The position numbers and the translations under genes are program-made. A stretch of 64,000 nucleotides of DNA from Neodothiora populina (taxonomy: Eukaryota): assembly GCF_041146345.1 (NCBI RefSeq), contig NW_027191404.1, positions 124,001 to 188,000 on the forward strand, written 5' to 3'. Below, piece by piece: positions 1-64,000 of the stretch (its first letter is position 1; each line of letters starts with the position of its first letter). The notes beneath the pieces are model-generated. The model made no database searches. It was not told the origin of the DNA and saw only the letters and a program-made list of their open reading frames with translations.

Positions 1-251
1 TCAGAAACAAGCTCGGTTCTAGACATAATGTATAGGCAATGCAATAACATCATACAAAGCTCCGGCTCTGCATTACTCATCTTGCTTCGCTATATTACTA
101 CTGGTGGGCCACATCTTATACTTTGATTGTTAATAGTAATGGCATGTGAGCTTACTGTCGTGAGCCGGCTGAGCCAGTCCATTAAAAGATACTTCTTTGC
201 ATAAAAACTAGTCCTTGTTGATCGAAACTTGTCGTGCGAGCGGCGTCGATG

Positions 252-3200
252 TCACATCGTGTCCAATACCTGTGAAATCTCCTTCAGCTTCACTGGCTTG
301 GTCAGAAACAGGTCGAAGCCGCTCGCGAACGCCTCCTGTCTGGCCTCCGCCGTGACCATCCCAGTCAGAGCTATGATATTTGCCGGCTTGAGTCCCAAAT
401 CACGCTCGTATCTTCGAATACGTCGAGTAGCCTCTAGTCCGTCCAAGACGGGCATGTTCAGATCCATGAAGATGAAATTGTAAGCTTCATAATCCTTTGA
501 AAGCTCTGGCGATTTTGCAAATGCTAACGGTACACCTGCACAGTACATCTCGACTGCTTGAGCGCCATCCTCTGCCACACTATATGTACGCCGTTGCCGT
601 TGCATGTATGTTGTTAACAGCCGTAGATTGATGGAATTGTCATCAACAAGCAGTATTGTAGCTTTGGAAGGGTGCTCGGTCTTCGATGACACATCATACG
701 ATAGCACAGTTGTTAGCTGATCCTGGTTCACGGGTGTTTTGCGCTCTGAAGAAGGAGGTTGAAGTGCCTCATGAGCAGAAGGAAACTGTGGTGGAACTCT
801 ATCCTTCGAAACGGCTTCTGTGTTGCCTAAGAGAGTACTGTCTTCCAGTCGGATGAGTGGTTGTTGACCTGACCCCATGAGAGCTGGCGAAGGATCGCGA
901 GGCATGGGATCAGCCATCGGACAGTCATTCGGGGCCACATCACCCTTCTTCTGGTTCGCTACCGTCGATGCGGTGAATGAAGGTAGATTATGAGCATCCT
1001 GGTCAGCATCACTATGCAATGGTTGAGGCACCACTCCACTCAAAGGATTGATCGATGGTCTTGTCGCGTTGTGTTGTGGATTGAGCTGCAGGGATGGAAA
1101 GTCAGCATTTGTGTCACACCCAGCCCATGATTGCTGCCAGCGCATTAGCGACCTTGGTTGGACCGATACTGTGGAGAAAGTCAGCTAGTCCCGTGCTGGC
1201 CTTGAAGTCCCACTCACGGTTGAGATATGCAGAAAACCCTGTAAGAGAAGGTTGTGGTAGTATTGAAGCTCTCCAGGGCTCGTGCAGTGACTGAGTCCGC
1301 GCAAAGCACTATGAGAACCCTGGTTGGACGTTCGTCAGGTCTAGAAAATTCAGGGATAATCTTGCCAGGAAGCTGTCGAAGGTGTTTTGCTGATGTGACA
1401 TAAAGCCTTTCATCCCCGAGGTCGGTCGTCAAGTCTGTGGCCATCCCAAAGCATTTTTCGCTTATCTCGGCGAAGGTCCAAACTAAGTCACTTGAGGTGT
1501 TTGAGATAATGGAGTCTCGAACTGCATTTAGTTTCAGGTCATGCCTACGATCCGAAACAATGTGAATGGCGGATGCCGCGGATACGTGTGTGCCTCTCAT
1601 AAGAGGCACGGTAACTTTGAATGTAGTACCTCGGCCTTGCTTGCTCTTGATCGAGATAGTACCGTTCATATTGTCGACAATCCGCTTCACAATGGACAGA
1701 CCAAGACCTGTGCCGGGGCTGAGTGGATCCTCCTGGACGAAAGGAGCAAAAACACTCTCATCGACAAATTGCTTGCTCATGCCCCTGCCAGAGTCGGCGA
1801 TTGTGAGGATATAATTCGATGCATCGGGGTTTCCAGAGATACGTGTGTTCCTCAAAGTCACGCTAATGAAGCCTTGGGTCGTGTACTTCAGGGCAATTCC
1901 AGCGAGATTCAGGACAATTCTGCGCCAGGCACCAGGTTGCGTAAGAACGTTCCAGCAAGTGCTCTCCGGATTGAAATATGTCACGGAAACTGCAATTCTG
2001 TCCAGGCTTTCGGGATTTCCTTTCGCCCTTCCGTGATTCAAGGTATGAGGCGAGATGCGTGTGATGAGACCACCGATATCTGCGTCTGCAGACCTCTGAC
2101 CATAGGTCCTCTGGTACTCCTGGCCAGCAAAGACTGTACTGATGACCTCTTCGAGAAGGACGCCAAGTCTCACCTGCTCTTCCTCGCCGATGATCGTGAT
2201 CTTGGGAACGCCACCTCCTTCGCTGCTTGTGGTATCATTACTTCTGGACAATGGATTGATCTTGGCAAAGCTCAAGAGATTGTCAAAAGTGTCAAGCAAA
2301 GTCTTGCCGCACATGTCAATCGTGTGTACCAGACCAGCTTGGTAATCGTCCCGTGTCGTGATTTGGAGGCACTCAGCCGAGCCTGTCTGATCGTTAGTAT
2401 CGAGCTTTCGCAATGCTGGAAGCAGAACCAACCTAGGATCCCATGAAGTGGGGTTCGGAGCTCATGTGAGATGTTGGTAATGAATGCTCCCTTTGCTTGA
2501 TCCGCTTGCTTAGCACCTAATGCTGCAATCTCAGACATTATAGATTGTCCGAAAGCAACAAGATAATTCAGTTCTATTCCAGGAGTAAGAGAACGTGTAG
2601 GACTACACGTCCACAAGATAGCACCAGCGAACCAACGCCGTTTGATGCTGTCCCACATACCAACAAACGCAAGGCTTCGCACATTTGGGAGAAGCAAATG
2701 AAGCAGCTTTCGTAATCTCCAACGCCTACCTCGATGAGCCCATGGAGCAGTATGATCACTTACACTCACGAGGTCCGGGCTCTCTTCGCTGCTTCCGTCC
2801 ATTCCGTAGTTCCAGACTTGGCCTCTTGGGAACTTCTCCAGCAAACTCTGCAACACGCTCTCGGGAATAGACAAGGGTTCGGCCACATCTTGCCTACCGG
2901 GACGGCCGGTCCTTGCGATAGACTTCCCCAAGACAGTGCACATCTCGGTCGACGGACTCTTCGAGTGCGGGCCTTTCTCACCACTATTCGTATGTGAGCT
3001 AGATTGTGAGGTGTCTGTCGAGGATCCTGATGTTGGGTTTTCTTGGACAAGGCCCCCAAAGGTTTCGATAGAGGCATCGAGAATGATCGCGCCATCCAGC
3101 TCTAGTGCTTCGCGCATTATTTTGGCTGCCCGTTCAATTATACCTGTGATGCTGGCAGTCGTCACTTCCTCTGGTGATAAGTTGGTTCTGTTGGCTTGTC

Positions 3201-4311
3201 CCGATGTGAAAGGCGACGAACATCTGTCTGTGTTGCCAGACTCCGACAGTTCCGTGGATAAGCCAGGTGACGATGGAGAACGTTGGAGCAAAGGCTCAGA
3301 TAAGCGATCGCTTGAAGCACTTGTAGGCACATCTGAGCAATGTAGTGATCGTCTTGGAATGTCAGCGGACACTGTGCGACGATTGGATTTTCTGCCAGGA
3401 ACGGGATGAGTCGTTCTGCGCTTTGTATCCTCGCGAGATTCATCGATTTCCCATCACTGTTGTATCTCAGATCTAGCACCGATGAAGCTTCCGATACCTG
3501 CAACCATGTCTCGACTACGACGGAGCTCCGAATTGGTGCGTATTACGCCCAGATGCGACATGATAGATGCTACCATATCTTTAAGGAATGTGAGTTCCGC
3601 GGCTGACAGACCTGCCCGAGGCTTATCGTCAAGGACGCAGTATGTGCCGATGATGTAGTTCTCTGGTGATACAATGGGCGTCCCTGCGTAAAATCGACAG
3701 TGTGGCGGGCCACGGACGTAAGGCTCATGCTTAAAACGTGCGTCTTCGGACAGATCGGGCACGACAAGTACATCGCCGGCCTGGAGATGCGGGGATTCTC
3801 CTGAAGCAAAAGGGATGAGTCCGGCAGTGTACTCACAGCACGAGGTTCCAAACCTTAGATCTTGGTTCAGACCAAAGCAAAGAGCATCCTCACTGTCCTC
3901 TGCAGTCGCCTTGTGTATGGAAAATCTGGGGGTTACCTCAGCAATCACATGCTGATAGCGGCCATCCACCAAAGAGACTAAGACGCGGCGACAGTCAAGG
4001 CGTAAAGCACCTGACTGCGCAAATGCAGTCAGGGACGGATCCGGTGATGGAAGGAACTCATATGGTTGGTCGGTAGCCTGACCAAACTCTCCCTTCACGG
4101 ACTGGTATGTGTTTGGCCTGCTGGTTTTGGTGGAATCACAGAACTCTCTGTATGGTCCGTAGTACTTGTACACTTCACGTTGTCTGTATACCTACATTCA
4201 GCCTGATAACCTCATCACTGCTCAAACGCCTCACCTTGCGTCGTCGCCAGTCTCTTCGCCCTGGAGAAAGCGTTGTACTCTCAGGCTTTCTTCAACAGAT
4301 TGGGAGGCCAT
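252..4311 (-). pseudogene. Hybrid sensor histidine kinase (GAF - HisKA - HATPase - degenerate REC - REC), apparently disrupted or recoded
   Basis: ATG 4311; introns 4234-4184, 2432-2383, 1217-1169. GAF (RFYAGTPIVSPENYIIGTYCVLDDKPR), H-box SHELRTPLHGILG, G1 DSGRGM, G2 GTGLGLSIV, REC (LLVDDN...FMDLNMPVLDG...TKP). Lesions: in-frame TGA 3456-3454, N-box NLAGIALKYT, frame change near 1119-1086. Kinase identity is secure; pseudogene versus functional status is not. Confidence 0.65.
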
Positions 4312-5722
4312 GCTTGAGAGAAGGACAACTCGATCACTCCGATCGTGGAAGAACAGACGTTATGAGGACGGTTGTACTTCACCTTGAGACAATTATCCCG
4401 GTTGATTGACCTGACTGTGACATATGGAAGAGCCATGCAAGTAGATGGTGTGGCGATGACCGTGCCTAAGTAGGAAGTTCATGAGGGTTGGCATTCACTG
4501 TGGCAGGCGCGACTGGTGATAGAGACTGTAAAGTAAGTTACGCAACGGCTATCACGACCTATCTTACCCACCTGCCTTCTTTGAAATCTTCGCAAAATGC
4601 AAATGACATCGATCACCAACACGATATGCCTTGATATTCTGCGGTGGCTCGGGCACGCCTCATTGTCCTACTCCTTCTGCAGTGATTCTTCTCACCAGCG
4701 ACAATGCCAACGATGTCATCTATCGCTGATGACCGTATCCATTGAGTCGAACGACCGCCGCACCCTGGCTGCGAAGTGGGCATTTACCTTACCTCACCAG
4801 TCATTTGCTGGTGCTGACCTTGCTCGTGTGTCCAGCCGACCCCCATGCTCGATGATCTACTCTCTTTCGACTTCGATTCCTACCTTACGCTTCCATAAGC
4901 ACGTCGCGCTGGCGCGTTGTCGGAAGGTGGACAGATAGAGGAGAGCGTAGTCTAGAACCACACGTTGTCGAGTGTACAAGTAAACTGCTTTCGATGTGAG
5001 CATCTGTGCATCATGCTTTCGGTATCTGACTAGCCCCCAGTTCATGGCGCCCGGTTCAGGGCCGCTCGCTAATCCTTTTTGAGCATCCTGTGATCGCTCT
5101 CTCAGCACACATGCCTGGGCTACTGTATGATCGGACGCTGTACGCCACGACGGTACTGTCGCGTAGAGCTATATGTACCATTTTCTCGAATTGACGAGGG
5201 TTGACCCTGTCAGGACAAGAATGAATATATAAAGATCATTTAGGTGCTATACAGAGGTAATCGTTATTAGAATAAGCCGCTGGCCCACCGTTCCGCAGTT
5301 TAGTCTGGCTCCGTCTCATGGCACCGAGACCGCCGGCATCACGCACCCCAGATCGATCTGCAAAAGGTACCTTTCACGTTTCCACATGATCTTTTATCGC
5401 ATCCAAGCTAAGTGTTTACGAAGGGTTTGAACGTGACTACTCAGCTACTGTACAGTCTACCAGTAACACGCGCAAAGCAGTTGTGCTTATTCGCCTAAAT
5501 CCAGAGATGTCTACAATTAGCCTAACAGGAGAAAGCCAGAAGCTGTAAGCTTGATTAGCGAGATATCCTTACGCGTACAAACACAACAAAGACAGCTGTA
5601 TTGCCCGGTCGAACCCAAGGGCGCACTGCCAAATCAGCAGCAAGTGTATGCGATCGCCTGTACTTCTAGGATCGACGCGATGAAAGAGCTGGTAAAAGTG
5701 GAATTATTAGAAGAGTAGAGAC

Positions 5723-8700
5723 ATGGTAGACATGACTACTTCTAGCGCGGAGTCCTGGCTGGGAATGCCTATGGTCGAGCTCCTCGAGAATGATAGAAGA
5801 CCAATATTCATCATAGACCTGGACATCGAATCCGCATATACTGTAGCTCCTCTTCAGCCAGTGTTTTATAACGAGAGCTTGCGCAGATTCCCGGCGCTGC
5901 AGGAGGCTATTTGCAAGGACACCGCAAAGTCAGCTCACAACCTGCCGCATCTAGAGTCATATGGCAGCTTCAAACGCTGGATCTGCCAACACTATCATGC
6001 CAGTAATCTAAACTACGCGCCAATAAACTTTAGGGCCATGACTTGGGATGCCATCACAGTGGGACACTTTAATGTCATCAGCGCAAGATTGGGAGCCAGG
6101 CCATACACAGCTAGCTTCATGGAAACACTTCTCTTGACTGGACCGGCTAAGAGCGAATTTGATCTTGGTGAGACATATTCTCCGGGCCTGAGCTCCTTGA
6201 GAAATAGGTACACTCCTTTGAGCGGGCCGTCAAGCACTGGCCTCGAAGACCCGACTGCTCATCATTCGCGGAGTGTTTCGGTCTCTTACTTTTCTCCTTT
6301 CCCGGGAGGCAGCACATTGGAAAGGGATACACCTGAAGAGTCGGAGCCACTCTTGTCTGATAAGCTGCTTCTGGACACCTCTGTGTCGAACCCAACAACA
6401 ACAGATGAATTGTCCAATTATGAGCGTGACCTTCTAGTGTCTCGTTACATGCAGACCTTGGCAGACCTCAGAATACAAAGGGAGGAGACCATCAAGAGGA
6501 CAGACCTACTTGATCGAATCTCCGCCATTGAAGCCGTTGCGATCTCCGTCATCAGCGCTGATGGCGAGCTGGTATTTGCGAATGAGGAATGGTGTGTAAG
6601 TGTCTGTTTGATCAAGGGATTTGTAATTAACAACATATAGGTACAGGATGTGCAGTTTTCCCAAGGGGGTAACCAGTGCTTTAGCTTGGATGAACGTATT
6701 CCTTGAGGAGGATCTGCCAAAGGCTTACGAGGTCTGGGAAACGACCATGATTCAGGCGCGGCCGATGAAGTTCGAAGCTCGTTTCAAGACGCCATGGAAG
6801 CCACCTTTCCATGTTGATGGTGAGGCAGACGAAGGTCCGACATGGATCTCGGCCACGATATATCCTGATCTCTCTGAAGAAGGCGTAGTCACTGGCGGGA
6901 CCGGCTGCATCCAGGATATTTCAGAGCAAAAATGGCTCGAGCGCGTGCAGAAACGCAAGACTGAAGAAGCTGTCGAGCGTGCCTCGCTCCTCGAGGCTCT
7001 CAATAAGCGAGTAGCGGAAGCGCAGGCCAAGGAACGCGAAGCACGTGAAAGCGATATACGGTTCCGAAGACTGGCTGACTTAATGCCATTCGGCATCTTC
7101 ATCTCAGACGACAATCGCCACAGACTGTACGCCAACGATAAAGCTCTCGAGATGTTCAATATGGATTCAGACTTACCGGCAGAGGTCATGCCTTGGGATA
7201 CGCTATTCTTTCCTGACGATGTGCCTGCCGCCAAAGAATTCTGGAGATGCGTTGTAGACGACCAAAAGTCTTCAACAATTGAAGCACGCATGAAAACCTT
7301 TGGAACCACCGATGATCCCGAGGAAAGTGTACGTAGATGGATAGTGTGCACTGGCATTCCCGAATGCAACAGCGATGGCTCATTCAGACATGTGACTGTC
7401 TGCGTAGTCGATGTCACCACCATAAAAGAGGCCGAAGAGCTACAACGACAACGAGTTGTAGATGTCACAGAAGCGAGACAGCGCCAAGAAGCGTTTATTG
7501 ACATGACGAGGTAATCATGGATATCACACTTGCGAAGGTATATGCTGACATTTGACACAGCCACGAGATCCGTAATCCACTAAGCAGTATTGTTCACAGC
7601 GCCGACGAAATATTGCAATGTCTGAGCAAACTCCCTATCGTATCCGAAGGGCGGAAATCAATCAGCACAGAAGCACTCGACAGCGCAATCGAGGCTGCAG
7701 ATACAATACTGTTCTGTACGCAACACAGTAGGAGAATCGTTGATGACATATTGTGTCTCTCTAAGCTCAACTCTAACCTTTTACCAATCTCGTTGATTCC
7801 GACAGAGGCAAAGAGGACAGTGGGGCATGCTATGAAGATGTTCGAGGGAGAGTTACGGGCGGCTGATATCACATGGAAGATGGACATAGATGCTTCCCTT
7901 GATCGTTTGGGAGTAACCTGGGTCAGCTTAGACACTTCTCGGATCCTTCAGATCCTAGTCAATTTGATCGGTAATAGGTGGGTGTCCATGTCGTTGTCAA
8001 CAGTATCGCAAACTCACTTATGCCAGCGTCAAATTTACTCAATTCGAAGACAAACGCGAATTGCGAGTAACATTATCCGCCACAACGACGAAGCCCTCAC
8101 AAGCTGAGCACGAGGCAATACAGTATCTGCTACCACTGAAAGATCCCGTCGATGATGGCTTTGATCCCGAGCAGACGTTGTACTTGAAATATATTGTCCA
8201 GGATACTGGCTGCGGGATATCGGTTGACGGCCAGAGAATACTCTTTACTCGGTTTACCCAAGACTCGACCAGGACGCATGTCAAATATGGTGGCAACGGA
8301 CTCGGCTTGTTCATCTCCCGTCAGGTACGTTGGTTGGTAAATGTGCTTGCTAGAGCTTGGCCATACTAACGCTGTGCTCTACAACAGTTGTGTGAGCTAC
8401 AAGGAGGCCAGATGGGCTTTCACTCGATAGAGGGACAGGGAAGCACCTTCGCATTCTTTGTGAAGACTGCCCGAGTCAGCCCCCCGTCAGACTCCATCCC
8501 GACCAATGCAATGCGAGTCAACTCGATCACTGCTGCAGAAGTTCTGAGTTCTGCTCATATCTTTCAATCCGACACGTCGACAACTAAGCTCGACGCAGTA
8601 GCGGCTTCGATCATACCTCCACCTAATGCCGCAGCCGATCATATCCACATTTTGTTAGTTGAGGATAATTTGATCAATCAGAGAGTGTAAGTACACCTTG

Positions 8701-9117
8701 CCCCGAAGACATTGCGGCACCCAGCATTTGCTGATACTTCACCTCAGACTTGGTCAGCAGCTCCGGAAGCGTGGTTACAAGGTAAATATAGCAAACCACG
8801 GCGAGGAAGCCTTGTCACATATTCAGACCACCCGACTTTGGACCAATAATAACAACACTGGTAATGACCTGACAATAATACTCATGGACATCGAGATGCC
8901 AGTCTTGAACGGTCTAGACTGCGCCCGTCGTATACGGGATCTACAGAAAGCTGGATCCATCCATGCTCATATCCCGATAGTAGCAGTTACAGCAAATGCA
9001 CGCCCACAGCAAGTCGATGATGCGTTTACTGCTGGGATGGATGACATCATTTCGAAACCGTTCCGCATGCCAGAGTTGGTGACATTAATCGACTCGATTA
9101 TAGCGAAAGCAGCGTAG
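5723..9117 (+). CDS. Hybrid sensor histidine kinase with PAS domains (PAS - HisKA - HATPase - REC; fungal group XI-like)
   Basis: Introns 6592-6640, 7511-7560, 7978-8026, 8325-8387, 8686-8748 give a continuous frame. H-box FIDMTSHEIRNPLS, N-box NLIGNSVKFT, DTGCGI, GGNGLGL, REC ILLVEDN...LMDIEMPVLNG...SKP all intact. Confidence 0.93.
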
Positions 9118-10009
9118 AGGTTCATGACCAGAGCAAGACTGGAGGGTTTCGATTGCTTGCAATCATAATAACAATGACGACGTTATGATCGATGACTTTG
9201 ATTTTTGTTAGCCTCTGAATCGAGTAAAGATGAGCGGGCGAAATGCTTCGCGGAAGATCGGACGAATGTGTGTGGTGGTACTTTGCGAGAAGGTGGTAGG
9301 ATAAGGTGTTACGGCAATTACTTAATGACTACAATAGCAGAAGAATCTAAGCGAAGCAAGCTGGAGAAGAAGACAAAAGGAAAGGATGAAGATCGGTCGA
9401 GGACTGGGTAGCCACCCGTGATGAAGACTTATCAAAATCTTGAGGGCGAGGTCCAGCCATTCCGTGTTTCATGTAACATATAAGGTGTTATACCGGGCTA
9501 TGTGCACAGTCGAGGAACGACGTGCGTTGTCTCTTCTCGGAGTATACTATAGTTTGGTCACGCCAAGCCCATGGTCCCTCGTACCGCCGTCCGACGCTTC
9601 ATGCCGCTGATGTGAACTCTAAATATTGTGGTTCCAACATTCGCCTTCATTTGGTTACGCGCGAAGTAAATCACACAGATTCTCGGACCGCAAAACTGCG
9701 ATTCAACCTACTAAACCTTATCATGGTGTTCTCGGTGTGGTAGCAATGAATCGCTGTGACCGTCTTTTCACGCACCTAGGGTGAGCAGCATGGCCTGTGT
9801 GATGCTACCTGCATTTAAAGTCGCGCATATCGAACAGCACGTCTAACTATCCAGGAAAGTCTGGACTGTTCGTATGGGGCATAGTTCGTCGCCCCTGTCA
9901 ACTTTATCAGTGCCTTGAAACACTGATGGAAAATCAAAGCAGAAAAGCCTTTGATCGGATGCAGACATGCCTTGTCCTCATCAGGAAATGAATAGTGCTT
10001 GGAAGGATC

Positions 10010-11004
10010 TCAGTAGCCACGCTTCTCCATTTCCATCTCGGTCCATTTCCAGAGCTTCGGTGCGTTGCTTGCGTCCTTGACTGGAGCACTGATGGACCCA
10101 ATCTTGCCAACAGGGTCGTAGTATTCGCCACTGCGCACGTCCGGGCTGACAGACGCCCACAGCTGGTTCAAGGCACCCTGCTGTACATTGGTAGCCACCA
10201 AAGCACCAGCGGCATTCCACACGAAATCGGGAACCCATGGCCATGACTTTTTGAAACCAGACACCAAGTTGGTATTGACATCTTCTGGATGCAGACTGAC
10301 GCATCTGATTCCAGGGTAACGTTTGGCGAGCTCCTGTGTGAAGAAGATGTTTGCAATTTTACTTTGCCCGTAGCGTGTGAACGTATTGTAGGACGACATA
10401 TCTGTGCATGCGTCTTCAAGCAGCAGTCCCTTGGTCGAGAATTTGTGACCTCTCGAACTGATATTCACGATGCGCACATCGGTATCAGGCAATTTGGCGG
10501 TTTCCTGCAGGACGGGTAGCAGGATTTTGGTCAGCAGAAAATGGCCAACATGGTTGGTGCCAAACTGGATCTCGAATCCATCTGCAGTCAGATCTGCGGG
10601 GCATGCCATGATGCCTGCGTTATTCATGAGCACGTCCAAACGCTTTGAGGAAGCCATGAATGACTCGGCCGCGGCCTTGACCGAGGCTAGATTCGTGAGA
10701 TCCATCTCCAAGAACGTGATTTTGGCGTTTGGTGAGGTCTCCTTAATAGAAGCAATTGCCTGTTCAGCCTTCGCCTTTGATCTAGCTCCTAGGTAGATCT
10801 CTGCTGGGTTGTGCTCGGCGAAGCGAAGACATGATTCGGCACCCAGTCCAGAGTTGCCTTCCTGTCAGTTTAGCCATCGCACGCAAACAAAGTAGATGCC
10901 TGCAGGACTCGGGGGGGGGGGGGGATCTAACCTCCCGTGACAAGGATAACTTTGCCCGAAAGATCGGGGATGTCTCTATCTGGTTTGAAGTTGGTATGAA
11001 CCAT
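10010..11004 (-). CDS. Short-chain dehydrogenase/reductase (retinol dehydrogenase/WWOX-like)
   Basis: ATG 11004 (MVHTNFKPDRDIPDLSGKVILVTG); one intron restores TGGNSGLG; NNAG, FGTNHVGHF and catalytic YGQSK; stop 10012-10010. Confidence 0.92.
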
Positions 11005-13941
11005 TTCGAGCTGGAGGTTTGCGTGGGGCTCTCGAGAGTGTACGTTGCTCAGGGCTGGAAGGTCTTTGCTTGCTGTGGATATTCAATTGAGGGTTCTACT
11101 GCTGCACTGTTATCTGGCCTTTCTAGAGCTTGCTACAGCTCGTGGTGTTGTGATTACATCACGTCGTCGATGCTAACGAAGCTAAACGGCATGTTTGCTC
11201 TATGCGCAAACTCAATCTTTAACAACTGCGTTAATGTGCCAGGTTGACAGTCTCCCTGGTTCAGAACATTGCTGGTTCTCCATCAGGTTCTGTTAGAGGC
11301 AGCGGCATACCTTTCGGCTCTCATGCAGACCTTGTCTCTCTCGCCTGACATCCTTGTCCTCGAATCGTGAAGGTTTGACACACAGACCTCAGCCGAAGCC
11401 CATGACTCTGAAAGCAGTGAATGCAGCGTTTGGACAGGGTCGAAAGTAGGTACTGAGTTCGTGCGGTTTAAGTAGCACTGCCAAGGACGGCGCGCTCACC
11501 AATGCTTTTCAGCTTGCGAACAGCGGCTCTTTTCGAAGAATAAGTGTGTTACAAGCATCTGCTGATCTTGTGCTCATGCTCACAGCGGCCTTGGTATTGA
11601 GGTACGTGCTGTGCTTGCTTGTACATCAGTACTGTCAAGAAACGGACTAGGTACTTTGGCTGGACGGAACCACGTCCCGGACCACTGCAGCGGGACATCA
11701 TTTTCCTGTTCGAGCTGTTGTATGGCAGCGATTAAACGTCATCTAGCGCGGCGTGGTCACATTACCTCACAGACTCTGGATCGTATGAGGAAACGCACTT
11801 GCCCGGGCGGAACGGATTGGTGGCGTGCTAGGCGAGAGATCTGCCTATGTGTTACAACGCCATGCTTTATGCGTGCAGTACCTTACTCAGGTGTCGCTTC
11901 ATTCGATCATAGTCTGCGGGTAGCATGACCCGGGACATGTCCCGCGAGACACGTCAAGGAGATGTACCTGTATCTGCAGGACCCTGAGTAAGGTCTTCGA
12001 CTGTTTTTGAATACGGTAGATATGAGGACAATATCAATTGATCTATGCGCTCTAGGGCGAATCCCTATTCGCAAAACACGACTCAAGGGCTTGCGGACCA
12101 TTTGCTGGAAAAGTCAACAGTCGACGAAGTCTCACGGCCTTGAACTCGCGTGGCGATTCGAGCTTAGACAGCGATGAAAGCAATTATAGGATGATCAATT
12201 TAGTAACCTTTCTGTCAAGAGGAGGCGTTCGTCCAGCTATCCACCTCCGCGCTGGGGTATGATCAGGTAGAATTATAGCATCTAAACCCCGGCATCACAA
12301 CCGCACTCTATGGCGATTTCCTGTGCTCGTACAACGCATGGGGATATCTTACGATGAAGGGACTGACTTTCCAGGTAAACTCAGATCTTGCGATACATGA
12401 TACAGCAGATAGATGACAACGCAAAGTCTGTCGTTGACAATCCCTACCCTTTACGAAGCTGGGAACCATAGTGCGATTTGTGTTTACAGGTCAATAATGT
12501 GGCTCAGTGGATCCACAAGTTCCCTGTCAATATGGGCCCAGTGGTTTGACAGGGATCCTTCTGAACATGTGGCATTGAGGGCTACAGAGAGATGATGGCG
12601 GAAGATCTCCGACAGTTCAGACCATCTGCGACCGGACACGCGCACGATACCATAATCTTGATCGATGTGTGGTAAATAAGACATTGCTACGTGCACGCAG
12701 AGACGTTGATGAATATCGCTGCATTTAGCCACGAATCTGGCGTGGCCCTTATTCCAAGTTTAAAGCCGTAGAAGATCAGTGTAGCGCTGTCTGCCCTACG
12801 AGATGAGGCAATCAATCGCCGAGGTGAAAAAACGCAAGTGAAACTTGGTATAGCTGGTCTATAATTCACAAATTGTGACCTCGGCACAACACTGCCTGTT
12901 TTGTGAACGATCATCACCACAAATTAACGCCATCAACCTTACGATTCTTCATTTCTATCCTCGCGCTGATAGAACGACGATCAAGGGTTCAACCGTGCAT
13001 ACGGGAGATGAAATGGGATGGGTTATGCTGGTGCTCACATCCGCTGCTTCCAGGGAACACACTCTAAGGCTCTGCATGCCCCACACGCGAGTCAAGACAC
13101 AGCAACGAGCCCTGCCCCTGTAAAGAATGTACAGAAGTTCTACGTTATGTGCATGTTCGGCAACCCCACAACCGTTTCTCTACCGCTTGCTCTCCTTCTG
13201 CAATACCTACCTTATTCAGTCATGTCCAATGAATGGACAGGCAGATAGTGAGCGACATCACTTCATCTATTGCACGTTGCATACCACACAAGAGCAATTA
13301 TAGTGACACGCCCCGGATCTTCTCATAAGCTAACAACACTCTTCTTGAAACACAATGACGAACTGTGGCCATCCGCCCATCCGTGCTCTAGCATCTTAGA
13401 TGTAAATAGTCTCACCAGCAGGCCAGACGGCAGCTTGACGACTTGACCTTGTGCACACGATGCCATGACTAAGGTTTGATGACTGCTTTTCCCAGTTATC
13501 TGGTAGATTTATACGCCGTCCGCGGATGGGGTGCTCTGAGTTCGCGGCTAAGCTATGTGGACCCCGGTTTAACACCGGTGGCCTGCAGTACTGCTCACAC
13601 TTATACAACGACTTACCGACCTAAAAGTCCGCGCCATGCAGGCACCTCATATGGCCCTCGGCGACTTTGGTCTAAGAGCAGTCAGTGCGAAGAACTCCAG
13701 ACGCCAGACCATATCCCTGTTGGGATGGTGTATGTACTTTACTAGTCATGCAACGATGATCCAACTTTTCGTCTCTAATACCGGTTCCCTCTCTCCGAGA
13801 GACGCACGGTAGTCATGATTATCTTGTTATACCTTCGCTTCGCCATCTTCTGGAAAAACAACTTCCAGTCCGACCTTCCAGCAGCACCTATCGTGTTTCT
13901 TTTGTCTTTTATCGCTGCTCGAGGAAGACGGGAACGCCAGT

Positions 13942-15413
13942 ATGCGTCTCTACGATAATGCGCCCAAAGTGGCGGGCACTGTCATTACGCTCATGGTCTT
14001 CTCCTATGTGCTTCTGCCCATGCGGTTCTACACAAGGTTAAGGAACAAGACATGGGGCCTCGATGATACGTGCATGGCAGTTGCCATCGTCCCTTTCTCA
14101 GCCTTATCTGCTTTCTGTCTTGCCGGTAGCTTCAAGGGTCTTGGAGTGCATGAGGACCGGATGAACGCCGACGAAATCTCAGAAGGCCTTATGGTGAGGC
14201 GCGATCTGATTATGTACTCAACAGACGAATGAATCTATGCTGACTCCTCGACTCAGATGTTCTTCTTTTTCGAGATTTTCTATTGCGCTGCTATCATTCC
14301 TATCAAACTTAGCATCTCCTTCATGTTGATGCGTATTGCGTCACCGAGACGATCTTATGTCTGGAGTCTGTACGGTGTTTCCATCTTGTTCTCAGTCATG
14401 AGCACAATCGCCTTTTTCTTTATTCTCTTCCATTGCAAGCCGGTCCAGTAAGCGCCTTTTGAGCTCCCGTGTTTAATGTTAAGATGGATGCTGAACTTTG
14501 ATGCAGATTCGCCTGGGATACAACCATCGAGGGAGGAAGCTGTGGGAGAGCAAATGATCTTGCAGACGTATACTATGCGACCACGGCAATCAACATCGCT
14601 ACTGACTGGTTTTGCGCTGTCTTGTACGCTCACTTTCTATTCCGATGTTTGCAAAATACTCACCTTTTTCCAGGCCTGTCCCCCTTTTATGGAGTGTCCA
14701 GCTCAACCGTAACGCCAAGGTCTCCGTTGCTTGCTTGCTCAGCTTAGGTGTACTGTACGTACTCACTACGCCATCAAACAATGTGGCCGACATCATCGCT
14801 AATATTGGAACAGCGCGAGTCTATCCGCTTGCATTCGTCTCAATTACACCATCAATCTTACAGAATCCAACGATTACCTCTGTATGTGATATGCGATCTA
14901 TGCAGCTGCGAGCATCCGCTAACTCACATTTCTTTCAGACGGAGTTGGTGATATTGTCATCTGGGGATGTACGTATTATGATGCCTAACCATTACTAAAG
15001 TCAAGGCTCATTCTTGTGGCACAAATGACTGACTTCGCTGTCTTACAGATGCGGAGAATGGTATTGGTCTCGTCGTCGGATGTGTCAGTACCCTACGACC
15101 GCTTTTCCGTCGTATGTTCCACCTCGGCGGATCTACCGATGGAAAGAGCGCAAAACAAACGTGGCCTCAAAGCGACCGCCGTGCGTATCATGAATTCGAG
15201 AGTGGCTACGAGATGCCTCACAAGCTGCGATCAGACAAGGTTGACGCCCAAACGACAGTCCGAGCGAGACGCAGCTCAGATCTGGCCGACAATGTCAGCG
15301 AAGAGCATATTCTACGCGACGTCGGCGGCATCCAGATTAGTCGATCCGTGCTTCAGGAAGCCAGCTACAGCAAAACCAGCGATGAATCGATTCTGGCGCA
15401 AAGCTTGCCATGA
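13942..15413 (+). CDS. PTH11-like integral membrane protein (fungal rhodopsin-domain GPCR-like, no CFEM domain)
   Basis: Multi-exon model with RFYTR..WGLDD, IKLSI, C-x-P-x-x-FAWD...GSC, NIATDW..LPVPLLW, E.GIG..GC..TLRPLF motifs typical of PTH11-related proteins. Confidence 0.88.
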
Positions 15414-16293
15414 ACGGACACAACAGGATGACAGGATGGCTGGCAAATTGGGAAACAGGGAAGCAGTCAAGGAAAATCACCGGCGCTGTGGTTCAGCATT
15501 TTTTTTTTTTGGATTTGAAGGCTCTCAGGATATAAAGGCAGCGAGCGATTTCTTGCAGGCCATGGATAGATGATACCCGGGGAAGAAAAGAAGAGAGAGA
15601 CAAGCCCGAAACAACAGCAGGGGATTATTTGTCTCTCCCTTCCTGCCCCACAACACACTTTACACAACTCACATAATACATTCATTTGTTTTCTTTTTCT
15701 GCCATGAAGGTTCTACGTCTCACCCCGCTCTCCCCGATCTCTTACAAACGACATTGATTTGTGCCTTTCCAAGTGCGACGAAATGGTGTGACGACAGATC
15801 TTCTCCCAATACTCTACATCAAGCAAAACAACAACGCACGAAAAAGGAAAAGAAAAGCCCGCAAACGAAGCAAGTTTCAATATCGCCGTCGATCTTACAG
15901 CCTTTTCCCCCCGAAGCTCGGTACTCAGCAACCGAGACAGCCGAAGTGAGACCCGCTCCTCTTTTATTTCCCCTCGAAACGATTTTCCACAAAACAAATC
16001 TGCCGTACAAACGAGAGTGCTTTCCAAGCCCTTTTGTTTTGTTTTGTTTTGTTTTGATATGGCACACGCAGATGGGGGGGCGCGTCGTCAGTGCAGTGAT
16101 AACGATATTGTTGGTTTGAAACTAGTATTTCATCGCCCCCTCCCCCCGCCCATTCGCATGTAATGACAAATGCTACTTGAACGTGACGACTGCACTCTCT
16201 CATCCCAAACGAACAATTATGAGGGACGCAAAGGGAACTACAACCCCATCTCTGTCTCTTTGCTTGAGCAACAAGTGACTGTCACGACGTGAT

Positions 16294-16452
16294 AGCAGCA
16301 GCAGCAGCAGCAGCAGCAGCAGTGCAATCACGCGAACTCATTCTCACGACCACTGGATGTTTTGCGGTACCCCATAACCTCGAGCTCCCCTCGACGACAA
16401 GAGGGAACTGTCGTCCTTCCAGGGTTGTAAAAATAAGTCTACTGATCATGTA

Positions 16453-16484
<32 letters not shown>
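16294..16484. repeat. (GCA)n and (TCG)n microsatellites
   Basis: GCA run ~16294-16322 and TCG run ~16453-16484 seen directly. Confidence 0.9.
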
Positions 16485-16997
16485 CTAGCGCACTCGGAAT
16501 GACCGTACGGTCGGGTTGATATTCTTCGGACGTGTCTCCGCCGACGACCGCTTGTCTACCTCCTTTGAACACGAATTCACGCATAGTATATCATTTGACA
16601 CCGTCATCCCATGCACGAGCGCAAGCGGGGTTCATCATTTTCTCGCTTTTGTTCTTGTTGTCTTTTATGTCTATCCTGGGTACGGTGGAAGATTAACAGT
16701 TTCTTCTTTCCAGGCTCACATGGGGAACCGAGGTGACGACACGAACTCGCTATTGATTGACGGATGTGTACCATATCTCAGAGACAAGGGATATTATATC
16801 GGTTGACGTGGAAACGATCTATATGTCGATCAAGCTTTCGCCTGTCTTTTCTATGCTCGAAAAATTGCTTGGTCTCTCGTGGTTGAGGAAATGTCGCCAC
16901 TCCGATTGGAATAAAACATAGGGTATGCTCAGAAGTATTCAGCCGTCCAAATGGACGAGCTCGCAGCATGCTAAGATGATCGCCTTTATCAGCGTCG

Positions 16998-19014
16998 TTA
17001 CCTGGACACAGGGGCGACGATCCTGCCATCGCGGCCAACCCCGCTGTTGTAGGGTTGAGCGCGTGAACCATCGAAGAATCGCGCTGCTGGTGGCGCTAGA
17101 AGTGGCGAAGGCATCGGACGACCGTCGACAGCGGTGTATAGTCTTGATCCTGTTCCTCCCGCTGTGGTCAACTGTAGAGCCGACGAGTTCCTCCTAACCT
17201 GCGTCCGCACACCTACTATTCCCCCAAACATCTTCCGTTCATGCGTCTCGAACATTTTAGTAGAGGACTTTTCAAGCCCATCTGCCGTGGAATCGATGAG
17301 ATCAGGGAACGCGTCCCAGGGATGGATACCAGCTTCAAATGGAGTGGTAGCATTGCTGTCGGAGGCAGTGATATGCGTCATCATTGAGTTCTTGTCGAAA
17401 TTTGTGAGTGTGTTTTCGGATTGACGTTGACTCGTAGCGCTGTTACTATTGCGACTGAGTCGAGTCTGCCGGCTCAAACGACGCGGTGGCAGTTCGGCAT
17501 AGAAATCATCGGAGTTGCTCTGTCGTGTTGATGAGGGTCTGATTGCTGAAAATGTTGATGGCTTCCTTGTTGTTATGGTTGTCTCGACGTCTTCGCTAGA
17601 TGTAGGTGACGTTCTCTTGGAGGCATCGATGGAAGACACCCAATGTAGGCTCGCAACCACGACAGTTGCTGGAGAGCGTCAAGATTAGTATTTCCAGTTC
17701 GGATCATCGTCGATAGGGTCAAGTCTCAAGAAGTGGGATAAGTACTCACTATCAATATTGCACAGCATAAGACACAACCAGCCTCGTTCCCCATCCAAGA
17801 CAATCGCGACCGTTATGTTGCATAATACAGAGGCGAGAGTGATAGCACAACCAATGAAGGTGCGAAATGCCATATGGCGTATACCAGAGTTGTTAGAAGA
17901 TTTGAAAGAGATGAGCTCTGCCATTTATGTCAATATCACTGAGCATTTGCGATGTATACAGTCCTATTCCGGATGACTCACGGCGAACAGCTTGAAGGAA
18001 AAGTAGTGTTAATGAAAGCTAATATCGCCACATTAGCTAAAGTCAAATTGAAAGACGGGTACAGTGCTTTCGTACGTTCGTAAGTGCATCGACTATCATG
18101 AGTGGAATCAGGACCTTTCTTTTCATCCCAATGATACAGTGATTATTGCCGTCAAAATATGATTCTTGACTGGGATGACTTTAGCGGGTGCTGTATAGGG
18201 AGTCGAAAGTCGATCTACTTACTATATCAGGTTGAAAATGATCAGAACGCCATACGCGCCTTCACATATATTAGTAGGTGCTCTTCTGAAAAACATAGCG
18301 TTGGGATACTACCAAGGACTCCAAAGGTATTGAACAGATAGAGCCAATCACTTTTGCGTGGCTTCATAGGCAATCGAACGAGCCGCTCGAAGGTTGTCAG
18401 TTCACAACCTCAGAGCATGAGTAATCTTTGCTACTCACCACTCTCTCCGAGAAGAAAAGATACATAAACTGCGAGGCAACGTTAGTCCCCAATACATTGC
18501 CACAGACGAGGAAGGAAGTCGCATACACCCTTGGTTGAAACATAAAGCACAATACTTAGAACTTTAATCAGAGATATGCCAAATGAGTTGACAAGCATTA
18601 TCGCCGATTCGCATACTCTTTCTGATGAGTCGAGAGAATAGCCTCGAACCAGAAGCGCAGAGCTGACAATGAACAGCCCAAAAACGAGATAGACAGCTAT
18701 AACAACTGTTCGATGGCGGATTCGTTCGTCAGCGGTCAATTTGAAGTTTTGGGTGTGAATACCATTGGCATGTTGCAGTCTCATCACGTACGTATACCGG
18801 GTACAGGCAATGCTGACCATGAAGTCACTCGTTGGACTCTCCGAGCTGCTTGTGGATCAGCCTCGACGCATGTCGTAATAAGCACGTATCCAATTCCCTA
18901 CGGGTACACACTTAAGCAGAACACTACTGTAGCCAGGGACACAAGACTGATTATCATCGTTCCCACGCGAATGGCCGGAGTAGATCCATCATTGACAACC
19001 TTTTGCTCCTGCAT
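16998..19014 (-). CDS. Putative fungal 7TM/GPCR-like integral membrane protein with Ser/Thr-rich cytoplasmic tail
   Basis: Many short exons with hydrophobic segments (IISLVSLATVVFCL; CESAIML; YLFLSERV; CIIGMKR; RTFIGCAITLASVLCN; GERGWLCLMLCNID), then a long polar last exon. Exon boundaries and ends approximate. Confidence 0.72.
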
Positions 19015-20647
19015 AATCTTGATATCAGGCAGACCAGCTGCCGTGTAAAGAGGCAGTCTGGTATACAAGATAAGAAGAGCAAAAAGAATGAGAATTCGGA
19101 TAGGGAGTAAAGGATTGTTTTTGATGGTACAGTATATTTTCACATCCCACGTGGTTACGGCATTGACAAAAAACAGTCCGATACCGTAGTGGTGGTAAGA
19201 ACTGTCAAAATGGTCAACGTGCCTAGGGTGCAGTCCGAGATCACATCGTCAGGACAGTTGCCCGACTTGCTTTTGGTGGTTCACACAACTAGAGCGTTAG
19301 GTGATGACACTGCCCTGTGCCGGTGTCTCAAAGGTCCAAGCATCAACGTCTTCACCCAATATAGGAAGACTCCAACCTGTCTGTCGTTCTCGCTGAGCGA
19401 TACGGAGATAGTTGGTGAGACATCAGGCAAAATGTGATCGTGGTATGGATGCAGGCTGGGCCGTTCTCGCTTGCGTCGTGATCCTTCGTAACGGGTCTCA
19501 GATGACCCGTTTCGGCCGAATTGGAATTGATGAAGGCCTTGAGGTTAAGTCCCCAATTGAGTGGTTGCTGGGGCTGTAAATAGTCGCAGAACTGTTTCTC
19601 CTCCGCGGCGTGAAGCTGCCCGAGAGTAAGGTAACGGCCGAAGCAACAATGTAGCTTTAAAAGCCATCTGGACCTAGCATTACGATCTATTGCCGTTGCG
19701 CTGTCGAAAAAGTACTGATGAGAAACCTGACTCGACTCACGTGCGTAACTCTAAGATATGATAATGGACCTGCGACAGTCATCGTAAGCAGCTCAATCAC
19801 CATGGGTGACCCTGTACAGATCTCACGAACCATATCGACTCCGGGCGATGCATCGTATACCGTGTACCACGCAGCCTCTACTTACAAGGGTGGTTCGTTC
19901 TTACATCTGTGCCTCTCACACAGAGACTTACTAGTAGACCTCTCTCCATCGGCGAATTCTGCCTCAACATCATGGAGGGAAACTTTCTCAACGGCGCTAA
20001 CTTGCAAGACGTTGCAACGTGTTAGATAGATCTGGCGAACTCGTATGGCCATCTTCATTCGGAAAGCGATCTGTCGTGGTTCGTGGTATCTGCAGATATA
20101 CCGAACCGGCTATTTTTGCGACGCTGGCTCTCTTGTACGATGTTCACGAGTAATGTTCTATTTTTTCTTTCACAGATCCGATCAGTATGTGCCTCACTGA
20201 TGCTGCACCGCAACACGGTGTTTGAAGTCTTTCTGGTCATGCTTTGCATAGAGGCTCATGATGTCATGACACGGTAACTTGCAATAGTTGGTAAAGTGGC
20301 TGGGTTTATATAAAAGCTGGATTAAACATGCGGCTCAATCAAAAGACGGATGATGCTTGTCTCGAGAATGTGCATCTTTCGTAGACAGATGATATTGGCG
20401 TGTATGCCTGACAGCCACGCAAAGAAGTTGACGAAGCAGTCGCCATGACTGTGTCTATGAAAAGGTACCTTCGGCTATAATGTGTATACCTTGTGGCCTG
20501 ACCAAGACAGAAACTAGTGAAGGAACCCCGGTATGCCACAATGCAAAATAAACAACAATAAACGCCACGCTGTAAGTACACACACATCCATAAAGTAGAT
20601 CCAAGAGTCCATCACATCCTCCATTTCCACGCTATACCATAATAGGG

Positions 20648-23600
20648 CTACGCATCGCCAGCTGGCGCTTCCGTCGTTGCAGGAGCAGGCGTACTGCTAT
20701 TTCCACCATTGCCATCGTCGAGTTTGACTTTCTTGGGGTTCGTGCCTGAATAGTCATCGCCATCAAGCTCAATTGGTCGTTTGAGACTACCGTTGACCGA
20801 GGTTTCGTTCTCTGGATTCGACGATACCTGAACTTGTGCTTGTGGAGCTGTCCCAGTAGGCTGTTGAACTGCGGCAGAAGCAGGCGTTGGTGCGGGGCTA
20901 GCCGAGACTTGTGCTTGTGGAGCCGAGTCAGTAGACGGTTGAACTGCAACAGAAGCGGGTGCTGGTGCAGGGCTGGCTTGAACTTGTGCTTGCGGAGCCG
21001 ATCCAGTCGATGATCGCACTGCGGCAGGAGTAGATGCCGGCATGGCGGAAGCGGTGTTAGGAGCTGCTGGCCCACCTGCTGCTTCAGATCTTCCACTAAA
21101 CACATTGGTAGAACGTGATGCAGTATTGACACTCGATCCCGTTACTGGCGACGGGGCGAAAGTAGGTCGTGGAGGGATGTTGTTTCCCTGTGTTGATTGC
21201 GGTGTAGGAGTGAAAGTTGGCCTTGGTGGCTGCTGGTTCGGCGTTCCAGTGAATGGCATTGAACTCGTATTGTTCACAACCGTTGACTGAGGATTGGGTT
21301 GCATATGTCCCGTCTGAGCATGAGTAGCCGAGGTTTGTGAAGGCGTTGTGCTCATAGGTCCTTGCTGGGGAGCCTGTATCGGAGCTTGTGCTAGCGATCC
21401 AGGAGAATTTGGCTGACCAAGGCCGGCCGATTGTGCCATCGGTGCCGGTGACGCAGACGTCGGGTGTTGTGTTTGTCCCTGTGGTCGGTACTGGCTTGGT
21501 GTTTGTTGCTGGTTTTGTGGCACACTGACTTGTCTTGGCATAGCAGGTGAAGGCGCAGGCTGGGAGGATGTGTAGCCCCCTAGGGCTTGCGCCAAATGAG
21601 CATCCGATGAGGATCCAGGCCGCTGCTGTTGTGGCTGCTGTACTTGACCCGGAGGTGATGCTTGTGTCGTACGCGGCTGAGACGCTGCACCGGCATTGGC
21701 TTGGGGGTTATACTGTGCAGGCAAATAACGGGCTGGGATGTTACCCTGAGGTGGCGCGGGTGTTGTATTCATTGGAAGAGGGGGTCGTGCAGCAGGCGCG
21801 TGAGGCATAGGCGTAGCAGACGGCGCTGGAGAGGGGTTATGATGCGTGCTTGTATACTGCGTGGACGGCTGCGGAGGATGCGTGGACTGTTGTGGAGGCG
21901 CCTGAGTAGGTGCTGGCGGTGCGGGAGCTGGCGCTGGATCGAATCGAGATTGAGCATAAATCTCGCCAATCTTCTTCGTGAGATTTTCCTCCGCCTGTGA
22001 TTCGAAGCCACCCGTCTGGTTGCCTCCACTGATTGCTCTCGTCATAGCCTTGGTGAACATAGCTCGCGCATCGTCTGACTCCTTTCCTTGTGTGAACCCC
22101 GCCATGTACTGAGCCTGATAAGCCATGATGTTGGAGATTGCCTTGGAAATGTCAATTCCGCCCGGCTGCTGTGTAGGCGGCGGTGGCTGCGATGGTGGAG
22201 GCTGATTCTGTGGTGCCGCGTATGGAGAAAGAGCTTGACCTTGACCGTTTTGCGAATTTTGGTATTGCGTAGGCTGTTGATATTGACCCTGTTGTTGCTG
22301 TGGGACAGCTTGACGGGGAGCAAACTGGCTATTTGGCTGCTGGGGGTATTGAGCTTGCTGTGGCTGACCATTCGGTTTGTGCTGTTGCTGCTGTTGACCC
22401 ATGGGGGGTGGTTGGCCATTGATGGATTGTTGTGGTTGACCCCCCATCGGCTGCTGTCTTACCGGTGGCGGTGCTCCATACGTCCCAGGGGCAGGCCGAG
22501 ATGGTTGACCGGGTTGACCTGGGGTCTGTGGCGGATAAGCTGCGTATGGTGGTCTGCTCGGAGGGCCATACGGTGAAGCATGCGCACCACCCATTGGATT
22601 TGATGCATAGGGCGAATAATATGTCCCAGGCTTTTGCGGGGGAGCAGCAACGGGTGGGCGTCCGCCTGGGGGTGCAGCGGGGGGGCCGTATGGTGTGCCA
22701 TATGGACTAGGCCTAGCATATGGTGGATATTGCTGTCCCCCGTTCTGTGGTGGTCCGTATGGGTATTGGTTGTTGCCATAGTATGGATATTGAGGAGGGG
22801 TCTGCGGCGGAGGAGTAGGCGCTTTGCGTTTCTTCTCTTTGTCGATAGACACATCAGGATTGATCTTCCAAAGACGACCCTTGCCAATCTTGCCGGCTTC
22901 CTGGAAAGCCTCGCTGCTGATCAAATTGTGTCGGACACTGCTTTGCCAACCAGACGTCCCTGCTCTGTACTTGAAAAAGGGATACATTTTCTGCATGGCG
23001 TCATATATTTGTTGCAAGTCCATGATACCAGTCGTGGATTTCGACAAAGCCTCGTGTATCAGCACAACATAGGTTTGAGTAGGCTTCTTGAGTTCCTCCT
23101 CGGTGTATTCTGACTCCGGCTTCTGTGGCGAAGGCGTCCTAACAACACGCTTGGGTTTAGAGTCCTTGTCTGGTGTGGCTTGGTTGGCAATCTGCGGCGT
23201 GCCTTGTGATGCACCTTCAACCGACTGCATGATACTAGGATCAATAGACACAGAGGGTCCAGGAGTGATTGAGCCTTCGAGAATAAGCTTACCGTCCTCC
23301 CCAAACCTTTCCTCCTTGTCTTTTTTAGTTCCCCCTTCGGCACGAGCCATAGCAAGGAGCTCATTCAGCGAGGGCACCATCTTCCCCTGTTTCTGTAGCT
23401 CCTTGGTCAAACGCTTGATGATAGCCTCGTCGCGTTTAGACATGACACCATTCTTCGGAGGTCGGCCTGGACCCTTGCGCTTAGCAGGTATATCCTCAGG
23501 AGCAACGCCCACAAGTACCGAGCCAGGCGGAAGCTCAGCAGGTATTGCTGGAGGTGTCTCTGAAGGGCCAGGCTCAGACTTCAAGGCTTGGATCATTGCG

Positions 23601-26119
23601 GCGTCTTCGTCATTCTCCACCGTTTGCTTGACGTCCGGAGGGAGTGATGACGGAGGGGGCATTGACGGGGTTTCTGGGGCAGGGATGGGAGGTGCCGGCT
23701 GAGGGATCTCAACCACCTCGACAGGATCGACGAGATTGACTACTTCTTTCTCCACCGTTTCGCTCTCGGCCTTCTGTGATTCAGTCTTTTCCTTTTCTGC
23801 TTTCCTTGACCTTTCCGCAACATCAACCTTCTCCTTCTTGACTGTTTTCTCCGCCTTTGCATTCTTGTCGACCTTTTCGGTCTTACTGGACTGTTTACCA
23901 GACTTGGACGACTTTTCAGCCTTCTCCGGTTTATCCTTCTTCAAGCTCGAGGGGAATTTTTGGGCGAGTTTGTCCTTCCGTTTTGAGAACTTCAACTTGA
24001 TAATCTTTCGCTTGGGCGGACTTGATCGCCGCTTGACACGGAGTGGTTCGTCGTCGGACGAGTTAAGTTCGATATCATCATCGAGGTCGGACAAAGGACT
24101 GTCAGAATCGGACAGCTCTTGCATGTCTTCGTCTTCGCCGTCTCTAGCATTGTCCGGTAGCTTGAAGATTATGGTGATGGTCTGGATGATGATTTCGCTG
24201 CCGTGGTATAGCCTGGTAGACCCGCCCGTCTCGATGCGCTCATTGTTGTGGAAAACAGTGTTGCGACCAGTGACAAACATCTCCCAGTATCCTTGCTCCA
24301 GGTTGTATTCGATCCTCACATGTCGTCTCGAGATACCCTTGAAGGAGGCACCGGTCTGTGGGTGAATGGGAATAAGTGGACACTGATACGCATGATCCGG
24401 AAGACCTTCTGGGAGGCCTCTGGGAGGCGTGACAGCTTCGTGATGCCACAAAAGGTCGAGAGGATTGGCATGTAGCGTGTTCGGGTCCAGCGAATGGGAA
24501 GAATTAGAGGAGCGAAAGTTCTTCTTTCTTTTTCGCCTGCTGGTTCGCGACCCAGCCTCCTCACTGGAGGAGTAGACATTGACACCCATGATGCCTCCGA
24601 CTTCACTGACATTGCTGACGCTCATAGCCGGGGCTGGATAACGATCCCGCTCTCGTTCGAGAGAAGCGGTGCCGGTGTCGCGTGGAGACCTGGCTTCGTC
24701 GCCCATCAGCTGCCCCTCCTCGAGCTGCCTCTTCCGTCTTTCAGCCATTTCTTTCCGCTCGTTTCTCTCTCTTTTCTTCCGTAGTTTGCCTAGCTTCCGT
24801 TCATGTTTGTGAGCATTGACGTCGCGACCAAGTTCCACAGCATAAGTATGGACATAGAAGTCACCATCAGGAAATGACAATTTAGCAAATGCTTGCATTG
24901 GGTCGGGTTCTTCTTGGGGTTGTTCTAACGAGTCGAGAAGATCAGGCGCGTCGGGCATACTCATGGCGTCTGTAAGGGCATCCGCAGACATAGATACGGG
25001 GGCAGCATCCGTCAAAGTTACCGGAGCTAAGATGTTACTGGACGTGGCATCATCAATGCCATCGATTTTAAAGAAGTCCTCAGTAATCGGTGGAGCCTCG
25101 GAGAGTGCCTTGACAGGAGTTTGAGGGACTGTCGGTGGAGGCAGCGATCCGGACTGCGCGTCGAGCATTGGTTGTGCCAAGTCCGAGGTAGGCGGTAAAG
25201 ACTGCGCATATTCTGGCTGAGCAGGAGCAGGCTGCACTAATTCGGCCTGGGTCATTGTCGGCTCAGGATTGGGTTCGGAGAGTTCAGGCAGTGGTTGTTC
25301 GGTTGTTGAAATCAACCCTTGTTCGGTCGAGGGAAAGGGAGGCACGCTTGTATCTAGATCCGCCGCATCCATCGTAATCGCTGCCGAAGAGCTCGTCGCT
25401 TGTACTTGGGCGGTTGAAGGTAAGACAGGCGATGGATCTGACGCGTTACCAGACTGGTGTACATTCTCTACCTCGGGGGCCGAAGTCATATTAGACTGCT
25501 GTGGTAGTTGCGCCCCTTCTTGTGCCTGTCCGTTCGATACAACAAACTCATCCGTTTCCTTTGCTTTATCCTCTTTCTCTTGCCCAAATGCGTGATCTTG
25601 CTCCTGCTTCTGTCCTTCCTCTGATAACTGCGTGTTCGATGAGATCTGGCCCACTGCTAGTGTGGGTTCTTGCTGTCCCGGCGAAAGTGGAAGTGAGGAT
25701 GTCTGTTCCTTCCCTGTAGGCGCTAGCGGTGAACCGGAAGATGTTAATAAGGCAGGCGCGACCGACTGTTGTGAGTGGTCTGCCGAGCCCAACGCGGCTG
25801 GAGAAGGCGCAACATCTTCCAGACCAGAGGGATGGGAAGGAGCAGTGTCATCCGGTGATAACGAGTTCGCAGAGTCCGCGTTTGTTGCTTCTTCCTCCAA
25901 AGAACTCGCCGCAGGTGCTATTCCGTCTGGTGGCTCAGCGGTCGTATATATCGATGAAGAGGAGTTCTGCATGTTGTCCAGCGTCTCGGCACGATGCTCG
26001 CTGTCAGCGCCATCGCTCACAGGTAATGGAAAGGTGTGTGCGAGCGTGGAAGGTACTGTTCCGGCCCTTGATTCATGCTGCTGCGGCGCATGCGTGATTG
26101 CTTCCACTTGAAGTTCCAT
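20648..26119 (-). CDS. FHL1: FHA + forkhead domain transcription factor (Fhl1-like), 1823 aa, single exon
   Basis: FHA motifs (AFAKL..PDGDFY..VELGR; GISRRHVRIEYN; GRN), forkhead (KPTQTYVVLIHEAL...YPFFK...GWQSSVRHNL...GKGRLW), long P/Q-rich tail. Orthology inferred from domain order. Confidence 0.85.
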   Translation of the reverse strand: MELQVEAITHAPQQHESRAGTVPSTLAHTFPLPVSDGADSEHRAETLDNMQNSSSSIYTTAEPPDGIAPAASSLEEEATNADSANSLSPDDTAPSHPSGLEDVAPSPAALGSADHSQQSVAPALLTSSGSPLAPTGKEQTSSLPLSPGQQEPTLAVGQISSNTQLSEEGQKQEQDHAFGQEKEDKAKETDEFVVSNGQAQEGAQLPQQSNMTSAPEVENVHQSGNASDPSPVLPSTAQVQATSSSAAITMDAADLDTSVPPFPSTEQGLISTTEQPLPELSEPNPEPTMTQAELVQPAPAQPEYAQSLPPTSDLAQPMLDAQSGSLPPPTVPQTPVKALSEAPPITEDFFKIDGIDDATSSNILAPVTLTDAAPVSMSADALTDAMSMPDAPDLLDSLEQPQEEPDPMQAFAKLSFPDGDFYVHTYAVELGRDVNAHKHERKLGKLRKKRERNERKEMAERRKRQLEEGQLMGDEARSPRDTGTASLERERDRYPAPAMSVSNVSEVGGIMGVNVYSSSEEAGSRTSRRKRKKNFRSSNSSHSLDPNTLHANPLDLLWHHEAVTPPRGLPEGLPDHAYQCPLIPIHPQTGASFKGISRRHVRIEYNLEQGYWEMFVTGRNTVFHNNERIETGGSTRLYHGSEIIIQTITIIFKLPDNARDGEDEDMQELSDSDSPLSDLDDDIELNSSDDEPLRVKRRSSPPKRKIIKLKFSKRKDKLAQKFPSSLKKDKPEKAEKSSKSGKQSSKTEKVDKNAKAEKTVKKEKVDVAERSRKAEKEKTESQKAESETVEKEVVNLVDPVEVVEIPQPAPPIPAPETPSMPPPSSLPPDVKQTVENDEDAAMIQALKSEPGPSETPPAIPAELPPGSVLVGVAPEDIPAKRKGPGRPPKNGVMSKRDEAIIKRLTKELQKQGKMVPSLNELLAMARAEGGTKKDKEERFGEDGKLILEGSITPGPSVSIDPSIMQSVEGASQGTPQIANQATPDKDSKPKRVVRTPSPQKPESEYTEEELKKPTQTYVVLIHEALSKSTTGIMDLQQIYDAMQKMYPFFKYRAGTSGWQSSVRHNLISSEAFQEAGKIGKGRLWKINPDVSIDKEKKRKAPTPPPQTPPQYPYYGNNQYPYGPPQNGGQQYPPYARPSPYGTPYGPPAAPPGGRPPVAAPPQKPGTYYSPYASNPMGGAHASPYGPPSRPPYAAYPPQTPGQPGQPSRPAPGTYGAPPPVRQQPMGGQPQQSINGQPPPMGQQQQQHKPNGQPQQAQYPQQPNSQFAPRQAVPQQQQGQYQQPTQYQNSQNGQGQALSPYAAPQNQPPPSQPPPPTQQPGGIDISKAISNIMAYQAQYMAGFTQGKESDDARAMFTKAMTRAISGGNQTGGFESQAEENLTKKIGEIYAQSRFDPAPAPAPPAPTQAPPQQSTHPPQPSTQYTSTHHNPSPAPSATPMPHAPAARPPLPMNTTPAPPQGNIPARYLPAQYNPQANAGAASQPRTTQASPPGQVQQPQQQRPGSSSDAHLAQALGGYTSSQPAPSPAMPRQVSVPQNQQQTPSQYRPQGQTQHPTSASPAPMAQSAGLGQPNSPGSLAQAPIQAPQQGPMSTTPSQTSATHAQTGHMQPNPQSTVVNNTSSMPFTGTPNQQPPRPTFTPTPQSTQGNNIPPRPTFAPSPVTGSSVNTASRSTNVFSGRSEAAGGPAAPNTASAMPASTPAAVRSSTGSAPQAQVQASPAPAPASVAVQPSTDSAPQAQVSASPAPTPASAAVQQPTGTAPQAQVQVSSNPENETSVNGSLKRPIELDGDDYSGTNPKKVKLDDGNGGNSSTPAPATTEAPAGDA

Positions 26120-27028
26120 TGCGACTGCGATTGCGACACGGATACTGAGAGTCTGTACATTTCTTGTTGTTCTGTCTTGGTTTCAAGAGAGACTTGGTTA
26201 AATCGACCGAATACCATCTGGTCGCATCTCTTCTTCGTTTTGCTTGGTTCTGATTCTCGAGATTAGTTACCAAAAAACCCGAAATGGCCTGGTTCCGCCG
26301 TCTATAACTTTTCTCCAGTTCTTTAGGAAGTTTGGAGAAAGACGTTCCGACGAATGGGAGGCTCGCATTGACCATATGCTAAAGCGGCAGAGGCGGGCGG
26401 TGAGAAAAGAAGAATCGGACTTTGCGATCCCTTGACTCCGCATAGACCCACCACGCCACCTCGAACTTTATCTGACAATTAGGATGGTTGTTTCTGTGAT
26501 GGTGCTGGTATATGATGGTCTCTATCAAGGGTTTTTCCTTTTCATTCGTTCTATGAGTCGTGCATACCATGACACAGCCGATGATTCTTGGCTAATTGAC
26601 TCTGTTGATCCCAGCCAGATGCTACCATGATTACCTTAGGCAGCCAACGCTGTCTCTTGTAGATGCTGAGCTCGGCCCATATCACATGCGACATGATGTG
26701 AGGCTCTGATGGATGCCAAGGTCACGGCTATATTGTGCAAAAGCCCTTAGTTGAAGCTTCAGATCTGAGACTCCACTCGGGCCTTTTCTGCTCTTTGCTG
26801 AGTTCATTGGTTGCGAATGACTCTTGGACAGTAGATATAATTGTTATAGGCAGGCTTATACACTGGAGAAAGACATGTGATTATGGAGAACGCCACCACA
26901 TCATATCAATCAACTCGTGCATTAGACAGAAGAAGCCATTGCAGATATTCACATACATCTTATCCAATATACTTGTCGCCCTCTATCTTAGATACCTAGT
27001 CCAGAGGCTACACCAACACAGCACAAGA

Positions 27029-27991
27029 ATGGCACCAAAACCAAAGTCAAAACCAACGACCAAAGCCTCGACCGGAGTTCCCAGATTGCAACAGCAGCAA
27101 CCACAACAACCACCCCAACGGCCGAATTGGCCCGCACTAACCCCCCTGCCCTCCCCTCTCGACCTGACCCTCACAACTCTAGTTCCAAACCAAATCCTCA
27201 CAATCCCCAATCTCTTCACTTCCTCTCTGTGTCAGAAATACGTTTCGTTCCTCAAGTCTCTGCCTCTGGTGACGACGCCAGGGAAGCCCAAGCGCGGAGA
27301 CGCCGTGCGGGTCAACGACCGGTATCAAATCGATGATGCGGAGTTTGCGCGCCGGTTGTGGGAGGAGACGGCGCTGAAGTCTCTTGTGCTGCAAGGGGAC
27401 GTTGACTACGATGGCGATGGCGTGAACGACGGCGATGATGAGGCGCAAAAGGAGAAGAGGCGACGAGAGGTTTGGGGCGGAGAGGTCGTGGGCTTGAATC
27501 CGAATATTAGGATTTACAGGTATTCCGAGGGCCAGTTCTTCGATCAGCATTGTATGTATTTTGTCCGATTCCTATCTCTTTCCCTCTCTCCCTTTTCAAA
27601 ACCTCCTAGCCCTTTCCTCTTCCCCCGACACAAAGGGAAAAGACCCATGTGCCCCCAACGCCACAACTAATAACAACTCCCCCAAGACGACGACTCAAAC
27701 ACCATTCTGATCCCGGCCTCCCCATCCCAACCAGCAGGCAAACCCCTCCCGGCAAAAACAACCTGGACCCTCCTGCTCTACCTAACGACCTGCTCCGGCG
27801 GAGAAACCGTCTTCTACCCGGACCCACCAGCAGGGAAACGCACCAAAAGCGCGCCGCCCATATCAGCCGCGCCGGAGGTCGGGCTCGCGCTGTTGCACAG
27901 ACATGGGGGCGAGTGCATGTTGCATGAGGGCAAGGAGGTAAGGGGTGGCGAGAAGTGGGTGCTCAGAAGTGATTTGTGCGTGAGACGGTAG
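27029..27991 (+). CDS. 2-oxoglutarate/Fe(II)-dependent dioxygenase (prolyl-4-hydroxylase-like)
   Basis: Intron 27552-27686 joins FFDQH|YDD (HxD); TLLLYL, GGETVF, MLHEG (distal His), KWVLRSD; TAG 27989-27991. Confidence 0.9.
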
Positions 27992-28511
27992 GATTGATGG
28001 ACCGTTTGGGGTGGAAGCCGATGGATGGGGGGTTGAATGGAAGGCCTTATGTTCTCCTCTGGGCAAGGCTTGGAATTGGCTGCGCTGGGTTTTGCTGCGG
28101 ATGGCTGTTCTGGAGGATAGGACTCGTGATGACTGGTATTTACTCCCGTCTAGTCTGGCAGAGTGCACTGTTCCAACGTCTATATACCTACGTATGCATC
28201 ACAACGATGTCGTCTTCCGCTCACCACTCACTCTACCTCGATTTTGGCCTTGACTTTGAGATGTTGTACTTTCTTTTGCTACTCTCTTTCCCGAAAGGTT
28301 CGACATGGCATGTTAAGATATGTATATCTATATTCTCAGTATATATATTGGTTCTTGGTCTGTGTGAAGCAAAGTATACAGCGTTACACTCTGTGCGTAA
28401 GGAGTAGTGACGGCATGCATACTATATACGAAAAAACCTCCGAGATCCGAAATGATGTATCAGACCACGCATGATCCTATAACACCATGATAAAGCGCTT
28501 TTTCAACATTC

Positions 28512-30427
28512 TCAGCTCTCGTACCCCTCCCGAGCGACGGCGCCAGCTCTGCCCTTTTCGATGTCCCTCTCTTCATAGATGGCGGCTCCGGTCCGGCCCA
28601 CTCCGCCAGCGTATGCTTCCGCGTCTCCTCGCTGCATAGCCTCCTTCTCCATGTTCTTCTCTGCAGCTCTCAGCCTCTTGTCGTCCTGTCTTTTTTGATC
28701 CTCTCTCATTCTTGAGATCAGCGCGCTTGCCTTTCGGATCGCTGCGCCTTTGTAGTAGAAGATGACCGGGATGGGAATGCAGATCACTTCTACGAGACCG
28801 AGAAGCGTGCCTGCCCAGTGGGGTCCGAGGGTGGCGTACATTGATGGTCCAGCCAGAGGCAGACAGGCGCCCATTACCGATCGCAGAACCGCGTTCCCGG
28901 CCAAGGCACTGGCTGCGTAGATGCTGTAACTGTGCACAAGGTAGTTGCTCGAGTAGATGAAGACAGCCGAGTTTCCTGCACCGAACGGGATGCCCGCGAG
29001 GATGGGGACGATCCAATGGACGTTCTTTGTGCAGGTCCATGCGAACCAGATTTCGCCGATCGCGAGCAGCACGGCGCCGATGCACACGACGCTCACCATT
29101 GCCTCGGGGGGTAGTTCGCCGGTTTCCGGGTCTCGTTTATGAGCGTTGATCATGCGTCGTAACAAAGGTTCGCAGACGATGGTGATTAGAGTACCAGCAC
29201 CGATGCCGCAGAACGCCAGACCAGAGATGCCGTAAGACCAGCCGCGTAGGTCGGTGAATACGATAGGGTAGGCGACGAAACAGAGATAAAGCACGCCGTA
29301 GACAATAGCAATGTACACATCCCAGAAGATACTGCGCAGTGTGTTAGTTAGCAGACACATGGAGCACATTACAGCAGATAGCAACTCATAACATACCAGA
29401 TTGGCTCGGTAAACACCATGACAAAAGGCCGACTCATGTTGACCTTTAAAAGCGGCAAGAACTCCTTCTTCTCATCATATCGACTGAACCACCTGTCATC
29501 GCCAGTCTCCTTTCTTCTTTGTGCAGCTCGCTTCCTCAGGAGTGCTGGAGCATAAGTCTCCTTCACCATGGCAATCAGGAAGAAGCCAGCACCACTGAGG
29601 ATCATGACCATCCAATTCGTCCATCTCCAACCAAGATACTGAAAGGTAAAGCCGCCGATGACAGGACCAAATACAGGTCCGTTCATGGGTCCGATCGACC
29701 AGATGCTAAAGGCCAGTGCACGGTACTCCTCGACCACAATGTCATTGACGGAACCTGGAGCGTTCGATATCATAGCTGAAGCGGCCAAAGCGCCGAAGAA
29801 TCGCGTGATCAATATCGCCTCGATGTTCTTGGCCAAAGCGCATGGTAGGACCAAGACGACAAAAAGAGCCATAGCCATGATGTAGATTGGTCGCCGTCCA
29901 TACATCTCACTCAAGGGCGCAAGGATGACGGATCCGACCGCCATACCCAACAAGTACGTGGTGACTCCCAAGATACCAGTGGTTTCGTTAATGCCAAATG
30001 CGACCTGTAGACCCGGGATACTAGACGTGTAAGAAGTACTGTAGAGGACGACTGTAGATGTTCCATAAGACATTGCGAAAATGATGAAGCTTTTGTACCA
30101 TAACGGCCAATTTTTGGGATTGCCAGAATCGTTCTCTTCCCAGTCGATCTCGAAAGCAGGATCCGTGGTATGTGTTGTGATTATGGTAGCTCCGGTAGCA
30201 TTGCGTCTCAATGCTGCATCGGCATATCCTTCAGCACCAGATGCATAGCTCACAACCTTTTCTAGAGCTTGCTCTCGAGGTTCTCCGTTACGCGCTCCTT
30301 CTACCTGGATAGTATGTATCGAAATGTCATCATCTTCGCTTCTGACAGATTGGCTGTATGAAGTCGCAGTCGGAGCAGACGACAGAGAAGTCTGGTGAGT
30401 GGCCGATATTTCTTTCTCCTCAGCCAT
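28512..30427 (-). CDS. MFS drug:H+ antiporter, DHA1 family (TPO/FLR-like)
   Basis: NPKNW..K, APLSEMYGRRP, GPVFGPVIGG, WRW, ETYAP, EPI motifs; one intron near 29332-29396. Confidence 0.93.
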
Positions 30428-32235
30428 CGCGAAATGTTATTTCCGAGGCTATTTGTTTGATTTTATGATTATGGTGTTGATTAGAGTGCACTCCTGGCCG
30501 TTGACAGAAGAAGCTCGTGATAGAGTGATATTTGTTCTCGTAACAGTCCGTCTAAATCGTCTCTTCGTAGAAATGACCAAACACTTCTCGCCTCACTCTA
30601 TCCAGTCAATCCAGTCGGAAGAGATCGCGACTACTTTTATTATCTTGAGCCAAAAGGAAAGTCTTCTCTGCAGACCGCAAGGGCTCTCGAATCGATTCGC
30701 CGAGGGAAATCGAGAAAGCTGTGATTCATACAGATTACAAAGAACCAATCCAGTATGAAATCCTTAAAAGTACCAGTCCGCGAGGAGGCAAGCGTACCGC
30801 AGTACTGTCGTGGCAGGCAAGAAGCTAGGTGTAGGACAATGACCTAAAGTGGCAGGTAACAATAAATGTACTCGTGCCTGACTGTTTTTGCCGTTAGCCG
30901 GACGTATGACCGACTTGTCGATAAGCGGGCGGGGATGCTTGCCCGTCCTTCTAGTGGGCCGTCGCCAAGCTTGTACCTCGAGGAGGAAAAAGACCCTGGC
31001 CGAAAGTAAGACGAGTAATGCTCCTCCAGAACGAGTCAGAGGAGATCTGGAACGTATGACAATAGGACTGTGTGATTGCTTCTCAGCACTCGTCGCGACC
31101 GAGGAGGGAATGGTCCAATGATGAGCGACTAGCAGCGTAGTAATAAGACAGACACAGTCTGATCCCGAAAAGCAAAAAGTATGCAAGCAAGTACGTCGGC
31201 TCGGCAGATAGAAAAGACAAACCGGCTCGAGATGAGGAAGATTAAATGGATTGAAAAGAAGAAGGCGAACAAAAGAGGCTCGACGGCTGAAGTTATAAGC
31301 GTAGGTATCAAGGATGGCCAGACGTTGGGGCCTCTACTTTTTTCTTCTTCTCTTTGACACCGCACGCACGCACATACGAGGTGTACCTTACGCCGCAGAG
31401 ATAGAGAGAAGGTGCATTCTGGTGACTCCCACTTCGCAGCACAGTGCACAGCGTAGATCAAGCTTTTGGCGAGATCACTATAAGTCTTGGGTTTTCGGCC
31501 AATGAATCCACCGATACAGGTACGCGCGCTTAGCGTCGGGCGAGGCAATCCTGACCTCAAATCTTCAAGCAGCAGCACTTGATTATATTAGTCTGATTCA
31601 TTTCCTTCTCTGCTTACCGTCGAGCACTTTGTGAATATCATTGCAGACTCGAGTATACTAGGAACCGTGTTCGTACACCCTCCAAGCAAACTTACAAAGT
31701 ATAAGCTATTGTCCAAGACGCGATATCCACAAAGCGGAATTGTACAACAGTTGAAGTTGCGATTGGGCTTGTTGGGGTACTGCACGTCTCTCCGCGTGCG
31801 GACCAGTTCCGTGCTCCTATCTATGCGCTAATCTACCGAATGCAGGGAGCACCGGTTAAGACGGCACCTACAGTCCTGGCAATACGTGGGGGCCGTATAC
31901 AGTACAGTCATCGCGGCTATAGATGAAGCAGTCACGAAAGTCGCAGGCTTATAGTAATCGGTCAGGATGTCTGGCGGCTAATGTGATACAACAATACCTT
32001 AGGTAGGCTTGGTCCTCGTCGATGACAGGGCGCTTGGTATCATCTTGCAGCCTCAGTCGTACTTGTTATCGCATTGATTTCATTCAAGCAATGCTGCTGG
32101 TGATGTTAATAGCTTAGGAGAATGTTGATGTCGACCTAGAGACCTTCCCTCGCCGAAAAATAGAATAATAAATGATTATAGGGGCTCCGCCAGGCTACCA
32201 AATCTCATCAACTCGTCATGCCCGTCCCTGCTTCA

Positions 32236-34709
32236 TCAGATGCTCATGTCTGAGGCCTTGTCAGCCAGGGCAGCGGCCATTATTGGATCAGCGGTGGCCT
32301 TTTTGTAGACGTCCCAAGGCGTCAAGGTGCCGAGAGCCCGACGCATGTGGGCATTAACCAACTGCAGTCCATACACATAGGATGCGTTGACCCAGCCGAA
32401 TCTATTCAAGAGTCAGTATATATCGACATCGATGCGCATCCGACGTTCGTGTGAAACTCACCCTTCCTTTGCCACTCCTTTGAAGTCGCTGCCTTGGTTT
32501 CCGTACTCGGCAGTGACCTTGTGCGGATGAAGTGGTTGCGTCACATCATACTTCTCGACCACAATGCCGTTGAAGTCGACAAAAGACTTGGTCACCATGA
32601 AGAGCCAGCGGTATGCGAGTCGCTGGGCCTCCTCGACGTAGCCGAACCTCATAAGTCCGGTCCAAGCAAGGATTTGCTGTGGTGCCCAACCGAATGGGTA
32701 ATCCCACTGTCGATTCGGTCGGTGAAGACCAGTTTCGCCTCGAGACTTCTTGGTGCCCGAGGCAAGACCACCGAGCTCCTCGAATTTTGGAAGGGACTTA
32801 TCTACCAGATCGGCGGCTTGACGAGGAGAACAAACGCCTGCCCACATGGTCCAAAAGGCGGTCGCGGATTCGTAGCCGGTGTGCTTCTTCTCGGCGGTGT
32901 TGTAATCAAAGTACATGCCCTCGTCGGCGTCCCACATGAGCTTGTCCATGGTCAACTTGCGCTTGCGAGCACGACGGTCCCAGACAGCAGAGGTCTCGGT
33001 GTGTCCCGATTTTTGGTGCATGCAGAGGAACTCGTCAGGGATAGCCAGCTTGTCATTGAAGAAATTGCGAATGGTGCGACTAATGTCCATCTCGTACTTG
33101 TAGAGCAAAGAGTTGAGGTCAACAGTGGCGAGGTCGGCGGCGACCCTCTCCAGACGGTAAGAGGTATCGTGGCCGGACTCGCGCACCGCGCGATCGTGTA
33201 GGAAATAATCATCGAGCTCGGGCTCATGAACTTTCTGGTGGTTGTAGGCCTGTACGAACTCCTTGAAGGTCATGTTGTGCTTCTTCGCGTATGGCTCGAG
33301 GACATGTTCGAAATGACTGGCCTCGGTCTCGGGCGGAACTCCAAGCCCAGTAGGCCTGTAGCGCGAAAGACCGGACTCGGGATCCAGACGAGGCGCAGCC
33401 ATCCAGACGCTGTAGTACTCCTTGATTGCGGCGAAGATGGCATTTCTCAAAAAGTCCAAAGCATCAGGCTCGTGACTGATATGCTCGTACACGCGCAGAG
33501 CCATGTCGGTAAGGAAGGGCGGCTGAGTCCTGCCGAGATAGTATGTGCGGTTTGCGTTGAGAATCTTGCCGTAGTGTTTGATGCAGAAACAGAAATGCTT
33601 GACCATGGACTTTGCCAGATCGGAACGATCATTGACGAGCAAGCCGAGCGTCTCCATGTAGCTGTCCCAGCCGTAGAGCTCATTGAATCTGCCACCGGGA
33701 ACGATGAACGGCAAGCCCTTGAAGTCAATCTCTCCAGATGGCGTGTCCTGGACTCGCTCCATCTCCAAGGCAAGCAGACCAGGTGCATCGTTCAGGTCGC
33801 GAACGTACTTCTCGTCACCGGGCGTCTTGGAGAGCCAGACGACGTCGAGGTTGATCTCTGGATGCTCACGAGCGATGCGCGTGTAGTATGCGTGTTGTTC
33901 CGGCGCGCCAACAGGAATATATATACGTGGTCTCGGGTTGTCCGTCCAGTCCTTGGGATCTCTCCCGACTTTTGCAATGTTGGAGCCATCGATTCGCCGC
34001 GTGAGGTTTGGCCAGAAGAAGTCCTTGATCAGACGTGACAGACGATGCACCGGGTTCTCGTTCAAACGCGCCTCGTCGAGGACAATTTGTTTCCTGCCAT
34101 GCTCCTTTGCCAAAGCCAGCTCTTGAAGAAGATTGGACAGCATATACGTGCCCCGAACGTCGAAGGTCTTGTAGCCACCGGAGCCGAGAGTGCCCAGTTG
34201 GAGTGTCTTTGACAGCGACAGTCAGCATTGAACACATCTGATCGTCTATGCTGGACTCACCTTTGGGCCCACATCTTCAATGGTGATCTGATAATTTCCG
34301 TCCGAGTCCTCGCGGGACAACAACGCCGCCAATGTCGAGTCGACGTCAATCAGGAATTTACGTGGCAAATCTCCCTGGACATCTTCAACCTGCTGTCAGC
34401 TCCATATTCTGGTCTTGTCATCAGCGTGAAGACTCACCATGACTCATGCGGCGTGCGGTAGCGACATCACGGCCGAGGGCGATTGCTGCATTCGCGCGCG
34501 AAGAGGGATCAACCTGGGTGGCGAAGACGGTGGTCAGCAACGATCTGTTCATCATGTACAGAACCTCGTCATACCGAAGAATATGTTCTGGTCTTGCCGA
34601 CGTTTCTCTCTCTATGAGATTTGCCGTAGTACACTTCAGATGACGAGAAAGGGTCGAGGTCTCCCGATGGCTTCCTCGAGTGTCCAGAGGTGGTTGGTTG
34701 CAAGCTCAT
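32236..34709 (-). CDS. NTH1: Neutral trehalase (GH37) with Ca-binding N-terminal domain
   Basis: ATG 34709 ([25 protein letters not shown]); PKA-type site [17 protein letters not shown] loop; [40 protein letters not shown]; four introns. Confidence 0.96.
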
Positions 34710-34852
34710 GCTATGCAGGGGATCAATGTAGACCAGAACACGTACAAACTACTTTGGGGGGTGTTAAGGAAGCAATTGAAGACACGCTTGTCTGGTGGAT
34801 CAGAGAGACTTGATGGAATCTGGAAATGCAGGTAGAAAAGATGCACAGGCAC

Positions 34853-35571
34853 AGGGGGCGAGACAATATCAATTTCCTTGCTGAGAAGCACCAATAGCGG
34901 TCAAGAGAGCAAACGTCGTCGCTCGACGCTGTGCGTATCGGAGATACTGTACTTTAGGGGCGGTTATTCTGGTTATCTCGAGATTTGCGGGGGGGCAAAG
35001 ACAAAGGAAGCTCAGGTCCCTCTGGTCGATGACGGAGGTGGATGATAATAAAATTGAACAGGGTTCTCTGAGAGTGCAGTAGATAGCGAGGAAAGTAGGT
35101 AATGACAGGGTGTAGTTTCGCCAGCAAACTCTTCGAGTGCTTCAGCTTGTCGATGAAGAAGATCTACAATGTCGTGCAAGGATGATGAGTGAGTTGACGG
35201 GAAGAGGCTGAGAGGAAGAAAATGAAGAGAATTTGTATCGTGTGAGTAGCCGTAGTCCGTGTGTCCTAAGTCTGGAAAGAGCAACTCTAGGGGAGAATAG
35301 CAAGGGGAGGCACAGCGTATAGCGAGAAATGCGGTCCAGTACCTTACCTTACCAGTTCACAAAAATGAAAAAAAGGAGATGATATCACAGGCGCGCATCA
35401 GAGCTTCAAGAACAACTAGAACTCTCTTCATTATTGCCCCCACCAAAACCCACCCGGAGGGGGGGGGGGGGGGGCACACCGGAGGGGTGGGCACAAGAGA
35501 CCCTTAAAAAACTCCAGAAAAAGAGGACCCTTCCCTATAGAAGCAGAGTAAGCTCTGACATCAGTGACGTT
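34853..35571. promoter_or_regulatory. STRE (AGGGG) cluster, G16 run and a TGACGT CRE-like site upstream of NTH1
   Basis: AGGGG at 34853, 34956, 35289, 35303, 35458, 35483; TGACGT near 35565. Yeast trehalase genes are STRE-controlled; function here is inferred. Confidence 0.45.
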
Positions 35572-36803
35572 GGTTCTATGTCAGCCAGCAACATTTTCCT
35601 ACCAGCTCACATCGCAAGAAACAAAAAAAAAAAAAAAAACTGCACACAAGCTCAGAGGTGATGTCTCCAGGCCTCCAGGCCAGCCTACCTTGACCGTCGT
35701 ACGTGCATAAAGTACACCTTTCGTACTCGGGAAAGTAATATGCAGTGATGCAGCCCATGACCCCAAGGCGATCTCGCGCCCTTCGCACCACTTTCCTAAT
35801 CCCGGATCTCTGACCGAACCTGTGCTCCCTGCATACTAACGATTTCCTTCATTGGTCGCGAGCAAGGCTCCGAAAAGGGAGATATTAGGTAAGGTACAGT
35901 ACAGCAACGCACAAAGCACGAGGCACCCCTTACCTTCCCTTACAGACCAGTCGTTCTCGTGTGTCTCATCTACATAAAGTACATATATGCAATGCGCACA
36001 CACTGCGTCTGCCACATTCCGTCGCCTCGGATCACCACTCGCCGGAGGCAGCTGATTATAGTAATCTGTGCTTGCTTGCCTGTCATCCACACCTCGCCCA
36101 TGAGGCAGAGAGACGGATATGTCTCGTGTCTGGTCCTGCTCTTCTGACCAGATGTGGAACCTCCAAGGAGCGACCGCCGGGACGAATTGTCCCTCGTGAT
36201 TTGTGTTGTCTTAGGTTCGGACTTGGTCCGGACAGACAGGCAGCTGAGTGAGAGGGCAGGTACGCCTTGCGTGTATTCGCTGCATCATAGGGTAGTTTTC
36301 ATCCCTTTCAGCCCCCTGCAGGGCATTACTAACAACATCTATTCCGAGATACTACTGTCAGGTATTCTATCCGATGTACTGTATTGCTGTGCTCCTATGT
36401 CGCACAGCACGGTCTGTCTTGGTACGACACGGCAACGCGCAGAAAGCAGGAGATCCGAAACCCGCTTTGGCGTCTGCAATTGTGCCATCATGTCGCGCTC
36501 GTCGTACCACAGCTTCTTTGCTGCCGGAATAGGAGTCAGAGGTCGCACTGTCTCTCCGCATATCCTATGAATATATTTGAGCCTATGTAAGGGCTGCTGA
36601 GTCATGCTACTTCAACTCATAAGTTATGCTGCCAGTGTTGATTTCCCTTGGTCGGCGTAGCTAGAACCTCTGTGACGGGCCTCCTCGTGGGCCATACTTT
36701 AGTACGTTTCTTGCAATTGTATATACATCTAATACTGTAGTCTTAGTATCTTCCATAATCACATATAGCCTCATCATCTCTTCTCTCATTTAATCAAACC
36801 CAA

Positions 36804-38750
36804 TCAAAACAGGACCAAATCGACTCCCAGCCGACCTAAAAACACATCCCACCGCTCGCTCGTATCCGACTGCCAATACTCCTCCATAGCCTCCAGCGCC
36901 TGATCCACATTTCCCATGCCCCAGCGTCGCAGACCGATCATGCGAGCTTTGATGATACGTCTGCGCTCGGGATCGATGGTCTCGCAGCCAGCTGAAAACA
37001 GCGGCCACAGGATGACGATACTCGCTGGTGAGTCGGGCCGTAAGTCGTCGAGGATATCGATGATTTTGGACGTCGCGTGTTCGGGCTTGGGATGGTCTTT
37101 GGGGAGCTCTTGTACGCGGCGGTAGAGGTGCAGCAGAGCGGCGTAGACGAATAGGCGATGCGTGTGTTGTGTGTCTTCTGCGAGGATCGCGGGCGAGGTG
37201 CCGGCTAGCGGCGGCGCGGATACTGTTGACAGCAGAGAAATGAGTTGCTGTTCCGTGTGCTGCACGTTGTCTGAGAGCAGCGAGTCGAGGTCGTCGGCTA
37301 CTTCTGCGTAGTCTGTGCCGAGCGAGGCGGCTAGTGATGTTTTCCTCTGCTGTAGTCTTGCCATACGACTGATGCGCGATAATATTGGCATCAGCTCGAG
37401 GGAAAAGCCGACAAAATCGTCTACATATTGTGTCGATCCATCTGTGGAGAAGCCGATGGACCAGTATCTGCCGTCCGGGACGAGCGTTCTCTCCAGACTC
37501 GATATTCCAGCAAAGATGTCAATTGCAGCAAACCACTTGATTAGAAACAATGTTGCAGGGTCAGTGACTGTCGCAGACTCTCTGGATTTTCCGATCGACA
37601 TGGTCAGGAGCTGCTCAGCCCCGCGCAGATGTGTCTTCCAGCCTTGCACATGGCCCGACATGAGCACATCATGAGTGCACAGCGCCAAAACCGTGGATAT
37701 GGTGGCGAAAGTCGTCGCCTGGTTAGGGTCCATCATGGCTTTTTGGAGGCCTGTCAGGGCTTTGCGAGAGTAGAAAGCCGCCCTTCTCTCAATCTCTGGA
37801 GACGAGTCGCCCCGAAGCCGTCCATACTGGTCGACGGAAATGGCGAGAAGGGCTGAAAGTAGGCTCGGATTTGAGGCTGCCACCGACAGAAGCGAGTCCC
37901 GAGAAGCCGGAGGTAGAAGCGGGAAAAGGGTGGTAGCTGTATGCACGCTATAGTGATGAAGGTAGAAATAGGCATTAGGGGACTCGCTTGGACATAGGGT
38001 CGGGTAAGCGCTTATTGACGGCGGTATTGTCATAGACTTGCTTTTCTGGAGTGAAACGAGAGGTGAATTGACCCAGTCATCTACATCCTCTTGATCCTGA
38101 GCCGCGGCAGCTAAAGTGCCGACGGTGTGTGTATCAAGGAGACTATCATCATCAGGAGCATCTGCAAACTGGGACGGAGTGTCGACTTCATTGATGGGCA
38201 CTCCGGCACTCGTACTGATATTTGTGGTGTTTTCAGGTATTGCTATGACACACCAATGAGATTACGTCTTGACTCACATTTCTTCTGGGTGTTTCTACGT
38301 ACAAGGATGGCTAGACAACGACGGCGGTGATACTGGCGGCACTGCTACAGGTAATGGAGCTGACGACAACGGCAGTGATGAAGACGGTTCTACAACTTGC
38401 TGAACATGCTGTGCCGGGCTCACTACCACACGGGAGGAGGCATCAGACGGCGAGCGGGCGTCCGTTGAGTCATGATGTACAGTCAGATCTGGCACGACCG
38501 AAGAGTCAGGACCCTCGGTCCTGGATTTCTTATATGGTCTGCCTTCGCTCCACGACAGCTTCAGACTGTAGTCGCATAGCGTAGGGTGCCGTGACTTTTG
38601 GCATCGGACACAGACGGGTTTGGTCTCGTCACACTTGACTCGCTTGCGCTTGCACTCGGAGCATCCTTTCCTAGACTTTGTATTGAATCTGGCCGGAGTT
38701 GTGGAAGAAGAGGAAGAAGAAGAAGAAGAAGCAGAAGCGGGAGCGAGCAT
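36804..38750 (-). CDS. Zn(II)2Cys6 transcription factor with C-terminal fungal-specific TF domain
   Basis: KSRKGCSECKRKRVKCDETKPVCVRCQK...CDY; one intron (~38302-38243) joins to ORF with WK.HL.GA and ILWPLF.AGCE motifs. Confidence 0.92.
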
Positions 38751-39071
38751 TATGACCGCATAGAAACTTAAGGACCGAGGGAGTGCGTGTGTGAGTAAGT
38801 GTCAAAATACAACTGTTTGTCAATCGTTATGACACCAGCTGTGTCACTCAATCTAACGTGCAGGGCGCCCTGAATCATGTGTCGTGCATGACACGCTCAT
38901 GCAAGGTACGACCGACGACGCAACATCAGATGGACTCTTTGTTTCTCTGCATTTCATTTAGGGAAAGTGGACGAGAAGGAGGAAGAAACCCACCGCCGGG
39001 CACTGTACTTGGTCATAGAGGGAGAAGCGGCCTACTCGAGGTTCACCGCCAAGCACAACCGCGCCCACTTA

Positions 39072-39232
39072 CCTATCCGGAGCTAGCGGGGCTCTCTTAT
39101 CATCGAGTGATGGCGCAGAATGGCCTATCTTATCGCCGCTTCAAAGCGTCGATTTGGTCATCGGCCTCGACGACTTTACTAAATGCTCGTTTTTGTCTGC
39201 TTCAATGCACAGCGAGGTGCGGCAAGCCTATC
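39072..39232. promoter_or_regulatory. Cluster of GATA (HGATAR) sites plus CGG triplets in the divergent TF/ureohydrolase promoter
   Basis: Reverse-strand HGATAR at ~39096, 39124, 39129, 39227; CGG-N6-CGG at 39078-39089. Confidence 0.45.
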
Positions 39233-39487
39233 TCCAGTCATAGTGGTGAGTCCGTCATATGTGTGGGCAGTGAGGTGAGAAAAGTAGGCAGCTATGGTCC
39301 CAAGCTACCTGGCATACCCCTCCATTTGGCGGTCCAGGTCATATAGAAAAGTGTGATGACCCCCCACCTCTCATATAGCAAGTCTTTCTTCTTTTGTCCT
39401 CTAGCGATTGGAAAGGTACAAGTAAGAAGAACAGTAAGATCCCATTGGTTTTGTGGTAGAACCCGACAGTAACGTACCACACCCACA

Positions 39488-40726
39488 ATGTTCTTCCTAA
39501 CTCTCTTTTCTCATGTCTTTTGCATTCTTATATTTGTCATAACAAAAAGAGCTATCGGAGTGAATGTGAATGTGGGACCAGACTACAAATGGCCTGTTGA
39601 AGACCTCGACAAAGACCTGCCCTTTTCTCAACCTGTCACGTTCGCCCATCTCGAGTGGCAGCGATGTCTTGCAGAGACACACGATGCCCCGCTCGATATT
39701 GCTATTCTGGGGTTTCCCTATGACACTTCGACCAGCTATCGGTCTGGAGCAAGGTTTGGGCCCAGAGGTATCAGGTCAGGAAGTTCAAGAGAGAAGAAGG
39801 GACGATCGTATAACACTGTTTGGGGCGTTGACCCTTACGAAGAAGGACTGAACATTGTAAGCTTTTTCTTTTGAACGACAACACAGCAAAAGATGAGGAA
39901 GAACACTGACATTCAAAAGATCGACTGCGGAGACGTGCCCATCACCCCCTTCGACGCCGCCCACGCCTTCAAGCAAATGGAGCAAGGCTACCGCCAAATC
40001 CTGCACCACGCCACCACACCCGCCAACACCTGGACGCACCCGCGCATCCTGTCCCTCGGCGGCGACCACAGCATCGTGCTGCCCATCCTGCGCAGTCTCA
40101 AGCCCATCTACGGCCCCATAAGCGTCATCCACCTCGACTCGCACCTCGACACCTGGGACCCCTACGCAGGGTACACAGGGATCGCATCGGAGCAATCGGC
40201 CATCACGCACGGCACGTTCTTCTGGCACGCCGCGCGCGAAGGCTGCATCTCCCACGGCACATCCGTGCACGGCGGGTTGCGCACCAAGCTCTTCGGACCA
40301 AAGGACTACGAGATCGACCGCGACGTGGTGGGATTCACTATCATCGAAGCGCAGGAAATCGACGATGTGGGCGGCATGGACGCCATCATCAAGCGGGTGA
40401 GAGACACTGTGGGCAACACGCCTGCGTATCTGTCCATCGACATCGACGTGTTGGACCCGTCGATCGCGCCCGCAACAGGCACGCCCGAGAGCGGAGGATG
40501 GACGACGCGCGAGCTCAAGAGGTTCATCAAAGGGCTCGAAGGCGTGCGGTTGGTGGGCGCCGATGTGGTCGAGGTCAGTCCGCCGTATGACACGGCGGCC
40601 GAGACGACGAGTGTGGCGGCGGCGGATCTGCTGGTTGATATTCTGGCGCTTATGAGTAAGGATAAGAACGCTACTGCTGTTGCGGGGGGAAAGATGAGCT
40701 CTAGACACCCGTGTCGGAAATGGTAG
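39488..40726 (+). CDS. Agmatinase/guanidinobutyrase-like ureohydrolase (arginase family) with hydrophobic N-terminus
   Basis: GFPYD..SYRSGARFGP, GGDHS, DSHLD, SIDIDVLDP..APATGTPE.GG, DVVEVSPPYD; intron 39857-39919. Confidence 0.93.
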
Positions 40727-41805
40727 TCGTTACTCTCGCACTCGAGGGAGATGGCAGAATCGGGCCACTACTGTTGCAGAGGCTACAAGGAGACCAAAAC
40801 ACTACAGAGGAGGAAGAAAAGGAAAAAGACGAACGCTAGGAACGAAACGAGATGAACCCAACGAGAAAGATGTGCAAATCAGATGACCAGTATCTAGAAT
40901 GTACGAAACAGAATGACATGAACATGGAATAAGAAGAAGGATGACTCAAGTAAAGGAGAAAGAACAGTAGTAGAACCAAGATGCAAGAACCGAGAAACAA
41001 AAATACACACCGTAGAAAAGTACCTCATGAAATGGGAAATGTCCACTGTTTGCAAAGCACGCATTAGTGACCCGCCCCACCTACCTGACTGACTGACTTT
41101 CTTCTACATCTGTGGAAGGAGACGATGATAGTGCCTGACCCCTCCATACATCCAACCTTATTCGACAATCAGGCGGGAAGATGCAAGTTCATCAGCAGAC
41201 AATAAAAAGGAGGCCCAGGCACAGCATGTGAAGTGTGTTACGGTACGTTGCGCTCCGATAAGTACCTCAAGTAGCAGAACTAGACCCGAGCCTGTGGAAC
41301 CCCCACCAGATACATGTTGGAAGACAAAGCAATCGAGCAAAACCCGATGGAAACCACCCCGCTCCGAATCTCGATCAGAAAGCCAAGTGTCTGTGTATAT
41401 GTATGTGTATGAGCGGGCAATTGCCATGCACTCGTCCCACCATCATTCAATCGAGTTCATACGACGCCAACGCCAACCTCGAAACCAGGGCGAAAGATCA
41501 AACAAGAGAAAGGACAGCACAAGAAGGAAGAGAAAAGTCAAACGGCCAGATGTACGTCGACGACAGAGACAGAGCCGAATGTCTGCGGCTGAGACAGAAC
41601 ACAGAGGGGTTGGTATATGTAGTTGTAGTTGTTGCACTAGCATAGCAGTAGCATCTGAAGTAGTAGCAGCGGCCGAGTAAGTCGTGGCGTGGGGATATGG
41701 GAAAAAGCGTCAGGGTCGATCAAGAGCAGAACAGAAACAGAAACAGGACAGAAAGAATCATGCATGATAGAAAAGGAGAAAATAAAGGAGAAAAAAGAAT
41801 CAGGG

Positions 41806-42614
41806 CTACATGGCCATCTCGGCCTGTAACCTCCGCAGTTCCTCCTCTTCGTCGTCGTCTTCTTCTTGTGCCTGAGCCGGTGCTTTTGCCTTGACTGTGC
41901 GGGGGACGGGTCAGCAGGTTGCATCGAAAAGAGGACAAGGAGACGAGAAAAAGACATACCCTCGCCGGTGGCGACACTCGGCAAGCGGTGGACCTGGTCG
42001 GACACGGGCACGGTGCCGGTGTTGAGCATCTTGTTGTCGAGCTCCTCCTGTTGGAGATCTGCCAGCTCCGACTCGAGCTCGTCGTCGTCGACGGCGTTGG
42101 CGGTGGAGCCTTGGGTGAGGGCTGTGGCGATTTCCTTGCTGATGGCATGTTGTTCCTCGAGGTCCTCCCTGTGGGGATGATTAGTGAGTTGGAACTTCAA
42201 TGAATGGACAAGAACAAGATACATGGTGGCGTCGACTTTGTCTATCGTGAGACCTCCGTGGATGGTCTTCATGGCCTTGGAGGCATTGCTGAGGGCGTCA
42301 AGGGTTTCTTTGTTGATGTTCGCCGTCTCTATGCTGGCGATCTGGCCCTCGAGGTTCATGATCTGAGCGGACGTCTGTTCGAGGGTGGCTTCGAGTTGTT
42401 TCTTCTTGCGCAGAGCAGCTCTGGCGGCGGCCTTGTTGGTGTTGACAAACTTCCTGGCCTTCTGGTCTTCCTCGTCCATCTGGTTCTGCAAGTGTCGCTC
42501 TCTCTTGTTCAGCATCTCGAGGGTGCTCCGTAGCTGCAAGATGGCATGCTTGGGGGCGTCCTTCTTCTTGGTCTGACCGCCGCCGAACCAGCCGCCCAGC
42601 CCCCAGCCAGACAT
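41806..42614 (-). CDS. SNF7: ESCRT-III subunit Snf7/Vps32
   Basis: MSGWGLGGWFGG, KHAILQLRSTLEMLNKRE, IETANINKET, DDDELESEL; C-terminal EEEELRRLQAEMAM after two introns. Confidence 0.95.
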
Positions 42615-43327
42615 GATGATGATGATGATGATGATGCTGCTGATGTATAGAAATGGGAGTGGAAGGACAGTTTTCGTTCACCGGGATCGCTGCTGGTGCT
42701 GGTGCTGCTGGTGCTGGTGCTGGTGCTGCTGCTGCCGGTGCTGGATCGAGTGGTTGCTGGGAGGAGGAGCGGCGATCCGGTGCTGTTTGTTGTTCGAGTT
42801 GTTGTTGGATGTCAAAGACAGCGGCGGCGGCGGCGGCGGCGGCGGCGATGTTTTATCAGGTAGCCGTCGGAGAGGGAGAACAGGGGTTGGTGGTGGACAG
42901 GTGGGTTGCTTGCTCAAAAGTTGTTGCCTGGGTCGAAGTGGGTTGGTTGTATCTGTGTGTCCGTGCCCCTCTTTCCTCTTCGAATGCGGCGGGCGGCAGG
43001 AACAGTTCTGGGAGCTGCAGATCTCGGAGAAAGTGTATCGAAGTGTTACGGTGTTGTTCTTGTTTATCTTCGATCAGAGCTGTGGTTTCTTCCGATCGAC
43101 GTCTTCTGGAAAGGACCAGATTAACACGGAGCAGAGACAGCAAGATGTGGAGGGCATCAGTAGGTCAGGAAGGTACACGCCCGCTACTGCTGTTTCTGAA
43201 CCACAGTATGACGATGGATTACTCTAGTCTCTCTAGTCTGTCTGTCTGTCTGTCGGCGATTGCCGGACATGGTTGGCATTACGCTCGCTTACGCTTGCTT
43301 TTTCTGTCAGTCGTCCTATAGTGTCCG

Positions 43328-43353
43328 TGACCCTGACCCTGACCCTGACCCTG
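43328..43353. repeat. (TGACCC)4 tandem repeat, equivalent to TCAGGG telomere-variant units
   Basis: tgaccctgaccctgaccctgaccctg seen between SNF7 and TEN1. Confidence 0.9.
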
Positions 43354-43483
43354 GCCTACGCTATATACTACACTAATACCACTTCCCCAGTCCTGTGTAA
43401 CGAACCAACTGTATTATAGCCACTCCATCTCGACCAAAAACCGAGCCATGACGGAGTCCTAGGCTTGCGCCCGAAAACATGAA

Positions 43484-44061
43484 ATGCCCCCCCTCGACAA
43501 GCTCACAAACACCAAATCCCCCCTGCCCAGTACTCTAGTCTTCGTGCACCAACTGCACTCGCGACCCCGCGGCGACAAAGTCCGCTTTCTAGCATGGTAA
43601 ACCCCCACTATCAAAAACCATACTATAGTATTCAAAGAGAAAGAAATGCTGACATCACAGACAGCGTCTCAGACTATGATCCCCAGACTGCGACTCTGCA
43701 TTTATTCCACAGCTACAACAGCAGCAGAGACAACGCCAAGAAGACGTCTTCTCCGCGACAGAAAGTGCATGTCAGCCTCGCTGCCATCGTCGATACGATA
43801 GCCCGCCCTACGGACCTCGACGTCGGATCATGGGTTAATGTCATGGGTTACGTCTCTGAGCCTGCTGTTTCTTCTTCTTCTTCTTCTTCTTCTTCTTCTT
43901 CTTCTTCTTCTTCTTCTAATCATCGTCACCGTTCTTCCTCTTCGGGCAGAAGAGAGAAATCTATCCCCACGGTGCAAGCTATCCTGCTCTGGAACGCGGG
44001 CAGTGTCAACCTCAGTGCGTACGAGAGTGCGTTGAGTGAGAGGCAGATGACGGGGACGTGA
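43484..44061 (+). CDS. TEN1: CST complex telomere-capping subunit Ten1 (OB fold)
   Basis: ATG 43484; PLPS...GDKVRFLAC|VSDYD across an intron starting near 43597; VGSWVNVMGYV and VQAILLW motifs typical of Pezizomycotina Ten1. Confidence 0.85.
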
Positions 44062-44077
44062 TATCATTACCAAGCGA

Positions 44078-44112
<35 letters not shown>

Positions 44113-44182
44113 GAGACAGAGACAGAGAGAGAGACAGAGAGAGAGACAGAGAGAGAGACAGAGAGAGAGACAGAGAGAGAGA
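44078..44182. repeat. (GA)n/(GAGACA)-type microsatellite downstream of TEN1
   Basis: Seen directly. Confidence 0.95.
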
Positions 44183-44814
44183 GGCCAAGTGTGGATTTTT
44201 ATGGTTCTTGTAATTTTCAAAGTGAAACTCGCGAGGTATATTTATATATAAGAGAGTATAGTACAGAGAGCTCAACAGCATTAGGATTGGTAAGATCAAG
44301 AGAGGAAAGAGATTAGGTGAGAGAGACTCATCCCGACATGTTACTAAGGTAGGTATATGAAGATGGGGGGAATAAGCTTTTTCCGCGCGGGAAACAAAAA
44401 AGAGTGAGCAAGCAAAAAAATTGAGTATATAAGAGATCAAAACAAAAACAAAAAGAGAAAAAAAGCCAAGGAAAACATTCGTGTTTGTGTGTAGGAAAGT
44501 CATGCGAATGGGATATGAGCACAACCTCCTCTCGAAAGCAGAACAGAAAGAAACATCAATTTCCCAATCCGTTTCGCACATTCCTTTCCCCATGTCTGCC
44601 CCTCTCCTCCCGTCACCACTCTGATCCAACACTCTTGATCTCATGTTCACGAGGCGTTAAACCCTCATGCCTGATAACAGAAACGAATTCGTTCTTCGGA
44701 GAGGTGACAGAAACAAGGAAAAGATGTCGACTTGCACGCGCCTGGAATGCTCTTTTGTGGTTTTCGTATCATCAGAGAAGATGCGACAGAAATAAAAGGC
44801 AATCACGCATTTCT

Positions 44815-47800
44815 TCAACCCTTGAGCTTGTCCTTGAGCTTGCTGAGGAATCCCTTCTTCTTGGGCTTACCATCGGCAGTCGAAGACGGTGCAGGGCTCT
44901 GAGGAGCGCTTGATGTTCCAGCCTTTTGACTCTCGGGAGTGTTCTTGAAGAAAGAATTGCGCTTGGTGCTCTTTTCACGTTGCGGTGTACCGGTAGGGGT
45001 CTGAGGGCTGGAAGCGGCGGCAACGGCCGCGGCAGTGGCGGCAGACGAAGCAGATGCAGGGGCGTCACCGTCCTTGCGAGCACCTGACATGGGTGAAACG
45101 TCACGAGAGTCACCAGGAGTCATGTTGGCAGGAGCGGCCAGGTTATCGGGCCTTGTCTTGGGGTCGAAGGGTGATCTCTCCTTCTTCACAACTCCTCCAT
45201 CGATGGGCTCGGCAGCAGCAGCGGCGACGGGCTCGCTGGGCTTGGCTATGCTGCTCTCTGACTTCACAGGAGCGGAGGAAGTAGCAACCGGGACCTCCTT
45301 GGCCTCGGATACAGGAGCAGCAGTGGTGCTTGAGGCAGCCACAGGCTCCTTCTCCTTGCCAGAAGAAGATGCGGCAGCAACACCAGCACCTGCGAGAGCA
45401 CCGCCTAGCACGGTACCGCCAAGGGCGCGCTCTGCGATTTCTCTTGCGCTTGCGTGCTTCTGGTTGGCAGACTCGGTAAGGTTGCCAGTTCCAGATGCAT
45501 CAGTGCCGGAAGTGGGGAAAGAGGTGGGGTCGGCATCGACCTTCTCGGCATGTGCTAGCTCACCAGTCTTGGTAAAGAGACTCTGAGCCTGGCTGTTGGC
45601 ACCAGCGTTGAGGCCGTCAGGCGAAGAGAGCGAAGACTCGCCAGTGGTCGCACCGGGAGCAGTGGTGGTGAGAGCTGCAGCGCCGGCCGTGGGAGCGGGC
45701 TCGCCAGCCTCGTTGTGAGGCTTGACCTCACTGAGAAGCTCCTTCTCCATGGCGCTCTTCTCGGCGACTGCCTCTGGGTTGGCAGAAGCTTCGGGAGAGA
45801 CGTGAGCGGCTTGCTGTGACTCCTTGACCTCCTCGGGCACGGCTGCGCCGCCGAAAGACCCGGCGGATGGCTGGACCTCGGACAGGAGCTCTCTCTCCAT
45901 CTGACTCTTCTCAGCGACGGCCTCGGGGTTAGCAGAAGCCTCAGGGGAGACGTGAGCGGCTCTCTGCGACTCGGTGACCTCCTCAGGGACGCCGGCCACA
46001 CCAGCAGCTCCAGTGGCGGTCGAGGGCTTGACTTCACTCAGAAGCTCCTTCTCCATCTGGCTCTTCTCGGCGACGGCCTCGGGGTTTGCAGATGCTTCGG
46101 GAGAGACGTGAGCGGCCTTTTGCGACTCTACAACCTCTTCGGGGACTCCTGAGCCAGAAGTGGGGGCAGTGGTACCCTTGTTGTTGTTGATGCTGTCGAG
46201 GGTGGATGCAACGGTGGGAGGAAGGATGGTGTCCTTGGGGATACCAGTGGCCTCGGACGTCTTGTCGCGGGCGGCGTAGATGCCACCAGCAATAGCAGCC
46301 CCAGCGGCAGCAGTGCCGGCGGCGACACCAGCGGCGGCCTTGCCGGTGATGCCAGTCTCGCTCTTGCCAAGCAGACCAGACTCGGACGTGGCCGGCTCCT
46401 CGGGAACCTTGGCCTTGAGCTCTGCCTCCATGTCGGCCTTCTCGGACACGACGACGGGCTCGGCTGAAGCTTCGGGATCGACGTGTGCGGAATGCTGGCT
46501 CTCGACCACGGCGGCTGGGACGGAGCCGGAAGAGGTCTCGGGAACAGATTTCTCGCTGGTAGCACCAGCACCGGTGTATTGCGAGGTATATTCAGCAGCT
46601 TGATCAAGAGCGGGCTGCGCCTTGTCTTTGGCAGCGTAAGCGGCGGCGGCGAGTGCACCTCCAGCGGCCATGGCACCACCAGCGATGGCGCCAGTGACGC
46701 CTCTTTCGCTGCTGCCGAAGACGCCAGAAGAAGAAGTCGCAGGCTCCTCGGGAACCTTTTGCTTGAGCTCCTCCTCCATGGCCGACTTCTCGTCGACAGC
46801 GGTGGACGAAGCGGCAGCCTCGGGGTCAGCGTGAGCACGTTGCTGGCTCTCGGTGACAGCGGCAGGCACACCCATGGCGTTGCCGTGACCGACACCGTCG
46901 ACGCCAGCAGCTTCGGGGATCGTGGCCTTGAGCTCATCCTCGACTGCGCTCTTCTGATTCACGGGCTCGGTGTATGCTGCAGCTTCGGGGCTCTCGTGGG
47001 CCGCCTTTTCGCTTTCAGTCACCACCTCGGGAACGCCTCTTTCTCTGATGGGTACCTGGCCAGCGAGCTGAGCAGTGGTGCTCTGAGGAGCCACCGATGA
47101 GATGCTTGCGTCACCGACACCGCCGGCGCCGAGGGCTGCAGCGCCCATGGGAAGGCTGGACTCGGGGATCATAGGACCAGGGCCGCTGCCGAGGGCGGGA
47201 AGGTCGAACATACCGGCACCGTTGGCCTCGCGCTCAGTCTGCGGGCTGATGGGAGGAAGCTGAGGAGCACCAGAGTCGCTCTTCATGTCGCCGACGGTGG
47301 AGTGGACGGTGTTGCTGGTGAAGGTGCTTGGGTGGGGAACGGGCTCGCCGGGAGCGAGCTTGATCGGGTTGCCGATGCCAGAGGTGGCGGGCAGAGGGTT
47401 GACGCCAAAGGCCTTCTCTTCCTCATCGGCAGGGATGGGAGCTCCGCCGAGAGCCTTTTGGGCATCCTCTGCGGGGTTGGTCATCACTGTGCCCTCGGTG
47501 TCGTGGGCGACGTCCATGACACTTTGTCTCTTTCCTGACGTGGGGCCGGTAGACGAGGCGAAGGTGTCGATGTCGTTCTTGGTGTATGAACTGGTTTCAG
47601 GCACGGGCTCACCGGCGGCGAGCTTGACGGGGTTGCTTGAACCCTCACCGCCAGGCACGGGTGCGTCGTGGGTGGCAGGAATGGGGTTGACGGAGAATTG
47701 TTGGAGTTCGTTGGCAGGAGTCTCGGGGAAGGCGCCGGGAGGCTCGAGGTGTGATTCGCGCGAGTTTCTCTCGAGAGGCGCTTCGCCGGCCATTGCAGCA

Positions 47801-48860
47801 GTGCTGTTGAAGGACACGTGAGTATTTTTGCTGGGTGTTTCGCGAGGTTGGGGGCTATCGGGCAATCATTTGCGCGTAGTTGGAAAGAGAAGAAGAAGAG
47901 AGACAGAGAAGGCGGCAGTCGTGCTTGAAGCTTGTTCGCGTCAAGACAGGAAGCAGCCACCAAGACAGGAAAGAGCGCGTCAGACCAGAGCTCAAAACCG
48001 AGTCAATAGAGACATTCGGCCCAGTGGAGAAGCAGAGCAATAACAGAGCAAAAAGCAAAAAAAAAGAAAAGCACAAAGAACACGTACCTTGAGGCGGGAG
48101 CGGCTGAAGAGAAGAAAGCGTTCGAGGTGGGAGAAGTCTTGATGTCGTCTGCAGTCAAGACGTTGTTGTAGATGCCTTGGTCGTCTTGTTCTTGATGTGC
48201 GGTGGTGTCGGTTGTCCAGTTTCCATCGACAACAAACTAAAGGAAACAATAATACCACGTCATTAGCCTTTTTTCTCTCGCTCGCTGTTCGTTCCACTTT
48301 GCGTATTTCCTGATGTCCCCGATGCTTGTGCTTTTTGTGCCTTGATTCGCGCGCAGCGCATTTGCCAACACAATCCCACCATCCGCACGGCCTTTTCCCT
48401 GCGCTTTTCACCTAACGTAACCCCAATAACTAATGACCCTTGATCATCCCCCGTTTGTAAATTACTCGACTGCCTGATCCTCGGAAGGAAGAGGCATGAC
48501 GTGACGAATGCCATGACCTTTCTTGTGAAGAAAGTGTACTATCTGTTGTGAAGACGGAAAAAGAGAGGTCGCGCGGGCTTACCTTGTACAATGTCTTCTC
48601 GGCAGGCAGGTCGACCGTCTTCTGAAAGACGTCTCCATGCTTGTCGAGCTTGACACTTTTCTGCCAATTATCGAAAGTGCCGGTCACGAAGACCTCGTTG
48701 GCGTAATGAGGCCTGGAGATTGGGAACTACGTTAGCTTCTTGGGTTGCTATAACGTGCGCGCGCGCGCGAGCGCACATTGCGCTGCTGCTGCGAAGCTGC
48801 CATCGCATCGCACGCAAACCTGTGACGTCGGACGGACCATTTGAACGTATGACTTCCCAT
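44815..48860 (-). CDS. CBM48/AMPK-beta glycogen-binding domain protein, Mdg1/Crp1-like, with long acidic repeat region
   Basis: Exons MGSHTFKW | PHYANEVFVTGTFDNW...LYK | FVVDGNW...NNVL, then a large last exon (acceptor probably ~47804) ending KKKGFLSKLKDKLKG. Confidence 0.88.
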
Positions 48861-51541
48861 CGCGGCGCGCACCAGTCGGTCGGTATTCAAAGGAGTAGGT
48901 AGCAAGCTGTCGCGAGGGCGGTTTTATGTTCTGTAATTACGGTATGCGCGAGCGCAATACTATTGGGTATCAAAAACAGGAAGGAAAAAACACAATGATG
49001 GTTGTATTCAAGGCTGCCAAACTACAGAAGGGCAAATGTCAGAGAGTAAGATGCCGCTCGCGCTTACGAGGTTGGGTTTGGTGGGAGAAGAGGAGAGCCA
49101 CCGAGCACCGAGATGCAGCCACACGTGTCTGTGCGCCAGCTAGATGCGACTGCGGGAGAGGGGTGGCCGGACAGGGAGAGAGAGAGACGGCAAGATAGAG
49201 AAAAAACGTGTGGCTGGAATTTACAGAGTGCGGGACGAGGAGGAGGATGCGAAGCTTGTCCAATGGTTGTACAAGTACGGAGCCTATTGTACGCTACCAT
49301 ACCACCAGTAGCAGAAGTCGCAGGTGACTTGTATTCGTTGCGATTACAGACATCACCCTGATCACAAGCATCATATCTTTGAGCAAATTTGGCCTTTTTC
49401 ACTCTCTGACAGCGGTGCAGCTTGAAGGTGCTTACACGTGGACTTACTGTATTCGCAGCCAAGGGTCACAGTACCTGTAGGTACTTATCTTATGCACTTA
49501 AGCGGGTTCTGGGTGCTCTCCCCCGCAAGAAGTTCAGCGCAATACAGCTGTGGCTTCTCGAGACATCTGTGCAGTTATTATACGGACTGGCCATTGACAC
49601 TCTCCTCACCTTTCTGATACTTAATTCAGTGTCGCCAGAGAGTACTTAAGCATAGGAGCCGATCATAAGATTGTGTAGAGGATCGCTGCTCTTGGTATTC
49701 ACCTAGAGCATCTAGCTTGTCTGATTCCTGGCTCGGGTTAGCGTTGTTACGTCATTACGAGAGCTACCGACATCATCGGGAGCTTTGTCCCTCACGATCT
49801 GATTTCCATGATCAGTATGAGGTGATGGAACACGTGCACGAGGAGGGGCGGCCTGCCGTACATACAACGACCCTTTTGTGGTTTCTGCCGACGATGCTAT
49901 TGCACTTCTCTAGGAAGGACCAACGCGATACGAAGGCGCAATCACTATTGTTCTCATTGTTCTAGTCCTTGAGCCGCATAGGGGCGGCGTAGCTCGCGCT
50001 CTGCGCGGCAGTCAAATGGAGATGGGCTGAGTTCCCTTGATACTAGTACTAAGCTATAATTCCACGATCAAGAGAGCCGCAAAGCTGCTTGGTAGAGGTG
50101 ATGACGTTTGTGAAGCTCAGATTTTGTGATGAACATGTCGAATGGGATTATGAAATGCTATAATCGCATACCACATCTGATGGTGCCGAACTCGTCGCCC
50201 GTTATAATCAATAGTCGAAGACGTTGATGAGAGAGACGCAACACAAGACACCGAAAGAGGCAATATTCTCGAAGAAGCCTGGAACAAGAGGGAAAAGCTA
50301 CACCGGACCGAAGTGCAGTGTTACTAGCGAATCAAGAAGACGGCCATGTACATGCCGCATTGTATTTAGTGGCAGTTGATGCAGATGGATCATTACGAAA
50401 GAGCAGCAGTAGCAGCAGTAGAAGAAAAAAGGTTCTGGAACCGGGGGTTACTCGCATTAGGGAGCTGTTGGTGTTCGATTGCTCAGACTATTGGCAGCTG
50501 TTGCCTGGTCGGCCTGGCGCCTGGAACGAGTCATAATCGAGCAGTGTTAGATGCTTCCATATTCGACCTTTACAACCCAAGTACCTATACTGTACGTTCA
50601 AATCTTGTGACCTGGCCACAAGTCTATCGCAGTGATATACGTTACTGAATATCACGCCAGAGCGTCGATTGCTCATCTTCAGAAACCACAAGAGCCATCA
50701 GCATCCCCAGGCTTGTTCTACCACGGAAGTACCTACTGTAGATCGACAGCGCGGACGCGACAGTGGGGCGTGTCTAGTGTGGCTGATTAGGGTAAAGAGG
50801 AGGGAACAGCATCAACGTCAACATCGGTACAAGGATACTTTTGTAATGGAACAGGTGCAGTGAACTCTTTCCCCCCTTCTCCACAGCCAAGCTAGAGCCT
50901 TTTCGGTGTCTTTGGATTGGATGAGTGGATTATCGAGCGGATTGGTTTGATTTGAATCATAGGTTCAGCACGGAGAGGGCTGACGGTTTGTTGGGTTTGA
51001 CTGACGAGTGATACTGTGTGTGCTGCTAAGGTAAATAAGCTATTGCTGTTACTGTTACCACTGCAGGCAGCTACTACCACCATTACTGCTGCTGCTGCCT
51101 TACTTGCTGCCATTCATCGTCGCCGCTGCCAACATTGCAGTAACTTGTATCGCCAACAACTCGTAAAGCATCGTGCAGTGGCAAATTGAAGTGTATTACG
51201 ACAATTCTAGAAGATTGAGCACGACTCTGAGCTTGTACCTACTGCTAGACACAGCTGTCACTACTTGGTCCGTTCCATCTCTTGTCGTCCCTTTTTCTTT
51301 AGCTCTCACTACTCGAGACACCACGACTCGACCTCGCCCATTCTCTGTCTCCCTTTCCCTCTTCTTTGATCCATCAAACCCCATCGCTCGAAGCTCTTAC
51401 TTTGAAGCAAAAAAGTAGCAGTTGTACTCTTTCCTGTACACGAGCTGCCGCCCCTCACTCGTCGTCTTCCACCCCACTTGACTCTCGATTGCGCTTGTAC
51501 CCGCACCCGCGTCCCCGTCCGCCTCATACTTCCCTGCCTCT

Positions 51542-51609
51542 CTGCTCCCTGCTCCCTGCTCCCTGCTCCCTGCTCCCTGCTCCCTGCTCCTTGCTCCCTG
51601 CTCCCTGCT
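51542..51609. repeat. 7-bp tandem repeat (CTGCTCC)~9-10 upstream of the PKA regulatory subunit
   Basis: Seen directly. Confidence 0.92.
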
Positions 51610-51952
51610 TCCAGCTTGCTGCAACCGGCACTGCATCAGCCCAGCATCATATCGTTCTACTCCACCCGTACAATCCAGCATCTGCGGCACAGCACATCAC
51701 ACTACCATCTGAATCCAAGGCAACTGTACTCACGACGTCAGGGATACAGCTGTACATTGCACTGTACTGTACCACCAGAACAAGCTCCACTCCACTGCAC
51801 TCCACTGGGTAACAGTTACCTTAGTTACTCTCGCAACCAGTGCAACGTAGCAGCGTGTTTTGAGCCGAGGCCGAAGCTGAAGCTGCCCTCTCTCTCTCTC
51901 TCTCCCTCTCCCTCTTTCTCTCTAGCTCTTGACTTGACGGAATATCCTCACC

Positions 51953-53368
51953 ATGGCCAACTTCTCCTCGTCGCTTCCGGCCGCATACACGCACGAGATC
52001 GCCGCCCTGGAACGCGAAGTGCTCAAACATCAGCCAAACGACGTGCTTCAGTTCTGCGCCAATCATTTCCAGCGTCGCCTCGAGTCGCAGCGAGCCGAGG
52101 TGCTTCTCGCACAACAACATTCCACATCAAACAGCAAGGGCCCGGCAATGGCCGAGAGCAACTTCCCGGGCACCAACCCATTCCAACAGTCCACCCCCGG
52201 CCCCATGCAGCGTCTTGAAGAGGAGGAAGAGACGGATACCTTTGCCTCACCCACCGCCTCCAACTTCCCCTCTGGCGCCATGAACCGTGACGCCTCTCCA
52301 TTTGCTTCCGCCTCCAATTCCGCCTTTGGAAACTTCAACTTCTCTTCCGCCTCGTCTTCTGCCAGTAGAGCTGGCGCAGGCCCTGCCTCTTCTGCCTCGA
52401 CCGGCACCATGGACGCTCCACAGACGTTCCCAAACAACTACAACATGAACCGTCGTACTTCGGTCTCGGCCGAGTCGATGAACCCCTCAGGTGCCGACGA
52501 GGGCAACTGGAAGCCCCCGACCTTCCCCAAGACGGCCGAACAAGAGACTCGTCTCCGCACCGCCATCTCCCGCAACTTTCTCTTTGCCCACCTCGACGAC
52601 GACCAGACCGCACAGGTGCTTGGCGCCATGCAAGAGCGTAAAATCCCTGCCAGGGACGTCAAGGTCATCAGCCAGGGCGACCAGGGCGATTACTTCTACG
52701 TTGTCGAGAGCGGTTCCTTCGACATCTTCGTCTCGCCCACGGGCAAGATCGAGCCCGGTTCCGACGGCATGGGCAAGCAGGTCAGCACCACGGGCCCTGG
52801 CACCTCATTTGGTGAGCTCGCTCTCATGTACAACGCCCCGCGTGCCGCCACTGTCATCAGCACTGGTCCCAGCATCGTGTGGCAGCTCGACCGCGTCACT
52901 TTCCGTCGCATCCTAATGGATTCTGCTTTCGAACGTCGTCGCATGTACGAGTCCTTCCTGGACAGCGTGCCGCTACTCAATACCCTCACTCCTTACGAGC
53001 GTTCAAAGATTGCCGATGCTCTCGAGACCACTAAGCACCCCGCCGGAGAGCCCATCATCCGCGAGGGTGACGTCGGTGACCGATTCTACATCCTCGAGTC
53101 TGGAACCGCCAAAGCCTACAAGCACGGTCACTCTCAGCCTCTGAAGTCGTATCAAAAGGGCGATTATTTCGGTGAATTGGCGCTTCTCGACGACAAGCCC
53201 CGCGCTGCATCCGTCGTCGCCGACACCGAAGTCAAGCTTGCCACTCTCGGCAAGAACGGTTTCCAGAGACTTCTTGGACCCGTCGAGAGCATCATGCGCA
53301 GAGACGACCCGAGCAAGGGGGTCGATGCCGCAAGAGCCGAGACGGCCGCCTTTTCCCCGACCGCTTAG
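51953..53368 (+). CDS. BCY1: cAMP-dependent protein kinase regulatory subunit
   Basis: N-terminal D/D domain (QPNDVLQFCANHF), inhibitor site RRTSVSAES, two cNMP-binding cassettes FGELAL...PRAA; single exon. Confidence 0.97.
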   Translation: MANFSSSLPAAYTHEIAALEREVLKHQPNDVLQFCANHFQRRLESQRAEVLLAQQHSTSNSKGPAMAESNFPGTNPFQQSTPGPMQRLEEEEETDTFASPTASNFPSGAMNRDASPFASASNSAFGNFNFSSASSSASRAGAGPASSASTGTMDAPQTFPNNYNMNRRTSVSAESMNPSGADEGNWKPPTFPKTAEQETRLRTAISRNFLFAHLDDDQTAQVLGAMQERKIPARDVKVISQGDQGDYFYVVESGSFDIFVSPTGKIEPGSDGMGKQVSTTGPGTSFGELALMYNAPRAATVISTGPSIVWQLDRVTFRRILMDSAFERRRMYESFLDSVPLLNTLTPYERSKIADALETTKHPAGEPIIREGDVGDRFYILESGTAKAYKHGHSQPLKSYQKGDYFGELALLDDKPRAASVVADTEVKLATLGKNGFQRLLGPVESIMRRDDPSKGVDAARAETAAFSPTA

Positions 53369-54666
53369 AAGTCTGAGGGGAACACGAAGGAGGAACAAGA
53401 GAAGGAGGGAGACCTCGCTCGAGCGAAGCAGTCAATACAGCAGATACAAAGCAGGATCGCTGACCCAGACCATCCATGTGTTTTTGTCGGTTCTGCAAGG
53501 AAGGAGAAGGATTATAGCAAACGAATCGTCGTTCCTGGTGCCTTTGGACTCGACAACGGACCAGACACGGACGACGACGACTACCACGATGATGATGAAG
53601 GCGGAAGGGGCGTAATTCCCACCACCACCACTACTCCTCCAGACATTTACAGACGTACAAGGATTGGCACATTCAAGAGCAAGGCAATAATATCATCTCT
53701 CGGGGCCGAAATCGCCAGCGCCTTCAGCAACAGCAGCAGCAACAACAGCACCAGAGATTATTGAAGATCTTCATGAATGAAAAAAAAGGAAAGGGGTGGG
53801 TGGGGGTCTTTTTTTTCACTTCCGTGAGCAAGATGGGCGGGACAGGGAGAGCAAGGAGGGAAATGGGAGGAAAGGAAGGGAGGGGAGACCATCATCATGA
53901 ATGTGAAGCTCAGGACGGGGGGAAAAGGAGACTCACTAAGGCCTTTTTTTTTTTTACTTTTCTTATTTTCCTCGCCCAGATACATACACATCCGCTTTTT
54001 TCCTTGCACACTTTGTGTCCTCTGCCTCGTATGTGAATCCTGGGGGCAGAGGAATAGAGATTTAAAAACCTCGGTAGCCTCTAGGAGGGATGAAGAGCGA
54101 AAGAGCTCTTCGACCAGCAAGTCTGCTTCTCGAGATTTGGTTGTGTTACAGTACAGATCAGAGTCCATGGGTCCGACCAAGGAGAACATCCGTCCTTGCC
54201 CTACTACCTTGCCTCTCTACCTTGCCAGAGACGGGGGCTTACTGCTGGTTGTGGAGGTGCTGCTCACTCTGGAAATCAAACACATTGGACCTATGCACCG
54301 GGATGGAAATGGAATGACCCGAGAAGAGGCGGAAGGACTCTATAGTTCTTGCAACAGGAACAAGAAAAAAAAAGAAAAGAAAAGAGACACGTGAGATGGT
54401 CGTGTTAGTGTATGAGAGCACAAGACTGGAAAATTATTTACTGCGGGCTGGCTGGTCTAGTCTTCGAGCATGCCCTCTGCCTGTCTTTGTTCTCCACCAC
54501 TATCGCCCGCCCTGCCGCAATATAGTCTATACGTACATACATACATCATTAGAGTAAGAAGAGGAAGAAGAGAAAAACAGGATAATCAATCCTCAACGCC
54601 ATATCAACAAGTTTACCGTCCCTCACCCACCTATTCTTCCTTTTACAGCAAAGAAGAAGGCGGGTG

Positions 54667-55188
54667 TTAGAAAGGTATAGCATTACTGATCGCGCCGGAC
54701 CCATCAGCCGGGGCGGCGAGTAACCTGTTTAGGTAGCCTGTCAGTCCATCTGAAATGCACACAAACACGCGGTTTTGGAACGATAGAGGAAGGAGAGGAA
54801 ACAGAAGAGGAAAACACATACTTCTTGCCCGTCTCGGTCGCGCAACATCCGCAGAAGATGGATGCCGGCCAGCAGATGACCTGTCATTCGCCATTAGCAT
54901 TTCTGTTTCGAAACTCACAACAGTGATACGCAAAGATGATGAGAGGGGCGACAAGAACTGGGAGAGAAGACACATACAGCAAGAACAATCGCACTGGCGA
55001 ATCCAATGGTAGGACCGACGACTTTGCAGTGGCACGGGTTCTGGTCGGTTCCTTTATTGCGAAACTCTGTCAGTAGTGAACGAACAAGCGCACTTTTGCT
55101 TTGTATTTTTCGGATGATTTGTTTAATTGTCCGAGATGCACATACCGCATTGGAAGCAGACGAATGGAATGGGAAGGAAATCACACAT
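54667..55188 (-). CDS. Small Cys-rich predicted membrane protein, 77 aa, 4 exons: MCDFLPIPFVCFQCGTDQNPCHCKVVGPTIGFASAIVLAVICWPASIFCGCCATETGKKLLAAPADGSGAISNAIPF
   Basis: Exons 55188-55146, 55051-54978, 54880-54822, 54724-54667; three GTATGT donors, CTGAC/CTAAT branch sites, AG acceptors; 234 nt in frame from ATG to TAA. Confidence 0.85.
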
Positions 55189-56331
55189 CTTTGCGTGTGC
55201 TATGTGCTATAGACGGTGTGTTGTTGGTCTATAAGAGCTGTTTGCTTGCTTCGGATAGCCGGATATGGATGGGTGTGCGAGGTGTGATGACGTGAGACAG
55301 CAAGCCAAGCTGCTTTTCGAGGTCGAGTGGTATCAATGGGAGTAAAAGGTATGGATAATTACTGAGTTGTCTTCCTCTTGTTCGGATACTCGGACTAACA
55401 GTATGATACACAAAAGCTTGGAAGAAAAGATATCAAGAAGACAAAGATGAAGAGCCAAGAACGAAGATGCTTATGTGCGGCACGCAAGCGGTGACAGGAA
55501 ACTCAACACTTGCAGAAAGTGGAGAGAGAGAGAGAGGTGAGAGTCAGACAGAGAGAGAGCAAACCCAAAAAGCGATAGACTCCAATCCGACGGCAGGACT
55601 CTCGACTGATGACGCAGGAAAAGCAACCACAACTGTTGCAGCTACCTTACCTTAATTAGGTGTGCAGGGCAGCCAGCCAGCCAGCCAGGCAGAAAAAGCG
55701 CGTCTTACATAGCTTCAGATCACAGATCACTGATCGAACTCAGTAAAACGGGTAACTCTGCTTGCCGGGGCCCCGTCCGCGCTTTGATAACCTCGTGTTT
55801 GCTTGTACCTTTTCTGTCGTTCTCTCAACCTTAATACCTATCCTTGCTTGCTTGTTTTAAGAAGGGCCTGGAATGGATACCTACCGCGGCAATGTGTGAA
55901 TGGAGGCTCACCTGCCCGACGCTCTCTACACCTACCGTACCTTTTAGCATAAGGAACAGTGTGTAGGTGGTGGTGACGTATTTCACAGTAAAGCCCATCG
56001 AGTCGGAGATGACTCCATCTCGCTCCGGACACAGTAGGTATACCATACAAGTCATATAGCATTCTTTACTACAGTATGAATATTGGTTGCGTTCAAAATG
56101 TAATCATAACAACTCATACAGAGTATATACATTTGCATTCTTGCTGTAAAGTCTTCTATGGACTCGATGTCTTTCGGCGGTAAGGATGACTCCGTAGGTT
56201 GTTTGATGCAAGCCGAGTATCATATGGTATCACAAGTGCAAAGACGACAGAAGAGACAGCAGCGCAAATCTCGAATGTAGAAGCAGCATACATAATATAG
56301 AGCCAGAGGGAGACAAAATGCATGAGATCTT

Positions 56332-58761
56332 CTACGCCAGCTCGAACTCGCCACTGACCCCCTCAAACGCCGTAACAGTACCACCAATAGACTTAGCATC
56401 ACCAAAATACCTGAAACGGTACCGCCCCTTCAAAGCATCGATCAAGCCTTCGTCAACATCATCGTCATCGCTGTCATTACGTCCCCAGACACCGACTTCC
56501 CATCCCAGCTCCCAACTCAGACGCACCGTCGAAGTCCCTGCGACGCTGCTCGTGCGCTTCCATTCGTACACCAGACTCCAGTCGGCGTCGCTTCGGACTT
56601 GCTGCCAGATTCCGAGCTGTTGATTGTGCTTTTCGACGGCGGCAAAGGTGCCGTTTAATCGAAGATTGTTGCGAGGGTTCGCTCCGACAAAGGTAGCTGA
56701 GATGACGGGTGCTGAAGAAGACGAAAGTGAATAGCGGGGTCGGACGTCGTCGACGACGTCTGCAAAAGACTTAAAGAGAGGCGCTCTGTCCAGGACCACG
56801 GGTTGGATGAATGACAAAGAGACATTTGTGTTGATTGGTGGTTGTGGACCAGGGCTGAGTCTAGGCAGCGAGGCAGCGAAAGGCGGAAGAGAAGTGTCGT
56901 TTGATGTTTGAGCAGCAGCCGACAGATAGGGCAGACGAGAGAGTGTGAGGTTAATGTAGGCTTCCAAGGTATTCGGTCCGTACAATGTCGAGGCACCTTC
57001 ATATCTTTGGACTCCATACTCTTCCTCGGTGGTGATGTAGTGCGTGTAGCTGTTTGCTGGACCACCGAGTACAACAAATGGAGACTCTGAGGAACCTTCG
57101 GCCCACGAGCCAACGGCGGAAGAAGCGAGAGCATCCTTCCAACGACGTCCTGCCATGGTCGTAGCTTCGCCTGGACTGACAATGATAAGCAGCTGACCCA
57201 CCCTCAGAAGCTGGATATCGACGATATTCGGAGACCACTGGTATGGACTCATCGTCTCGCCGACATCAAGTAAGATGGGTTTCACGCCTTGGCAATCTAT
57301 TTGGTCAGGTCCAGGGGAGTGCAGCGAATTTCCCACGACAGCCCAGAAGGGATTCGCGTTGGGGTCCCCGGGATTGTTCTGCTTGAAGTCAAAGGCCCCG
57401 GGACCATCAGTGGTACCGGCGGCGAATGAGTATCCGAGCGCAGCAGCACAAGTGCGGCCAAGGGTACCGTTTGACAGCACAAAAGTCCTGTTCGCAAAAT
57501 CGACGAACGTATGCAAAGACCTGACAGTAGTTCCTCGCACTGACTCAAATTCGACTTCGTCACTTGTCTTTTTGACCATCGACTCGTATATTGAGCGTGC
57601 ACCGAGATACTGTCGGCGGCCGATCGCAAACGCAGACGCGGTGCCGCCATCGTCAAGACCCCAGTGAGGACCGCGACCGTGACAAGGCCCATTCTTGCCG
57701 CCGCAAAGGCTTGACTTGAAGTCGCATTGCTTGCCAGCATCTTCGCCGGACTCGCAATACGCGCCACGCACATTAGGCGAAGTGTCTCCAACGTTAGCCT
57801 GGGAGAAGCCCGCAACAAGACCATCAGATGCCGAATCAAGACCTTCGGCATACTTTTCGAACAAGTATGCGGCGACTCCCTTGTTGTCACCAGTAATGAG
57901 TGTATTGTTACCAAGCATTGAGGTGCCGTGCACCGGAAACCAAGTGAGCACACCAACATCCTTGCCGTCCGAGTCTCTGCGAAGCTTGAGCAGAGTCAAA
58001 GACTTGTCAACGCTGCCTTGGTACTTTTCACGCTCGCTCTCGGGATTTGCGAGATAGGCATAAGGACTGCGATTGATGTTTGCATCATCAACACGGACTG
58101 TACCGAAGTTGAGACGACCAGGCGTAAGGCTGTCGTGGGCACGCTTGATGGAGGCAACAGCACCTTGGACTATAGCCTCATAGCTCTGCTTACTGAAGCC
58201 TCGACTGGTGATCTGCGGAAGCAGATAGTTCAACCAAGCGCCAGGACCAGAATGAGAATGCGTACCGGTGACTGCAACGTTCTGTGAGCCGTATACAGCA
58301 TATTCCGGGCCCATGGATCGAAGCGAGTCGAGAATACCGTGGCGGACGGCTGTGTCTCCAGATTGTGTGTCAAGAACAAGATACACGAAGCGATCCTGTG
58401 GCTTGTCTGTGCTACCAATGATGAAAGCTCTAGAGTAAAGACGCTGACGCAGACCACTGCCCAGCTGATTTGGGTCGGCATAACCCATCATGTTGATTTC
58501 AACAACAGGGCCAGTGATGTCGGCCTTGCCTGCACCGACAAGATACTGATCCCCGGTTCCAGCAGTGGGATTCCATGACGGAACAGGAAGATGGTCAAGG
58601 ATTTGTTGATGATCGTTCTCCGTCCACCAAGACGAGACGATTTCTGGTTTCCAATGCCAGTAGTCCAGCTCTGGCAGACCAAAAGTTGATATTGCGGTGA
58701 ATGTTGCCACCAGGGCCAAGCAAGCAGCCGTCAAGGCTACTGCGATATGTGGGGGTGCCAT
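56332..58761 (-). CDS. Neutral/alkaline non-lysosomal ceramidase
   Basis: N-terminal signal anchor; GKADITGP, GLRQRLYSRAF, THSHSGP, HGTSM, GDTSPN, AGTTDGPG, GEATTMAGRR, QRYEGASTLYGP. Confidence 0.95.
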   Translation of the reverse strand: MAPPHIAVALTAACLALVATFTAISTFGLPELDYWHWKPEIVSSWWTENDHQQILDHLPVPSWNPTAGTGDQYLVGAGKADITGPVVEINMMGYADPNQLGSGLRQRLYSRAFIIGSTDKPQDRFVYLVLDTQSGDTAVRHGILDSLRSMGPEYAVYGSQNVAVTGTHSHSGPGAWLNYLLPQITSRGFSKQSYEAIVQGAVASIKRAHDSLTPGRLNFGTVRVDDANINRSPYAYLANPESEREKYQGSVDKSLTLLKLRRDSDGKDVGVLTWFPVHGTSMLGNNTLITGDNKGVAAYLFEKYAEGLDSASDGLVAGFSQANVGDTSPNVRGAYCESGEDAGKQCDFKSSLCGGKNGPCHGRGPHWGLDDGGTASAFAIGRRQYLGARSIYESMVKKTSDEVEFESVRGTTVRSLHTFVDFANRTFVLSNGTLGRTCAAALGYSFAAGTTDGPGAFDFKQNNPGDPNANPFWAVVGNSLHSPGPDQIDCQGVKPILLDVGETMSPYQWSPNIVDIQLLRVGQLLIIVSPGEATTMAGRRWKDALASSAVGSWAEGSSESPFVVLGGPANSYTHYITTEEEYGVQRYEGASTLYGPNTLEAYINLTLSRLPYLSAAAQTSNDTSLPPFAASLPRLSPGPQPPINTNVSLSFIQPVVLDRAPLFKSFADVVDDVRPRYSLSSSSAPVISATFVGANPRNNLRLNGTFAAVEKHNQQLGIWQQVRSDADWSLVYEWKRTSSVAGTSTVRLSWELGWEVGVWGRNDSDDDDVDEGLIDALKGRYRFRYFGDAKSIGGTVTAFEGVSGEFELA

Positions 58762-59332
58762 GGTGGAAGGCGAGGAGTAAATTAGGTTTCTACAGTCATT
58801 TAGATGCGAGTGTCGTGGGAGTCATTCTCTGGTCGATTGGAAGAGTAGCAAGAGAAGAGAATAACTGAATTTGGGCTGTTACCTTGACAGCACATCAGGT
58901 GCAGCGAGTGCATAGTGGTAGTACTAATAGATACAATAGATAGAGGTATGGTAAGCTAAGACACACCGGCTCATCCGCGTCATGACGTAGATTGGGGTAT
59001 AGTGGCTGTATTCCTGAGCATACCTTAGGTTCGACTTACGTCAGGCAGCCGCGGGGGTCCAATGATGCAAGGCGGTGAGGCCACAAGGCACCCATGGCCT
59101 GGATTCTGCCATCCGACGGCCTCATTTCTCTACCACGACCATTCTGATATAATAGAGGAATCACAAACTACAGGTCCGGTCGTCTCGAAGATTGTCGTGT
59201 GTCTTCTGACATCTGAGCATCATCTATAGAACGACACATAGAACGGCACATACAACTACAGCTCAGCGGATGACCTTTGAATGAGCAACACGATACTACC
59301 AATAACGAATCACAAAATATATATCTATCACC

Positions 59333-60382
59333 ATGGAGGAAATACAAGCGACCCACCGCAAGCAACTGAAAGAACTGCAAAACAAAATCACGCAGAAGAA
59401 AAAGCAAGCGACGAAAAAGACGCGCAAGGGCGTCAACGACGAATGCGACAAACTCGAGCTCGAACTGAAGGAACGACAAGCAGCTGAATTGCTCGCCTTG
59501 ACGAATCCAGGATCCACTGCGACCGACGACACAAATGGAGATGAAGAACCAGACCTCGAAGAAAGCAATGGACCAGACGATGACAACGACGACGACGCAG
59601 CCCTCTGCCACCAAGCAGAGAAACAACTAGACATCACCTCAATACCAACCTCCACCTCCTCTCAATCAGAACCTCAACCCAAAAAACCCAACCGAGCGCG
59701 CGCCCGCCTCGCCCGCCGCCAAGCAGAGCAAGAGGCCCTCTTCGCCGCCGCCGAGCGCGAAGCAACCAATCTCCCCGACCTAAAACAACAAGAACGCAGC
59801 CGCATGCTGTCCGAGTTCGCGCGTCGAAACCTACGCGAGAAGGAAATCCGCGCTGATGGTCACTGTTTGTACTCTGCTGTCGCGGACCAGTTGTCTGAGC
59901 TCGGGATTCCCTTGACTACTGCTCCTGCATCTTCAGGGCGTGGAATGTCGGTTCCGTTTTTGGCGAGAAAGGGGGACGCAGGCGCAGAGGGGATTGTGCT
60001 TCCGTATCGGCAGGTCCGCAAGGCGGCTGCGGCGTATATCTCTTCTCATCCGGATGATTTCTCTGCCTTTCTAGAAGAGCCGCTGCCCGGATACGTCGAT
60101 AAAGTCGCCAACACAGGTGAGTGGGGCGGACAGCTGGAATTGCTGGCTTTGGCAAAGACGTACGGTGTGGACATCTCTGTGTTGCAGGGTGATGGGCGGG
60201 TCGAGGATATTATTGGGTCTTCTGAGTCTTCTGGTGCTGGCGCTGGGAAGAATGGTGATGCGGCAGCTGCAGCGGAGAAGGAAGGAGACAAAAGAATCTG
60301 GCTGGCTTATTATCGACATGGATTTGGCTTGGGCGAGCACTATAATAGTTTGCACAAGGCCGCTGCCTCGTCTTCATCTTGA
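59333..60382 (+). CDS. OTU2: OTU-domain deubiquitinase (Otu2/OTUD6B-like)
   Basis: Coiled-coil N-terminus HRKQLKELQNKI; Cys box DGHCLYSAV; WGGQLEL; His box GEHYNSL. Confidence 0.92.
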   Translation: MEEIQATHRKQLKELQNKITQKKKQATKKTRKGVNDECDKLELELKERQAAELLALTNPGSTATDDTNGDEEPDLEESNGPDDDNDDDAALCHQAEKQLDITSIPTSTSSQSEPQPKKPNRARARLARRQAEQEALFAAAEREATNLPDLKQQERSRMLSEFARRNLREKEIRADGHCLYSAVADQLSELGIPLTTAPASSGRGMSVPFLARKGDAGAEGIVLPYRQVRKAAAAYISSHPDDFSAFLEEPLPGYVDKVANTGEWGGQLELLALAKTYGVDISVLQGDGRVEDIIGSSESSGAGAGKNGDAAAAAEKEGDKRIWLAYYRHGFGLGEHYNSLHKAAASSSS

Positions 60383-61256
60383 AGCGTCTTATTTGGTGGG
60401 TGACGAAAAGTGGAACATGCAACAAAGTGCTCACGAAAGCACAAGCAAAAAGAGGCAGAAAACTGGAGCTGGAATGCTTCCTTTCTTTGGACTAGTAGAT
60501 ATTTATATACCCGATCGAAAAGTCATGTACTTGCTCCTTTGATCATCAGAAAACCCCCCTGCCGTTCGAGGGACCGTGACTGGCCACTTAGCTACCTACT
60601 CGATGGTAACAACTCACTGTATCCATCTCCTCCTGCTTTGCATATTTCCTGGTCTGTTCCTAGCGAATTCAGTAAAAGTTTCATTCGTAAGACATCGGCG
60701 AGAGGAAAACGGTTTTTAAAGTCGTCGTGTGGTCATCAACATCTCATTTCGTCTTTGATTAAAATAAAAGAGGTATACTACTAATGAAGGTCGAAGAAAA
60801 GAAGGATAGAAAAGGAAGCGACATAAAAGTGTCATTCGTCCTCCCCCTGTCGTTATTGTAACACATCTCTCCTCTGTCGTGTCTCATGTGTTGTTTTGCT
60901 GTTCCCGTATTTGCCCCTGTTCCTCTCGAACTGTCCCGACATTCGTCCTTTCGTAATTCGAAGTGTTACATCCCTTTTCCCGCCCTCTTCATTCTGTCTT
61001 TCGTCTTATTCATCGCGGAGTCGCATGTCTCATGTCGTGAACAGTAGAAAGAATGCCGAAGTCATGACGATCAAACCATCCCGCATCTCTGTCGGACTTC
61101 TGTCCTTCTCTGCTTTGCCTTTCGTCTCAGATCGTTGTTGAGTTGTCCTCTGTCAACTCATCCTTCGCCACCGACTGTTCGCGATTTGTTCATCGATCCA
61201 GTAAGCATTGATATCACGGCCGGTGGGAGAAGACTCGCACTTTGTCGTGGGACAAA

Positions 61257-64000
61257 TCATCGCCCTTGTCTTCCATTCCTTGATCCCCAACTGGTCTCAT
61301 CTTCGACAGCAGCACCCGAAGCGACAGGCTTACGTCTCACGGTACCCGTCGGTCTGTCGTTCCTGCCGGCATCATTGGAGCTGGGGTCTGCTACTTTGGC
61401 CTCTTTGCTAGGGCTCCTACTTCCCATAGGTCTCGGTCCAGTGATCTTGCGTGCCGACCCTTGGGCAGTCGGCGGTGAAGAGAACGGAGTAGTCGAGGCG
61501 TTCGAGTTCTCGTTGTTGTAAGCGCTGTTTGTAGCAACAGAAGGCCGGGCAGATGGATCGGGAGAGCGCTGTAGAGAAGATTAAATTAGTTCCTCGTAAC
61601 CCTGCAAAAAGAATTAAGAACAACTTACATGACCCTTGGAAGATGCCAATGATCTTATCGAACGCGAGTCAGTCTCGAGTGAGTACCGTACTTCTGGGAT
61701 TGGCTCCAGCAGATGTCCGGACCCGAGAGGCGATGAGTAGTACATCCTATCGTACGCGTGTCTCGGCTGCTTGTTCTTAGCGTCTTCTTCTTCCTCCTCC
61801 AGTCTACGTCTGGCCGCTTCGGCATTCTCCTTTTCTTGCTGTTGCTGTCGCGCAGACGGCTGCGCTTGTGGAATGAGCGGACCATCGTCTCGGGCAGCTG
61901 CAGAACCTGCCACTTTGCTCGTGCGCGCGAGTGAAAGCGAAGGGTTCGATCCCCATTGAGCCGGGTCAAAATCGCTGTCTGTTGTCTTGGCCGAAAGATC
62001 AGAGTCGGTCAGGCCCGAGGAAGGGTTGACTTCCTCTCCACTGAAAGTACGTGCTTGTGATTCGAGATTCGTCTGATGGCGGTGTGTGGGGCCTGGCCTC
62101 GGTTGTGGATGTTGAAGAAGCAAAGAATTGCGATATGCCTGGTACTTCGGATCATCGAAAGAAATGGCATCCAGATCATCAATGTCTTGATCGAAGCGTT
62201 GGAGGTCTTCCTGACGAAGTTGGTTGTTCGGTGAGGGGTGGCCTGCACCTCCGCTCATCAGAGGTTTCTCATGATGGTAGGATCCATTCTCAGAGGGCAA
62301 CAGTGGCGACGGTGTGCGAGTCAGAGTACTGCGGCCGCTTCGTAAGCTGGCAGCTTCGGCATTTTGCTCCCTCGCCAGAGATTGGGTAGAGCGAAGTCTG
62401 TCGTCGGACCTGAGGCGATAGTCATCGTCATTGTAGACATCTTTATCGATGCTATCGCCACTCCTCGACGCCTTGGAGTTGTTAGATTGGTAGCTTTTGC
62501 GCTTGTAGTCCTGATCAGTTGATGCAGTAGTCTTGGACCAACGGGAAAACTTTGGAATGCCAAACAGCGATGAGCTTGTTGATTTGTGCTTTCGCTGCTG
62601 CTCTGGCGACCGTTCAGGTGTACGGTCACGATCATCAACGAAACGAGCTTGAGGTGGCGTTCCAATTGAGCGAGGGCTTCGCTTATTGTAGCTTTCTTGT
62701 GTTGGGGTCAGCAGTCTCGGGTTTCCTTCAAAGTGGTCGTCCAATATCTGTTCTTCGTGAGGATTAAGGTAAGATTCGTCCTCGTCACCTTCTTCCATCA
62801 CAGTGCTGACACGGTTCACACTGCCTCTGCGCCCATCATAGCCAGAATGGAAGTGCTTGTCTTTAGTTGGCGTCAAAGACAATTGACCACCAGACTGATT
62901 AGGCGTAGAAGAAGTCCCTGCCTCGCCCTCTGGTTCGTACCCAGAGCTCACACCAGCTCGTCGTTCTTCATAATCATATGAGTCGAGACTGTCCGTCCGC
63001 AAAGACATGGGCGGTCTGACTGCGCCGGCGCCTTGCGAGACTTTGAGGACTTCAACATCACCGAGCAGCTGATTCAGCATATCCTCGATGCGTGCAAGGT
63101 CATTGTTGTTCCTACTGCTGAGGCCCTTGAGAGCGCGCTTGAAGATGTTTTTACGCTTAGTGGCGCTTTCTTCGCTGTCGTAGCTACCACGCGGGGAGCG
63201 TGCGGGAACAGCGCCAGCAGGCATTGGCCGAGGCCCACTGAGGACCTTTTGTACAGTGATGTCGGCATCGCGGTCCGTGTTCTTCATGATCATGCGGTCC
63301 TCCTCTGCTATAAACTTCTTCAGAGCATCGAATTCTTGCCTCATTTCGGCTGCACTGCGTACGAGAGTGACAAGTATCTCCGTATCGCGAGCGTTGCGCT
63401 GGGCATCGCGTACCGTCAAGTGATCCATCAAAGCAACCACATCCTCAGATTGAATACGGTCGATACCTTTTCCGGTCGCGCTATCGTATGGTGGCGATGC
63501 CAGGCCATGAGAGTTGGCGCTATAGTGACGTGCATGCTTGGTTCCTGCTCGGAGAAACTCTTCATCGTCGGGACCCATGGCAGCTTCGTACTCGGCTAGC
63601 TGCTGTGGTGTGAACTCTCGATCGTGGTGACCTTTGATCCTCTCACCTCGAGGAGATCGAGCGTGCGCGGCAGATGAATAGCCTTCGTCGCCAAGTTGAG
63701 CGTTGGGACTGAAAGGAGTGGCGTTCATGTGATCCAAATGTACAGCCTCTGCCTGGTGTACACCTGGTGTAGGGCCTCGATTGTAAGCATCCTCGACACT
63801 ATTGCGATAGGTCGTGTCTAGTGGTGAGACCGATGGCTTTTCGCTGCGGCCGAACAGGTGCTCAGCTGCTAGAGTTCCACCAGTAGCCTTACCAGCACCT
63901 AGCAGCGCAGCAGTCCTCTCATGATGATTACTACCCGGGGATAGGATGTCAGGGCTTCGAGTGCGATCCTTCAGGAAACCATCGGTATCATACGACCAGC
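61257..64000 (-). CDS. Large uncharacterised protein, 3' part only (5' end beyond window)
   Basis: Frame open from 64000; helical block DVVALMDHLTVRDAQRNARDTEILVTLVRSAAEMR; intron 61628-61569 leads to last exon (RKITGPRPM...TVRRKP) and TGA 61259-61257. Confidence 0.82.

What the first reader, a model, noticed from the sequence alone, without database searches (positions are those of the whole stretch)
54667..55188. Hidden 4-exon gene for a 77-aa, 9-Cys membrane micro-protein resembling an uncharacterised plant family
Seen: in what looks like intergenic DNA, three introns (55145-55052, 54977-54881, 54821-54725), each with a GTATGT donor, branch site and AG acceptor, splice into one exact ATG-to-TAA frame. 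The ORF track catches only fragments of it. The product has a CxxC-x6-CxC cluster (CFQCGTDQNPCHC), a ~20-aa hydrophobic helix, a CGCC cluster and a C-terminal NAIPF. A purine/pyrimidine-skewed leader-like stretch lies upstream (~55200-55650). From memory and unverified: it matches short land-plant proteins of the pattern CxxCGTxxNPCxCKVVGPTxGF...WP...G(R/K)(R/K)xxAxPA...NAIP(I/F), with no established function that I know of. Inference: a metal-binding or palmitoylated membrane peptide, perhaps cross-kingdom or horizontally acquired, that gene callers could easily miss.
Basis: partly seen in the sequence, partly recalled or inferred. Interest (0 to 1): 0.82.

Follow-up and report, generated by a model that had tools for sequence, protein, structure and literature searches.

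The report
Conserved spliced cysteine-rich membrane micro-protein gene
A real four-exon fungal gene encodes a 77-residue cysteine-rich membrane protein from an old, little-studied family shared by fungi and green plants; it was inherited vertically, not acquired from plants, and is already annotated as a hypothetical protein in related fungi.

Summary
Minus-strand exons 55188-55146, 55051-54978, 54880-54822 and 54724-54667 join through three GTATGT..AG introns into one 234-nt ATG-to-TAA frame giving 77 aa with 9 Cys. The gene is real. The product is 86-87% identical over its full length to annotated 76-77-aa hypothetical proteins of Aureobasidium pullulans and another dothideomycete. All 78 blastn matches to related metagenome loci fall on the four exons. 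dN is far below dS. Introns 2 and 3 are at conserved positions in 36/36 and 34/36 relatives.

The remembered plant resemblance is also real. A fungal profile finds land plants, streptophyte and green algae, and chytrid fungi. One rice-genus member is named 'Little protein 1', which a review equates with SALP1.

Horizontal transfer is not supported. The family is spread across Ascomycota, and fungi and plants fall on opposite sides of the tree. No Pfam family, solved structure or fold match was found.

Best reading: a membrane-anchored micro-protein with an N-terminal CxxCG…CxC metal knuckle, a kinked hydrophobic anchor, juxtamembrane cysteines and a conserved C-terminal docking tail. A role in ion or osmotic stress is possible. 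Function is inferred, not shown. This is an ordinary new member of a known but barely studied family.

The parts
55146..55188 (-). Exon 1 (43 nt). Start codon at 55188-55186, with A at -3 and an in-frame stop just upstream. It encodes the N-terminus up to the first base of the Gly codon of the CxxCG motif.
   Evidence: tblastn and blastn matches to relatives
55052..55145 (-). Intron 1, 94 nt, phase 1, GTATGT..AG, ACTGAC branch-like element. This position is shared by only 2 of 36 distinct relatives' models. Other relatives have an intron a few bases away, an intron after GPTLG, or none.
54978..55051 (-). Exon 2 (74 nt). It encodes the most conserved core (…NPCHCKVVGPT-GF) and the first half of the hydrophobic segment.
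   Evidence: 38 of 78 blastn HSPs lie here
54881..54977 (-). Intron 2, 97 nt, phase 0, GTATGT..AG. The position is conserved in 36 of 36 distinct complete models from related loci.
54822..54880 (-). Exon 3 (59 nt). It encodes the second half of the hydrophobic segment (CWP…), the CGCC cluster and the basic GKK.
   Evidence: 29 of 78 HSPs
54725..54821 (-). Intron 3, 97 nt, phase 2, GTATGT..AG. The position is conserved in 34 of 36 distinct complete models.
54667..54724 (-). Exon 4 (58 nt including the TAA stop at 54669-54667). It encodes the C-terminal tail with an invariant Pro and the …NAIPF end.
55389..55638 (-). Pyrimidine-rich (CT) tract on the sense strand, 200-450 nt upstream of the ATG. 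It is probably core-promoter or 5'-leader sequence; that role is inferred from composition only.

Best explanation
SHOWN. Window 54667-55188 (minus strand) is a genuine protein-coding gene of four exons under purifying selection. Its 77-aa product belongs to a family of 68-80-aa proteins that has no Pfam model. The family occurs throughout Ascomycota, in chytrid fungi, and in green algae and land plants. Some plant members are named 'little protein 1', which a review equates with rice SALP1. The gene descends vertically within fungi.

INFERRED anatomy:
- Residues ~11-23 form a C-x2-C-G…C-x-C knuckle. Three of its four Cys and the Gly are conserved in at least 90% of sequences across kingdoms.
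- Residues ~25-52 are a 28-residue hydrophobic stretch (mean Kyte-Doolittle ~1.8-2.0). It opens with an invariant Gly-Pro and has an invariant aromatic-Pro (CWP in fungi, EWP in land plants) in its second half.
- A Cys/His-bearing boundary follows (CGCC here), then a basic patch.
- The 25-residue tail has two invariant prolines and ends …NAIP-I/F.

MOST LIKELY mechanism (my odds ~0.4-0.45). The hydrophobic stretch is a kinked hairpin or anchor that leaves both polar ends in the cytosol. The N-terminal knuckle binds a metal ion, Zn most likely. The juxtamembrane cysteines add ligands or carry S-acyl chains. The conserved C-terminal tail docks onto a conserved membrane partner, so the peptide acts as a small accessory or regulatory subunit.

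Physiological role (my odds ~0.3): by analogy with rice SALP1, ion or osmotic-stress homeostasis at the plasma or endomembrane.
For: Gene is real:
- The splice model is exact and was recovered blind by my spliced aligner.
- The exon-2 frame alone finds 16 proteins at E<=10 among 17 candidates, led by Aureobasidium hypothetical proteins.
- The spliced product is identical at 67 of its 77 residues to the 76-aa P0003, at 66 of 77 to P0007, and at 73 of 77 to the model on locus L041.
- 78 of 78 blastn HSPs (52 of 80 loci) from a 2,501-nt query lie on the four exons, which make up 9% of that query.
- dN is 0.033-0.24 against dS >=1.7. dN/dS is 0.019-0.127 in the 7 of 14 comparisons where dS could be estimated.
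- All 102 of 102 inferred introns in relatives are GT..AG. Intron 2 is conserved in 36/36 and intron 3 in 34/36.
- Microsynteny holds: the same neighbours (PKA regulatory subunit, neutral ceramidase) flank the gene in related loci.

Family and vertical descent:
- The profile of 8 fungal proteins finds 176 proteins at E<=1. Every organism-named hit among the 120 listed is an ascomycete.
- A full HMMER scan finds 172 representatives at E<=1e-3.
- Hits include Punica, Nelumbo, Dioscorea, Oryza, Phaseolus, Linum, Sphagnum, Calypogeia, Physcomitrium, Ceratodon, Spirogloea, Chlamydomonas, Monoraphidium, Caulochytrium, Geranomyces and Gonapodya.
- In the tree, Ascomycota form one side (94/86) with Saitoella basal. 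Green plants form a clade (89/77) containing streptophytes (96/75), and chytrids lie between.

Anatomy:
- The cross-kingdom alignment gives the invariant and near-invariant columns, the Cys counts, and the hydropathy and flank charges.
- In land plants both flanks of the hydrophobic stretch are basic (N +2 to +3, C +4 to +5).
- AlphaFold2 (mean pLDDT 65.5, i.e. modest) gives a beta-hairpin at 11-13/22-24 carrying the Cys pairs, then helices 29-47 and 54-73.

Role:
- UniRef names the 74-aa Oryza meyeriana member 'Little protein 1'.
- OsSALP1 is cited among rice salt-tolerance genes (PMC10179023).
Against: - No expression data for this genome were available, so splicing is inferred from conservation.
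- Topology, metal binding, acylation, partner and phenotype are all untested.
- The AlphaFold2 model is of modest confidence. It draws the hydrophobic part as one continuous 19-residue helix, which fits a single membrane pass as well as a hairpin does.
- In fungi the flank charges are nearly balanced, so they give no topology signal.
- The post-anchor cysteines are not conserved in several angiosperms. They cannot be essential family-wide.
- The link between this family and OsSALP1 rests on names, not on the rice sequence, which I did not see. The primary paper is not held.
- No hit from Basidiomycota, Saccharomycotina or animals carried a name in any list. A universal core function is therefore unlikely.
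Confidence: 0.75

Rival explanations
1. Single-pass type III membrane protein (N-terminus outside or lumenal, C-terminus cytosolic). The four N-terminal cysteines form two disulfides rather than binding metal. The CGCC cluster at the cytosolic end of the helix is S-acylated. The basic patch and C-terminal tail face the cytosol.
For: - AlphaFold2 draws one continuous helix at 29-47.
- The C-flank is more basic than the N-flank: mean net +1.2 against +0.6, and +4 to +5 against +2 to +3 in land plants.
- Cysteines next to a basic patch at a helix end are typical S-acylation sites (general knowledge).
- The number of conserved N-terminal Cys is even.
Against: - Two or three basic residues sit directly before the hydrophobic stretch in plants. 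That disfavours translocating the N-tail.
- The CxxC-Gly signature is typical of metal knuckles (general knowledge).
- The invariant mid-segment Pro, with a Glu beside it in land plants, is awkward in a plain membrane-spanning helix.
- The juxtamembrane Cys are missing in several angiosperms.
Confidence: 0.3
2. One reading: the gene was acquired by a fungus from plants, or the reverse, by horizontal transfer.
For: Motif-level similarity between fungal and plant members is high: 35-43% identity to P0003 across kingdoms. No named hit came from Basidiomycota, Saccharomycotina or animals.
Against: - Named hits cover many classes of Pezizomycotina plus Taphrinomycotina, and three chytrid-grade fungi also have it.
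- The tree separates Ascomycota (94/86) from green plants (89/77). Neither is nested in the other, and Saitoella and Spirogloea sit basal in their groups as in the species trees.
- Intron positions differ between the kingdoms. Mis-annotated read-through models place the plant and algal intron after the CRCK motif (P0191, P0213, P0223). Fungal introns lie elsewhere.
- Synteny is conserved among ascomycete loci.
Confidence: 0.03
3. A true LITAF/SIMPLE-like domain protein: a homologous member of that monotopic zinc-binding family, not merely one with a similar layout.
For: UniRef labels two family members (P0074, P0077) 'LITAF domain-containing protein'. The general layout is similar: a CxxC knuckle, then a ~25-residue hydrophobic region with a central Pro, then Cys/His (LITAF layout recalled).
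Against: Pfam's LITAF model matched 0 of 38 alignment members and 0 of 7 further members, including P0074 and P0077, at E<=10. The second CxxC knuckle that closes the LITAF zinc site (recalled definition) is absent from the alignment.
Confidence: 0.08
4. Chance open frame or decayed pseudogene with no function.
For: None beyond the lack of transcript data.
Against: Full-length conservation, dN far below dS, conservation limited to the exons, intact splice signals, and intact start and stop.
Confidence: 0.01

Closest known systems
Annotated ascomycete orthologues, e.g. 'hypothetical protein D6C90_02814' and 'D6D13_04510' of Aureobasidium pullulans (P0003, P0002) and 'MBLNU457_4059t1' of Dothideomycetes sp. 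NU457 (P0007)
   Same: Length 76-77 aa, 86-87% identical over the whole product, all motifs shared. Related loci have the same introns 2 and 3 and the same neighbouring genes.
   Different: The window's introns are about twice as long (94-97 nt against ~50 nt). The gene is inverted relative to both neighbours. Intron 1 is at a position shared by only 2 of 36 relatives.
Plant 'little protein 1' / rice OsSALP1 (Os01g0644200; Yuan et al. 2016, Plant Mol Biol Rep 34:524, not held, known to me only from citations and recall)
   Same: Same family by profile search: for example P0150 from Punica at E 6e-12, and the P0149 cluster, whose Oryza meyeriana member P0261 is named 'Little protein 1', at 5e-12. 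Shared features are length, the CxxCG…NPCxCK-GPT-GF core, the aromatic-Pro in the anchor, a basic patch and the …AIP-I/F end.
   Different: Only 35-43% identical. Land plants have EWP rather than CWP, few or no juxtamembrane Cys, a stronger basic patch (RHxKGRR) and one extra residue in the tail. I did not see the sequence of OsSALP1 itself, so the link is by name. Plasma-membrane location and salt tolerance are reported for rice, not for any fungus.
LITAF / SIMPLE-like monotopic zinc-binding membrane domain (Pfam zf-LITAF-like)
   Same: It may work alike: Cys knuckle, ~25-residue hydrophobic region with a central proline, Cys/His after it, and polar ends possibly on one side of the membrane. 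Two members carry this name in UniRef.
   Different: No Pfam match in 45 proteins tested. There is no second CxxC knuckle. The protein is much shorter and has its own conserved C-terminal tail. It is a resemblance of layout, not membership.
PMP3 / RCI2 proteolipids (small fungal-plant membrane proteins affecting salt tolerance; recalled knowledge)
   Same: Tiny hydrophobic proteins shared by fungi and plants, and stress- or salt-linked in plants.
   Different: Unrelated in sequence: no Pfam match to that family. PMP3/RCI2 proteins have two membrane helices and no Cys knuckle. This is an analogy only.

Membership tests
Fungal-plant 'little protein 1 / SALP1-like' micro-protein family (no Pfam model; defined here from alignment A2) | Stand-alone protein of about 68-80 aa | tested here: met
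   77 aa. Correct models of relatives are 68-81 aa. Longer forms show no recurrent fused domain and look like merged gene models (45 hits).
Fungal-plant 'little protein 1 / SALP1-like' micro-protein family (no Pfam model; defined here from alignment A2) | N-terminal CxxCG-x4/5-NPC-x-C-K-(V/I)(V/I)-GPT-(L/I)-GF core | tested here: met
   Present in the product. These columns are invariant or conserved in at least 90% of the 38-sequence cross-kingdom alignment.
Fungal-plant 'little protein 1 / SALP1-like' micro-protein family (no Pfam model; defined here from alignment A2) | Hydrophobic segment with invariant aromatic-Pro, followed by a basic patch | tested here: met
   CWP and GKK in the product. 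P43 is invariant. Hydropathy 1.8-2.0.
Fungal-plant 'little protein 1 / SALP1-like' micro-protein family (no Pfam model; defined here from alignment A2) | C-terminal tail with invariant Pro and a terminal …(A)IP-(I/F) | tested here: met
   The product ends NAIPF. P63 and P75 are invariant.
Fungal-plant 'little protein 1 / SALP1-like' micro-protein family (no Pfam model; defined here from alignment A2) | Significant profile match between fungal and plant members | tested here: met
   A profile of 8 fungal proteins finds plant and algal representatives at E 1e-15 to 1e-10 in a library of 1.84 billion. They are named as plants or algae.
Fungal-plant 'little protein 1 / SALP1-like' micro-protein family (no Pfam model; defined here from alignment A2) | Rice OsSALP1 (Os01g0644200) itself belongs to this family | not tested
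The link rests on the UniRef name 'Little protein 1' for the 74-aa Oryza meyeriana member, the review's phrase 'little protein 1 (SALP1)', and a gene table giving SALP1 = Os01g0644200.
Fungal-plant 'little protein 1 / SALP1-like' micro-protein family (no Pfam model; defined here from alignment A2) | Plasma-membrane location and effect on salt tolerance | not testable with these tools
   Known only from a review passage on the plant protein and my recall of the 2016 paper.
LITAF / SIMPLE-like domain (Pfam zf-LITAF-like) | Match to the family's profile HMM | tested here: not met
   0 of 38 members and 0 of 7 further members, including the two that UniRef names LITAF, at E<=10. The pieces of the window's own product also gave nothing.
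LITAF / SIMPLE-like domain (Pfam zf-LITAF-like) | Second (H)xCxxC knuckle after the hydrophobic region (definition recalled) | tested here: not met
   The alignment shows CGCC, CC-x-H, C-F-R-H, or no Cys at that place, never CxxC.
PMP3 / RCI2 (UPF0057) proteolipids | Match to the family's profile HMM | tested here: not met
   Not among any Pfam hits at E<=10.

The most novel reading that the evidence does not exclude
The family is a so-far unrecognised, ancient fungal-plant class of monotopic metal-binding micro-proteins. Both Cys-bearing ends would be held at the cytosolic face, LITAF-like in layout but independent in origin. A membrane-embedded Cys/Glu-Trp-Pro site and a C-terminal docking peptide would tune a conserved cation-handling membrane protein. 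Under this reading the fungal gene is the functional counterpart of rice SALP1 and contributes to salt or osmotic tolerance in this dothideomycete.
Probability: 0.2. Interest if true: 0.55.

Novelty: new member of a known kind. Interest (0 to 1): 0.3.

Why it matters
It shows that a gene invisible to ORF scanning can be recovered from raw sequence by splice logic, and that public gene models for this family are often wrong.

Biologically, it extends a family I recall being described as plant-specific (rice SALP1) to ascomycetes and chytrids. That gives genetically tractable fungal systems in which to learn what this conserved 77-residue protein does. The family has no Pfam model and no solved structure, so a curated model would correct many mis-annotations.

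The gene itself is an ordinary, vertically inherited orthologue, and an earlier report of this scan reached the same conclusion for another genome.

Tried and rejected
- Pfam on the four exon-frame pieces and on full-length relatives: only sub-threshold noise.
- PDB sequence search with profile A2: 0 matches at E<=10.
- Foldseek against the PDB with the AlphaFold2 model: no match at E<=1e-3.
- VIA-align wide search: best Z 4.5, generic helical hairpins, none at Z>=5. Uninformative, and not evidence of a new fold.
- Homodimer prediction for P0003: 'no answer', score 0.01 against a mark of 0.32. No evidence either way.
- Whole genome of the window: not held. Paralogues could be checked only within the window, where there are none (best off-locus tblastn E 0.003, low-complexity).
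- Literature by sequence motif: 0 papers. A second motif search found only two papers, through the name 'little protein 1'.
- The primary OsSALP1 paper is not held.
- A rice MSU locus identifier that I guessed from memory turned out to be an unrelated Tat-pathway protein. Discarded.
- Inverted repeats that might mark the inversion of the gene: none convincing.
- Earlier findings of this scan near this place or by sequence: none.
- ESM Atlas: only unnamed Ascomycota and Streptophyta clusters with no Pfam family.
- Search for longer fused forms: no recurrent domain partner.

Full report
**1. The observation**

Reading the minus strand and joining the proposed exons in a script gives 43+74+59+58 = 234 nt. 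The frame runs from ATG at 55188 to TAA at 54669-54667 and encodes 77 aa with 9 Cys. The introns are 94, 97 and 97 nt. All begin GTATGT and end AG, and each has a CTRAY-like element 12-19 nt before the acceptor.

The start is the first ATG after an in-frame stop and has A at -3.

The sense strand upstream (55189-55650) is 60.4% pyrimidine, peaking at 74% in 55489-55538. This is in the top 3.4% of same-sized tiles of the window.

**2. The gene is real**

The 94-aa reading frame that contains exon 2 found 16 proteins at E<=10 among 17 candidates. The list is led by Aureobasidium pullulans hypothetical proteins of 76 aa.

The spliced product, compared inside a script, matches 67 of its 77 residues in P0003 and 66 of 77 in P0007 and P0002, over the full length. 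All four exons are therefore vouched for by independently annotated proteins.

A scan of metagenome contigs with a profile of 8 fungal proteins matched 404 stretches. Of these, 89 encoded a relative and 80 were kept. All 80 look fungal.

A blastn search of 2,501 nt around the gene against these loci gave 78 HSPs in 52 loci. Every one lies on one of the four exons (38, 29, 10 and 1 for exons 2, 3, 1 and 4). None lies in the introns or flanks, which are 91% of the query.

I wrote a protein-to-DNA spliced aligner. As a control it recovered the window's three introns exactly. It gave complete ATG-to-stop models for 55 of the 80 loci, representing 36 distinct proteins. The other 25 were:
- cut by contig ends;
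- started one codon off because of the query used; or
- in seven loci (L030-32, L035-36, L050, L067), lacked a proper C-terminus.

All 102 introns in the 36 models are GT..AG. The closest model, on L041, shares 73 of 77 residues and all three intron positions.

I chose 16 loci for dN/dS: the nearest ones plus a spread. Two could not be rebuilt from my stored coordinates (L034, L017). In the other 14, dN is 0.033-0.239. dS could be estimated in 7 and is 1.7-4.3, which is saturated, giving dN/dS of 0.019-0.127. In the other 7 the NG86 dS was undefined because of saturation. This is strong purifying selection.

**3. Family range and descent**

The 8-protein profile found 176 proteins at E<=1 among 3,864 candidates. 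Every organism-named hit among the 120 listed is an ascomycete: Dothideo-, Leotio-, Eurotio-, Sordario- and Lecanoromycetes, plus Saitoella.

A filter-only HMMER scan of 1.84 billion representatives found 172 at E<=1e-3 and 64 at E<=1e-10. Cluster look-ups on 30 of them named:
- land plants: Punica, Nelumbo, Reevesia, Dioscorea, Phaseolus, Linum, Oryza meyeriana, Sphagnum, Calypogeia, Ceratodon, Physcomitrium;
- a streptophyte alga: Spirogloea;
- green algae: Chlamydomonas (two paralogues), Monoraphidium;
- chytrid-grade fungi: Caulochytrium, Geranomyces, Gonapodya;
- one red alga: Pyropia.

A tree of 43 rows on 76 columns is short and many forks are unresolved. It still puts all 23 ascomycete rows on one side of a branch (94/86), with Saitoella basal. 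Green plants form a clade (89/77) containing streptophytes (96/75), ordered Spirogloea, then Sphagnum, then the rest. Chytrids and unnamed sequences lie between.

Intron 2 (phase 0) is at the same place in 36 of 36 fungal models, and intron 3 (phase 2) in 34 of 36. The first intron varies:
- the window's position in 2 of 36;
- four bases downstream in 13;
- after GPTLG in 10;
- absent in 7;
- other patterns in 4.

Plant and algal read-through models place their intron after the CRCK motif (P0191, P0213, P0223).

Together with conserved neighbours (below), this is vertical inheritance of an old gene.

**4. What it is not**

- No Pfam family matched the pieces, 6 relatives, all 38 alignment members or 7 further members.
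- Two members are called 'LITAF domain-containing' by UniRef. Pfam's LITAF model does not match them, and the alignment lacks a second CxxC knuckle.
- No PDB sequence matched, and there was no fold match of note.
- The ESM Atlas returns only unnamed Ascomycota and Streptophyta clusters.
- Longer proteins containing the motif show no recurrent partner domain and look like merged gene models.

**5. Anatomy and likely mechanism**

In the 38-sequence cross-kingdom alignment, five columns are invariant: the Gly-Pro that opens the hydrophobic stretch, the Pro of the aromatic-Pro motif inside it, and two prolines of the tail. Conserved at 90% or more are the first three Cys of the knuckle, the Gly after CxxC, Asn-Pro, Lys, and Thr-x-Gly-Phe.

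Cysteine conservation:

| Position | Ascomycota (of 22) | Other sequences (of 16) |
|---|---|---|
| Four knuckle Cys | 22, 21, 22, 18 | 15, 14, 15, 13 |
| Cys of CWP | 21 | 4 (Glu in 8) |
| Three post-anchor Cys | 19, 21, 18 | 0, 7, 8 |

The hydrophobic stretch averages 1.5-2.35 on the Kyte-Doolittle scale (~1.8-2.0 in the window's close relatives). Flank charges are balanced in fungi but basic on both sides in land plants.

AlphaFold2 on P0003 with this alignment has mean pLDDT 65.5. It gives a beta-hairpin (11-13, 22-24) that carries the Cys pairs, then helices 29-47 and 54-73.

From this I infer a membrane-anchored peptide with three working parts:
- a metal knuckle (CxxC followed by Gly is the usual signature, from general knowledge);
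- juxtamembrane Cys/His;
- a conserved docking tail.

I favour a kinked hairpin with both ends cytosolic (odds ~0.4-0.45) over an N-out single pass with disulfides and S-acylation (~0.3). Neither is shown.

**6. Link to known biology**

UniRef calls the 74-aa Oryza meyeriana member 'Little protein 1' and a Dioscorea member 'Cold-regulated protein'.

I saw the following only as passages:
- A table lists 'Little protein 1' among drought-up-regulated Physcomitrella targets (PMC5054160).
- OsSALP1 is listed among rice salt-tolerance genes, citing Yuan et al. 2016 (PMC10179023 and PMC11978549).
- SALP1 is given as Os01g0644200 (PMC12757826).
- A wheat probe matching that locus sits in a salinity expression table (PMC4526543).

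The 2016 paper itself is not held. Its content is known to me only by recall and from these citations, and I did not see the rice sequence.

I found no paper on a fungal member. The searches were by motif strings and names only.

An earlier report of this scan (e1-7587292) reached the same reading for a 76-aa homologue in another genome. This is agreement, not independent evidence.

**7. Context**

The gene lies between a PKA regulatory-subunit gene (+ strand, 51938-53368; RIIa and two cNMP-binding domains) and a neutral ceramidase gene (- strand, 56332-58821).

In related loci the PKA-R homologue lies upstream on the same strand as the micro-gene (L026-28, L047-49, L051). The ceramidase lies downstream, convergent (L034, L042). 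In the window the micro-gene has the opposite orientation to both neighbours. A small inversion therefore occurred in this lineage. I found no flanking inverted repeats.

**8. Verdict**

The gene is a vertically inherited orthologue of annotated fungal hypothetical proteins. It belongs to a barely studied fungal-plant micro-protein family whose biochemical function is still open. Interest is modest.

Noticed in passing
window 53369-56331 versus loci L026-L028, L047-L049, L051 (PKA-R) and L034, L042 (ceramidase): The micro-gene sits between the same two neighbours as in related fungi, but in the opposite orientation to both. In relatives the order is PKA-R, then the micro-gene on the same strand, then a convergent ceramidase. 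This implies a small local inversion in this lineage. No flanking inverted repeats were found.
   Followed up: partly
window 54725-55145 (three introns): All three introns are 94-97 nt with identical GTATGT donors. The homologous introns in 36 related models are mostly 46-60 nt. Introns in this lineage have roughly doubled in length.
   Followed up: partly
database proteins P0001, P0004, P0010, P0014-P0016, P0078, P0093, P0119, P0121 and many rows: A large share of public gene models for this family are mis-spliced: read-through into an intron, in-frame intron retention, or fusion to a neighbouring gene. Several carry transferred names that are clearly wrong ('polyol transporter 2', 'COP9 signalosome subunit 1', 'CWF19-like protein mug161').
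   Followed up: partly
related loci, first intron (alignment A2 columns 28-31 and 46): The first intron is evolutionarily mobile. It is found at the window's position in 2 models, four bases downstream in 13, after GPTLG in 10, absent in 7, and in other patterns in 4, out of 36 distinct models. Introns 2 and 3 are almost fixed.
   Followed up: yes
protein P0239 (named Pyropia vietnamensis, a red alga): The only red-algal hit carries the unusual 'CGPGVGLCG-K' variant of the knuckle. That variant is otherwise seen in Xylariales-type fungal members (P0131, P0153). In the tree P0239 groups with a chytrid on a long branch. Fungal contamination of that assembly is possible.
   Followed up: no
proteins P0031 (76 aa, 1,008-nt contigs) and P0083 (85 aa, 7,047-nt contig): These are full-length, uninterrupted fungal-type proteins called on short JGI/Logan contigs. 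That implies intron-free templates: either transcripts (which would be indirect evidence of splicing in relatives) or intronless genes in an unidentified lineage. The contigs could not be fetched.
   Followed up: no
window 51938-53368 (+) and 56332-58821 (-): The flanking genes are a cAMP-dependent protein kinase regulatory subunit (RIIa and cNMP-binding domains) and a neutral/alkaline ceramidase. Each appears here as a single long ORF.
   Followed up: yes
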